A DNA stretch of 64,000 nucleotides from Spizellomyces punctatus DAOM BR117 (taxonomy: Eukaryota), in NCBI GenBank assembly GCA_000182565.2, contig KQ257457.1. The stretch is one strand, 5' to 3'. A program made the position numbers and the translations under genes. Every line of letters starts with the position of its first letter. Position 1 is the first letter of the stretch. A model generated the notes under the pieces. It searched no databases. It saw only the letters and a program-made list of their open reading frames with translations, and was not told where the DNA came from. This document shows, piece after piece, positions 1 to 64,000 of the stretch.

Positions 1-76
1 TGAATGATGCAGTGGATAATATATACAACCCGCAAACGTTATGGCAATGCATGCCTCCGCCAAAACTCGCCACCTC

Positions 77-2634
77 TCACTCTTCATTTCCAGAAGATCG
101 TACGACAATGTCATCAGGGGGTGTGCCATGGTCATCCGGATTCGTCTGACTATGACCAGACCATAAATCAGGTAGATGTGCAGCTAGGTTGCGTTTTGGA
201 GTTGCTATCGGTCGAGGCGTCCCCGGTGGAAGCCACGCTTGATCAAAGTCCAACGTATCGTCTGATGAAGAGGATTCACGTGTGCGGGCGGTACGGAAAC
301 TCTCTGTTTGGGATGACAATGATTGAGACCTTTGCAGAAAACTGTGAGTTGGAGAGCGTGGAGCGGAGTGGAAATCCTCTGTGTCAATTGTCTGGGTTGA
401 CGTTGAACTCCGTCTTTGCAGGACACTCTCGCTATCGCTAGGGAACTGCGGGACTGTGTGGAAACTTTCTGTTCCAATTGTCTTTGTTGATGTTGAGTTG
501 GTTCTTTGGAGCGCCCTTTCGTCGTCACTTGTAGGGACGGGTCCGAAAGTTGTGTTGGACGTACGGGAGAGGGAGGATGTGGGTCGTATGGTGTCCGTTA
601 TAGAAGCAAGCGAAAGAGTTCTAGCTAATTCTTGCTCATCGCAGGCGTGCTTCATGTTTCCCAATCTGCCGTCAAGTCCATCAATCTGATTCATCGCGGA
701 ACGAGAAGCAAATGGGGCCACCGAGGCCATGGAAGCACGCATACTAGCACTGTCTTCAATATCTTCGACAAGGACCGAATGACGCTTCGTTTCACCCATT
801 ACCAAAGAGGGAGTGGGCAGGGGATTTGCCTTGATGGGGGGCGGAGAAGAGATCGTTGACGATCGACCACTGTTGAGCATAGTACTCGTCATAATCCAGT
901 CTAAGGAAGGATCTGTTTCTCTTCTAGTGCTTGGTGTAGAATCACCTTCTGCTATCGACGGTTGACCGCTGGGATGCATACTGGAGGCCCCTTCTTCTAC
1001 TGGCGATTTCGTTTTTCGCTTTTCACTCCTTCTTTTCAGCGTTATCAGCACGGCTAGAAGCCCACCGCAAATTACCAATCCAATAACGCTCAGGGCGACA
1101 ATAACGTGTTCTCCCAGTTTCGCAGAGTTGGCGGTACTCTCGGTGACAGCACCAGCAGATAGAGCTGATACAGATATTACCGCATCGCCAATAAAAATCT
1201 TTACTCCTTCACTGCCAGACAAAACGATGGGCGGCCTGAGATACGGTGACGACGGTGCTCCAACTTCTCCGTAGTTGAACCCCCACACCACATCCACGAC
1301 AGAATTGTTATTGACACTGTAAACCTTTACGCCACCCAAGCTTGAAACTAAGAATTGCGCTCCACCGGAAAACGTTACAACAGACTGATTTGAGCATCGT
1401 ATACCTCCTTCTTGGAGAAGCTTATCACTCAGCTTCCATCCTTCTACTCCCGTAGTGTTTGTGAGAGCAGTCAGTCGTCCATCATCGTACCCCGCATCAG
1501 TAAGACGCATGTTCACGCATGCGTATATCCACCCCATGGCAGCGTTTGCACCCACCAAAGCTTGTCCACCACCGAACGCAGGGACCTCCCATATCTGGCG
1601 CCAAGCCGACTCGGAGACATTGAACCCGCGAATCCATTCCCGAGCGACACCAAAAGCGATTCCACTCCATTCAGGTACAACGCGCAGAATCGGATCAGCG
1701 CCAAGCGTGGAAGGAGCGAACCCGGCTCCAATGGGTAATGTATTCCATGCAGCCGAGAATCCAAGTGAATTGCCCACCAAGTAGAAGCCTTCCGGCGTCG
1801 GTGCTAGAGAGAGTTGGAGGTGCGAAATGGGACTGAAGCCAATGGGTTTGCATTCTTGAATTGGAGGGTTTGATAAGAGGGTGTAGCGAAGGATGCACGG
1901 CTGAAGATAGCCTGAACACACAAATGCAGCAAAATTGAGCAACTTGAAAAGACTTCAAGGCAAAAAAGAAACCCACCGTGCGTAACAGCCAGCGAAAACA
2001 TTGATGCCGATTTTCCATCCACTAACGGATCAAAAGCGAACCCTGGGGCCGTTGGAAACTTGTTGGTCGACAATATCCCTTCGCTAACAAAAGCTGAATA
2101 AATCGCTACAGGTTGGAGCACGTCACCAGCTACAGGGCCATCGGGGTCCAATGCCGCCCAAAGCAAGCCTACGACTGCATTTTGATTGCCTTTTGCTGAT
2201 CCAAGAAAGAAAGGTGCTCGTCCAGGTGCTACATCGAGGCGATACGACCCAGGTATGGAGAAGTTGGAGAGGAGGCGCGGACCGATTGGCATTACTTCCA
2301 GACGGATGAGCTTTAGCGCTACATTCTGGGACGTCATGTTCCCAAGGGCGTACCATATCCCCCCTGCAGAATCCATTACGGGGGGAGCCACTACCTCCCA
2401 TTCTGATGTGTTAAAGATGGTACGAACATACGATCGAATGGAGAGAATCTCGGAGGACGTATCGTTACTGACGTTCCACCGAAAAGGGACCTGCCCGGTT
2501 CTGTACCCGTCAAATCCCGGCTGGGCAAAACCGTCAGAGGTCCTAACGTCTATCGGGTCACCGAGGGCAATCGCCACCCAGCAAAGAAAAATAATCACTA
2601 CGTTCCAACATCGTGAGCTTTGAGCGGATATCAT
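77..2634 (-). CDS. Single-pass membrane protein: signal peptide, probable PQQ-like beta-propeller ectodomain, one TM helix, Ser/Thr-rich cytoplasmic tail (2 exons, intron ~1912-1976)
   Basis: ORFs 1804..2634 and 77..1942 join through a GTGGGT...CAG intron. Hydrophobic N-terminus (VVIIFLCWVAIALG). Propeller-like motifs GFDGYRTG, PPVMDSAGGIWY and GRLTALTNTTGVEGWK. TM segment VIVALSVIGLVICGGLLAVLITL followed by KRR. Confidence 0.75.
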
Positions 2635-3147
2635 AGGTGCTGTTCAGTGTAGGAGCTCAGAGTGCATTGGGTACGCAACAGCGGTGGGTACTCATATATT
2701 TTCACTTGCGAAAAAGCAGAGCCAGCTCTGGAACACTTCTTCACCCGCATGCAGGTTCAGGATACCTCCGTGTTTATCGAGTGCGCCAGAGGCGACGTCA
2801 GCTATTCTCAAGTGCATCTTTCCTTTTCGTTTGACACTTTGAACAAAAGTCGAGTTTCAAGGCGCGCCTTGCGGAGCGTAAGCATGGATGCAGTGTGGTT
2901 CGATTCATACATTAAAACGGAGTGGGGCATTGCAACAGCACTGTCTAAAATAAACAAAGCCGGTGGGATGGACGCAGCAAGTCGGGAAGAAAGCCTGGTT
3001 GCATGGTACGAAGCTGACAGGATTGGCTAACCGCCAGATACGAGCCAAGTTGTAGGTTTTTTGATGATATTCCCCACTTGCAGACTACGTGTTTCAGCAA
3101 GGGTGAACAGTCCTTTATGCCTGAGCAAACTACTTTCATTATCTCTG

Positions 3148-4035
3148 TCATCGTTCACCAACCAAGCTCATAACACGGTCTACCAAATCTTCCTCCCAAT
3201 CCTCCCATTCCAATACGCTCAGATCCTGCTTCATATGCACTTCACTCCTAGTTCCTGTCAGAGGCAGGATCCCACTTTGAATTAAGCATTTGAATAGAAC
3301 TTGCTCAACTGTGCACCCTTTCTTCAGCGCCACGCTTCGCACAATGTCAGATTGCAACACATGCGGGTTGGCCGTCAAGGTCCAGAAACTTTGATACGTT
3401 ATATCAACGTCTGGTGAACGACACCAGCTTCGGACGTCAATATCGTATTCCGTCTCGTCATGGAACCTATTTTGGATAAATTTTGGTTTCACGCGAGCTT
3501 GGGCGTGCAAATGTTGAAGGAATGGCAGCGAGTATGCGTTCGAAATGCCGAGGTATCGGATAAGCTTTTTACTGTGAAAGTCTTCCATGACCCTCCAGAC
3601 ACGCAATGTATCTTGCAGAGAGTGAAGAGGCGAATGAAGGACGTAGGAGTCCACGTAGCTCGTTTGGAGATTCTCCAGTGATTTCATGAACGATTCTTTG
3701 ACCTGTTCTTCAAGCGGCGCAGAAGGGTCATATGGAACGTTATTGGGATCTTGCCCTGATATAGGTGTGAACTTTGTTTGGATGAAGAGTGACTCGCGGG
3801 GAAAGGTTTGCGCGACTGCTTGAAGAGCCGAACCTATTTGGGGCTCATTGTAATGCTTGGGTTGGTTGGCTGTATCTATACCTCTAAAACCCGCAAGGAG
3901 GGCAGCTTTAACGAGAGCGTGGGTCTGGTCTTTTTTCCAGGCTGTGCCGTACAGAAGTCGAGGAACAGAAGCTGGGGGCATTTTTGCAATATGCTGGGAC
4001 CTTAGGGCAAGCGATTGGAAAACAATTTCAGACAT
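3148..4035 (-). CDS. Aldo/keto reductase family protein
   Basis: Intronless 295-aa ORF with AKR motifs LLYGTAWK, GFRGIDTA..Y.E..IG, LFIQTKF, SLENLQTSYVDSYVLHSP and IRYLGISN. Confidence 0.93.
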   Translation of the reverse strand: MSEIVFQSLALRSQHIAKMPPASVPRLLYGTAWKKDQTHALVKAALLAGFRGIDTANQPKHYNEPQIGSALQAVAQTFPRESLFIQTKFTPISGQDPNNVPYDPSAPLEEQVKESFMKSLENLQTSYVDSYVLHSPLHSLQDTLRVWRVMEDFHSKKLIRYLGISNAYSLPFLQHLHAQARVKPKFIQNRFHDETEYDIDVRSWCRSPDVDITYQSFWTLTANPHVLQSDIVRSVALKKGCTVEQVLFKCLIQSGILPLTGTRSEVHMKQDLSVLEWEDWEEDLVDRVMSLVGER

Positions 4036-5176
4036 GTTAATTGTAAAAAGCTAAAAAGAAAAACAAAAAGAGACCAACCGTGAACTGGGCGGTGCTCTTT
4101 TACTCCTTCCCGGAGATGCCGGAGACCAGCTCAAGGCTGGGGGGCACGCAAGTTTCTACCCTCCTTATAGGAGAACCGGAGAACCGCGTCGCGATATGTC
4201 ATCACCTGGTGGGTGCCACGACCGCGCATTGTGGAGATCGAACTCAGCGCCTTTCGGCAACTGAGAACGAACGCATTACCCCATAAGCTATCCCCACAAA
4301 GTCAAAATCATCTGGTTTCTAAAAAATTTAATTTGAAAAGATGGAAGTGGTCGGATTAACCATGATAAGGCCGACTCAGACCACACCAACGTCGAACCCT
4401 AAATATAACGGCCATTGTTGCATCGCATTGCCTGTATTATTTTCTTGGCACCAAACGGTACCAGTTCAGCTGCTGAAATGTGATAATACATTGGGTACAC
4501 AAGCTGTTGGCCTAGCAACGGACATGTTCATATGTTACATAAGCCATAGTCCGCTCGTGGTTCTGTATTGTCGCCATCTACGTGCATACGGCATGTTCAT
4601 GCCCTAGAGACTTCCACCAGGTCATATATTGATCACCGCGTGGCACACATGCCCCTTCCCCAAGGAAGGCCCGCCTAAGGACTGTAAGGGAGTTAAACCT
4701 CGGTCGTTCATTCAGCTTATCTCATCAGTCCAGATACCCACTGGACGGGTCCAGTTTTGTTTCTATTTTTGACATACATGCGCGAGAAGGTATATTACGA
4801 AGACGTCAAGCATCACAATTATTGCTTGACCATATGTGAAAGGGAGCACCCCCAAAGTGCACGATTAATCAGTTCGACTCATTGAGGAGCGTTGGCTGAT
4901 TACTTCAAAACAAACACAATCGTAATCAATCGGAGGCTTTTCTGTAGAAAATCTCCACCACCAAAATGAGAGTTTAACCCGCGGGAATTTAAGGTGTTGA
5001 TTGTTGACTGTGAGTTGGTCTAAGCACGTATGCCACAGACATACACGCACGCCCAGCGCTAGATAGTGCTCTGATAAAACCTTTCTAAAGTCTTCCTTTG
5101 AATTGTACAGGCCACAAATCATATCAGTAAATCACAATCACGTCCGCCCTCTGTATTCATTCCAACACCATCCGCC

Positions 5177-6882
5177 ATGCCAGGACCGGCCGTCCTATCA
5201 TCCACACCGCCCGTGACATCCTCAACCCAAGACCCGACCGAATGCATCCCCCCACAAGCCGATCCAGGTGTCATCCACATCCAACTCATACCCCACAGCG
5301 ACACTCCTGGGCGCCCGGTCCTGGGCGATGTTGTTGAGCGGAAATTTGAAGAGGGAATGAGAGTCAGAAGCGGGAGGCAGGTCATTCGGGAAGGGGTGCC
5401 GACTGTAATGAAGGGATCAAAGCCCCCAACAGACAACGATATTTGGTATTCGAGTAAAGTGGTCAGCAGGAACCATGCGGAGATGTGGGTCAAAGATGGC
5501 CAGGTAATGTTCCAAGATTTCTTTATGCATCGACCTTTCGGAAAATTTATTTTTCTCTGTTTAGATATATATCAAAGACATTGGGAGTTCCTCCGGAACA
5601 TTTTTAAATAAGATGCGGTTGAGTCCATCTGGAAAGGAAAGTCGACCGTATCCTCTGAAAGAAGGTGACATTCTACAGTTCGGTATAGATTATAAAGGAA
5701 AGCCAGATGGTGAGCAGCGGTCTGCGCCGATTTGCAAATGTCTGCCGACACGATAACAGGTTGCATCCCGGTAGATATTTATAAGAGCGTGATGGTCCGG
5801 ATCGGCTTTTACGATCAGTCATGGGTACAAGCTCAAAGACGGAAAGCAAATCCCGCCAGGTACTGTGGTTTTTTTTGTCAAAGAGGTACCCACTACAGAC
5901 TCACTTTAACTATGATCCTAACAGGTTCCGGACGGCTTTGAAAATGCTACTGGCAGCAGCTAACCCGTACGCCTCGGCGAACAGCGAGCAGACGCAGGAA
6001 GAATCTGGCTCCACAGATTGCTGTATCTGCATTGGGGCTATAGGTCCTTTTCAAGCTTTATTCGTTGCCCCGTGTTCGCATTGTTATCATTACAAATGTG
6101 TTCATGGACTCCTCGCTCAATCGGCGATGTTTCAATGTCCTATGTGTCGTCAAGTCGCGAATCTAGCTGCAAGTGTTTCCATGGACAGCTTGTTTGATGA
6201 TGAAGATGAGAGTGCTTCCAGTGTTGCTGGGGATTCCATAGGTAGGAAAATGGGACAACTGCGAGCAGGTGAGGACAACCCCGATGCAACGTTATCAGCT
6301 GCCCAGAACGCCATTCAGAGATTGCAGCAATCTGGTCAGCCGGGTAGCGGTGATGTTACACCCCGCAATGAACGTTCGGGAACACCTGCGCCCATCTCCC
6401 CGGAATCTGACACATCAGGACGGAGTACTCCAAATCCGCTCGGGGAGCCATCCACTCGACGACCACACTCCGGGGGTGCAAGTGTGGGCGGGCAACAATC
6501 TGGGGCCTCAACCCCCGATAGATCGGTGGCATCGCCTACCGCCCGCGCCCCCAAACGTCGCTCAAGCATCACGAGCAAGATCAACGCTCTTCTACGCCGT
6601 GGTCACAGGGATACGAGTAGTAGTAGTACACACCACGAAGAACCGTCTCCGCCACCGGTACCCATCCGTGAAGAAAGTTTGCGGCGTTCAGAGCCGCCGA
6701 TTCCCGATGAAAATGATGAGCCTCCCGTTTCTCCAGTGTCGCCCACCAGTGAGGAAGGCCTGAAACGGAACATGACGGCTCTCACTTCAGTGGCAGGAAT
6801 GGACCGGGATCGGTCTACACATGATATACATGAGGACGCAGAAGGTGGAAATGAGGGTGATATCAGTAATGAGGACCAGTAA
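5177..6882 (+). CDS. DMA1: FHA + RING-H2 E3 ubiquitin ligase, Dma1/Dma2-like (introns ~5503-5563, ~5710-5772, ~5860-5924)
   Basis: FHA motifs SKVVSRNHAEMW, IYIKDIGSSSGTFLN and LKEGDILQFGIDY after splicing. RING DCCICIGAIGPFQALFVAPCSHCYHYKC...FQCPMCRQ. Disordered C-terminal tail. Confidence 0.85.
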
Positions 6883-7374
6883 TGAGAGATACATAGGGAC
6901 GAGTGAGAGGATTAGCTATCGTGTCGGGAACTCTTTGTCGCATGAAGATGGCTAGTGTAAAAGTGGTGGTTCTTTCTCCTGAGAGCCCGCATGGTTCAGT
7001 GTGACCTAGTAGTGTAATCAGATGTGATTTTCCGGATGAGATCTAGGTCTGCTTTGCCATTCAGATCAAGTACGTTGTTTGTTGTGAACATTTTGACAAT
7101 ACATCTTTATGCATACGACGAAAAAACAATCTGCCGGGAACGCAGAGGTGCATTTCCGATGAGATCTATACCGGCATTTGCCGTCCTGAGCCGTGCTTGT
7201 TTTAAGATTTGCTAAACATGCTCGTTCATGCATAGTGAGATCCATTATTACTGAAATTATAGCAACTTGTGCAGTTCATTCCTGATGACTAGGATGTGTG
7301 CATATTTGTCATAGCGGGTACATCTAGATTATACCAAGGGGATTCACAACTACAAGATCAATAACGTTAGATAA

Positions 7375-9172
7375 CTATCTAAATCCGACCGACACAGCCA
7401 TGGAGCTGCGGAAGAGATTGCTTATTTCCACTCCTCTGGTCACTTTTCTTTTGGAACTCGGACCCGCTTTCACCTCTTTTGACTTGCGGACCACCTCCGC
7501 TAGACTCTCATATGCTACCACGCCCCTAAACCGGTCCCATCGTCCGTCTCCCGTTATGGCACTCCGATAAAGGTCTCTCAATCCCCGCACATTCATGAAG
7601 ACCTCATATTTTATGAGAACCCATGGATCCCGGTTCCGTGAATCCTGATCACGATTCAAAACTGCGTTGGCAAACAATAGCGCGCGGATATTTTTATGTG
7701 GGATGGTTTTTGTGTCATGGTAATGTAGTGCAGCACCTAGTGTGAGTGTCGTAAGGCGGAGGCAGTTTTCGAGAAGGGGTGCAAGGGAGGTAACGATGCG
7801 AGGTGTCATTAGAATGTCCTTGGTGTTACGGAATTCGAGCACTTCTACGTTTCGTGCGTGATGAGCAATGCAAGGGAGTACTTTGTGGGATAAGAACTGG
7901 CAGCAGGATAGGTCAAGTTTCTTCAACTTTGTGCTGTATGTTTTAACCAAGGTCCGTACACCCACATCGCTGATAGTTGTAGACCGGCAACCAATGCTGA
8001 TCAAGCGGGGACAGGTCACAACCAAGCGATTCCAAAAACCGTCATCGACGGACATGCCGCCAATGTCAAGAGTGGTAAGATTGGAGGGGTATTGGGTAAT
8101 TGGGTCTAGTCTGTTGAAGTAGAACATATCGCCGTCACAGGAAGAACTTCTTGTCCACCGAAAATGGTTGAGAGAGGAACAGTTCTCAATCACCTGGCCA
8201 ATCATCCTGGCCTCTTCACCGTGACGAGGCGCCGACTGAAGATCGAAAATCTCCAATGTTGGCGCATGTTTTTCCTCAAGAACTCTACAAACTCCCTCTC
8301 CCATCCCGCATCGTTCCATCGTGAGACCCTTCAACGGGTCGACTGCTTCTAGAAGCTCGACCAGGTCCTCTTCAGATGACCAACCACCCTGGATCGTCAA
8401 GTATTCTAGCTGAGAGCCGAGTTTATTCAGCCCACTGGAGAGGAGGAGGGAGGTGGGAGTATCGAGGGTCAGTTGAAGGCGCATGCGCGGAGGTTTGGTC
8501 AGAGTCTTGAGAAGCGAGTTTAGTAGAGCATGCGTGGTGATCTGTTGCTCGTCCGAGAGGCGGCCAGGTCGAATCTTAAAACAAAGATCAATCTGCCATA
8601 CCATAAACAGATGTTAGCGGAAGGCTCATGGAACGCAACAGACCGAAATTATGTACCTTCTCGACCCGTTTCATCTTCTCCAGTACCTCAGTAAGAACAC
8701 TAACCCTCTGAATAAACTCTTCCCAAACCACATTCTCATCTCCCCAATCAGCACCCCACCCAGCACCTTCATAGCAAACAGAAACTCCAATTTGTCGAAC
8801 ATAATTTGCTCTAACGGCCCCATGTTGCTCCAGCTTTCCAATCAAACGGACCAAATCCGCCGCACTCACACCGTACCCATTCGCGACCACAAGGTGAAGG
8901 GACTTCCACAGCTGAGGTATGGCGACATCGGCCCAACTGCGACAAACTTGGGCACAACAAAGAAGGTCTCGCTGGTCAAGCTCAAACGGGCTGGAGTATC
9001 TGCTCGTTGTCGAGAATTGCGCAAAGAAATGATAAAGGATGTCATGGTTGAGCTTTTGCATTGGTCGACTTGGTCGAGGTGGAGGTGATACAACAGTTTT
9101 GGAGCACTCGGTATCGTTAATGGATGCAATATGAGAGTCGATGTCTGCCAACCGGTTTTTATGTCGGAACAT
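7375..9172 (-). CDS. F-box/leucine-rich-repeat protein (intron ~8593-8656; start Met uncertain)
   Basis: F-box LNHDILYHFF...DLLCCAQVCRSWADVAIPQLW. Cys-containing LRRs LTTLDIGG, CPRLISI, ISDVGV and LKKLDLSCCQFLS. Confidence 0.85.
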
Positions 9173-9745
9173 GAATGCAGACCTAGGAAAGCAACGAGCG
9201 GGATCCCAATGGAGAATTAAGCGTGAATAATGCAGATGATCCCGGAATCCTCGGGGGGGCTCTTTGCCATCGTCCGTTTTTATACTCCGCAAACGTGAAG
9301 GATAGCTCCTCCTTCATGAGGCTGATTGGCTTCTATCTTCGGAGCATCTGGAAAGTCAAGCAACAGTCTCTTTGAATAGAACTGCACAAACACCGCTTTC
9401 TAAATGATAACGTTACTATGTCTGCTCGCCAACCGCGTATCGTTGTTGAAACGCATTGCTATTTTGAGGCCTGTAGGACGGATCCTCTCGCTCAAACTGT
9501 GTCTCATAGGCCCTATACATCCTTTATTCTAACAACGCAATGACGCTATATTTAGAAACTTGAAGCTTGGGTACTGTCGAAACCTGAAAATGTACGAAAG
9601 TTCAATGAAGAAACTATGCATGCACCATTCAGCCAGGAGTGTCACAAAGACTTCCGCGAATAGCTGCTAAAAGTTACTGCATGTGGACTTGCAATTTGGG
9701 TAAAGAAAGGTGCACAATATAAAAAAGTGCTCCTTCCAGAGTATA

Positions 9746-9818
9746 TGCGAGATGTGAGGATCGAACTCACGACCTTGAGATTATGAGACTCACGCTCTAC
9801 CAACTGAGCCAATCTCGC
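9746..9818 (-). tRNA. tRNA-Met (CAT), elongator type, intronless
   Basis: Reverse complement GCGAGATTGGCTCAGTTGGTAGAGCGTGAGTCTCATAATCTCAAGGTCGTGAGTTCGATCCTCACATCTCGCA folds as a cloverleaf with a CAT anticodon, a G1-C72 pair and a TTCGA T-loop. Confidence 0.96.
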
Positions 9819-10471
9819 GTGCTGATAATGGCCAGGCAAACAAATTTCCTATTCATAACTTGTTTGGTTGCTCTGGAAAACGTTTCGCGAAAACGCATTT
9901 GAAGATGGTCGTTACAAGCGACGATTACAGTTACCTTTACGTATTGCTATTGTACATTCAGGATTGAACTGACATTCACGTCATTTGTGGAGATCATCCC
10001 TTCCGTTAGAAGACATTTCAATGACATTGTTATGGAAGGCAAATTTTTCTAGGTAGTCTTCGTAGTCATCATTGATTTTGCTCAAGGGGTCTCAGTTAGC
10101 AAGATGTATGTGGTAGTGTAGGATATTATGTATGTGTAAAGTCTGTGCGTAGCTTATTCAAACAGAGTAAGTTCATGGCTACAAGGTACATGCACAGTAC
10201 GAACACGTCTTCAGATACACCCTTCTTGAGCTCAGAAGGTAGACCATTCCCTAGAATCAAACGCTACTGTTCTAAGCCATATGACCGCTGAAGAAAAGAG
10301 CGGCTCGACAGTAATTATGTTGGCTGCAACATTGAGGAGTCGCTTGGCAAAAACGATAGCGAAGTATGGATAAGGTGGAGGAAAGAAGTTCACTAAAAGC
10401 GATTAACCCTGCCATGATTTCCATGAAGAACGCACAAGAATCCAAACAAAATGTAAGTACCCACGTATAAA

Positions 10472-10544
10472 TGCGAGATGTGAGGATCGAACTCACGACC
10501 TTGAGATTATGAGACTCACGCTCTACCGACTGAGCCAATCTCGC
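10472..10544 (-). tRNA. tRNA-Met (CAT), second copy
   Basis: Identical to the 9746-9818 copy except for one D-loop base (CAGTCGG vs CAGTTGG). Confidence 0.96.
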
Positions 10545-11232
10545 GCTGTGGAAGTTCTGCCATTTTATAATCAAGTTGAAACGAACAAATTGTTCAGATG
10601 AATGATGACCTAACCCAGCCGAGAGCCAAATGGCACCGGCAGCTTTGGTGGTCATATGAATGGCACACATATCATTTCAATGCTGCAAACCACTCACACC
10701 GCAAAGGGTCCCAGTCGAGCTGAAACCAGAGTCACCCCAATAAAGTTGGCCCAGCCGATAGCTCGCGTCGTAGCTCACCACTTTCACTATGACTACATAT
10801 ATCCCACCACAACTTACGTGTGAAACAGAAAAATCGTATAGGCACCGATCAGGACCCTCTGGCTGCACCTTTCGTAAACCGCAAGTTTTTCACACTCCGA
10901 TCACTGTGCCACTAATGATAGGTATCCAAAAAGAAGGATTTTATGTCATCAGTCATGCTTGTATCGACTATTATGCAAAAGCCATCAGGACGATAATTTT
11001 AACAGAAATTTGCCAGATCGCATATGGAACTTGTTTTGGATATGCGCAGAAGGCAACCACCCGTTAAGGGTCTGAGCACAGAAGCGAGAAAATTCTGTGT
11101 TATTTTTTGTTTATGGGCTCTGGGATGTGCAGGTGTGCCCAAAGAGTCAGTTTTATCTCGGGAAAGGCAGAATAAAAGGAAAGGTACAGTACTCGTCTAC
11201 CCCCGCATCATCCCGACTTGCTTCCTTACACG

Positions 11233-14083
11233 ATGCTCGTCACCAGCACTTTCGCGGCTCTCGTTACCGCTGCGGTGGTCGCTGCTCAGACAACGACGAA
11301 TGCCCGGGTAGATCTATTGACGAATGTCAGGCCGGAGCTTGGTTTTGCTGCTTACACACCCGAGGATAAAGTGCTTGTGGCCCAACAGGCACAGGAATTG
11401 TTGAGCATTTATGTCAATCAAGAGTCGAAGATCCAGCAGTGTTAGTGAGATTGCAAGTCTGGAGCATTTGAATAGAGGTACTGAATTGCTTGTTAGACGG
11501 TGTCGACGCCCAAGCTGGCATTGCGGCGATCGTCCCCACGGTTGGAAATATGACGGATAAAGAATTTCACTACACGTTGGCCAAGCATTTCCTTTCTCTT
11601 CGCGACTTCCACACAAAGTAAGAACAGATCTTGCAAATCTCACATTGCCAACCTTGGACACTCACATTTCTCCGTGCTATAGCTACTACATTCCGGGTCA
11701 GCATAGCTGCTTCAGTTTTATGACACCTTACTTGTTTGACTTTGTTCAGAGCAACGACATCGTAAATGAGCCCACGGTAGCCGTTCGGTTCGTCGCTCAG
11801 GATGCTACGTTCCGAAAACTGGTGCCCAAGGATGCGTTGGACGTCAAGCCAGGAGATCTACTTGTATCCGTCAATGGGAAAACCTTCAGGGAGCACTGGG
11901 TGCAGACGCAAAATATGACTGGTGGCGCAAACCAATTTGGAGGTTACAGGGCTGCCCTGAGGTTGTTGACCTCTATGTCTGGAGGGACGCATCCTGTGCC
12001 CGAGAGCGATCAGGTTAATTTCGTGTTTAAGCAAGCGAATGGTTCGCTGTACAATGTCACAGTGCCGTATATTGCTGTGGCAGATCGCGACTGCTTGGCA
12101 GATGCTCCGGGAGGTGGTTCGGGAGGTGGTCCGAAAGGTGGTACTTCCTTTGCGCCTCCTCCAACACGACCATCAAAACGACCAAAGTTCAATCCAAAAC
12201 TACCCCTTGCTATTATGCCTGGTAAGTCTGTTCAAAATGTTGCGTGTCCATCTCAACTGTACACGGATGATCCCATAGCTTCTCACCCACAGACCTGGGC
12301 GACAATGAGATTGCCGGAATAGTGTTTCCCGACGATTACGCAAACTACAATCTAAGAGCCACGGCCTCAGGGATTGTGAAGTGGACCATTTACAACAACA
12401 ACAATGCCAACCTCGGTTTCATCCGTCTTGCGTCGTTCACCGAGGTCGATGTAGAACCCAAGGTAGCTGTCAACGCAATTCGGGATTTGTTGGTGAATGA
12501 GCTCAAGGATACCGCAGGTCTGGTCATAGACGTTCGCGGTAACGGTGGAGGGTTAGTCTCTCGTCTTTTGCATATCGATTTTACATCTGGTTCCTTATGT
12601 ACGGATCATAGGTACATTGTCACGGCCGACACGATCCCCCAATTCTTCGTGGCCGACTACGAACCAACTACCGCTCGCGCGCTGATCTCTGATAACAACG
12701 AGCAGATCTTTGTCGAAAAGGGTGCAGAAGGACAGGACTGGAAAGCTACGTATCTTACCGCCAACCCTGGGGACAAGTACACTGGCACTGTTTCTTTCAC
12801 GTCCAAGGAGACCGCCAACAAGATAGGACAATTGTACCTGAAACCCGTGGCTGTCTTCAACAATGCCAAGTGCTACTCCGCCTGTGATATGTTCAGTGCA
12901 GGCATGCAGGACCATGAAGCCGCTCTTATTATCGGTGAGGATGCCACGACTGGCGCTGGTGGTGCCAATGTCATTGAACACCGATCATATCTGGAGGAGG
13001 TACTTCCGGAGGTGTATTTGCCCCTCCCCTACCAAAAACCGGGCGAACCTCTTCGTTACGGTGCCCCTGACATGCGTATCGCCTGGAGACAGAGCGTCCG
13101 TGTCAAGAAGAATGCTGGAAAGTTGATCGAAGACATAGGAATTATCAGCGATACTGTGGTCCGTCCGGTACCAAGTGACTTTGCTGAGGCAGAAAAGGGC
13201 GTGTTGACGCAGTTGGATGTTATTGCACAAAAGCTGCAACAGTATGGAGCAGCTACTGGAAAGAGAGGACTTTACTGTAGGTTCACCTGCTGCTCGTTTT
13301 TTTCTATCATTTTGGTGGCACGTCCTAACCTTCGACGTAGTCCAATCACCTCTCAATGCACAACGACTCACCCCCGCCAGCCAACTCCGTTTCAGGTACG
13401 ACTCCCAATACATCAGATACCTCGAACTTCGTAATGCCACCGACGTAGTGGTTGGCACGTCCGTTCCATACCCCTTCTCCGTCCGCAGCACCGGTTACCT
13501 CAATGATACACAGACTGCAACAGCACTCGGCAATTTCAAGTACACCATTGTCGGTTATGGTAACGACAATAACCAGGTCCTGAAAACCAACCGTGTCCTC
13601 AGTGTCGTCCCCGACGCGTCGCAGTTCTTGAATATCACAACGGGAACAAATTACACCTACAGGACCAGTGAGTCTCTGGCATTTAGCGGTGTATACAACA
13701 CGGACACGGCCCCCGAGAATGGGTGGATTGTTCAAAACAACACTATTACGGTCGGCAATGGGGTACAGTACGCTGATGATGTTGAGACTCTTTTCACAAT
13801 CTTCACAAATATTGCAACGGGCACCAACGCGACGTTGACGACTAGCTACAGTTGCCAAACCGAAACTGGATCCGATTACTTGACTGTGTTTGCCAGAGCA
13901 GTTGATGCCAATGGTGGCGGTGAGGAGAAAGAGCTTTTGAAAGTGTCTGGCGCTGATAACCAGGCGAAGACCGTCTCGTTGGCGGGATTGACTGGCAATG
14001 TCGAGATTGGGTTCAGGTTCAGTTCCGACAGTGGAAGGAGTGACCTGGGTGTTACCGTCCAAACTATTTCTATCGCAGCTTGA
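11233..14083 (+). CDS. Secreted peptidase family S41 (CPAF/tail-specific protease-like) with a PDZ-like region and a C-terminal beta-rich domain; multi-exon
   Basis: Signal peptide MLVTSTFAALVTAAVVAAQ. Motifs VKPGDLLVSVNG, GFIRLASF, GLVIDVRGNGGG, CYSACDMFSAGMQD (catalytic Ser), TGAGGAN and IEDIGIISD. Several GT-AG introns link ORFs 11218, 11645, 12322 and 13217. Confidence 0.88.
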
Positions 14084-14195
14084 ATGCTGATTCGAAAAAG
14101 ATTTGCCTTATGCCGACTCGTTGAAGCCATCATTGCTGGGGACATTAGGATTTGAACTATAATCATAATTGTTAGGCGATAAATCACATAATATA

Positions 14196-14260
14196 TAGAA
14201 CCTAGAATATAGAACTAGAATATAGAACTAGAATGTAGAACCTAGAAATTAGAATATAGA
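14196..14260. repeat. Degenerate TAGAA(N1-2) minisatellite, about 9-10 units
   Basis: tagaacc tagaata tagaac tagaata tagaac tagaatg tagaacc tagaaat tagaata. Confidence 0.8.
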
Positions 14261-14542
14261 GGCGTTGATCGCTATGCGTAGTATGGACCTTAATGCTTCT
14301 ATGATATACCATACATTCTGTAACAGAATAGAATAACTGCGTGATCGCAAGACAAGAGCTTGCAAAGGAAAAAAGGAATAAACAAATAGTGTTCCTTATC
14401 GCTCTCCGTTCCATGATCATGATCGCGTCTTCCATGACTCATCCGTGTCCGCGCATTTCAAAACCTGGGGCATGTATTTAGCAGTTGCTCGACGACCATC
14501 CCATCTCAGTTGAGTCTCCAAGTCCTCTTTATTTTGTTGATC

Positions 14543-17500
14543 ATGTCGGTGCCAGGCGGATATCGCCAGGTTGTGGACGACGATGTAAGTTGTTCTTCAA
14601 AATGATCGGATATGTAATGTCAAGAGGCTCACCTTGGCAACACCTACAGGCAGACCTCGAGTCCCTGGGGGATGTAAGCCATTTTCCACCGTAGCATTAC
14701 TTGAATGTTTCTCGCGTGTAACACCTTCTGGATAACAGGACGACGCTTACACCCAACCACATACCTTTCGGGAACGTATTTCCTACTGTTGGCGCCACAT
14801 TGTAGACTGGGTTGGCGGAAAGCGAGCGGCCATCGCTCACTGCGCGGGCGTTACCATTGCTATCCTCACCGTCGCTCTTGTCTGGCGGTTTGTCATCTCT
14901 GGACCTGATTCACCTGTTCCTGCACCCGGTGTACCCGCGAAGTGGGATGTAAGACTTCCGGATTGGATTGTCCCAGAGCATTATGATTTGGATCTATCGG
15001 AAGTGGATTTTGAAAAGTTGGAATTTGGTGGGTCAGTGGATATAACTTTGGATGTGCGCAGCGCTACGAACTTTGTTGTGGTACATAGCAAAGATTTGGA
15101 TGTCGATGGTAAAACTGCTCGATTCGTTGGACCCGATGTGGATCTCGTCCCTGCGGCGGAGCCTCGACCGGAGAGGCAGTACACGGTATATTGGTTAGAA
15201 AGACCTGTCTCAGCGGGGAAATATAAGCTCCACTTGCAGTTTAGAGGAAAGTTGACAGATAGTTTGAGAGGATTTTACTACAGCGTGTATCGCGGGGAAA
15301 ATGGCAAAAAGAAGTTTATCGGTACTACACAGTTTGAGGCTACAGATGCTCGGAGGGCTTTTCCGGTAAGATTCGGGAGATTCCACTGAGCATACGCATT
15401 ATCCCCTTTTTGCTCATCTGTCTCATTTAAATCTAGTGCCTTGACGAACCATCTAAAAAGGCAACCTTCCAAATCAATGTAACGGTACCTGACGGTTACC
15501 ACGCTCTTAGCAACATGCCTCATTTGTCCGTTGTCAAAACAACCACCGGGCAGCGTCGTTTTGTCTTTGACACAACCAAACGGATGTCGACCTACCTCAT
15601 CGCTTTCATTGTCTCCGATTTCGAATCAATAACATCACATACATCCCGCGGCGTAGCCGTTTCCGTCTGGACACCGCCATCCAAAACGCATCTCGGAGAA
15701 TACGGCTTAAAGGTTGCTACAAAGATTCTGGACTATTATGAAGGACGCTATGGAGTCAATTACCCGCTTCCAAAGATGGATTTGATTGCAATTCCGGATT
15801 TTGCTGCTGGAGCGATGGAAAATTGGGGCTTGGTTACGTATAGAGATACTGCCTTGCTATATGATGAAAAAAGTTCATCGGAAAGCAATAAGCAGCGGGT
15901 TGCCGAAGTCATTGCACATGAACTTGCTCATCAATGGTTTGGAAATCTTGGTGGGTATGCTCGTGATTTCGTTAGGAGGATTGAGCAAGAGAAATGGCGT
16001 CATACTGAACCTATCCAATGTTTTAGTTACAATGGACTGGTGGAATGACCTCTGGCTCAACGAAGGCTTTGCTGAATTCATGGAATACAAGGGTACCAAT
16101 GCCGCGGAATCGACGTGGCGAATGGACGACCAATTCGTCCCTGCAGACCTGCTCCGTGCCCTGGAAGCCGACGCATCACAGTTTACGCACCCTATCGCTG
16201 TGCAAGTCCACGATCCCAATGAGATTCAAGAGATTTTTGATGATATTTCTTACGGGAAGGGATCCTCGATTTTGCGAATGCTTCAAGCCTGGTTGGATGA
16301 CGCTCTTGGAAGTGACACATTCTTCAAAAGGATACACGCCTATCTGGAAGCGCACGCTTATCAGAATGCGAAAACGCTTGAATTATGGCAAGCTCTGTCG
16401 GATTCGCATGTAGATGTGGGGGCATTGATGAGTACTTGGACGGATCAACCAGGATTTCCTGTCGTCCGTGTTTTGGATGAAACCACCCCTGGGCAGTTGG
16501 TTGTCGAACAGGAGAGGATGTACCTTGCAGCGCTGTCCAAAGATTCCGATGAGCATGCAGAAAAACAGAAATGGCAGATCCCCTTGACGTATTCCGTGTA
16601 TACATCCGGAAAGAAGCCCGAAATCTCCCGTGCAACCCACATCGTCAAAGAGTTGGGCCACGTTCAGATTCCCACCAAGAGCACATCGCCGAATGGTGTC
16701 CCGCTTTTGAATGTAGGGCGTACTGGCGTGTATAGGGTTCAATATCCTACATGGGTTTATAAGAAATTTGCAGAGCTGTTGGGAAAAGATCTAAACGTTT
16801 TGGAACCAGTTGACAGGGCGGGCTTGATTGAGTGAGTAGTTGTCTTGTGATGCTGATACCGGTGTACCTGATACTGATCCACATCATTCAGTGATGCTTT
16901 CGCGATGCTTTTGTCTGGCCGGGAATCTGATGCGACCATTGCACTTAACCTCACTCGCCTCTTAACAACTGAAACTGACCCCATCGTATGGCAAACTCTT
17001 CTCCGAGATCTCAGGACTTTGGAATCATATCTCGTCTTCCATCCTGGCTATGGCAAGCTCCTTTCCTACGAACTCAAGCTCTTGCACCAAATAATCCAAA
17101 AAGTTGACTGGGAGGACGACGAATCAAAAGCGAATCAAGGCCATTTGATGGCATTGTTGCGAAGCGAGGTGTTGGGTAAAGCCGTCTTTTTGGGAGATTT
17201 GGATACCGTTGAAGAAGCGTTATGGTATTTTGCAAAATTGAAAAATGGGACCTCCGTGGAGTTGACTCCGGATGTGTTGGGCGTCGTTTATGATGCTGGG
17301 GTCATTTGGGGAAGTGAAGGTATGTGATGAGCACGCGACTAGTCGGGCCGTGATAGTCTTCTCACTACTGACTGTTGGTGATGGAATAGCGGACTATGAG
17401 TGGGTGTATAAGTCATACTTGTCTGCTACATCTGCCCAAGAGGAACAGAGGCTGCTGCACGCACTGGCGTCGGCTCGCCAGCCGTACCTCCAACTACGTA

Positions 17501-17951
17501 CTCTGACGCTGGCGCTCTCTGCGCACGTCCGGAAGCAAGACTTGCATAGGTGTGTCCGTTGTTTCCTTTATAATGATGCTTGTGATTCATCATGCTAACG
17601 GGTTCAATGCACAGACTCATAGCTCAAGTCTCTGAGCAAAGCCCGGCAGGATATCTGATCACTTGGAACTTTATCCGGGACAACTGGGATGCACTTCTCG
17701 CCGTTGAGTCCTCATCAGGGGATTACACCCGTCTCAACAATCTTGTTGGAACTATTGTTGGGAAATTTGCTCAAAAGTCTCTGGTAGAGGATGCTGAGCG
17801 ATTGTTCGTCAGAAGAGAGGGAGACATTTTTGTTCCTCCTCGGATTGATATTCCTGTCAGCAAGGGACTGGAGAAGGCCAGGCAGCGGGTGCGGTGGGTG
17901 GAGGTCTACGGCGACAAAGTTGGGGCATGGTTGGCTGGCGAAGTGGAGTAG
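14543..17951 (+). CDS. M1-family zinc aminopeptidase (aminopeptidase N/Ape2-like), probably type II membrane-anchored; multi-exon
   Basis: RLP.WIVPEHYDL, TQFEATDARRAFP, GAMENWGL, HELAHQWFGNL|VTMDWWNDLWLNEGFAE, EIFDDISYGKG and WTDQPGFP. Hydrophobic segment near 14826-14890. ERAP1_C-like tail. Confidence 0.93.
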
Positions 17952-18029
17952 AAAGAACAAGCGTAGATAGATGGACAATGTAACATGATTTAACCCTTAT
18001 TCTATTTACAAGACATGTTGCGCATAGGA

Positions 18030-18683
18030 TCAGCTGACTGTTCCGTTGAGAATACTCTTGACCCTTACAAAGCCCTTATCCGTCTGTAGCGGGACGCCCT
18101 TGTACGTTGCTACACCCTCCCCATTTGTGCCCAAATGTGGTTGACAGGCTTCAAAAACCTTACGTTTGGGATTCAAGACCGTGTCTATGGGACCTTGTGG
18201 AAATCCTTGTGCATAGACCTTGTCGCCAGGCAGACTTGTAGAAGGCGGCTCGAGCACTTCGACCAATGTCGTATTGAAAGCTGCCAACAGCATCCCTTCT
18301 GATCGAATGCCGCGCAGCTTGGCTGGTTTCATGTTACACACCACGACCACATGTTTATTCTAATAACCGCGCGGTATTATAAACAAAAAGCCGCGTATTC
18401 AAATCATCCAAAGGCATACCTCTAGATCCTCCACAGCATAAAATCGCTTTAGACCACTTACAATCGTCCTCTCCTTATCCCCTGTATCGATCGTCTCGAC
18501 ATACAGCGCATCTGCGGAAGGATGTGAGGCGACGGAAAGGATTTTACCTACGCGCAGGTCCAGGCGATGAAATTGATCTTCTGCAGGTGTGGATGGGGGA
18601 GGAGGCGTTGAAAAATGTCTAGTGCGCGGGAGAGTATTGCGGGAAATATGTGTGCAGACATGTCTTGCACGCTGTAGGATCAT
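18030..18683 (-). CDS. Stand-alone EMAP II/Arc1p-type OB-fold tRNA-binding domain protein with a probable mitochondrial presequence (intron 18360-18419)
   Basis: LDLRVGKILSVASHPSADALYVETIDTG..RTIVSGL|NKHVVVVCNMKPAKLRGIRSEGMLLAA...LNPKRKVFE. The N-terminus is Arg-rich and acid-free, ending RHFST. Confidence 0.88.
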
Positions 18684-19111
18684 GATGGGGGTGGTTAATG
18701 TACTTGGACTTGCAGGGATATGAAGGATTGATCTGTTCGATCAAAGTCCTTTGCCCAAAATCGCACTCAAAATGACACCCGAGAAGAAGGTGCATCATGT
18801 GACATCCAACTCAACCGCTTAGGTAATGATCTAGTTCTTTCAACTAATGTTTGTTTTAGCCCGTAAATATTAAGATTAACGAAAATACAATATACAAGTT
18901 GAAGGAAAGATTCTACGGCAATTGGATGCAAGGCTGTATACAGATAGGATGGGGCTATACGATTACAATTCCTGGATGCAGAACATTTGACGATGGGAAT
19001 GAAGGAATGAGTCTAGTGAAGATGCATCATGTTCCCTGACGATGCGAAACATGCGCAAACGATATCGAGAACTTTGTGGGTGCAGAAGTAAGAACGGATC
19101 TCGACGTCTTG

Positions 19112-19596
19112 TCATCGCTTCATCTCTTTCAGCTAGAAACGCAAAATGCAACCATATGATTGCCTTAGTAAGACCAGCAGATCCGCCAAGGAGGGTCCGA
19201 GACGAACCTTTTTCATGATTTCCTTCTCCTTGGCAGTGTTTGCTCTCCTCTTGAAATACTTCAAATTGTTCGCCACCTTTTCTGAACCATCGTCCTCCTC
19301 TTCTAATTGAACTCTGTGACGTAAATCCTCCTTTCTCTTCTTCTCGTCAAGTTCTCGCCGCTTCGCTTCTCGCTTTAGTCTCTCATTCTTCCGAAAGTTT
19401 TCTTTATTGAGGACTGGTTTTTTGATACGCTTTGAGGAATCGCTGATACCTGTGTCAGGCGTACTTCGTTTTGGTTTTTGCGAGGTTTGTTTGAGCAGTA
19501 TATCCTGCCATAGTAAGTGGTGTTAGAGGAATGTGTGCAACAAAACTTACAAAACAGCCTCCATACCAAGGCTTTTCTTGTCAGTTTTTGTGACAT
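19112..19596 (-). CDS. Small basic protein, AROS/RPS19BP1-like (3 exons; not recovered by the ORF track)
   Basis: Spliced translation MSQKLTRKAL|DILLKQTSQKPKRSTPDTGISDSSKRIKKPVLNKENFRKNERLKREAKRRELDEKKRKEDLRHRVQLEEEDDGSEKVANNLKYFKRRANTAKEKEIMKK|LKEMKR*. GT-AG introns at ~19504-19566 and ~19133-19207. Confidence 0.65.
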
Positions 19597-19916
19597 TTGG
19601 GCCAAGTTCTAGAGTGACCTATCGGTAGTGTGTACTAATGTAAATCGTGGAAGCTCGTCTCAGTTGTTCTGTTGTTCTATTAGCCGATCTGTGGTAAGTC
19701 GCAGGAAGTAGAAGATGTCGACAATGCTTTACTTCTACTGTGCTCGACATTTGGACGCTTTCGCCCAAGGCCATACCGTAACCATAGCAACCACGAGGCA
19801 TCCGAACCTCAACCGAGCATGGAAAGCCTCTGCAAAGCTCCTCGCATATAACATTCACGATAAGCAGCATATCGACAGCGTCATTTCAGCAAGGCAAAAT
19901 GCTTTGATAGAAGCCG

Positions 19917-20058
19917 AAAAAAAAAAGTGGGGAAGCTCGGTCACTAGAGACCATTACAAATCGAAGATTTGACTTAAGGAAGCGACCGACGGAGCCCACT
20001 TCTGCGGTATCGAACCCATGGCCAACTGAGGGGCTGACCACTGCGACACAACACCACA
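19917..20058 (-). ncRNA. Putative Pol III structured small RNA, copy 1
   Basis: A-box TGTCGCAGTGG, B-box GGTTCGATACC, 3' stem GTGGG..TCGGTCGC/GTGACCGA..CCCAC, T10 terminator. Confidence 0.6.
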
Positions 20059-20195
20059 CGATTTGAGCTGCAAACAAACAAATGTCAACGTTGAGTAGGT
20101 CCATCTAATGGCTGTTTTGCTCGAAGGCAGAGACAACACTGGCTCACGAGCAGATTCGCGATGGGCCATCACTCCTGGCACTAGTAAGTTTGGCC

Positions 20196-20333
20196 AAAAA
20201 GTGGGAAAGCTCGGTCCCTGTGCTGACCTAATCTGAGGATTTGATAAGAAGGAAGCGACCGACGGAGCCCACTGATGCGGGTGTCGAACCCATGGCCAAC
20301 TGAGGGGCTGACCACTGCGACACAACACCACCC
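20196..20333 (-). ncRNA. Putative Pol III structured small RNA, copy 2
   Basis: A-box TGTCGCAGTGG, B-box GGTTCGACACC, 3' stem GTGGG..TCGGTC/GACCGA..CCCAC, T5 terminator. Confidence 0.6.
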
Positions 20334-20504
20334 AAATTGAAGCTACAAACATTAACCTATTAACGTTTAATCATCCATGTGTCATCCAATAGCAGTTTTC
20401 CTCTAGCTATCGTTAAAAGAAACCTTGAACGCAGAGACAACATTGGATGAGTGGCTCATGAGCGGATGTGCATAGGTCACTCACGCCTGGCAGTAGCCTT
20501 GCCC

Positions 20505-20630
20505 AAAAAGTGGGTGAGTTCAATCACTCAGAGTCAATCGTGAGTGAAGGAAGCGACTGACGGGGCCCACTCGGATTCGAACGCGTGATCAATCGCCTGG
20601 TAAACGCAACTGACCACTACGACACGAGTC
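20505..20630 (-). ncRNA. Putative Pol III structured small RNA, copy 3 (divergent)
   Basis: A-box TGTCGTAGTGG, B-box GTTCGAATCC, 3' stem GTGGG..TCAGTCGC/GTGATTGA..CCCAC, T5 terminator. Confidence 0.55.
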
Positions 20631-21443
20631 ACTGATATAATTTTTCTTATTGCGAGCATATTATGCGCATATTCCTCGGCCCATGCAGGCTATTGTTCTT
20701 CTCACGACGACAGCCCGCAAGGAGGACTACCGGTATGCGAAAGTTATCCGATTGAATACTAAAGAATTCAAAGGCTGGATGCTGAGCACTTACAATCTCT
20801 TCAGACTTTCAACTGGCGGGATGCATTGCAATTCTGGGGATGAACGATGAAGAGAGTCGATTCCAATAGCGCAGAATGCAGCTGGCCATGTCTTTATGCA
20901 ATTCCCTTGCGGCCATCCACATACCTGCAGCCACACCCACAAAAAACAACTGCAAAACGAAAGGCAAACGCCCAAAGAAACAAGTATCTGCAAAGTGTTC
21001 AATATGATGTAAGCGATCAGACATGGGTGATACAGATGAGTCATTATTTCCCAGACAACCCACAACACATCAACCGACCGGAAAGCCCGCACATTTCCAT
21101 TAATGGTGACGGCTGTCCAAATTGGCACATTTTGACCACTTTTTCCATCTTACTTTTTCGAACGCTCCTTGCACGCTTCCCGACTCACTAAAGGACACAA
21201 GTAGAGAGCACACCACAAGTTATTGTCATTCAAGAAGACTCGTTTCGCTTTCTATCGCTGACGGAATTGGCACTCGGTAAACGTGAAAAGCCGTTCGCCC
21301 ATCCTTGCCGAAAAAAGGACAAACTGCTGCATATCCTATCACCTCTCCCGCATGCAGCGGGCATGTTGCCGCGTCTGTCGCTATTCGATTAGGGGTGCTG
21401 TCTTCACATATTCACCGAGAGTTTGGAAGACTTTACCAAAGAC

Positions 21444-23605
21444 ATGTCTTTCAAACTCAACTGGCCGACATTTTCGGCAGAGTTTATGGAGAAGGCACAG
21501 CAGCAACTGACAATTGCGCTGAACAAGGGGGAGAAGCCTTCCAACATTGTGGGAAAAATAGAGGTCAAAGAATTGAACATGGGAACAAAGGTACAATACG
21601 TTGTGCTGTCACTTCTCAATTATGGTTAACCTATATTGGGGTTTGTAGCCGCCAGACTTGGAAATTCTGGAAATTGGCGAACTGCAGGAAGAACGATTTC
21701 GTGGAATCTTTAAAATGGCTTATATTGGGGATGCTTACGTGGAGCTGCAAACCAAAGTGCAGGTTGGTACTATTATTGCGGCGGAAGTGCTTGTAGAAAG
21801 TAAAATGACTTTTGACGATCATCTAGGCAAACCCTCTTCGAACACCGACTACAACTCTCAAAATAAATAACAGAGGTGGCATTCTTGCTGCGAATTGGCC
21901 GCTAGTCGTACCGATGCGTCTTCGCATCAGTAACCTTGTGTTGCGGGGAATCATCGTATTGGTCGTCGACAAGCACAAGGGGGTGACGCTTGTATTTAAA
22001 AATGACCCCTTGGAAAAGGTCGATGTCAATTCGACTTTCGACAACATTCCAAACATTCGACGTTTCTTGCAGCTGCAGATCGAGACGCAGTTGAGAAAAA
22101 TGTTTCAGGAAGATCTACCGGCTCTGATACACAATCTATCCTTGGTTTATTTGCAACAAAAGAATGGCGGATCGACTAACAGTGGACATGCGTGGAATCC
22201 ATCGAATCAGTCGCCCGCGGAAAACACCCCGAAAGGGCACGTGGAGCACGACGAAATATCCTCCCTGGATAGCGGATATCACAGCGATGAAACTATGGTC
22301 GGAAAGCAACCTGAACCACGGACTCAGCGTGAAAAGTGGATTGGAAATGATCCGATAGATGATGACGAGGATGACGATGCTTGGGTTCATGGATACATTT
22401 TCTATCGCAATCTCAGTGCCTCATCGGGAGCCGCAGACTATGGACTTAAAAATCTCTCAGTTCCGAAACCACTGCTCAGTGACCGTGTTGTTTCACGCTC
22501 GCGGACAGTTGAACGGCCAAATTGGGAATCCATGTCCCATATTGCATTCTCCGATCCGGGACCATATTCTACACCACGCCGGAGATACTCCAACCTCTCC
22601 GATCATTCCCTTCATTCCGCAGGCTCTGTATCTAGTCTACGCCACCCTTACATGTCATACGAGTCTTTCTCCACACGGCCACGACTACCCCCTCGAGCGC
22701 CGAGCTCAGCATCCCTCGACGTCGATTTCGGTCGAGGCTGGACTGGCGACCATTACGATACCCGATCGCTCAAACCCTCTTTCTCTTCGCATTCAGAGAG
22801 CGATTCACGATGGCCCAGCACGGACCTCAATACGCAAGACGATCACAATTCCAATTCCCGCGGACCGGTACAGTTTCCCAGCCGTATTGTTCTGAAACCT
22901 ACGGACAATCCCCTCGCAGCGCATCTGGCTAACCTGATGAACTCAAATCACACCATATCACCGCATACTCAAAGTGAGGATATCGAACATCTAGCATTTC
23001 GTGCGCATCCTGGAAAGAACACAGCTAAGGAGAATGGACTGGTTCCTGCTGGTGGTCCTGGAAGTTCTCAGACTGCATCGAAACGCTCATGGCGAAGTCG
23101 CAATGTCATGAAAATCAAACTTCCTCCGGGGGTGGTTGTTCCCCAGGCGTTGATATCTCCTGGGCTCACTGAGAGGATGTTGGAAGCTGGCTTACACCCG
23201 CAAACTGGAGCGCCCTTATCTGAAGGTTGTCAGCGAGAGACGAGATGGAGGAAGGCAACATCAGTGAAGAGTGACGGGGCAGCTGAAGCTGACGAACGAC
23301 GACGCAATACAGGCATAGTACGAACCATGTCAACAGGTGGATTGTCTCGCATGGCTCTCGATAGCCAACAGCATCCCGGTCGGCGACCCTCTCACTCCTC
23401 ACAGCCCGTCCTTTCCCAGCCTCCATCTCAACGACCACCCTTACCGGGCGACGTCCGATTGAAGCATCGTCGCCCATCATCCCGAAGTACTGTTAGCGAG
23501 GACCGAGTATCAATTGATCGACATCGCGTCAGAGGCAGACGAGTGTCTTCGAGCGCGAGCCAGCATGAAGGAATAATACTCGAGGAACCTGGAAGCAGCT
23601 TTTGA
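21444..23605 (+). CDS. MDM34: ERMES complex subunit Mdm34 (SMP domain + long disordered tail; introns ~21590-21648, ~21763-21826)
   Basis: [11 protein letters not shown]...[44 protein letters not shown]...TKVQ|ANPL...[44 protein letters not shown]. Confidence 0.95.
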
Positions 23606-23676
23606 CGAGAAGGCTCTATGGGATTCAATAGTAGTTAGTTTGTAGTGACAGTCGACAAAAACCGCACAGGCTAATA

Positions 23677-24416
23677 CATAGTGTGGAGGTGATTGAAAAT
23701 GGCACTACATACATACAGAGGACCCATTATTATCCGGATTAATCCGGTTAATCATATCGCATAATCAGAACCCCCATCTATTGCTCAAAGCGGTGTGGCA
23801 TGCATATAATGTTTTTTTTTAAACTGCGGTGAGGTGCATGCCAAAGGTCTATAAAAGGGGGGCCTTTTGCTCCCTCTTCCCTCTTTCCTCTTTACCCATC
23901 CTCGACTCTCTAACCATCTGCGCAACTCTCATCGCGACTCGGTCCAATCATGAGAATGCAGATGTGGTGGTGTCAAGGACCTCGACCGCCCGACAGCAAC
24001 CGTGATCAGAACCAGCGGCAACCAATCGGATCCCATAACAAAACCTACTATTATGCTGCCACATTAGTTGAGCTTGGTTGGTATGTATCGATGGCATTTC
24101 TTGCATTTCTTGTCATCGGGTCATCTTCTGACATGCAGTTTTTTTCTCTAGTCTCCAAGCCTTGTCACTGAAAATCCTACAGCTTGCGAGTCTCCCCAAT
24201 GTTGCGAAGACTCTGGCTTCAATGCCATCAAGAGTTCTGGATCAAGGCCTAGTAGGGACCGCGTGTGGTGGTGGGCAGTTATCCGGTTAGAACCAACCGT
24301 TACGTATTGCGTGTATAATTGTCTAGTAGTAGCTTAGTTAGCTTTTCCGAACCGGTTGTCGCTGGTTTATTCCCTGGTGTAGTAGCTAGTGCCAGTTTCT
24401 GTCACCTCTACACTAT
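23677..24416. mobile_element. Non-autonomous DNA transposon (MITE-like, ~740 bp) with ~30-bp imperfect TIRs
   Basis: Left end ATAGTGTGGAGGTGATTGAAAATGGCACTA and right end TAGTGCCAGTTTCTGTCACCTCTACACTAT are inverted repeats. TAC flanks both ends (possible TSD). The first ~380 bp recur at 42487-43062. Confidence 0.75.
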
Positions 24417-24571
24417 TACATGAAGCATGATTTAATTGCCATTACCATGGCAACAATGTGACAAAGTGAAATCCAGCAATTGTGAGTTTGGTTGGCCAGT
24501 AGTAGAATCCGCAGATCCCGTCGCGCAAGCTTGAGAACGACGGTTTTTGCCATCGCCTTTGTTGCCTTTCA

Positions 24572-26973
24572 ATGTTATATTTTAGGAGCATCAGAGCAAG
24601 TCGGCCGGCCGCTCATTTACTCGGCAAACGTTGTCTCATGACTGCTTCCGGTCGCGGCCGGGCAACGACTACACCCAATCACAGCTCACACGCCGCCCGA
24701 CGGGTGATGGGTTTGTCGAGCCATCTGAGATCCACTGACTTGCCAAATTCAGGGGGAGTAGCAACGGTATGCTCAGGTGCGGATGTTTCCTGTGAGGGAT
24801 CTGGTGCTAATAGATTGAACTATGGACAGATGGCAACTTCTTCAAGCTCCTCAGGACAGGTCGAGGTCCGACACCAGAAGATGCAGTCTGTGCGACTGTT
24901 CCTGCTGAATCGTCCTAAGAGCTTGAATGTCCTCAACCGAAGCATGGTGAACAACATCGTGCCTCAACTTCAGGTGCTCAAGCTACTGTTGCAAGCATGT
25001 GGTTTTCAAGTCCTAATTCCTTGATTAGGTGTGGGAAGAATCAAACCTGTGCAAAGTCATTGTGTTGACGAGCGTGGAAGGACGGGCGTTTTGTGCAGGT
25101 GGCGATGTCAAGGCTCTAATTACGGGTGCTTTGTCGGGGAAACCTGAGGATCTGGCAGAGGCGCTCAAGTTTTTTGAGGAGGAGTATCAATTGAACCATC
25201 TGATTGGAACATTGAAGAAGCCGTTCATTAGTATCATGAATGGGATTACAAGTGGGTTTTGTGGAGAGTTTGTCATTTGTTGCAAAGACACCAATTTATG
25301 ATTTGCGCTCAACAGTGGGCGGAGGTGTTGGGTTATCGGTTCACGCACCTTTCCGAATTGCTACCGAGAACACTTTGTTTGCGATGCCAGAAACTGGCAT
25401 TGGGTTGTTCCCAGATGTCGGTGGTAGTTTCTTTTTGCCGAGGTTGGATGGAGAGCTGGGCACATTTTTGGGATTGACGGGGTGGAGGTTGAAGGGGGAG
25501 GAAGTATTGTGAGTACTTTTTTGACCACGTTCTGGGAATTTGGAAGTGTGGCGTAGATTGACCGTGGATTTGCTTGTGTGGAAAAAGTCAGGCTGGCATT
25601 GCAACGCATTTTATTCCCTCTGCACGATTGCCATCTCTCATGTCTCGTCTTGCCGAATTGGAGACAGATGAGCTGGATGTAATCAATGGTATCCTGGAGG
25701 AATTTGTTGGTAAGTTGTGGCAGCTATTCTTTGGATGCTATAGGCGTGGAATTCAAAGATTCTTTTTTTCTGTATCAAAGGCGACATCGAACCTTCAAAA
25801 TGGAATACATGGAGCCTAGGCGGACAGATTGGAAATGCCATTGACCGGTCAGTTGTAGCTGAGCCGATCTGCTAATAATGTTATCATTGACGATGTCAAC
25901 AGATGTTTCAAATTCAACACCATCGAGGAAATCATTTCTGCCTTAGAAAACGAGGCATGTATCCTCCCTGACTGATAAATATTTGATTCTACTGTCTAAT
26001 GTCACGATCGACTATTTAGAATACACCGTGGGCTGGTGAAGTTTTGGAAGAGTTGAAGAAGATGTCACCGACCAGTCTTAAGGTACATACCTTTTTGTAT
26101 GGATATCCTAAGATGCCCCTCCCTGACGAAATTAACCTGGTATTATTGTAGGTAACTCTTCAACAACTACGGAACGGGAGAAAGCTAGATCTTGCGTCCT
26201 GCTTCCGAATGGAGTATAACATGGCCCGAGAATTCCTGGTAGGAATACACGCGAGGGTAGGATGAGCTTCAGAGCACTGATCAACGGGCACCATGCATTT
26301 AGGATACACCCGACTTCTATGAAGGTGTCCGCGCCAAATTGATTGACAAACCCCCCAGAACTCCTAAATGGCAGCCGCCATGGGAAGAGATGTCCCAGCT
26401 CTCTCCGAGCATTGTTCAACGTTACTTCACTCCGGCAGCCCCTAGTCCAAGATCTGTGCCAAAAAACAGGTTCGTTGCATGTTATTTTCTGTGGCTTGGC
26501 ATCAGCGTTTCCTGATGGTCGGCCGGTAAGCAGTAGGATACCTTCGGAGAAGTTGCGCTTCTTGACCTCCTTAACTTATCATGACTACCCCCATCGAACG
26601 CTGTCCGGACTCCCAAGCGTTCATGATATTTATCGCGTTGTAATAGGTCAGTTTCATTGTCCTATAGTCCCTCGAATATAACGTTGACATGACGTACAAC
26701 CCGCCAGGAGAGGGCCGAAGAGGTCAGTCCCTCGCCGCCCCACAGACGAAAGAAGAGGTCGTCGAATGGCTCGAACAAAACTGGGGGGCATATGATTCCG
26801 GAGTCATCGGCTCGGAGCGACAGATGCTTCCCCAGATTGTGACCATTGAAGGAGGGTTCGGACGGGGAAAAGCGGGTTTGAGAGAAAAAGTTCTGTCAGT
26901 TTTGGACCGGTATGTTGAGGAGGTTAGCAAACCAGGTGTGCAGAAACGATTGGAATGGAAGGGACCTAAATAG
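24572..26973 (+). CDS. EHD3: Mitochondrial 3-hydroxyisobutyryl-CoA hydrolase (enoyl-CoA hydratase superfamily), about 10 introns
   Basis: Presequence. Motifs [84 protein letters not shown] and [13 protein letters not shown]. Confidence 0.92.
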
Positions 26974-27127
26974 GACGGTTCTGAGAGGTTGACGTAAGGG
27001 GCGATAGACGGGCTTTCCTATCTAGTGATGGGGAAGCGAGGGTGCGTTTTCATTATATACACTTTCTTTTCAGACATGAATAAAAAACGTCATCGTTTGC
27101 ACTTTCACAGTATCAGCGTGCCTAATG

Positions 27128-27721
27128 CTACTCATCATCAGCGGGCCTGGCGTATATTGGGCTAAAGGCATAGAATGCGGCGCTACAGCCAGCAGAAACA
27201 ACTGAAAATATGGTTGACAGGACGGCAAAGGCAATCCGTGCGTGATACGTCTTATCTACCTATCATGGAAACAAGAGCGCATGAGCACCAGTTACCGTAT
27301 CGCTAAACAGCTTTACTGGAGTAGTCAGTGGACCATACCACTTCAGCCTCCTGCACCACGTAACCCACAGGAACCTTTGGCAGATATCTCAAAGTCAGAA
27401 CGACTACCCCAAATACAGTGGCAGAGACAAGCGTGACGATAGATGTCCGTGAAACATTCCCGCTCGACGTTTTAGCAAATCTACCCCCGAATTTTTATTA
27501 CAATACCATCATACGGTTGATAATGACGCTGATACTCACGCACTACTGATCAAGAACGCAATAATACATGTCCCGCCTAGGAGAAGTGTAGTAAAGAGGG
27601 CCCAGCCAATGTTCAAGATACGTGGCGAGGGTAGCGTCGTTGCTTGCGCAGCTACTGGGGGTGCTTGGAAAACGAGTAGTAGGAGGAGAACCACGAGGGA
27701 AAAGTGCTGAGAGTGATGCAT
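27128..27721 (-). CDS. TMEM218: TMEM218-like ciliary transition-zone membrane protein (3 exons; introns ~27481-27539, ~27260-27338)
   Basis: Spliced translation ...RILNIGWALFTTLLLGGTCIIAFLISSA|FAKTSSGNVSRTSIVTLVSATVFGVVVLTLRYLPKVPVGYVVQEAEV|VDKTYHARIAFAVLSTIFSVVSAGCSAAFYAFSPIYARPADDE*. Three TM helices, an LP(K/R) motif, D....R and a C-terminal PIYA(K/R)P, as in TMEM218. Confidence 0.7.
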
Positions 27722-27856
27722 GCTAACAAACAGTTGTATAATGACCAAGGTAAAAAGAAACGGAAAAGAGGATGATCGCCGACCGGACGCGTTGATTCGT
27801 AAGCCGTCCGCAGTCTTTGGGAGTGTGAAACCAGCTTGCACTCTTCTCATTCCCCC

Positions 27857-29395
27857 ATGACATCCCGCGACGATTTCCGACCCGACCTTCCGCCCGAGCT
27901 CCTGACGCACATTCTAACCTTTCTCATTCCCACACCTCCGCGCCATCCACCAATCTGGGATGTCCCGTCAAGCAAAAACAGTCGAAATAACGTGGCACAC
28001 ATTCTCTTTCCTTTCCTCCTAGTCAACTCGGCATGGTTTCACGCTACATCCAAACTATATTGGAGAACTCAAGTCTGCGACTCAGGTCCGAAGACCGAGT
28101 GGGCGTTGAGGGTTCTTCGGTGGTCGAAACATGGGGAAACCTTGGGAACATACCATGCACACCTTCGTGAATTGCATGTGGGTGAACGTACACCCAGGCC
28201 TGCTCGCGAGTCCCCACTCAACTGGAAGGTCTCAATGGACGTTGTCGTCAAACTGATTCGAATATCCGCATTAACGCTGACGAGGTTATGTGTTTCAGAG
28301 GCACGAGTACAGGGTGACTGGGAAGGACGGAAAAAGGATTCAATGTCGACTGTATGGGAATGTGTTTTGGGGATTGAGATGCCCTGTTTGAAGAGCTTCA
28401 AGTTGGTAACGACTTGCTCGGATATGGTTTTGAGACAGAGTGCAAGTCATAGAATACAAAGGCGGTCGGAACCTCTTGGGATTATAGATCTGGAACTGAC
28501 AAACCTCGCTGGGATGATCTCGGATGAAACCATCATTGGCATTATTACCATCATGCCACACCTCCGCACTCTCTTCCTGTCCCGTACCTCGGCAACGGAT
28601 GTTGCTCTAACAGCGCTTTCAACAACCTGCGGTCAGTCGCTACGTCACCTCTCGTTACACGCCGCTGGGTCCGTTCAAACAGAGTCCCTCAAATCCTTTT
28701 TGGAACATACACCCAATCTCCGCACTCTAAATATTCCGAAAATATCTCCAATTGCCCAATCTCTTTCGTCACCTTTTGATCCATCCGTTACTCGCCTCGC
28801 ATGGTCCGATGACCTCCTCTTATCCCTCGGTGAATCCTGTCCGCATTTATCGACACTCGATCTGGACATGTGGAACATTACACCCCCAACACTTGAAAAA
28901 AGTCTTCAGAAACTTCCTATAGAGAATCTCAGGCTCTATAAACTTGGGACGCCCTTGCAAACCCTTCCTTCTCTCCCGCATACCCTAAGAATGTTTATCG
29001 CCCATTATACACATCTAGCATCCTCCATTGAATCGGTTAATCAGAGTATGGGGATTCTTGCCGGGTTGCCAAATTTAACCTATCTGAATGTGACGGATAG
29101 AGTGAGGAGACATAAAAAGGAGTTGGGGACTGCATTTATCGTTCGTGTCGCATTCTCATTACCGAGTGTTGAATTTGTTATTGGCCATGAGTGTGGGGGA
29201 GATGCTTTTGGTGAGTATGCCAAATCCTGGGGATTTGAGAGAAACGGGGTAGTATATGATAAAGACGGGCTGGAGATGGTGAGGAAGTATATCAGTGCCT
29301 ATTTTCCGGGTGTGGATGGTACCAGATCCGTAGGGAGGGAGGAAGCTAGGGATATTGTCAGAGAGATGGCGGCGGCAACTGACGAAGTGGAGTAA
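27857..29395 (+). CDS. F-box/LRR protein, intronless
   Basis: F-box DLPPELLTHILTFL...LLVNSAWF. LRRs MPHLRTLFLSRTSATD, TPNLRTLNI, CPHLSTLDL and LPNLTYLNV. Confidence 0.85.
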   Translation: MTSRDDFRPDLPPELLTHILTFLIPTPPRHPPIWDVPSSKNSRNNVAHILFPFLLVNSAWFHATSKLYWRTQVCDSGPKTEWALRVLRWSKHGETLGTYHAHLRELHVGERTPRPARESPLNWKVSMDVVVKLIRISALTLTRLCVSEARVQGDWEGRKKDSMSTVWECVLGIEMPCLKSFKLVTTCSDMVLRQSASHRIQRRSEPLGIIDLELTNLAGMISDETIIGIITIMPHLRTLFLSRTSATDVALTALSTTCGQSLRHLSLHAAGSVQTESLKSFLEHTPNLRTLNIPKISPIAQSLSSPFDPSVTRLAWSDDLLLSLGESCPHLSTLDLDMWNITPPTLEKSLQKLPIENLRLYKLGTPLQTLPSLPHTLRMFIAHYTHLASSIESVNQSMGILAGLPNLTYLNVTDRVRRHKKELGTAFIVRVAFSLPSVEFVIGHECGGDAFGEYAKSWGFERNGVVYDKDGLEMVRKYISAYFPGVDGTRSVGREEARDIVREMAAATDEVE

Positions 29396-29740
29396 ATGTG
29401 TTAACAGATCAACCTGCTCCAAACATGACTGAAAATCATCACCTTGGCACACAAGAATATATCAGAAGAGGTCAATTCTTTTATTTGTTCAAAAAATCAA
29501 ATTTCATTTTCCCATTCATCTCTACAAATGATGTTCTTTGCTACATTCTTCTTCAAGTCAAAACCTAGGTCTCACAACTACGAAAACCTCTATCTCAAAA
29601 AACAAAATCATAAAAGTTCCCTTACGGGAATCACACACACACACAAACAATCAAACACTCATAGAAATATCAACAGCTCCTTTCTACAATACTCTACAGT
29701 TTTTTGTTCGAGCTCAGCTCTTCTTCAACTCTACCATCGT

Positions 29741-32700
29741 CTAGTTTTTGTAAACGACCCTACGCTTCAAACGACGCCCAGTGATGGCTGGGGCCGTAGT
29801 CGTAGCGGCTGCCGCGGCGGGCTGCGCGGATTGCGCTGATGGAGCAGGAGCGGGAGCGCTTCGAACTGGTGCAGGCGCTGCACTAGTCGCAGCTGGTGCA
29901 GCCGAAGGAGTCGCAGATGGAAGCGCTGAGGTGACGGGGATAGCGCTAGTGACGGCGGTACTGCTGGGAACAGTCGCATTGTTGGGCGTCAAACTGAAAT
30001 TAGCAGGGACGTTGAAAGGATCCAGTCCGTAATCAGCAAGACTGAGTTGAGGTGTACCGGCCGCCATAAAGTTTGCACCGCCCAACTGTGGAGGACCAAT
30101 TCTGACTTGCTGAGGTATACCCCCGAGAATCTTGTTTGCTTCGTCAACCAAAGGCTTGATGAAGGGTAGGTTCTCAAAGTTGATGAAAGGCAAGTTGAGG
30201 GCCTTGCCGAATAGATCGATCGACGTCTTGGTCAACAAGGCCGCAAGAATTGGAAGAAGAGAGTTACCCAAGAACCGTTCCGTGAAAACAATGGACATGG
30301 CTTGAGTGAACCAGGTGATCGGCTGGTTGTTCTTATCAAGGACCACGATCGCCAACGAGTACGCTTTCGGGTTGAACAGGTTTTTGATCATGTCAAAGAA
30401 CTCAGTGATCGCCTTGAGCGGGTTCAAAATGTTGGTAATCGTGTCTCGGATGATCGTCTTGATGTCGAAAGGCAAAAGGACAGAAAGAACAAAGTTCCGG
30501 GTACCCTTTGTCGCACCACCTTCGGGAGCATTGAGAATCTCCGCTTTACCATTGGTAGCCAGGCGAATGAGATCCTTGCCGCCGTTTTTGACATCAATAC
30601 GGGCAGTACCAATATCAAGATGGAAGGACCAGTAGTTGGGCCACCAGAGCTCAACACCGAACGGCAATGGCGCCAATCCTTCTGACTGGATCGGTTTGAC
30701 GGGAACGGGAAGGTTAACGTGAAGCGGCTCCCAGAATGTGAGATCGGGACAAAGCATGGCAAGTTGGTCCATCGGGTCGAATGTCGCCCCACTGCTCCCT
30801 TGAATCTTTGCGTAACCCATGTAAGCATGTTGAGAAAAGGACTTCCAAGTGAACAGGTACTGCAACGCTTCGTAGAGTGGTTCGATAAGACCGGTCTGAG
30901 GGTTGACATCCGTGATAATGGCAATCTTAAAGTATAAAACTCCTTTGCTGTCCAATTTCATGTCCCAAATCTCAATGTCCGAAACGTGGTAGAGAGGTTC
31001 CTTTCCGCCAACCTTGTAGTTAATTTGCGCAAGGACCTTTTGGAACTTCAAGTTGAGCGGAAGCGTGGCATTGAGAGGAATGAACACCTCGGCGTCGAAA
31101 CCACGTTGAGACATCTCCGCTTGGATTCGGTAAATTTCAATGACATTGGCGTCCATACTCTTTTTGAGACTGTTGAAAATGGGTTCCGTCTGGATCGTTG
31201 CGGCAACCTTGGAAAGAATCTTGAATGGACGATCGCGCGTACCAAACAAGATATTTTTGACTGTTGCCGAGTAGACCATGGCACTGTAGGGCCGGTGGAA
31301 TACCAAATCACCGAAAATGGGTCCAAACTTGCCGACCAGGACAGCATCCTTGAGCATCTTGATACCAACATGTCCACCCAACTGTCCGTCTTTGAGGGCA
31401 ATGTTTTCCACCAAGGGGAAGACAAAGTCACGGTTGTCGATAGCGACGCCAAGCTCTGCGTAGGGGAGGTTGAGACCGAACTGACCATTGTTGGGAGAGT
31501 GACCGGCAATGTTAATGGACAACGAGTCTTGACTGACGGCATCCACATCGATTCCATCCAAGCCCCATCCCGCAGGCAACTTCATTGACATCAAATTGGA
31601 AATGATAGGCTCAAGGATCTTCTTGGCAGCATCGATGAAAGGTTGAATCTTTGTTCCAATAAGTGCCTTGGAAAACGTATCAATGCTGTCGCCCTTGCTC
31701 ACACCAAACACCAGTTGAGAAACACCGGCTGTATCGTCCGTAGCCGTACCAGCAAGAACATGGTTAACAATATTGGCGATAATATCGGCAATTTCGTCCG
31801 TGTCATTAATGTTCATTTCCAATAGAAGGGCGAGACCAAGTGCTCCACCATTACTCTTAATCTTGACACCATTTGCTAGTTCCACACCCGCCAACCTGCG
31901 TTAAAAGAAACCCCATCAGCATATATGACACGAAAAAAATCTGATCCTCTTTGATGACACTCACTGTTTGCCATTCAAAGCCACTCCAGTCGACACATAT
32001 CCAAGATCAATATCAGCATTCAGCGTCAAATTCTTCAACCCGATATCAACATCCGCGATAATCTTTCCAGGTTGTCCAAGATCAAGAATAGCTCTACGCA
32101 GGTCAATCATACTCATGAGAACTTCTGGAGTCATCTTGCTAAAGTCGATGCCAATCAAGCTGCCAACAAGAGAGAGGAGACTACCAGAGTCTTGGCCACT
32201 ACCGCCCAAGAGGGTTTTGGCTGCAACACCAACCCGAGCCTTGCTGAGAGCCTTGATCGAGTCCTCTTGGCTGACTCCAAGCACAATCTTGGCAAAGACC
32301 AACCGTTGGGCCATATTGGCAGGATTCTTGAGCATGTCGTCAAAGAATCTTGCAACAATATCCTGCACATCATTACTGGCGGGGAAGTGCAAGTCGGCTC
32401 CAATGTTGATATTGTTTGCACCAGGTGCAATGCTCAGACCCGTGATACTAGCGTCAAACACATCCGGCGCAGCCTTATCAGACTCATCAATAGCAAAGCT
32501 GAGGGCAAAGTAATTCAATCCCTTGATCGTGAACGGGAAGTTGCTACTGAATCCAGCCGAAACACCAGCATGGATCTTGCGTCCAGCTTCCGTCTTGGCA
32601 ACAATGTTCGAGAGACGAAGTCCAAGAGCTTTGATCAAGTCTGCAGGGTTACCAATGTTGATTCCACCCGTGATGCCACGGAGCATACCCAAGAGTGTAT

Positions 32701-35700
32701 CGAACGGAATAGGGATCTTGGCCTTGCTAAAGGCACGGAGGTAATTGTCCGCACTGGCACCAACCCCAAGTCCATCGAGTATCAAATTGCCTTGAATACT
32801 GCCCTGCCTCAAAATCACATCGAACAAGACAGCAAGCTTCATGGCCAGTTCCTCAGAGTCGTGTATCTTCAGACCCATACCAAGTGCCAACGCCGAACTG
32901 GTACCGTTCGTACCAGCCGTTGTCTTCAATCCAGTCATCTTCAAGTCCATAGCCGCCGTACGGTCCAATCCAAGGTTAACAGCGAAATAGGGGATATCAA
33001 GAGTGAGAGGGAATCCGAGCTGGACGTTGAGACCAATACCAATGTCGATAGCCTGGGCCGGTTTGAACTCAACATCGCCCTTGGTGATGGCAAGGTGAGC
33101 ATCTCCAATAATTGGGTTCTTGACATCAATAGCAATGACTCCTTGGGGAGTCACAGAGATAGTGAACGATGTTTGACCAAGGTTGATACCGGCAAGTAGA
33201 GGCTGCAAGACAGGGTCGAGTCTCACAGGAATGACACATTGGCTCAAAGCCTACACGACCAAAAACACAAGTCAAAATCAATAAGAATCTCAAAACACAG
33301 ACCACTCTGTTATCCAAAAACTCACCGCAATGGCATCGCTGGGAGTTGCACCAGCAACAAGTCCACCAAGCTGTAATTCTCCAGGGAACCGCTTGGTCGT
33401 AGCGTATTGCATCACATAGTCCGCAACCATCTCAGCCAATTTATCCGAGTCTTGCACTTTAACGTTGGCGTCCAATCCAAATTCCATAGCTTTGGTCAAT
33501 GATACACCCGTCATCGTCATATCCACCAATGGGACCTTGTCCATCTTGACATCACCAGCGCGCACATATGGTACATTGGCGGCCAGCTTGATGGGTAAGT
33601 TCAGACCAGGAAGAACAGCACCGAGGCCAAGGTTGAGGAGATTGTCCGGGGTGAAACCAGCCAGCAAGCGACGGATCTGAATGGCGGACAAGTTTCCGGA
33701 TTGGATAATGTTGCCAAGAAGCTTGCCAATGTCGAACCGGTCGGACCCGACAAACGTGTCCAATGGGATAGCTGCATTGATTCCGCTAAAGGCCTCAATC
33801 TAGAAAAAAAAAACAACAAAAAAATGCTCAGAAATACCGCAAACGATCCTCCACGCAATATGCAAAAATTCAACATACCACATCCGTCTGACTGAACCCA
33901 AACTGCAAGTTACTAATTCCAGCAGTACTATCCAACTTGCCGCCCCCAAAGTAATTGTTCACAGCCTTGGCAAGCGCAGCGGGGGTACTATCATTCTCAA
34001 TGATTTGAATGCTCGTGTTCAAAGCGAGATTGACAACTCCATTGTTTGGTGCAATAGTCACTGGCAGTCCAGCGCGAGCCAATGGAGCATTGTTGACACT
34101 AACATCCGCTCCGGCCCACCCGGCCTTGACGAGAACGTTGAAGCCAAGTTTCACACCTGCTACACCGTCCACGCGGATCACCTTGTTGGGAAGGATACCG
34201 ACGGCCAAATCACCGGTCAAATCACTAAAGCTAAAGAAATTGCTGCCCTTGAGGGTCTCGCCCAGAGGAATCTTGATACCGAGACCAGGAAGAATGGTAT
34301 CCAGCTTTAATGGTGCATCAATCTTGGAGAAAGCAGTAATGACATCCGTGGCACTGAATCCAATGGCAACCTTGCGGAGATTCATGATGGCAGGGTCCTC
34401 TTTGCCACTCAAGATGTGGTTCACGACATTGTTCAATTGAGTTTTGATACCTTCACCCCCGTAAAACTGGATAGTCGTGTTGACATCCAAATTACTAGCG
34501 CCGTCCTGACCAGCCGCAATCTTGACCGGTAAAGCCATAGACAAGAGCGTCTCAGAGTTCATTCCAACTTCAGTGGCAAGGTGGGGAAGGTTCAGGTTGA
34601 CACGGAACGGAAGCGTGAAGCCAGCCTTGGCTCCAACCGCAAGTCGCTGCGTCGGCAAGGTTTCCAAACTCACATCGGCAATCTTGGCATTCAACTTTCC
34701 AGCAACCTGGCCGAGTTCGATAGGGACCTTCATGCCAGCCAACGCAAGAACTTGAGCCAATTTCACCTTGGCATCAACCTTGTTCAACACTGTCAAGTAG
34801 TCCGTTTGAGAGAAGCCGAATTTGATTCTGTTCAACCCAGCACGTCCGTTAAGTTCAGGGCCGTTCAAAGCCTCAGTAACAATGGTAGAGATATCGGTTT
34901 GCGTCGCTTCGGTATCAATAAACTGCAAAACGGTAGCCAAGTTGATCGTTTTTCCGCCAAGAGCCAGATTGGCCAACGAAAAAGTAACCAAGTCATTCAC
35001 GTTTCCACTATTTTGCGCCGAGACGCCAACAAACGAACTCAAGTACCCAATCTTGGCCGAAATATCAAAAGGAAGACCCAAATCAACCGCAGCCGAGACG
35101 TTCAGAGATTTGTTGGGCACAGCACCAACATCGACCGTTCCGCCTCCAAGAACGACACTACCAAACTTGCTGAGATCAAGAGGGAAGGACACCAACCCAC
35201 TCGTCAAATCATCCAATCCAAGACTAATCTTTGCTTTAGCCAAAACGGTAATCACATCCGCATCAGATGCCGATGACCCAAAGACGAGACCGTCAACGCC
35301 AGCAGACATGTCCAATCGGTTCGAGTTCAACGCCCGATCAACAAGACTAGCCACATTCTCCTGTGTCTGCTCATTGTCGATGAAGACAAGGTTGGTCGAT
35401 ATGTTCAAGTTGTTGCGCTTGTCACCCAAGGAAGTTAGAGCAAGAGGTTGCGTCAAGGCGAGACGGAGCAAAGGAGCTTCGCCAACAGTAGCGCGAGTAA
35501 AAAAGTATCCAGTCTTGAAGGTCAGACTGATGGGTAGAGGCATCGTGAACCCAAGGTTCGCTCTCGCGGCAATAGTGTTCTGAGGCGCAGTCTCCACTCC
35601 AACGTTGGCAACCTTGAGATCCAAGTTGGACGCCACTTGACCAAACTTTAGAGGAAGTTGCACGCCCATTTGGTTCAAAAGACGAGTCAGATCCAAACGA

Positions 35701-38700
35701 ATGGCAACCTTGTTGAACGCAGTGATCTAAAAACCACCCTAGTTAGCCAACCCTATCATGATATCGAAAATCGCAGATACTACACACAAATAACGTACCA
35801 AATCCGTAGCAGAATAACCAATCTGAATACCCTTTGCACCAAAAGCACTGTCAATAGCATTCGCACCCAAAGCCTGACTAACAATCTTTGCAACTTCTTC
35901 TTGAGTGGCAGTCGTATCCGTGAAATGCAAGTCCGCATTCAAGTTGACCCGCTTCGTCCCATTGGTGGTATCCATGACCAAACCACCCGGAAGAGCAAGA
36001 TCCAAAAGCGGGTATCCATCCTGACCGAGCGGTACCTTGCCAAGGTCAGCCTTGGCCGCAACGTGGCCGATACTGAGATCAACCGGGAACGGGAGAGGGA
36101 GATTGAAGTCGGGTCCGGCTGTAGCTACAATTCGGCGTCCAGGTTGCGTCTCAACGTTGACGGTACCGAGGTTCTTGACAGAGTTGGCGAGCTGGGTAAT
36201 ATCCATAGGAATGGAGAACCCAACAGCTTTGATGAGGGTAGCAATATCCAGGTTGACATCCACCTTGTTCAAAACAGTCAACTAATAACAGAAAAGTCAG
36301 CCAAAATCAAGAGAAACAAATATCCAAAAAAAAAAACCACACTCACCCTATCACCCTCATTGGCACTGTTACCAACAAAGACCTTGTTGATACCAGCTGT
36401 CGCCCCATTAAGGTCACCAGAAAAGACAAACCCATCCACAATGCTCGCCAAAGCCGTCTGCGTCGCATCCGTGTCGGTAAACGTCATACCAGCCTCAAGG
36501 TTCAAAGCCGCCCGACTGTTGTTGGTTGCAATCGATATTCCTTTACCAACAACCACATCGGCAAGTGGGTCACGGTTGACCTTGGCGCTCAATGCGGCAT
36601 AACCGAGTCGCAGACTGACAGGGAATGGGAGGTTGAAATCGGCATTAGCACCCAACTCCATACTCTTTGCAGGCGCGGTGTGAGCCTTCACACGGTGGAT
36701 TTGGGCATTAAGAGCAGAGATGGCGCCTCCAATGCTGAACGGCAGTTGAATACCCATGACACCCAAACCACGCTCAAGGTCAGCGGGAATCTCAACTCGG
36801 CTCAAAGCGGTAATAAGATCGCCCTGGTTTGCTCCAATGGCCAACTTGCTTAAACCAATGACAGCACCCAAATGCTGACCAGTCATAAAGTTGTTGACAA
36901 GCTGCGCAACCGTGTCCTGCGTCGCTTCATTGTCGGTAAGCTTGAGCTCGGTGTTGAGATTCAAACGAGTGGTCGGACCCGTAGCATCAAGAACCAATCC
37001 GCTAGGCAACAAAAAGTCGAGAAGTGGGTGGGTGTTCAATCCGACAAAAGCACCAACGTATCCAATGTTTGCCGCAATCTTGAAAGGCGCTTGGATACCC
37101 ATATCCACAACGACACCCAAGTTGTTCCCAGGTCGGGTTTCGAGTGTCGCACCGCCAAGTGCAGGTTTCATGCCGACAAGAAGAGAGAATATATCGCTCG
37201 GTCCATCTACTGCAATCAATGCATCCAAAGGTATACTGAGCCGCACTTTGCTCAAGGCTTGAATCTGGTCTCCAGCACTGTACCCGAGTCCCAAAGCTCC
37301 AAGGTCGATAGAAGTGTCCAGACTTGAGCCAGCGAAAAAGTTTGCCACCAAGTTACCGACAGCAATTTGAGCAGGCTCATCATCCTCGAATGGAATCGCC
37401 GTGTTTAGGGCAACATCGCTTGTTCCACCAGCACCGTTAGCCGCAACCTTGACACCAGTCGGCAAAAAGAGACCCAGGAGGGGGTTAGCGTTGATACCAA
37501 CTTTGGACGCAAAATAACCAACGTTCAAAGACAATGCAAAGGGAAGCTTCAAGCCAACATTTGCATTCAACCCAAGTGTCTTTTGCGGGAGTGTGTCAAC
37601 CTTTATCACACCAGTCAACACATTCGACATGCTGCTCATGAGCTCATTGACATGAAGAGGTAATTTGATCGGTAACATGCTCACAACCGTGTTGATGATC
37701 GTTTTCGTGTCCATCCCATCCGTAATGGGACTCAAATCGGCATCAACGGCGCTCAACAAATCGTTGATGTCCTGAGCGCTTGATCCAAAGTACAACGTCT
37801 TGACATTGACACTAGGTGCAATATGACCCGCAATAAAGTTGTCCACAAATTCCGCAACCTTGTCGGGGATGCTTCCATCAGTTTGATCAAACACCATCAT
37901 CAGTTTGGGTGCAATCACACCTTGTCCGCGGACAAGGGTAATATCCGTTACTTGGACAGTAACAAGGTTAGAGCCACCGAGTCCGGCAGTCAATTGGAAG
38001 AATGGAACCTTGGCAGCAAGGGCGAGCGGATTGACGTATCCTGCTGCGACTGCAGCTCCGAGAGTGGCACCAGGAAGGGTATCCAGCGACGCCGAATTGA
38101 GATCAATGTTGAGCTTGCTAAGAATGTCGGCGCTAGGAAGCAAGCCAGACATATCGATCGGGGACGTATCGGGATGCGCAAGGGGATTGATCTCGTTGAT
38201 CAAATCAGCGGGAGCAACAATCTTTACCGGCTTCAATTGATCAATGACCGCACCTCCGACCTGGCCACGAGCACCAGGAGGCGACAGAACGAGGCTGGTA
38301 ATTCCAAACAAGGCCGTAATGTCCTGTTTCTGTAATACTTGGTTCACAAGGAGAGCAATCTTTTCTGCCATGCCACCCGCACCGGTCGCAACACCCGCCG
38401 TTAGTTTGATATCAAGACCACCAGGTCCAGAAACCAATTTCAACGGAGGAAGCGCCAAGCTCAATAATCGACCATCGTCAAGCAAAACATCAAGGTCAAT
38501 GTTGCCCAGCGACATGGAAATATTGAAAGGGTTGTTGACATCGGCAGCGAGACCAAGAGCCAATTCAGTCGATTTGACAATTTCGAGATCCGCACCCGTC
38601 ACCTTGACCAATCCAGGTTTCAAGATGGACGTTTTCAATCCCGTCATCACGCGGTTCACCAAATCCTTCAAATTAGCCGTACTCAACTCGATGGCAATCT

Positions 38701-41206
38701 TGGAAAACGTGACAAAAGAGGCATTGGCCGAAGGACCAAACATCAAGTTTGTAATACCCGCCGAAGAAGGTATCGACCCATCTTTTAAGAGCGAGTCCAC
38801 CAAATTCTGAAGCTTGGCCGGAAGTTCGGGGGTCCGTGACAAGACTGCTTGAGCATTCAAAGCCATAGGGCCCGTATTGGGAATAAGTTTCAATCCCGTA
38901 GGCAGACCCACGGACGCAGCTTGGACTTTTTCAACTGCCAAATCCAACGACGCATATCCGATATCCAGGGATAGCTCAGGAAGGGTGGGTGGGAACTGAA
39001 TGTTGGCTGAACCTTGTGCAGAGAAACCAGGCGCGTTGAGCAGCTGGTCAATGGCGAGAGAATTGATGCTGAGGGGAATCTCCGTTCCATTCTTGGTCAC
39101 CAGATCAACGATACATGGGAGACAGATCACGGTAGGGAGTGGAACCTTGATGGTTGAGTCCTTGAACAGCATGTTGCTCCATTGGAAGGGCTGTTGACCA
39201 GCGGCAAAAAAGGAGAGCGACTTGAGATCAATACTGGATGGTTGAGGAACAGCAGCCAAGATCGGGTTCAAAGCCGTAGCGAGTGCTTCAGCAGCAGGCA
39301 TCGAGTTCTCGGGGTGAATGACAACGGTCGTTTGAATCTTCATGTCATTATCGCTCGTCAAGACCGTGATGGGGTAAAGATCCAATCCCAGAGTCTTTTG
39401 CGCTCCACCGTAGAGGGCAGCAGATACATTGTACTTTATCTCAACCTTTTCTGGCAATGGTAAGATACGAGCAAGTCCAATCGTAACGGGTGCGATAATG
39501 CGATCCGACAATACGTTCGCCGCAAGTTTGGTGTTGCCAACGAGTTCTGCAACACCGCGAAGTGTCAAAATGTCTCGGATTTTGGGAAACTGGAGGGCGT
39601 CTAAAAGTTCCTTCATGGGGAGGTACAAAGCCAACGGGCTGGTGATGGTCTCCACCCAGTCACCATGGGCAATTCGGACGGGACCCGCCACGGCAACCTT
39701 TAAATCCTCATAGTTGCCAGTAGCCAACAACCTATCCAAGACAGCGGAGATGGTCTTACTGACACCATCGGGCGTAATCGCCGGGTCATCAAAGGTGATA
39801 TCAGCCGTCAACTGGAGTTCTTGCAGCGACTGTTCCAAAGAGAGTTCACGGACATTGCAGCGAGCAACGACTTGTTCCTCGACTGCTATACCAAATGACA
39901 ACCCACGGATATCACCAATAGTAACACGAGTGGGATTCTCGAGCCAGAGCGTCGCATTGACGGTGACACCCTTATCGTTCATCTCAAGGGCCAGAGCGTC
40001 AATCTTGATTTCTGGGAATCCAATATCGGTGAGAAGGCTAATGAGGTCTTTGGCAGCAAAACGCTGCCGAATCAAAGAATCTAGTTGAAAAAAGAAAAAA
40101 CAAGCATATTAAAATCTTTTTTTTCCATGTCGAGTCGAGATTGCTTGCGGTTGACACTTACTCATATTTTGGGCTTTCAAGAAACTTGGCATGGACTTTA
40201 AGAGCGACTTGAGGTTGGAGTCAATACCATTGATCTTTCCCAGGTTAAGGTACAAGGGCAATCCTTTGTAAAAAGTAATACCAAACATCTTGATGGGGAA
40301 CTTTCCACGAATCTGGAATTCAAAGTCGTTCAATCCCTTTGTCGAGAACAGCTCTACAAGTTTTGCCGTTTCTTCTGGGTTACAGTGGTCCAAACTGACG
40401 TATCCCGACATGTCCACCTTGAGCGGTTTGTTCAGCGTGATGGGAAGGTTTGGAATGTGAACATTCACCAAGCCATTCTTTTCATCGCCTCGTTTATGAA
40501 CCTGAACATCGGTTTCGCCAATTTCGACTGTGATGGGCAACCAAAAGGGGGCGGGCATAGATGCCTTGACGGCAAAAGCCACATTCTCTGGAGAAAAGTT
40601 GCTCACGACCATCTTTTGTAGATCGAGGTTATCCAACTTTTGGTTGTTGAGTTGAGATTGGACCATACTGGGGATAAAGATGAAGTAGGTCAGGGGACCG
40701 AATACGATCATGAGGAATAGGAATCCGATTAGGATATGGAGGAGGATGAATTGCCATCGCTTGAATCGACCACCACAGTATTTCGGAGTACGCCGTTGTT
40801 TATCCGAAAGGTTTGGGGTTTTATAATCGTATACAGGCTACGTATGAACAAAAGTGCAATGGCAATGATGAGATGAACATGCTGCTGCAACCAACCATCA
40901 TCAAATGTACATTACCTTGTACCAAGACAGAATCCGTCCAGCCAGTGTTAGCTTTGGACTCTTGGTAGAGTAGACATCATCCGCAGCCCGGTACAACATG
41001 GCCTCTGGATCGTACTCGTCATCATCCTCCTTTGATTTGTAGGTACGAGTATCGGTGGTAGAAGCATAGGCAGACACGGCCTGGTATTCCCGTTCATGCT
41101 TTGACACCTCGTCGTCTTCAAATTCGGGTTGTGACAAGAATCCAGGAGCGTGTTCCTCGCTAGGGGTAGATGGAGCGGGATCGTATCGATCGTAGACAGC
41201 AGCCAT
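29741..41206 (-). CDS. Giant (~3,600 aa) membrane-anchored protein built of tandem DUF3712/Tag1/LEA_2-like beta-rich modules; about 8 exons
   Basis: Collinear minus-strand ORFs 40901-41206, 40109-40711, 36278-40075, 35739-36281, 33870-35696, 33290-33763, 31961-33247 and 29741-31894 are separated by short GT-AG introns. TM near 40690-40760 (WQFILLHILIGFLFLMIVFGPLTYFIFIP). Repeated module ETxPxxxL...F.LPF.I...GY...L.L.T.L.F.D...TQ..V..LV...G...L.FG.S..D.IT.LSK. Confidence 0.8.
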
Positions 41207-42486
41207 TATTATAGAATATTAAAAAGACTAGTAGTAAGTATCTATGAGTCTATTTGTATGAGATTAAGAAAGGTATCAGCGTGCGTCCATTCGTAGTGGT
41301 TTTTGATGGGGGATAGAGAGGGAATCGGTAAAGAAGAGTGGAAGGAGACCAGCTCACTTCGATACAGGCAAGAATTCAACAAAAGGGTTGAATCTGTAGC
41401 GAGTTCCCTTTTGAATGAATGCAAGAGAGCCTGCGACAATGAACCAGCAAGCAACAAATCAAAGAACAAGGAAGGAGGAGGGAAGAATTCAGATCCCCTC
41501 TAAAAAGCCCGTCTGTTCTGTTGTTATTTTACAAACACACTCTTACAACAACATCTTCTCTTTCTATTCTAAAAACTCTCTCTCTCTCTCTCTCTTTCGT
41601 CAGCCAACTCTTCTCAAAACGGTTCAACAACTCCCTCCCAAAACAGTCTAAATGAAGGTCACTTAAGAGAAAAAGTCAAATGGGGGGAGAGAAGAAAAAT
41701 GAGCAAATTAGATGTGAAATTTAAAGAGTTTTCTCTTCTTGTTCTCAGCAGATGCCGTCGTCACGGGGGGAGTTTAGAAAACGATTTGGGAGTTTTCAAA
41801 CAACACTCCACACAAAAATCTCTCTCTCTTTGCCTGTCGTGACCTTTCTCCCAACTGCAACAGTTCTGTCTCACTGACTGACTGTTCACACTTATACATG
41901 ACTGTGCCACTGTGCAATTGAACAATTATGTGAGACGTTTAAAGATGACGCTTTTGGTTGATGATTTTTCTATTTTTGATTTTGGCTTTTGTTTAAACGT
42001 TTTGTCTCATCATCCCATCTGCCCTTTCCAACGAAATTCATAGTGCTGTTTTTGCTTGGCTTTTCTTTCTTGGGGTTTACCGTTTTCAAATGATGTCAAA
42101 GGTGCATTCAGAGGTTTTGGGTTAAAACTACGGCTAGCCAAGATTCCCCCCTCAAAAAAAAAAAAAACTTTCGGCCCCGGCCTCTTTTTTTTTTTTGTTG
42201 CTTTTCTTTTGACGTATACTAGGTTTTGACGGGTTTGGAAAACTGGCTCTTTGCTGGCGTAACGTTCCGGCGGTCGGTTTTTTGTTTGCGGGCTCACTCT
42301 TGCTTATGTTTTCCATTATTGAAAAAGGTCTATCAGATCAACAGATTTGGGATTCAAACTATACTCGTCATGATAGATCAGAGTGAGATTATACTCGTAC
42401 CCCAAAGATGGAAAACTATGCATGAATGAGTTCAGAACCAAGAGCAAGGTTCTGGTGAAGACTTTGGAGGAGGAATTCCAAGTGTA

Positions 42487-43062
42487 CATAGTGTGGAGCT
42501 GACAGAAAATGGCACTAGGACCCATTATTATCCGGATCAATCCGGTTAATTATATCGCATAATCAGAACCCCCATCGCTGAAAGCAGCCTGCTAATGTTC
42601 TCCAAACTGCGGTGTGGCATGCATGTAATGTTTTTTTTTTAAACTACGGTGAGCTGGAACCAGCAACAATCACTCGGAACCAACAAAACTGCTATTATGC
42701 TATTATGCTGCCTACCACAAAACTACTATTAGGCAGCATAGTAGCATAATAGCAGTTTTGTTGGTTCCCGGGAGGGCGAGGTCCTCGGCACCACCACATC
42801 TGCATTCTCATGATTGACCGGAGTCACGATGAGAGTTGCGCAGATGGTTTGAGAGTCGAGGATGGGTAAAGAGGAAAGAGGGAAAAGACCCCCCTTTTAT
42901 AGACGTTCGGCATGCGCCTCACCGCAGTTTAAAAAAAAAACATTACATGCATGCCACACCGCTTTGAGCAATAGATGGGGGTTCTGATTATGCGATATGA
43001 TTAACCGGATTATCCGGATAATAATGGGTCTTAGTGCCATTTTCAATTACCTCCCCACTATG
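42487..43062. mobile_element. Foldback derivative of the 23677-24416 TIR element (two left arms in inverted orientation)
   Basis: Starts CATAGTGTGGAG and ends CTCCCCACTATG. Both arms share ~150 bp (GACCCATTATTATCCGG...GCGGTGTGGCATGCAT...AAACT.CGGTGAG). The right arm is the reverse complement of ~23677-23990. Central ~39-bp inverted repeat at 42676-42768. Confidence 0.85.
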
Positions 43063-43140
43063 AGTCGTTCTACCTATTGCATACGTAAGCATGAAACCTG
43101 TGTTTTTTTTTTTCTTCCCATCGCCTTTGTTCCCACACAA

Positions 43141-43913
43141 GATATTAGCGTATCGTCGTCGTTTAATTTGTCGTTCAACTCACTCAAACACAAGATGGCT
43201 CAACTCCCAGGTTCCATTCTTATCGCCGAGACGTTCCCATTCTGCGTCAACGGATTTGGACGATGCTGCTATACTCTCCCCCGTTCGATCGAACGTTAAT
43301 GGGAGATTTGTTCTGGTTCTGTCATGTCCTCCCGGAACGTCAAACAGAATCGTTTTGCCAGTATGTCGTATATGTCCTGTGTGATGATAGGAATTCTAAT
43401 GTGTTGTAGATCACCTCCTTGAGATCGAGTCTTGTCTTTGAAAAGTATCATTGTCAGCATGAAAGGGCACTACGAAGAACGTTATATCCGCTAGGCGAAA
43501 CTCCTGCACATGATGACATTCAAGCTATTCCACTTACCGCCCCGTACTTAAAGGTCCCCTCATATTTGAAACTGGCCTCACCGGTCACACTTGATGCTGG
43601 GAGTCTGCATATTCCCCATGAAGGCCAATTTGGAATTGAGAGTTCCGAATTAAACAAAGTCATCAGTTATTGTCAGGATCTTTGGTTTCCTAATTTCCGG
43701 AATGACAAAACACGCGGATTGAGCGGTCAAGATTCGCAAGCACCCAAACAACCCCAAGAATACGACACCCTTTCGTGGGCTGATGTCGCCAGAACAAAGT
43801 CTGCATCGCAATTAAAGGGAAAGAAGGAAACGGATTGGAGTGAGGATTCGCGATACTGGGAGGATGAAGACATTTTCGCCCACAGCCGAGCAGTTTTGGC
43901 TGCAGACTGGTAA
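43141..43913 (+). CDS. Hypothetical protein with PemK/MazF-like (DUF6590-like) sequence pattern; 5' end unclear, possibly disrupted by the adjacent element
   Basis: Intron 43361-43409 (GTATGT...TAG) joins ...NGRFVLVLSCPPGTSNRIVLP|ITSLRS... in frame to ORF 43419..43913 (LKVPSYLKLASPVTLD...IESSELNKVISYC). Confidence 0.45.
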
Positions 43914-44178
43914 ACTTTAACTTTTAAATTCCTATTATGCATTCTCCATATTATCTCTCTTATGCCGTAGAACGTACGATGCTTAAAGAAAGGCAGTATA
44001 GAATAGGTGTTATCATAAAGCAGCCAAATACAATTGCAAAGTCATTCCAGTAAATTTCAACTTTGTACATACATTCAAAAACGATATACAATACTCAATA
44101 TTCCCATTCCACACAATACCTTTTTCAAAAACATTTCCTTACGCCTTTTTCAAAAAAATGTACGTAACAACAACAAAA

Positions 44179-45742
44179 CTACTCTTCATCAACCCCCTCA
44201 CCAACCCGCCCAACAACACCCACAACACCCTCCAAAACCCCACGAGCACCCTCCCTCCACTGTTGAACCTCCCCAAACTCACATGCATCAACAGACCATA
44301 TACCATCCGCAGCATAAGATACCCAACCCAGGGAATTGATAGTGTCGATAAAGGATGCGATGCGGGTTTCGCCGGACCGGATTTTAGCGATTTGGGGCGG
44401 TTTGTACATTTTTGAGAGAAAGGTTTGTGGGAGGGGTGTGTGGTGTTTTAGGGGGGTTGTGAGGCGTCTGTGGAGGGTGCGAGGGCGCCGGGGGAGGAGA
44501 CGGGTAGGGGGCCGTGGTGAAGGGAGAGAGTCGTCTGGGACGGGGTGTTGGAGGAGGGGGTCCGTGATGTTGGGTGGGGCGATGGAGGTAGAGTACATGT
44601 AGCACTATGAGTTATCGAATGAATAAGCAAAAAAACCAAGCAAGAAATAGAAATAAAAAAAACCTTACCAACAACCCATTCGCACCCCCCTCAGTCAAAA
44701 ACGTATCCGCAACCGCCACATCCGGGACCATTCCATAGTACCGCATAACATCCCTTACACTCGCATCATTCGCATCCGGGTTATCCGAATCCACATTCCC
44801 AGTAAAAGTCGAATTCACATCCGGATGAAGCTTTTGCCAAATCACCCACCATCGATCCAAATTCGTATGATGGAGCCAGAAAATGGGGTCATTTACGGAT
44901 GTGCTCAACCCAGATAAATCCCCTCCAAAGGAATTGTGAACGTTATTATGGGGGTGAGCTTCCAGTGTTCTTCGAAAGGCGTCAAACGTGGTGTGTCCGA
45001 CGATCCATTCCATTTCAATGGGACTGTATTGGGCGCCCATCATGTCACCATCTGTTTCGCTTCCATTGCGGAATTGGCGTTGGAGGCAATGAGGGTCTGG
45101 AAAAACGGCGGTCGAGTTTGCGAATACGCCCGTTGTGAGGCAGTAATTGGAGGATGGGGATCCGTTGCCGCCAAAGTAGGTTGGAGAAAGGAGGGGGGAG
45201 AGATGCGGGGATTGGGAGTCGTAGGACCAGTCCCAGTATGGAAAAGGGCCGGTGTAGTTGCAGAGGGCTGTCAAGGCGTGTTCGTAGATGCTGAGAAAGA
45301 TGCGGTGCCAGGGGAGAAAGGCTGCCTATGGAAAGTCAGAAAAAAGTGATGAAACATATTACAGAGAGCAAGATGTATTTGAAAATGTCAAAACGTCCAC
45401 CCAAAATCAATAGATACTCAAATATCCTGATCAACAGAGTGAATTTCACATTATTCGTACCGTGTTATGAGCGGCAGGCACATTCTGCATATGAACATGA
45501 ACGAAATCATCATACACGGAACGACTGTCTGGAACTCGGAGCAAGCTAGGTGTCTCCCGTAAACACACGACAGCCGACAAGTAGGCTACCCGCTCTTGTT
45601 CAGTTAATTCGCGAAACTCTTTGCGGACCTTGACGGTGTTGCATGAAAACTGAGACCATAGAATGGATGGTTGCGGTGCCTGAGGGGAGGGTTGAGCGAG
45701 GAGAATGGGAATAAACGTTGTGAGCAAGAGAATCAAGAGCAT
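44179..45742 (-). CDS. Secreted tyrosinase / type-3 di-copper protein (introns ~45326-45461, ~44605-44667)
   Basis: Signal peptide, VRKEFRELT, CuA YDDFVHVH...AHNT|AAFLPWHR, PYWDW, CuB HPHNNVH...NDPIFWLHHTNLDRWW and C-Y-x-Y. Confidence 0.93.
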
Positions 45743-46452
45743 AATGATAGTTTTTATAATGTTTGCTTGTACACTCTTCCCCCCTCGCTCAGAGACATGT
45801 AAAAACTATTGAATGAACGAGGTTTCACGCCCTTTTTCAACAAAGGCTGGAGGAGGAGGGGGAAAAAGAAAATGGTTTATCACTCGGACCTTTTTTTGAC
45901 AATGGAATCTAGGATAAAATCTCTAATAAATGCTACACCCATTCCATCCTGCTTTCATAGGAGATGGCAATGTCAGATGGATGATGACACTCTCTGGATC
46001 GAAAATTCCTTGCACGAATTCCCTTCCAAAAAGCCCCCCCCCCCTCCACATACAAGTTGTAAAAAGTACCTTGAATAAATGACATGTTCTATAAAGCGCG
46101 AGATTGGGCGAAGCAAAAGAAACAAAAAAATAACGTGTATTTCCCTTACAAACAAAAACGTAGTAGTAATAGCATGACGAATGTGAAAGGATGTGATGCG
46201 GAAGAGAGATCTGAATGTCCCTACTGCCAATGAACGCCTTGTCCCTAACCTGCAACCGTAGAGATTTGTCAAGCCTTTGGAGAAGGGTAAAGTACATCAA
46301 AGGGACACGACAGACACACGCAGTAGTTGTCAGTCATTTTGCCCTTTTTGCCGTGTGTAAAATGCAAGTATGCGCAAACGCAGATGCTCAACATGGACCT
46401 ACTTACTAGGCCAGATCTAAATAATAATAAAAACAGCTGCTTGAACACCTTG

Positions 46453-46498
46453 TAGCTAACACTCTTGCTGACACTTTTGCTGACACTATTGCTGACAC
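46453..46498. repeat. About four 12-bp tandem units (TTGCTGACACT-like) in the divergent tyrosinase/GH26 intergenic region
   Basis: tagctaacactc ttgctgacactt ttgctgacacta ttgctgacac. Confidence 0.6.
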
Positions 46499-47130
46499 AT
46501 GGACAATCACGTGACATCATTCATGTAACCCGATATGGACAGCGGCTCGTGGCCCTCCATTTGGGCCAACGTGGGAAAAATAAAAACGGCCATGGCATAA
46601 AAATGCGGGGGGGCACAGCAACAATGCATTTTACACAGCCATGTTGAGAGGAGTGAAGAAAGCCATAGCAACAGAGGAGGGAGTCGATAAGAGAGAAAGA
46701 AGTAAAAATTTCCTTTTTTGAACAGAAGCGGCCAACAAGAAGAGTTTCAAAAAGTGACTTCATTCCCACACATGGAGAGAGAGAGCACACAACACAGACA
46801 AGGGAAGGTGCTCAGTTGCAAATGCTATTGAAGGAGTAGGAACTCTCACTTGTTCATAAAAAGTGTGTTAAAGGGCTTTACTAGTTTTACTTTATATTCT
46901 TATTTTCTTTTACTATTATTATTACTAGTCGTATTCTTTACTCTTGTCTTTCTATCACACACACACTATAGTAGAGAGAGAGATAGAGAGAGGTATGTTA
47001 CTCGCATTTCACACACATGCACAATTGTGTATGCTCATTGGTTTCTTTTTTCAGCATCCACTCTTCTTTCTTCTTCCTACTCCCTCCTCCCCATTGTCTG
47101 TGCAATCTGTTGAACAACACACAATTCATC

Positions 47131-48569
47131 ATGGGGTACCAATCACGCCGCCTCTTTTGCGGCATTCTCTTTTGGCTCAAGACGACATTTGCTGTCGCTC
47201 TCGCATTTGCTATTATGGCTGTCCTCTCTCTCCGCGTTTATACAAAGCACAAGGACGCCATGGACGAGAGAGCAAAGCAGCCCATTAACACGCCCATTGC
47301 CATCGATCCCGCTAATCTAGGCTGTCAGTATCAACCTGGCGGTCTGGCAAGGCTCGAGCCCGCTCAAGGCGTATTGATGGGTTACTCGCCCAACTGGAAT
47401 CCAGATGTGCCCACTACCATCAACCAGCGATTGGGAAGGCGCGCTGCCGTCTTGTATGTTTTTATTGTTTTTTTGTATCGTTTTTGGAACAAGACGCTGA
47501 CACTAGGTTTTCAGCAACACGTTTATGCGCTTGGTCAATGACCCCGTCAACCCAGTGGACCAAAACATGTTGGACTGGCACGCTGCAGAAGTCATTAACG
47601 CTGGAGGAATCATGGCTTTGACCCTCGAGCCCATTGACATGCTGGGTGTCACGGACGCTGTCATTGATAAGGTCACGGACCATTTCCGTCGCTTGAACGC
47701 GGGAGGCTGTCCCATCATTCTTCGCTACGGACACGAAATGAATGGGGAATGGACAAACTATGGCTATCGGCCCAACATTTACATTCCTGCTTTTCAGAAA
47801 ATGGCTACTGCTGTGCATGCAAAGACCAATTTGACAGGTGAATACCTAAAAAGCGGCATAAACGCTTGATCCGTACCACAAAAACTGATTCTTGTCTGTT
47901 TTAGCCATGTTATGGTCGCCCAATGTGGGTGCCTTGTATCCGTTCACGGCCACGGCAGGCGGAAGCACTTGGCAGACGGCGGATCCAGCCAATTTGGCCC
48001 TCCTCGACACTAACGGCAACGGCATTGTCGACGCTGGAGACGATCCATACATGCCCTACTACCCTGGAGATGAATACGTGGACTGGGTCGGCCTTAGCTT
48101 GTACTATTACCAAGACGCTGCTCCCAATGCCGTTCCTAAAGCCACCTTTTTCGACGACTATCTAGAAGGCCAAAACTTGGTGGCGTATGGAGCAGATGCC
48201 AATGTTAATTTGGCTTTGCGCAACTTTTACCAGCGGTTTGCCGTGGAAAAGAAAAAGCCCATGGCTCTCTCAGAGTCTGGGGCCGGGTACCTCATGAACC
48301 AAGCTGGTGCAACCGAACTGGCCGTCAAGCAAGGCTGGTGGGAACAAACCCTCAACACTGCCACTCTGGCCCGTTTAACCCAACTCAAACTGATTATCAA
48401 CTTTGAGGAACAAAAGAATGAGGCCGCCTATGTCAAAAACTGGGCCGTCACGACCAAACCCGAGATTTTGGCTGCGTACAATGCACACCTCACACAATTG
48501 GGTGCAGCTGTATTGTGGGCCAACAAGTTGGGTGTGAGCTGCGATGGATCGCTCAAGACGAGTGCTTAG
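47131..48569 (+). CDS. Glycoside hydrolase family 26 (beta-mannanase-like) with an N-terminal membrane anchor (introns ~47454-47514, ~47838-47904)
   Basis: LRYGHEMNGEW (acid/base Glu), MLWSPN, YYPGDEYVDWVGLSLY and KPMALSESG (nucleophile Glu). EF-hand-like insert LDTNGNGIVDAGDD. Confidence 0.9.
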
Positions 48570-49292
48570 ATGCTTTTTTTTTCTTACATGGACCCGGCTG
48601 GTTCTTTTTTAAATTTCATATCATAGCTTTTATGTGTTTTAAATTCGAGTAGTGTGTGTATGTGCGGGGGTGAACAAGTATATAGGGTTGTATCTTTTTT
48701 GTTTCTCTTCTTTTTTCCCTATAGATTTTAACAAAAAAAAAAGGACTTTTGACATTTCATTGTCTTTAAATCTCTACTACTGGGTGCAGGCTTTTATTTT
48801 GCAATGGGAACAGTGTGTTGATCACCACTTGTATGCTAAACAGGATGGTAAAGAAACAAAGTTGCAAGAGAGTTATGCGCAGAGCGAGGATCGAACCCTT
48901 TGTTGTTTTGGAGTGCCTTTGTACTTGTGTAACACACAAGAGGGTACTTGCTAAACCCACAACAATAAGCATTATGAAACTCTAGTGAAAAATCCTTTGG
49001 GATCCCATAAGTACTTTGTGTATTTAAGGATTATGGATGGGTGACACGTGAATGGGGGGTTTGCGGCATTCCCACACACATTAAGGTTATTATTATTGAG
49101 TGAAAGAGAGAGAGTAGAGGATATGGGGCTATTTTTTCTTTGAGGTTTTTACACAAGTTGCTTTTTGGTTTGCTTTTAGAACAAGTTTTGTTTGAGCTTC
49201 CGTTTTATTTTGAACGGAGAGGCCGTATTATCTTTTTGGGGGGGTGTGAACTAGTTTGTTTTTGTTGCGACTTGCTTTTGAGTCAAAAAACA

Positions 49293-50057
49293 ATGAATCT
49301 CGTCGCAACAGTCTTTTTCCTCGTCCTCACGACGACGACGAAAAGTACCTACGCCCACCTGACAGACCTCTTCCTCCTCCCAACACCCAACAATCCCTGC
49401 CCAACAATAACCCACTTGAACACAACAATATGCAAAACCACAGAACTCGCTCCCAACACCGAAACCCGACTCGGGTGGGCAAGCAACACCACTGGCGGAC
49501 TCGTATCCCTCTTTTTCGAAGCGACACCAACAACTTTTATTGCATCCAACCTCTCTTCAACGGAAACCACCCTCTTCATTCCCTCCACACCTATTCGTAT
49601 CGGTGCCTTGTACACTCGTAACGGAACGACAGACCCACCTTTGTTCATTACCCTCACAGCTCCCTCTTCGTCCAACACCGTCTCCCATATCGCATTGATC
49701 GTAGGTTTATCCTCGATTCTAGCCCTAACTGTCCTCCTAGCAAGTTTCTTTTGGTGGAGACGTCACATTCGAAATCAACCCGGCTACGCATCTCGTAAAG
49801 TCCAACGAAAACGCGGCATGTCTGTCATACCCGTTTTTGATCGATTTTGGCCAAAAGATGAGGATACGAGTCCTGTCTTGCCCCCTCGCCCGTGTTTTCG
49901 ACCTAGCCATGATGTCGTCCCTCCAACCCTTTGTCGAACATTTACATGGCAAAAGGACTCTGTGGTTGTTTTGGAACGTGAACCGAGTTCTGGTGAAGTT
50001 CCTGATGGGTGGGATGAGGAAAGTGGGTTTGGGGATACGAAACGCATCGTGCATTGA
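49293..50057 (+). CDS. Hypothetical type I membrane protein
   Basis: Signal peptide MNLVATVFFLVL, Thr-rich ectodomain, TM IALIVGLSSILALTVLLASFFWW followed by RRHIR. Confidence 0.65.
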   Translation: MNLVATVFFLVLTTTTKSTYAHLTDLFLLPTPNNPCPTITHLNTTICKTTELAPNTETRLGWASNTTGGLVSLFFEATPTTFIASNLSSTETTLFIPSTPIRIGALYTRNGTTDPPLFITLTAPSSSNTVSHIALIVGLSSILALTVLLASFFWWRRHIRNQPGYASRKVQRKRGMSVIPVFDRFWPKDEDTSPVLPPRPCFRPSHDVVPPTLCRTFTWQKDSVVVLEREPSSGEVPDGWDEESGFGDTKRIVH

Positions 50058-51594
50058 ATATTGTGGTGGGCGTTTTCTTAATGTTTTGTGTGAAATGAAC
50101 TAGTATATGTATATATGTTTTTTTTTGAGAATAGTTTATTGTCTTGTATTTATTGGAAAAATGAAAAGTTTTTTAATACATGAGTCGTTCGTAGTTTAAG
50201 ATGTGAGGTTGGTGCAGTTTTTATATCGCTAGACAAAAAAAAAAATGAGTGGAATTTGGTATTTTAAAGGTTACAAAAACCCCACTACACATGTGGGGCA
50301 TGATGATGGTTACTGGGTTATTTCTTTTGCCGTACTTTTGCTTCCAATAGTGTTTTTCTTTTTTTTTTTTTTGCTTTCAAGACCAGAGCGGAAAGTTTTT
50401 TAGAGTTTTGCTGACGGAGGGTTCGGAAGCTGTGATATGCAGAGATTCTATATATCCCGATTGTTCAACTTTTTGTGATATTGTCTAGAGCATTTCCACA
50501 CACCCTTGACGACCATTACTTTGCTTTTGGGGCTGTGAGAATAGTTTGGACTTATCTCTCTGGGTGCGATATTTTGTTCTTTTCCACAGATTGGAATAGG
50601 GTTTTCCTGATTTTTTAAACCTGTCTGACTTTTTTGAAAATCCAAATACTTGATTTGCCGTGTAAAACGCAGTACGACAAGTGTATTTTCCAATGAGCTG
50701 GTTTGGAATGCGTTGCAGCTAATATCTCCTTTGCGATCTTTTTCGCAATCCATACCCTTATATTTGGGACGTCACAACATTATTGGCTTCTAATACACCC
50801 ACACCAACTACAATCAAAACACTGAGGTTCTTTTATGTGTCCACTTTACACATCTCGCAAAAAAAAAACCCCCTGGCATATCTGCCCCCCAAACAACCGC
50901 AAAATTGTTAAATACCCTCTGGCGACATCACATCTACTCTATATTCCAATACCGATCACGTTCCGTCAAGTATCGATGTGTATATGATTGTCTTGAGTGA
51001 GAAAAGAATTCCTGATGGTAATGCACCGGTATTCATATCTGAGAATGATGACAATCCATAAAAGTCGTTGTGCATGAGATTAGCAACAAGTATAAAAGTT
51101 CAAGCGGGTATTATGTGTACGTCCTTTTTTCTGCAACATAAACTAATGTAGGGCATTAGAGCGTCGGTTGGGAATGCAGATACGGGAGACGAGAAGAATG
51201 GGATTCATAATTGAAAATAGGTGTCATGCACAACATTCGCAATTGATACTTGAATAATTACACTACGTTTAAAACAAAAAGCGCAAAAGATTCCTGAAAT
51301 TCCTATCCATCCTTTAACAGTACACAATGAGAGCTATCCGCTTCCACTGCTATCCAACAATACCCAAGAGACGAACGCAGCCATCCACTGATCGGAGCAC
51401 ATACGTAAGCATTCCACATGACATTCACCTGACGTGCACGAACCGCTTTACTGCGCACCCATCAAAAATTACCAGCTGGAGGATCTACAGTTCCATTTTT
51501 CTTGCCAGAATTTCACTCGATTGAAAAACACACATTTCACCAACGCCCACCCCCCACAATCACTGAATGTAACCCTCCCGAAACCAACCACACA

Positions 51595-52623
51595 ATGCCA
51601 AAAACCCTCCCCCCCTCAACCCTAACCCGCCTCCTCCTCCCCTTCCTCCTCACCTCCCTCGCCCTCAACACCATTTCCCAAATCCTCCCAACACTCTATA
51701 CAGCTGAAAATGTGTATACCCACCCAGGGACCGTACCACCCGATGCTACAACATACATTTCGCAACACCCGGCTACGACATTGGGGTTTTGGAAACGATG
51801 TGAGGGAAGTTGTGGGGATTTGGATCTCCCTTGTGGGAAACAGATTCCCAGTACACCCACCACTAATAACAAGGATCTCGCACAATCGTATCAAAACACA
51901 TCATCCCACCTTTGTCCAATATTCAATGCCGCCCGGGTATTAATGGTCCTATCCCTCTTTGCCGGTTTAATATCAACAATATCCCTCCTCCTAACCTCCA
52001 CAAAACGCTACCAAAACGATCCCATCGCCAGATTATTTTCCGTGCTGGGTGTACTCTGTATGACTGTTGTTCAAATCACGGCATTGGGATTATTAATTGC
52101 TTTTAAATCGGATTTGGATACACTTGGGAGTTTATCGGCTCAACTCCAAAATGGATCGAATACACCCGTTCAAGGCGTGAATACGGTTTATGCATTTGGA
52201 AGTGGGTTTTGGGTCGTTGTTGCTGCCGTTGTTTGTATTGTTTTGTGTGTGCCTGGTGTCGGTGTTGCTGCGGGGAGGTTATGGGTTCGTCAATCGAGAA
52301 TAATAAATGACGGGAAAGAACAGACCAAGATGGGGGATTCGCATCGGCGGTATCCGACCTTACAGGGGGCGTATACTGGGACTTTGTATCCTGTACCCCA
52401 AATGACGTCCCTCCCACTCCCTCCCACACCAACAACACCAACAACATCACAACACACGTCAACGCAGTCGTCCTATGCTTCGGCACCCAATACAGTATTG
52501 GTCCCAGACGATGATTCATCGTCATCGAGTTTTTCCGATAGTAAAAATAGTGGTGAAGAGGAATGGAGGAGGAGCTATGAAGTCGGAGATGATAATAGAT
52601 GGAGACGACAAAGCGTACATTAA
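51595..52623 (+). CDS. Claudin-like / SUR7-PalI-type tetraspan membrane protein
   Basis: Four hydrophobic helices, first-loop motif LGFWKRCEGSC, and YAFGSGFW before TM4. Confidence 0.75.
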   Translation: MPKTLPPSTLTRLLLPFLLTSLALNTISQILPTLYTAENVYTHPGTVPPDATTYISQHPATTLGFWKRCEGSCGDLDLPCGKQIPSTPTTNNKDLAQSYQNTSSHLCPIFNAARVLMVLSLFAGLISTISLLLTSTKRYQNDPIARLFSVLGVLCMTVVQITALGLLIAFKSDLDTLGSLSAQLQNGSNTPVQGVNTVYAFGSGFWVVVAAVVCIVLCVPGVGVAAGRLWVRQSRIINDGKEQTKMGDSHRRYPTLQGAYTGTLYPVPQMTSLPLPPTPTTPTTSQHTSTQSSYASAPNTVLVPDDDSSSSSFSDSKNSGEEEWRRSYEVGDDNRWRRQSVH

Positions 52624-52822
52624 AAATGCTTTTTTTTTCAATTACATGTCTCTTTTTTTTTGGAATAATGTTTAATAATGTGATTTTAAAACTCCCTTGA
52701 CAAATAATAATGCATTTCCAAAATACACACACAAAAAAAAAATTCCCTACAAACAAAACAATATCGAAAAAATAAACCCAAAACCAAAACCCCAAAAACA
52801 ACAATCATTCTTCTAATCTCAT

Positions 52823-55405
52823 TCACTGTGGGGTATCCTCATTAAACACATCCACTTCCTCTCCAATCCTCTTTAGAACCTCTTCCAACGGCACAAAATT
52901 CCCAACGAATGCATTCCCACCGACTTCTTCGGCACATTCCTTCCCTTCCACCCCACCCACCAACCACTCTCGCAAACTCTTGACAAGTTTATCTCGTCGA
53001 AGCTCCGTACCCCGCCATACTTGTCCAAAATCATGGCGTTCCTCACGGTGCCGTGACGTCTTGTACGATCGAATAAGCGAAAGCTAAAAAACCAACGTAA
53101 ACAAAAAAAAAAACAATACAAATAAACACATTTTTCAACTCCTCACCATCTTGTCAAATTCATACTTTTCCAATCCCACCCGACAAATCTCTTCTTCACC
53201 CTGTAACACCGTGAAGAGCTTCCTCGGTATCCGCTTCCGTGGATCGGGGAGGACGAACCAGTTGAGTTGGGATTTCGAGCCCTCCAGTTTTGGGTCGTAC
53301 GGACCTACAGCAAAATTACGGTGCACATTAGCAAGTTCACACAATGTCATTATTCCATTATGCGGAACATACCGCATATGGCACCTATAAACGGTCGATT
53401 TTCCACCGCCGGTGAAACAGACTCGCCTTCGACAGATGTTGCCTCTTGAGCCGTCTGTGCACTACCCGCACACGTACCCCCCACCTTCTCCCCCTCATCC
53501 TCTTGCCCAAAATGACCATAACAATACCCCTTGAATGCTTCCTGGTGAAGATGTTGCGTAGTCAAATCAATATTACTCGGGTCCGTGCTGAAAATGGGGT
53601 GACTATGGTACCACCCCATAATCTGTAACCCCAACGAGTCAGCCAAGGATAAGGCCTCCGCCAAGGATTCCTCAGAAGCTTCAACGGTAATAGTGGCATC
53701 AGCGTCAATGGGTTTACGTTGAGCGGGAAGCGCGGTGCGGATCACGCATTCTTTTACAGTACAGTTAGACGTGTCGCGTACAACATGATCTAGCAAAAAC
53801 ATCCTACCATTCTTTTCGGCATCATAATGTCCTGCCAGTAAACCCACAACCTCGGTATCAAGCAAATGCGAATGCAAGTCCATAAGCGCAATGGCTTTAC
53901 GATCCACGCGTAAATGGTACGGTTGACTTCCAGGTTGCCCGTCCCCTGGACTATTCTTAAAGCTCAAACAAGGCAAAAGGTCATATGCGTCTCTAGTAAC
54001 CCATGTTCAGGATGAGTCACAACCCTCAGCGCACAATGTCAAGGCCCTGTGTAGCAACGTACTCGGCATATTTTCGACGCGGTTTGCTGGCAGCCTCCCG
54101 ACGTGGTCGATTGCGCGCGTATTCCGTTTTACCGTCTGCGCCCACTTCTATTCCCAAGTCTTCCAACGAAGGTTGGACTATAGCTGGAGCTAACGGCTTA
54201 TCTACCTCCTGCGTTACACTGGCACCCGATGACTGACATCGTGTACTATACACCTCTCATTAGGGAAATCGACGGCTTTGATCTGCATGAATGGCGCACA
54301 CACCTTGGCGATATAGGTAAAACGGGTTGTTCCTGACTAGCAGACCGCTTCCGGACAAGTTCAACAGCAGGATGGTCGACCGTTTCTGTTTCCTTTCGCA
54401 GCGGGGAATCGGGTGATATCAGTGACGGATCACGCTTTCGGGCTTTCAAGTACGGTCTTAAGGCAGCGCTGTCTGGATTCAATGGCTTTCCGCTAAGTGT
54501 ATACCCTTCGCCACTCTGCTTGACCTACAAAAGAGTATGAGCAAAGTCCAAAATATTACAGTGGCATTGAACATAATGTGGCACCTTGTCCGGAAGAGGT
54601 TTACCATCTAAATACAAGTGAATGAAATGCTTTTGTGCATGCGACTTTACACAATCTCTGGATCGTGTCTTTATATGCCGCGTCAACTGTTGAGTAGAGT
54701 TAGTTTATTTGCACTGAGATAACGACAAAGCATCTGGACATACGTCTTCCCAACCTCGACCAAAAGTTTCTAGTCCTTCCAAAAAGAGCTTCTCCTCAAG
54801 ATCGGTCCAGCGCCCCTGATTTATGGCAGTCATTTTCGAGGTTTGAGTTTTAGTAACGCTGCCAGAGTCTGGTTGTGCGTTGATTGTGGCTGCTGTTCCA
54901 CCCTCTGCGGGCGGCGCGTCGGATGCCGGGGGATGATCTGGGGGGGCCGACGTCTCAGAGTTTACTGTAGGAATCGATGAGACTTGTTCATCTCCCTTTA
55001 ATCTCTTTACGACATTTGGTGATGTCTGCTCATCAATTGTTGCTGCGTGAGCTGGATCATCATGCGGCTGAGACGGCTTGCGCTTGCGACCGCGTCCTCG
55101 TGACTTTGAAGATGCGGACGACCTGCTTCCGTTACCACTTGATGTACGGCCACCTTTGAACGCCATCAGTTTAGAGATCCCTCTTTGTCCGCCAATCCTC
55201 AATCCATTTCGCCCTTCCTCTTACCTCTCTTTCCAGATTTTTTCAGCTTCCGAGGATCCAAAACAAAATCATCATCGTCCTTGCCGGCATTATCAAACGG
55301 GTCTTCCCAATAATCTTCATATGCATCGAATTGTTCTTGGAGTTGCCGGGCAATAGCTTCATCCGAGAGCTCTTGCGTCTTGGTCGGGGCAATGACAGAT
55401 GTCAT
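52823..55405 (-). CDS. Myb/SANT + MPN+ (JAMM) protein, MYSM1-like deubiquitinase; multi-exon, start uncertain
   Basis: SANT GRWTDLEEKLFLEGLETFGRGW|..IKTRSRDCVKSHAQKHF. MPN LMDLHSHLLDTEVVGLLAG...GWYHSHPIFSTDPSNID and PFIGAIC|PYDP. The last exon ends ...EDTPQ* at 52823. Confidence 0.85.
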
Positions 55406-56609
55406 CTATGTAGCAAAAGGAGCCCATTAATATCCGTCCTTTGCTTGATCGACACTCATCCTCGCCCGATAATTTACATCGATATCCCCAAACATCGCAT
55501 CTTGCAGCCATCCAAACGCGTCACAAAGTAATACACCTTCTTCCCCAATGGTCTTTCCAATCGGACATGACGTATCCCCATCTATTCTGGTTGGTCTTTA
55601 GATACCTACCTTTATTACGACTTTAAGAATTTTTGTTCACGTGAAGGTTTGAGGGTTTGGGATGAAGGACGTCCGTAGGCTCCGTCCACCAGAAACACTC
55701 GTAAATCTCGCGAGGTTAATCAAACAGGGAAAAAGGGCGACGTGGACACTAGAGAATAGACTCAACGATGACGGCTCGATGGGGAATCGCGTACCGGTCA
55801 TCGGACGCTCATCTTGCAAGCAGGTTCGTCCAAAACCGACGAGGAACACGAGGGCGCTGGGCATGTCCGTTTGGCATGCCGATCGGACATGTCACGTGCG
55901 TGGCGCATGCAATGTGGTGTTACAAAAAGGTGTTCTGAAGGAGATGGGCACTGTTGCAGTATCATTCTGGGCGACCTTTCCGCGAGGTTGCATTTCTTTT
56001 TACACTATCCGTTTGTCAAGGGTAAATTAAATAAAAGGAAAAGGAAAACTGTCTTTTTGCTTTTAGAGTTTTCAGTTGTATTTGCACACGAGAGATGCAT
56101 GTTTTTGCCGTCGGGTTTTGTTGAGTTGCGCATCGCCGCCGTTGCAAAGTTTTGTCGTTCGTTTGTCTCTGGAGATGACGATAACTGTTGACGAATCTCC
56201 GCAATTGCGCTCACTTGAGTCATTGGGGGGGGGGGGGGGGTAAACCATTGCAGCCGATGATAACAAAAGGAAAACTGAATTCCAAAACACATTTTTTTCC
56301 CTTGGCCGCGTTCTGACTGTTGGGAACAGCTGGAATGTCGTCGTTTACCATCACGGCCTGTTTTTGCCCGTTGTAGTCATTCAAGAAAAGAGTTAGTGAC
56401 TGCTCACTTGGCGAACAAAAAAAAGCTAGTCAAAGAGGCAGCGATCTCAGGGTTGTAAACATGTCAGTTTCGAATATTTTTCCTATATCCACTAGCCATG
56501 TCACCAGGGTAGCAGCGCTTCTTTTGTTTTTTCAAATAAACTCTACTCCACTCCCCTCCCTCCTTTTGTTCAGTCATTGTCTACTTTACCTCATAAGCAT
56601 TCGTACCCA

Positions 56610-58988
56610 ATGGCAGAGGAGGCAAAACCAAAGGAGGGAGATCCAACGTCTCATCCTGTGGAGGAACAAGAAGATGATGGATTCGGAGATAGGCTACCTG
56701 GCATTAGCGATGAAGAGGATTATCAAGTTACCGTCCGTGCTATTGCCATTGGATGTCTTTTGGGTGCCATCGTAGGAGCCTCCAACATGTATCTTGGTTT
56801 AAAAACTGGTAATTTCCATCTATTGAACACACGTATCTTGTGCAACCTTTGACACTATTTAACTTTTAATAACCAGGATTCACTTTTGGACCTGCTCTAT
56901 TCGGTGCCATTATCGGTTTCTCCATTCTTAAACCCCTTTCCCGGGTCTTGCCTCCTGCATTTGGTGGTGGTCATTTCGGACCAAAAGAAAACTGCACTGT
57001 TCAAACTGCAGCTACCGCTGCTGGTGGTTTGGGCATTATTTTCGTCTCTGCTGTCCCCGCGCTATATAAACTCGGTCTTATGGGTGAGAGTCCTAAAAAG
57101 GTTCGTGGTTATTCAAGAATGCAGGCTTGTTTAGGGGTGACCAAACCTGTAACCCAACTACCAACTCTTGATATCAGGATATTGGCCGCTTGATTCTGTT
57201 GACACTCATCTCCGCCTACTACGGTCTCTTCTTTGGTAGCGTTTGTGATGTTAATTAGTTTGCCAGACAGTACCCAGTAACAATTTCTTTTTCAATTTCC
57301 ATCAGCCGTCCCCCTCCGGAAATACTTTGTCATCAAACAAAAACTCATCTTCCCAACTCCTACCGCATCCGCTCATACGATTCGGTCCCTTCACGATGGT
57401 GTCTCAGGAGAAGCTGTCGGCAAATCCAAAGCCAAGGTTATGGTCATTTGCTTCACTTGCGCCATCATTTGGACTCTTGCTGGATACTTTGCCCCTGGGG
57501 TATTCCGAGACTGGCACATTGCTTATTGGTTTTACTCTTGGGGTTGGAAACCAGCCATCCAAGCCGAGAATTGGCATTGGATCCTCCAGTGGACACCTGC
57601 TTTCATTGGAGCAGGTATGCTCAGTGGATTGAACGTGTCCGCATCCATGTGGCTCGGAAGTTTCTTGGCTTGGGGTGTTATCGGTCCTATCCTGATCAGC
57701 AACGGTAAAGCTGTCGGAAAAGATACAAAGTATCCTGACCAAGTCAACTACTTTCGCTCCATTACTGAAGACCCTTTAAACGCCCCTTCCCCTCGTTACT
57801 GGATGCTCTGGCCAGGTGTCATGCTCATGGTGTGCACCAGTTTTGCGGAACTGCTCTGGAATTGGAAGACTATTGGTCTGGGTTTGCGAAATACTTTTGC
57901 TGACATTTGGAATACAGTCACTCGTAAACGGTCAGAGGCAGCCCTGGATGTTCAAATGGACGACGAGGATCCTACCTTGCCCAGCGAGAACATTCCAACC
58001 GTTGTTTGGACAGGAGGCGTACTCCTTTCCGCCGTCTTCACGATCGTCATCTTGAACCAATCCTTCAATGTCGGTGTCGGCGAAGGCATTCTTTCCATCG
58101 TCCTCGCGTTCTTGTTTGCATTTATCGGCCTCCAAGCTGCTGGTCAAACCGATATCAACCCCGTCAGTGCCGTAGCAAAGACATCCCAACTGGTTTTTGG
58201 TGGTGTGAGTAAGGGTAAAGGCATGACGGAAGGTACCCAACTCCTTGATGCACAACGGATGAACTTGATCGGAGGAGCTGTGGCAGCCGCCGCAGCCGCT
58301 CAATCGGTCGATATGGTCGGTGATCTGAAAACTGGCTACCTCCTACGTGCCACACCTCGCGGACAATTTATTGCGCAAATCTTTGGCGCATTTGTTTCTG
58401 TTTTCATATCCGTCGGTCTCTTTATTTTGTACACCCAAGCGTACCCTTGCATTATCCGCACCCAAGAGGAGGACAAGCTTCACGACGAGTGCGAGTTTGC
58501 AATGCCCTCTGTAGGGGCTTGGTCTGCGGTCGCCCAAGCTTTGACGGACAAGGACCCCACCATTCCACATTCCTCTGGGTACACAGCCATCGGACTAGGT
58601 GTTACGGCAGTTGTATCTGTTTGGATCAAGAATTCTATGCCCGAGAAATATCAACACTACGTGCCAAACTTTAACGCAATTGGGTAACTTCCCTACTGTG
58701 ACAGCCATCACTTATTCCATTTCACTCACTTTTCTTTTTCGCAGTATCGCATTTGTGCTTGAGAGCACTGTATACTCCAATGCCATGTTGATTGGTGCAG
58801 TGATAGCTCACATCTGGGTCAAGCGCTGGCCCGCATCATGGGAAATGGCTGGTTACGCCGTTGCATCTGGTCTCATTGCTGGCGAAGGTTTATCTGGCCT
58901 CCTACAGGCCATTCTAAACATTGCCGATTTGGGTGGTGAGAAGGTTGGAACGGGTTTCATGTGTCCGCATCGCGAGTATTGTGGATGA
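56610..58988 (+). CDS. OPT-superfamily oligopeptide transporter (YSL-like clade); multi-exon
   Basis: QVTVRAIAIG..ASNMYLGLKTG|FTFG, FGPKENCTVQTAATA, PLRKYFV...L.FP, GQTDINPVS and GDLKTGYLLRATPRGQF; many TM helices. Confidence 0.93.
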
Positions 58989-59946
58989 GATGGATATCTC
59001 ACTAGTGTAATTCTATGTACAATTAAGGCTTAATTTTCAAAAGCCGACATAATCAAATGAAAAGTTCGCCTGGTCGAACCTTTCAATATGTCGGGATATC
59101 ATTCTGTTGATAGCATTGAGAAAAAGAAAAAGTGCGGTGAACCACAACGATCAGGCATCAGATCAGAAACTTACTTGCACACGCTGGATGATACCCGACT
59201 TTAAAGCTGAGAACCCTCAAGGTTGATGAAACTGTACCAGAGCAAAAGTATCTGTCATCCGATCAGGAAGAAATGCATTTGTTTGCGGATCATCAACAAT
59301 CTTCCTCGATCAACATCGTAATGCAAAAGCAGAAAAAGCGCTTTGGAAACACTATTTTCTTCCACATTTGATAACCTTCCGCTCATGCATCTTTCATTTT
59401 ATGTCTGTATCTTGCATTGTGGCTGAAGATTTTTTTTCTATCACTTACTGCCAAAGGTACAGTACCGAGTCAGGTTATTGGTGACGCCCAGGTCATGGAT
59501 TGAATACGACAAGGGACTCCATGGGCTGGTCATCTTTAAAACCGAAAACTGCAATTATTTAGTAGGAAGGCGGGCCCAAGGCATAAAGTATACGCACATT
59601 GGATCTCGACTTTTGGGTGCGAGCTGCTGGGTCCTGGTCATAGGAACAAGGACAGCCCTTTGGGCATGCTTTGAATGTATTTCTGAGCAGAAACACTGCT
59701 GAAGCTGAGCAAAAGGAAATTGTTGGCTGAAGATAAACTTTACAAACTGCCACAATACCATCCTGGGTGAAGGCTTGCTCGAAATGTCAGGTGCTAATTT
59801 CAGGTGAGAAGGTGGCCCAAGGCTACTTTCATCGATAACTTGTATATCACTGCAGGCGAGCCATGTCCAGAAGTGAGAAAGTTTAGACTGGCCAAAAGCA
59901 ACCTTTTTCTATCTGGTATAGTACAAGAAGACCGTGTCTTTTGCCC

Positions 59947-62900
59947 ATGTTGGACATTCTGGTTGCCGGAACACTTGCCCTCGAATTCTTGAGCGTCCAT
60001 AGCTATGCAGCAGTCAACCTTGCACTCCCGCGGGCGAATTATGCGATGATTGCAGCAAGAGATAAACTCTTGTTTGTAGGAGGAACACCCATCTGGTCAA
60101 CTACCATGCCCGATGGCAAGTTCGTTCACAAATTGATCACTCAGCGTTGCATTATTAAATGCTTGGCTCATAGACAGAGCACTACAAACTCAAAAGAATG
60201 ACATACAGCGCAAATTCACGATCATTCCATTCAACAATATCTCAGCTGGGTATGACACCCCCGTCCCCTGGCTCCACAACGCTGGCGGCTTTCCGGACGG
60301 ATTGAGTTGTAACCTCAATCATGATTCTGTGCATTGCTTTGGTACGTCCATTCGCAGTTCCCAACGTATCACGCATTATCTGATGTTAGAATCCCTTGTA
60401 ATAGGAGGATGGTCTTCTGCCTTCTCGGGGCTCACCACAAATAGTCTCATAGTCTTTGATGCTGCGACTTTGGAGCAGCGAGCGAATACATCTATATCCG
60501 CAATCTCCCCTAGAGCACAGCATGGAGCCGTGATCCTAGGAGGAAAACTCTTTGTTTTCGCTGGTGAGAAAGCATAGAAATTGTCAATTTTGTTGTTATG
60601 CATGGCTCATTGGTACTTCTTCCTACTTGTCCTGAACCTACGGCATTAGGAACGGATTCACCAGGTATTCCGCACCCTGGTACATGATGCAAGGAGCACT
60701 ACTAACCCAAGATGCACTCTGCAACCAGAGGGCAGAACCGCTTTCGATGATCTGTGGACTATTGATCTGCAAACATACACCGCTTCACAAGTTACACTGG
60801 CTGACAATAGTCCTCATCAGAGCTCCGTTTCGTCGCCAAGTCCAACTCCAGAGTTGATTCCACCCCCACAAGAAGTTCCACCGCCTCGACAACCCCCTCC
60901 ATCAACTGGACCAAGCGGTCCTCCCATGCGCCAGCCTCCGACGACGACACAGCCAACTGAACAAAGCGGACCTCCGATGAGACAGCCTCCATCAATCACT
61001 CAGGCAACCACCCCCCTTCCTCCTGTGCTACCTCCACCATTTACCAGCATGATAATATCCCCTAACCCAGGATCATCATCTACCCAGCCTGCTGTGACGT
61101 CCACAGTGTCGCCCACGACAGTCACTTCACTAGCACCGACCTCAACCACCACATTCGCAGTATCCACACGCAGCGCCGCGCCAGCCGCGCCTGAGACGTC
61201 AGTTAGCCGTCCGCCCATGACCTTCAGCTCAGCGCTACCGAACATTCTCCCGACCACGGCTGTCATAGTTCCAACAAGCACATTTGCGCCACCTCCAGTG
61301 TCACCACGACCTGCAACAAGTAATGACGCTCCGATTCCGGTCGTTACGAGGTCCATAGCGCCGCCTCCAGTCTCACCACGACCTGCAACAAGTAATGACG
61401 CTCCGATTCCGGTCGTTACGAGGTCCATAGCGCCGCCTCCAGTCTCACCACGACCTGCAACAAGTAATGACGCTCCGATTCCGGTCGTTACGAGGTCCAT
61501 AGCGCCGCCTGCTCCTACCGCCAGTGAGCCATCTAGGTCACCAGACACTAATACGTCACCAGAGTCTAACCCGCCAGCTTCTAATAATCCAGCAAGACCC
61601 GGCAATCGACCTGAATCCAGCAACTCACCAGCTCCCAACAACGGACCTGGTTCCAACAACGCACCAACTCCAAACAACGGACCTGGGTCCAACAGCTCAC
61701 CACCCGGCAATCCGGAGCCAAATGCTCAGCCTCCCAGCGATTCTGCACCTCCTCCCACGCAAGGCAACAGACAGGTAACCTCACGTTCCAGACGCTCCAA
61801 CAAGTCCCAAAGAGGTCTTTTGCGACGTGCAACATCACAGCCAGTGAAGCCTTCTGCTAGGCAAAGTTTCTGCCTTTCGGCTTTGACATCGAACTCTTTT
61901 CTGCTATTTGGGGGGGTGGCACCCTCTGGTGCTCTACTAGGGGATACCTGGATCTTTGATGCAGATAGTAGCACTTGGACAAACATTTCAACAACACACG
62001 CCCCTTCCCCACGCATGGCATCCGCTTGCACGACAGCTCCCGACAGCAAGATATACCTTTTTGGTGGTTACGCTTTAAAGGTCGATAACAACACGCAAGG
62101 CCAGACGTTTGGCCCAATTGGAGATTTGTGGATGTTTTCAGGGAAGGATTGGTCATTACTGGCAGTTGAAAAAACAAACTCTACCACGGCTGGGACGAAC
62201 ACACATCAGCCATCTGCTCGATATTTCTCGGCAGTAATATTTCCTGAATCTAGCAACTTTTTATTCGTCTATGGAGGGCTGGGCAAAGATTCTGTGATAG
62301 CGACGGACGACCAGCTGTACACTTTTGATACCAGGCAGATTGGATTTGCAGATCCGGGTGGGACCTCGCCGCCAGGGGTTGGATGGGTGGATCCTCCTCC
62401 GAATATTGTAATTCAAAAAGAGGATCAACAAAATGTTGCGTTACTCGTTGGATGTGTTGTAGGGGGTGCAGCAGCTTTAGCATTATGTGTGATGGGCATA
62501 ACATCTTGCATCCTGATTCGAAAGAAGAAGAACCAGAAGAAAATGCTAAAACGACACGAGCATACACGAATGGCCTTGGACCAGGGAAGCCCGTCCATTG
62601 AGAGAAGCCATTCTTGGATCTCTTCGGATCATTCGACTCCGAATCCGACTCTTTCCCGAGAGGAAAGACCACATGTGTTGGATGTCGACCTTGCACGTAC
62701 TTACCGTGGAGCGACAGATGTTTTGCCACCTCCGGCGTACTCGGACGTTATCGATCCCGTCAGCACATCCACTGAGCGTGCTACCCCGCCGAGACATCTG
62801 TCCATACCGTCTCCTTCATCTATCTCAGCAAGTCCAGCTTCTGGATCCACTTCATCTTTAACACAAAGTCGGTCCGTTCTTTCCGGCTTTTCCATTCCGA

Positions 62901-63247
62901 GCACAGCTTCCAGCGATAGCTCGCCCGGTGATCTGATGATTTCACATGAGAATTACATACCACGTCTCTCTGACGAAATGAAGTTATCCGCTGGTGACTT
63001 TATTTGCGTACGGTAAGTATTATACTCGTTACCTGTTAGAACATAACCAAGGCGCCTCACTTGTGGTCATATGTTTCCCCCTCCGCTTTCCAGAAAGATT
63101 TATGAAGATGGATGGGCAGAAGGTCAGAATATTACGACTGGCGATGAAGGCTTTTTCCCGCATCAATGTCTCGACAAAACAAAAGGATATCATAGCTCAA
63201 GCACCTTGCTTGATAAAGATGCGGGTGCATTTGACGAAAAGATATAA
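59947..63247 (+). CDS. Type I membrane protein: Kelch-like ectodomain interrupted by a Pro/Ser/Thr mucin-like insert, one TM helix, C-terminal SH3 domain
   Basis: Kelch motifs KLLFVGG, SPRAQHGAVILGGKLFVFAG, FLLFGG..LGDTWIFD, KIYLFGG and LFVYGG. TM VALLVGCVVGGAAALALCVMGITSCILI. SH3 YIPRLSDEMKLSAGD|KIYEDGWAEG..TGDEGFFP. Confidence 0.8.
61286..61510 (+). repeat. Coding 72-bp tandem repeat x3 (APPPVSPRPATSNDAPIPVVTRSI)
   Basis: Three near-identical units plus a partial fourth. Confidence 0.95.
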
Positions 63248-63630
63248 ACGGGGCAAGGTAAAATTGACTGCCCAGAAGCGGATTTGAAGCATGTAGATCA
63301 GGGACCATGAACGGCTGGGCAATGTACAGAAGGCCGCCTTTGTTTCCTGAGGTAAAGGATGGGTCTTTGTTGATCTGCACAGACCCACTGGTGCCGAGCT
63401 TGTATTAAGCGCTTGTGAATTTATTGGTCCATTAATTGGCAACATACAAATATATGGTATATCTATCTACATGAATGTCATGTGAAATGTCATTGAATTT
63501 GGGCTCTGAATTTGGGAGCCGGCTAACTACATCCGACCTCATCCATATCTTCCGTGCGTGCGTTACAAGGCCCCTCCTGGGTCATTGTCCAAGTGATATC
63601 TTTGACGCTCATCCGATGGGTTGCGCTCAG

Positions 63631-64000
63631 TCATGACTGACATTCGGTACGATCAGGTAGCCGATTTGTATATAACCATTTGCCCAACATCCGATCGAGA
63701 TCTCGAGCTTTCACAGGTTTGCCCAAATGATCGGACATACCGCATTCCAGGCATCTGGCCTTATCCGATTCTAGCACATTGGCGCTCATTGCTACTATAG
63801 GAATGCGGGATATTTCAAAGTTTTCGGATGCTCGTATGCAACGCGTTGCTTCAAAACCATCCATTCCTGAACAAAGTTGGGGGTTACAGGTTGTTCGGAC
63901 ACCACCGACGTATCCGAAGCATACCAGGCATTTGACAATCCATTAAAATCAAGTCGAACTTTTCTGAACCTCGGAGAGCCCTCAAGACCGCATGGCCATC
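63631..64000 (-). CDS. C-terminal receiver domain of a probable hybrid histidine kinase (truncated by the window edge; intron ~63867-63925)
   Basis: KFDLILMDCQMP|GMDGFEAT...IPIVAMSANV..DKARCLECGMSDHLGKPV. Confidence 0.9.

Follow-up and report, generated by a model that had tools for sequence, protein, structure and literature searches.

Three tandem minus-strand units occupy an intergenic region of the chytrid Spizellomyces punctatus, each with an A-box-like motif, a B-box-like motif, two hairpins and a T run, and each gives rise to discrete, strand-specific transcripts that share a common 5′ end. At about even odds (a probability of roughly 0.5), we take these units to be an orphan, lineage-restricted family of Pol III-type small RNAs with a tRNA-derived head and a BC1-like build, which would act as an RNP component or as a decoy. 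In comparisons of the copies, only two things look constrained: the motifs of promoter and terminator (P about 0.008) and base-pairing (P about 0.03). These results lend partial support to the first-pass annotation of this DNA, which had interpreted the array as a small structured-RNA family with a type 2 promoter.

Architecture of the array

All positions refer to the window, that is, the whole 64-kb stretch of DNA that was analysed. The array lies within a 2.7 kb intergenic region between two divergent genes, a tRNA_bind gene on the minus strand and an Mdm34 gene on the plus strand; Mdm34 of Spizellomyces sp. 'palustris' shows 93% identity to the latter. The units start 274 and 302 nt apart, and their RNAs measure about 114-127 nt, with the U tail extra; unit 3 is the most diverged copy. 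Sequence, a covariance model and reads together define the limits of the three units, which are separated by homologous spacers:

19917-20047, minus strand: unit 1, with its RNA running from the G at 20047 to the CCCAC ending at 19927, plus T10 at 19917-19926
20196-20321, minus strand: unit 2, with its RNA running from the G at 20321 to the CCCAC ending at 20201, plus T5 at 20196-20200
20505-20623, minus strand: unit 3, with its RNA running from the G at 20623 to the CCCAC ending at 20510, plus T5 at 20505-20509
20048-20195, minus strand: spacer separating unit 2 from unit 1; its homologue at 20322-20504 separates unit 3 from unit 2

The covariance model, which the first-pass annotation had proposed building from the three copies, retrieved just those three when run across the 64-kb window (147.6, 135.9 and 104.4 bits for units 1, 2 and 3) and found no fourth copy there; the next matches in the window, at 15 bits or below, were the reverse strands of the units or chance.

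Promoter-like motifs are present in the three units, and a T run closes each of them:

20038-20048, minus strand: A-box-like motif of unit 1, TGTCGCAGTGG
20312-20322, minus strand: A-box-like motif of unit 2, TGTCGCAGTGG, as in unit 1
20614-20624, minus strand: A-box-like motif of unit 3, TGTCGTAGTGG
20006-20015, minus strand: B-box-like motif of unit 1, GTTCGATACC
20280-20289, minus strand: B-box-like motif of unit 2, GTTCGACACC
20573-20582, minus strand: B-box-like motif of unit 3, GTTCGAATCC

The A-box-like motif, TGTCGYAGTGG in all three units, fits the A-box consensus TRGCNNAGTGG at 10 of 11 positions. A 16-mer that includes it, GTGTCGYAGTGGTCAG, has three matches in the 64-kb window at two mismatches or fewer (20034-20049, 20308-20323 and 20610-20625), a number reached in none of 100 shuffles. 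The B-box pattern GTTCGANNCC also occurs three times in the window, always inside the array; by itself this count is ordinary, three or more being found in 32 of 100 shuffles, and its significance rests on placement. A further motif, GTCGCTTCCTT, is exact in all three units and has one additional match in the window with a single mismatch, and four such matches were reached in 2 of 100 shuffles. Start to start, about 33 nt separate the A and B boxes of units 1 and 2, and about 43 nt, a tRNA-like distance, those of unit 3. Runs of T10, T5 and T5 abut the CCCAC of units 1, 2 and 3, respectively, and RNA depth beyond them is about zero (81-nt bins). Each unit therefore carries both the internal A and B boxes, as judged against the consensus, and the oligo-T terminator of a type 2 Pol III gene. 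An A box, a B box and a T5-T10 run in each minus-strand unit had been listed at first pass; all are present in the sequence, and they bear out the proposed arrangement of motifs, that of a Pol III gene with an internal promoter. The B-box-like motif is kept although the folds show no common T-arm pairing around it, a pattern consistent with its serving as a promoter element at the DNA level.

No Pfam match was obtained for a minus-strand ORF at 19954-20352 (132 aa) or for four other small ORFs within or next to the array. With that result, and with untranscribed spacers, we set a protein-coding reading aside.

Discrete minus-strand transcripts

Raw reads of RNA run X21, of which about 6% was examined, include 126 at the locus, 94 of them at least 99% alike. 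First-mate-minus depth over the bins of the units was 7.74, 9.05, 8.58 and 26.1, compared with 0-0.53 in spacer bins. For unit 1, depth was 7.74 at 19967-20047 and 1.58 at 19886-19966, with flanking bins at 0.26 and 0; for unit 2, it was 9.05 and 8.58 across the bins spanning 20210-20371, and minus-side depth in the spacer bin 20372-20452 was 0. Unit 3 had the highest depth of all (26.1, bin 20534-20614). A handful of reads in the 5′ portion of Mdm34, which is on the plus strand, served to calibrate the strand; first-mate-plus depth there was 0.65, 0.21, 0.59, 0.19 and 0.41 in bins in which first-mate-minus depth was 0.23, 0, 0, 0 and 0. As the Mdm34 reads are first-mate-plus, the first mate is sense and the RNAs of the units come from the minus strand. 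Discrete minus-strand reads between the predicted start and the T run, with spacers near zero, agree with the small RNA transcripts that had been predicted from the DNA alone.

Read starts with unaligned ends of about 10 nt fall at 20047 (3 reads), 20321 (5 reads) and 20623 (4 reads), which are equivalent G residues. The 5′ end seen in the reads is thus the second base of the A-box-like motif in all three copies. Further loose read ends occur in unit 3 at 20617 (4 reads), 20610 (11 reads) and 20608 (4 reads). In type 2 Pol III genes, transcription begins some 10-20 bp before the A box, so a 5′ end inside the box suggests either that a leader is removed or that the choice of start site is unusual. 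Nothing in RNA runs X23 and X11, which were searched as contigs, matched 19400-21800, possibly a false negative. At the chromatin level, ChIP run X22, which has no named target or input control, shows a trough over the array: against 50-88 in the flanking DNA, depth per strand is 2.2-6.4 at 19967-20533, as would fit a nucleosome-poor, occupied locus, and we count this in favour of the Pol III-type family.

A two-hairpin fold

Each RNA is predicted to fold into two hairpins, with the 5′ and 3′ ends in separate hairpins and a single hairpin between the A and B boxes:

20018-20041, minus strand: hairpin 1 of unit 1, GUGGUCAGC/GUUGGCCAU, a 9-bp stem capped by a 6-nt loop
20292-20315, minus strand: hairpin 1 of unit 2, 9 bp
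20585-20617, minus strand: hairpin 1 of unit 3, 12 bp with a 9-nt loop
19927-19999, minus strand: hairpin 2 of unit 1, comprising closing stem, 5x5 loop, 9-bp inner stem and apical loop
20201-20272 and 20510-20570, minus strand: equivalents of this hairpin 2 in units 2 and 3

For units 1, 2 and 3, the predicted folds have energies of -44.8, -40.1 and -40.2 kcal/mol; the corresponding z-scores are -3.65, -2.30 and -2.76. In unit 1, the 3′ part of the A box supplies the 5′ arm of hairpin 1. All nine shared pairs of this hairpin can form in all three copies; one of them has both bases altered (C-G to U-A), and three have a single base altered. In hairpin 2, the closing stem GUGGG/CCCAC is invariant, the internal loop is 5x5 and pyrimidine-rich, and the inner stem shows one two-sided change (G-C to A-U), one one-sided change and one G/G mismatch, the last in unit 2. 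Its apical loop begins with an invariant UUCCUU and is otherwise part of a variable apical region, in which units 1 and 2 agree in 12 of 28 aligned columns and units 2 and 3 in 6 of 16; many indels separate the copies in their loops.

Standard pairs occupy 79 of the 81 pair cells, and two pairs are changed on both sides. With nine substitutions over 54 paired positions, one broken pair or fewer has a probability of 0.029, and identity is higher in paired than in unpaired columns (44/54 versus 28/49, p 0.0097). A column-shuffle control is weak, as the covariation observed among the three paralogues compared was reached in 71 of 500 shuffles.

The stems described at first pass (the 9-bp and 12-bp stems, GUGGG/CCCAC, and the inner stem with its G-C to A-U change) all fold as claimed. 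The outer stem proposed for copy 2, GTGTCG/CGACAC, stands in part: it begins 2 nt before the 5′ end defined by reads, leaving GUCG/CGAC within the RNA.

Searches against known families

ARAGORN made no tRNA call at 19900-20650 and found only two tRNA-Met genes, elsewhere in the window. At gathering score, Rfam had no match in the array; in E-value mode it returned four matches (E 0.33-4.1), each below half its cut-off, the best having E 0.33 and 16.7 bits against a cut-off of 60. The Rfam models for tRNA, tRNA-Sec, 5S, U6, SRP and Y RNA gave nothing at E up to 10. The first-pass annotation had held that these genes are not tRNAs and that the family could not be matched to tRNA, 5S, U6, SRP or snoRNA. 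The first statement agrees with the absence of an ARAGORN call and of a match to the Rfam tRNA model, and with the single hairpin between the boxes; the second survives the Rfam check, which yielded only matches at chance level.

Several candidate identities were rejected on these grounds. A tRNA is disfavoured by the lack of an ARAGORN call, of a tRNA or tRNA-Sec model match at E up to 10 and of a cloverleaf in the folds. For a C/D snoRNA there are only sub-threshold scores (SNORD94, 16.7 against 60; sR23, 11.7 against 45), and by eye the boxes of C/D and H/ACA snoRNAs are absent from the places where they are required. tRNA-Sec, the SRP Alu domain, U6/U6atac and telomerase RNA are likewise without Rfam support. 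Fanzor omega-RNAs, which lie at the ends of transposons, are 88-90 nt long and carry a guide of 14-15 nt after the scaffold (PMC10432273); in the array, a T run directly follows the scaffold, where an omega-RNA has its guide.

Homologues were sought more widely. A metagenome scan with a pattern for the core of hairpin 2 gave no matches, and one with a pattern for the 5′ domain gave at least 117 loci, nearly all of them, by eye, a single unrelated tRNA-headed repeat or bacterial tRNAs. On 100 of these at least 117 loci, the best match of the covariance model had E 0.52 and lay in an unrelated stretch of one locus. A search of viral contigs gave no matches. In the literature on small RNA, Pol III, vault, MVP and SINE in Spizellomyces or chytrids, we found nothing on the RNA of the array, nor did we find chytrid Pol III small RNAs beyond the housekeeping set described.

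Likeness to known small RNAs

The closest architectural parallel is BC1, a rodent RNA derived from tRNA-Ala/ID whose A and B boxes lie in a 5′ domain folded as an extended stem-loop, followed by a 3′ stem-loop (PMC4923876). BC1 and the RNA of the array share a Pol III-type gene, internal boxes in a 5′ stem-loop domain, a 3′ stem-loop and a narrow taxonomic range. They differ in that the array RNA has no sequence similarity to BC1 and no central A-rich domain, is fungal, and comes from three tandem copies with no retroposed progeny seen. The units have the BC1-like architecture (a probably tRNA-derived 5′ stem-loop domain with the boxes, plus a 3′ stem-loop) as members of an architectural class and not of a homology family.

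Vault RNAs are Pol III transcripts measuring about 90-140 nt, whose genes have A and B boxes within the transcribed region and an oligo-T terminator and often occur in clusters; the array resembles them in size, internal boxes, terminator and clustering. Unlike vault RNA, however, the RNA of the array has both boxes within its first ~45 nt and no pairing between its 5′ and 3′ ends. Against the vault model (RF00006), whose cut-off is 34, it scores 15.5 bits (E 3), and the match is confined to hairpin 2. A review states that no MVP genes have been found in fungi (PMC7916137). Given the sub-cut-off RF00006 score, the absence of a 5′/3′ panhandle and this reported absence of MVP, we rejected a vault RNA.

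Hairpin 2 also recalls the plan of Y RNAs: two stems flank an internal loop, the loop at the tip is pyrimidine-rich, and a 3′ oligo-U comes after the hairpin. In Y RNAs, the 5′ and 3′ ends together form a terminal stem with a conserved Ro-binding helix, and the promoters lie upstream. By contrast with Y RNA and nematode sbRNA, the ends of the array RNA lie in different hairpins. We rejected these two classes on the ends not pairing together and on the lack of an Rfam match at E up to 10.

Tandem organisation is also found in the 4.5SH genes. Rodent 4.5SH and 4.5SI are reported to be Pol III RNAs of ~100 nt with a narrow taxonomic distribution and a function that is unknown (PMC3440375). The array RNA resembles them in being Pol III-type, about 100 nt long and of narrow range, and is unrelated to them in sequence and lineage. 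With tRNA-derived SINEs, the array shares a tRNA-related head bearing an internal promoter; it differs from them in its tandem duplication including spacers, in the terminators of its own, and in lacking a tail, target-site duplications or any sign of high copy number.

A candidate Pol III RNA family

We infer Pol III transcription, a tRNA origin and protein binding, and combine them as follows. The head of each gene would be a degenerate tRNA gene that has retained its internal A and B boxes, an origin suggested by these boxes and their spacing. The boxes would recruit TFIIIC, TFIIIB and RNA polymerase III, and transcription would terminate in the T5-T10 run right after hairpin 2. In the former tRNA head, the A-box region is predicted to pair with sequence just 5′ of the B box, so that a single hairpin would form in place of a cloverleaf. 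Hairpin 2, unrelated to the head, would combine an invariant base with a fast-changing apical loop; the base is modelled as the GUGGG/CCCAC stem followed by the pyrimidine-rich 5x5 internal loop and by an inner stem that ends in GUCGCUUCCUU. A 3′ oligo-U is the usual La-binding end of Pol III transcripts, and together with the conserved base of hairpin 2 it may offer a putative protein-binding platform. By analogy with BC1, Y or vault RNAs, the RNA could then be a small RNP component or a protein decoy.

More tentatively, and with clearly less confidence than in an orphan family as such, we suggest that the array represents an undescribed class of functional Pol III RNA in early-diverging fungi, in which a tRNA-derived promoter head is joined to a conserved protein-binding hairpin with a freely evolving loop, forming an RNP scaffold or decoy.

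Alternative explanations

The foremost rival is that the units are transcribed relics: a tRNA gene would have lost its cloverleaf, gained a hairpin and a T run and been duplicated in tandem with its spacer, leaving functionless copies in near-neutral drift. We judge this less likely than a functional family. In a MAFFT alignment of the units, used for spacer and RNA identity, the RNAs and spacers of units 3 and 2 are equally diverged (72/103, or 70%, for the RNA and 117/157, or 74.5%, for the spacer; Fisher p 0.48), and one spacer block (20120-20142 versus 20424-20446) is 87% identical. The claim made at first pass, that spacers are more diverged than cores and that this points to selection on the RNA, therefore fails for this pair. 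The base of hairpin 2 is identical at 35 of 43 positions, an excess over the spacer rate that is not significant (P 0.20), and the longest identical run in the RNA, of 12 nt, is expected about once by chance in the spacer, where one is present. Global identity with free end gaps was uninformative, as shuffles yield similar values. Relics would also account for the many loop indels, the stem mismatch in unit 2 and the lack of a homologue in the metagenome and viral searches. That the RNA is overall no better conserved than the unit 3/2 spacer, that unit 2 has a G/G mismatch and that no homologue was found in these searches also count against a functional family, as does RNA support amounting to 126 reads from one run. 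Drift is harder to reconcile with the A box, B box and T run being kept in all three copies at a background divergence of ~25% (24 positions with no more than one change, P 0.008 given the spacer rate of 0.255). Nor does it readily explain why substitutions in the stems preserve pairing (P 0.029), with two pairs changed on both sides, or why paired columns are more conserved than unpaired ones (p 0.0097). Moreover, transcripts come from every copy, with the greatest depth over the most diverged one.

An appreciably less probable explanation places the function in the DNA, with three TFIIIC/Pol III sites serving as a chromatin boundary or nucleosome-free spacer between tRNA_bind and Mdm34. Yeast tRNA genes and extra-TFIIIC sites act as insulators, and the array does lie inside a 2.7 kb divergent intergenic region. 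The trough in ChIP run X22 covers the entire array, including the spacers. The clearest conservation is also on promoter and terminator motifs and not on the RNA body. A boundary, however, needs B boxes alone, whereas the T run and the stems are kept too, and the ChIP run has no named target. A role for the DNA is, in any case, compatible with the RNA being functional as well.

Still less probable is a Pol III precursor, in which a tRNA-like head would drive transcription and be cut off, the mature product being hairpin 2 or smaller RNAs. Such arrangements have precedents in the tRNA-linked miRNA and snoRNA precursors of gammaherpesvirus 68, plants and Neurospora and in the leader promoters of yeast SNR52 and RPR1. 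The order of the parts, a promoter-bearing head, then a separate hairpin and then a T run, would suit it, and the 5′ end inside the A box suggests some 5′ processing. Yet reads begin in the head and continue into hairpin 2, 26 of them spanning 20569 within the non-tRNA part of unit 3, and depth in X21 is higher over the head than over the remainder of the units. As the head is not a cloverleaf, recognition by RNase P or RNase Z is not expected; hairpin 2, with its 5 bp, 5x5 loop and 9 bp, would be a poor Dicer substrate, and C/D or H/ACA boxes were not found by eye.

A tRNA-derived SINE, of which the units would be copies or source genes, has the tRNA-derived head with A and B boxes and the precedent of BC1, which illustrates that a gene of this kind can serve as master gene for a SINE (PMC4923876), but we consider it very improbable: tandem copies with homologous spacers point to duplication at the DNA level and not to retroposition, each copy ends in a T run of its own, no A tail, simple-repeat tail or target-site duplications were seen, further copies are absent from the 64-kb window, and DNA reads (at 90% likeness or more) show no pile-up, with depth lowest on the units and 5 of 4466 reads fitting two places.

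Significance

To our knowledge, few Pol III small RNAs are recognized outside animals beyond tRNA, 5S, U6, SRP and RNase P/MRP, and we know of no vault, Y or BC1-type RNAs in fungi. If the units form a true orphan family, a tRNA gene would have been converted into a new structured RNA, following the route of BC1 in a distant lineage. If they are relics, they would offer a clean case of internal-promoter genes that stay transcribed long after tRNA function has been lost. S. punctatus has been cultured for small-RNA-seq (PMC10432273), and the library, having been treated with polyphosphatase and PNK, captures the 5′ ends of Pol III transcripts; the RNA of the array can thus be examined directly.

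Three related units with a tRNA-type promoter

The array is a real, expressed, orphan trio of small-RNA genes with a tRNA-type internal promoter. It is intergenic, and its units and neighbours are as follows.

19917-20047, minus strand: unit 1
20196-20321, minus strand: unit 2
20505-20623, minus strand: unit 3
18030-18683, minus strand: two-exon gene with a tRNA_bind domain (PF01588, E 1e-12 and 1e-5), directly downstream of the array
21444 onward and 21914-23605, plus strand: Mdm34/ERMES homologue, upstream of the array and directed away from it
9746-9818 and 10472-10544, minus strand, as the array: two near-identical tRNA-Met(CAT) genes, 726 bp apart, 68.8 bits each

The minus strand of 19917-20630 carries three related units whose starts are 274 and 302 nt apart. 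The 16-mer GTGTCGYAGTGGTCAG lies in each of them and has three matches in the window at two or fewer mismatches, a number reached in 0/100 shuffles; GTTCGANNCC, also in each unit, has three matches in the window and none outside the array, a count that by itself is not unusual (three or more in 32/100 shuffles). The 11-mer GTCGCTTCCTT is exact in every unit, and runs of T10, T5 and T5 directly follow CCCAC in units 1, 2 and 3. A covariance model made from the three units and run over all 64 kb with filters off matched those units only (147.6, 135.9 and 104.4 bits), the next matches, at 15 bits or less, being the units' own reverse strands or chance. Motif counts and model together confirm the first-pass annotation in its description of three related minus-strand units with A and B boxes (tRNA-type internal promoter motifs) and T runs.

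Transcription and chromatin

Raw RNA reads under the same species label (run X21, about 6% of which was read) placed 126 reads on 19400-21800, 94 of them at ≥99% likeness, 20 at 95-99% and 12 at 90-95%; 117 were first mates and 9 second. Across the 5′ portion of Mdm34, a plus-strand gene, first-mate-plus depth was 0.65, 0.21, 0.59, 0.19 and 0.41 against first-mate-minus depth of 0.23, 0, 0, 0 and 0, so that the first mate represents the sense strand, which for the unit RNAs is the minus strand, on a calibration of very few reads. Depth persists over the 3′ parts of the units, with none beyond the T runs, and 26 reads span 20569 in the non-tRNA part of unit 3, which makes the reads specific to the array RNA family.

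X21 depth per bin (first mate on minus strand)
19886-19966, unit 1, 3′ part: 1.58
19967-20047, unit 1: 7.74
20048-20128, spacer: 0.26
20129-20209, spacer: 0.53
20210-20290, unit 2: 9.05
20291-20371, unit 2: 8.58
20372-20452, spacer: 0
20453-20533, unit 3, 3′ part: 1.9
20534-20614, unit 3: 26.1

These reads begin with about 10 unaligned letters of low agreement, and their aligned parts start at 20047 in 3 reads, 20321 in 5 and 20623 in 4. Each of these positions is the equivalent G of its copy, the third base of GTGTCG, with a T before it. Additional unit 3 starts at 20617, 20610 and 20608 lie within a strong hairpin and are probably reverse-transcription stops or fragments. Two RNA runs kept as contigs (X23 and X11) gave no match to 19400-21800, a result that may be a false negative.

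In unit 3, position 20569 corresponds to the U of GUGGG and is A in the plus-strand DNA; T stands there in 3/26 RNA reads and in 0/11 ChIP DNA reads. Base modification, a paralogue at another site or error could account for this. Minus-strand X21 reads also occur at low depth (0.3-2.3) upstream of the array at 20777-21262 and downstream of it at 19643-19723, where no gene was recognised; divergent promoter activity or a 5′ UTR belonging to the tRNA_bind gene may explain them.

A ChIP run with unspecified target and without input control (X22, 4466 reads) has a trough of about 800 bp (19805-20695) across the whole array, spacers included, with depth of 2.2-6.4 per strand (19967-20533) against 50-88 in the flanks, a pattern suggestive of a nucleosome-poor, occupied locus. 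Only 5/4466 reads could be placed in two sites and depth was lowest over the units, which argues against a high-copy dispersed repeat (≥90% identity).

RNA structure and classification

Folded from the read-defined 5′ end through CCCAC, each unit RNA forms two hairpins, as the first-pass annotation had proposed, with energies of -44.8, -40.1 and -40.2 kcal/mol for units 1-3 (z-scores -3.65, -2.30 and -2.76; 0/200, 3/200 and 2/200 shuffles fold equally well). In hairpin 1, which is 9 bp long in units 1 and 2 and 12 bp long in unit 3, the stretch preceding the B box pairs with the 3′ portion of the A box. Hairpin 2 is closed by GUGGG/CCCAC, above which come a pyrimidine-rich 5x5 internal loop, an inner stem of 9 bp and an apical loop beginning UUCCUU. 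In the alignment of the three RNAs (A2, 27 pairs), 79/81 cells hold standard pairs, the exceptions being G/G in unit 2 and G/A in the first outer pair of unit 3. Both partners are replaced in two pairs, one of hairpin 1 (C-G to U-A) and one of hairpin 2 (G-C to A-U), and five other pairs vary on one side only. With three rows the covariation shuffle control is weak, the observed score being reached in 71/500; sliding the partners lowers pairing to 28-44%, although the structure itself came from the sequences so tested.

That the units are not tRNAs, as first proposed, agrees with ARAGORN, which found none in the array and called the two tRNA-Met genes elsewhere. Rfam at gathering score returned the same two genes and nothing in the array, and its E-value mode over 19800-20750 gave four chance-level matches (E 0.33 to 4.1) and none to tRNA, tRNA-Sec, 5S, U6, SRP, RNase P/MRP or Y RNA; the Rfam search called for at the outset thus leaves the array without a family.

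Chance-level Rfam matches, 19800-20750
SNORD94: 16.7 bits, cut-off 60
SorY: 15.9 bits, cut-off 111
Vault: 15.5 bits, cut-off 34
sR23: 11.7 bits, cut-off 45

Inspection of the units by eye showed no C/D or H/ACA boxes where they would be required, and small ORFs within and beside the array are without Pfam match. No relative of the RNA was found in metagenome and viral contigs, the covariance model having been run on 100 of at least 117 metagenome loci that matched a pattern of the units' 5′ domain, and no description of it in the literature searched on Spizellomyces and chytrids. By eye, most of those loci appear to hold a single kind of repeat, a tRNA-like head joined to some 130 nt of conserved body; it resembles an animal-host SINE and has no relation to the array.

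The closest architecture is that of BC1, a Pol III transcript of narrow lineage in which a tRNA-Ala-derived 5′ domain is refolded into a stem-loop with boxes A and B and is followed by a 3′ stem-loop (PMC4923876); the two share no sequence relationship, and the A-rich middle domain of BC1 is absent from the array RNA. The likeness to vault and Y RNAs raised in the first-pass annotation does not extend to membership of either family, as there is no Rfam match at gathering score and the RNA's own 5′ and 3′ ends are not paired together; MVP was not found in fungi, according to a review (PMC7916137). S. punctatus Fanzor omega-RNAs, described in PMC10432273 as RNAs of 88-90 nt that carry a guide and lie at transposon ends, were rejected as an identity.

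Constraint and function

We put at about 0.5 the probability that the array is a functional, lineage-specific Pol III non-coding RNA. Its main rival, that the array is a transcribed relic, seems to us less likely, and the alignment of whole repeat units, RNA and spacer alike, bears on both. The spacers had been thought more diverged than the cores, which is not so for units 3 and 2: their spacers are identical in 117/157 aligned columns (74.5%) and their RNAs in 72/103 (70%, with 29 gap columns; Fisher p 0.48). An untranscribed spacer block (20120-20142 against 20424-20446) is 87% identical and shows the spacers to be as well kept as the RNA; its exact run of 12 nt equals the RNA's longest, about one being expected there by chance at 25% divergence. 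The base of hairpin 2 (35/43 identical) does not exceed the rate of the spacer (P 0.20), and stronger constraint on the RNA as a whole than on the spacer is not demonstrable. Units 1 and 2, identical at 77/84 of the first 84 alignment columns, are far closer than their upstream spacers, a difference that a later duplication or gene conversion could explain as readily as selection could.

Against a relic, the 24 promoter and terminator positions chosen a priori (11 of the A box, 8 of the B box and T5) hold one change at most at a background of 0.255 (P 0.008); the nine substitutions that separate units 1 and 3 at 54 paired positions break 1/27 pairs (P 0.029 by simulation); and conserved columns make up 44/54 of paired against 28/49 of unpaired positions (p 0.0097). 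These figures argue modestly for constraint on being transcribed and on pairing.

Origin and possible mode of action

The A-to-B box spacing in unit 3 is tRNA-like (about 43 nt), and in units 1 and 2 a stretch upstream of the A box sits at the position that a 5′ acceptor strand would occupy, from which we infer that the head of the units derived from a tRNA gene. Folds of the three units retain no common T-arm pairing around the B box, which suggests that this box is conserved for its role as a promoter element in the DNA and not for the structure of the RNA. A functional RNA of this kind could arise as follows: TFIIIC would bind the A and B boxes, Pol III would transcribe the units and terminate within the T run, and the RNA would adopt its two hairpins. 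Oligo-U ends of Pol III transcripts bind La, which would probably bind here too; the invariant base of hairpin 2 may be a protein-binding module, its apical loop being free to vary. Transcription of type 2 Pol III genes begins 10-20 bp before the A box, and the 5′ end defined by the reads here falls inside that box; the explanation would be either removal of a short leader or an unusual choice of start site.

Genomic setting

The adjacency of the tRNA_bind gene to the array may be coincidental. On the other side, the Mdm34/ERMES ORF has its best match (93% identity) in Spizellomyces sp. 'palustris', with no S. punctatus entry among matches in the searched length range; the annotated S. punctatus model may be of another length or missing. 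The window also has an OPT transporter ORF with 100% identity to a protein of Spizellomyces punctatus DAOM BR117, which bears out the chytrid source guessed at the outset. The tRNA-Met pair lies on the array's strand, and tandem Pol III gene duplication therefore recurs in the region. Some 26-32 nt ahead of the tRNA start, the copy at 10544 carries TATAAAA.
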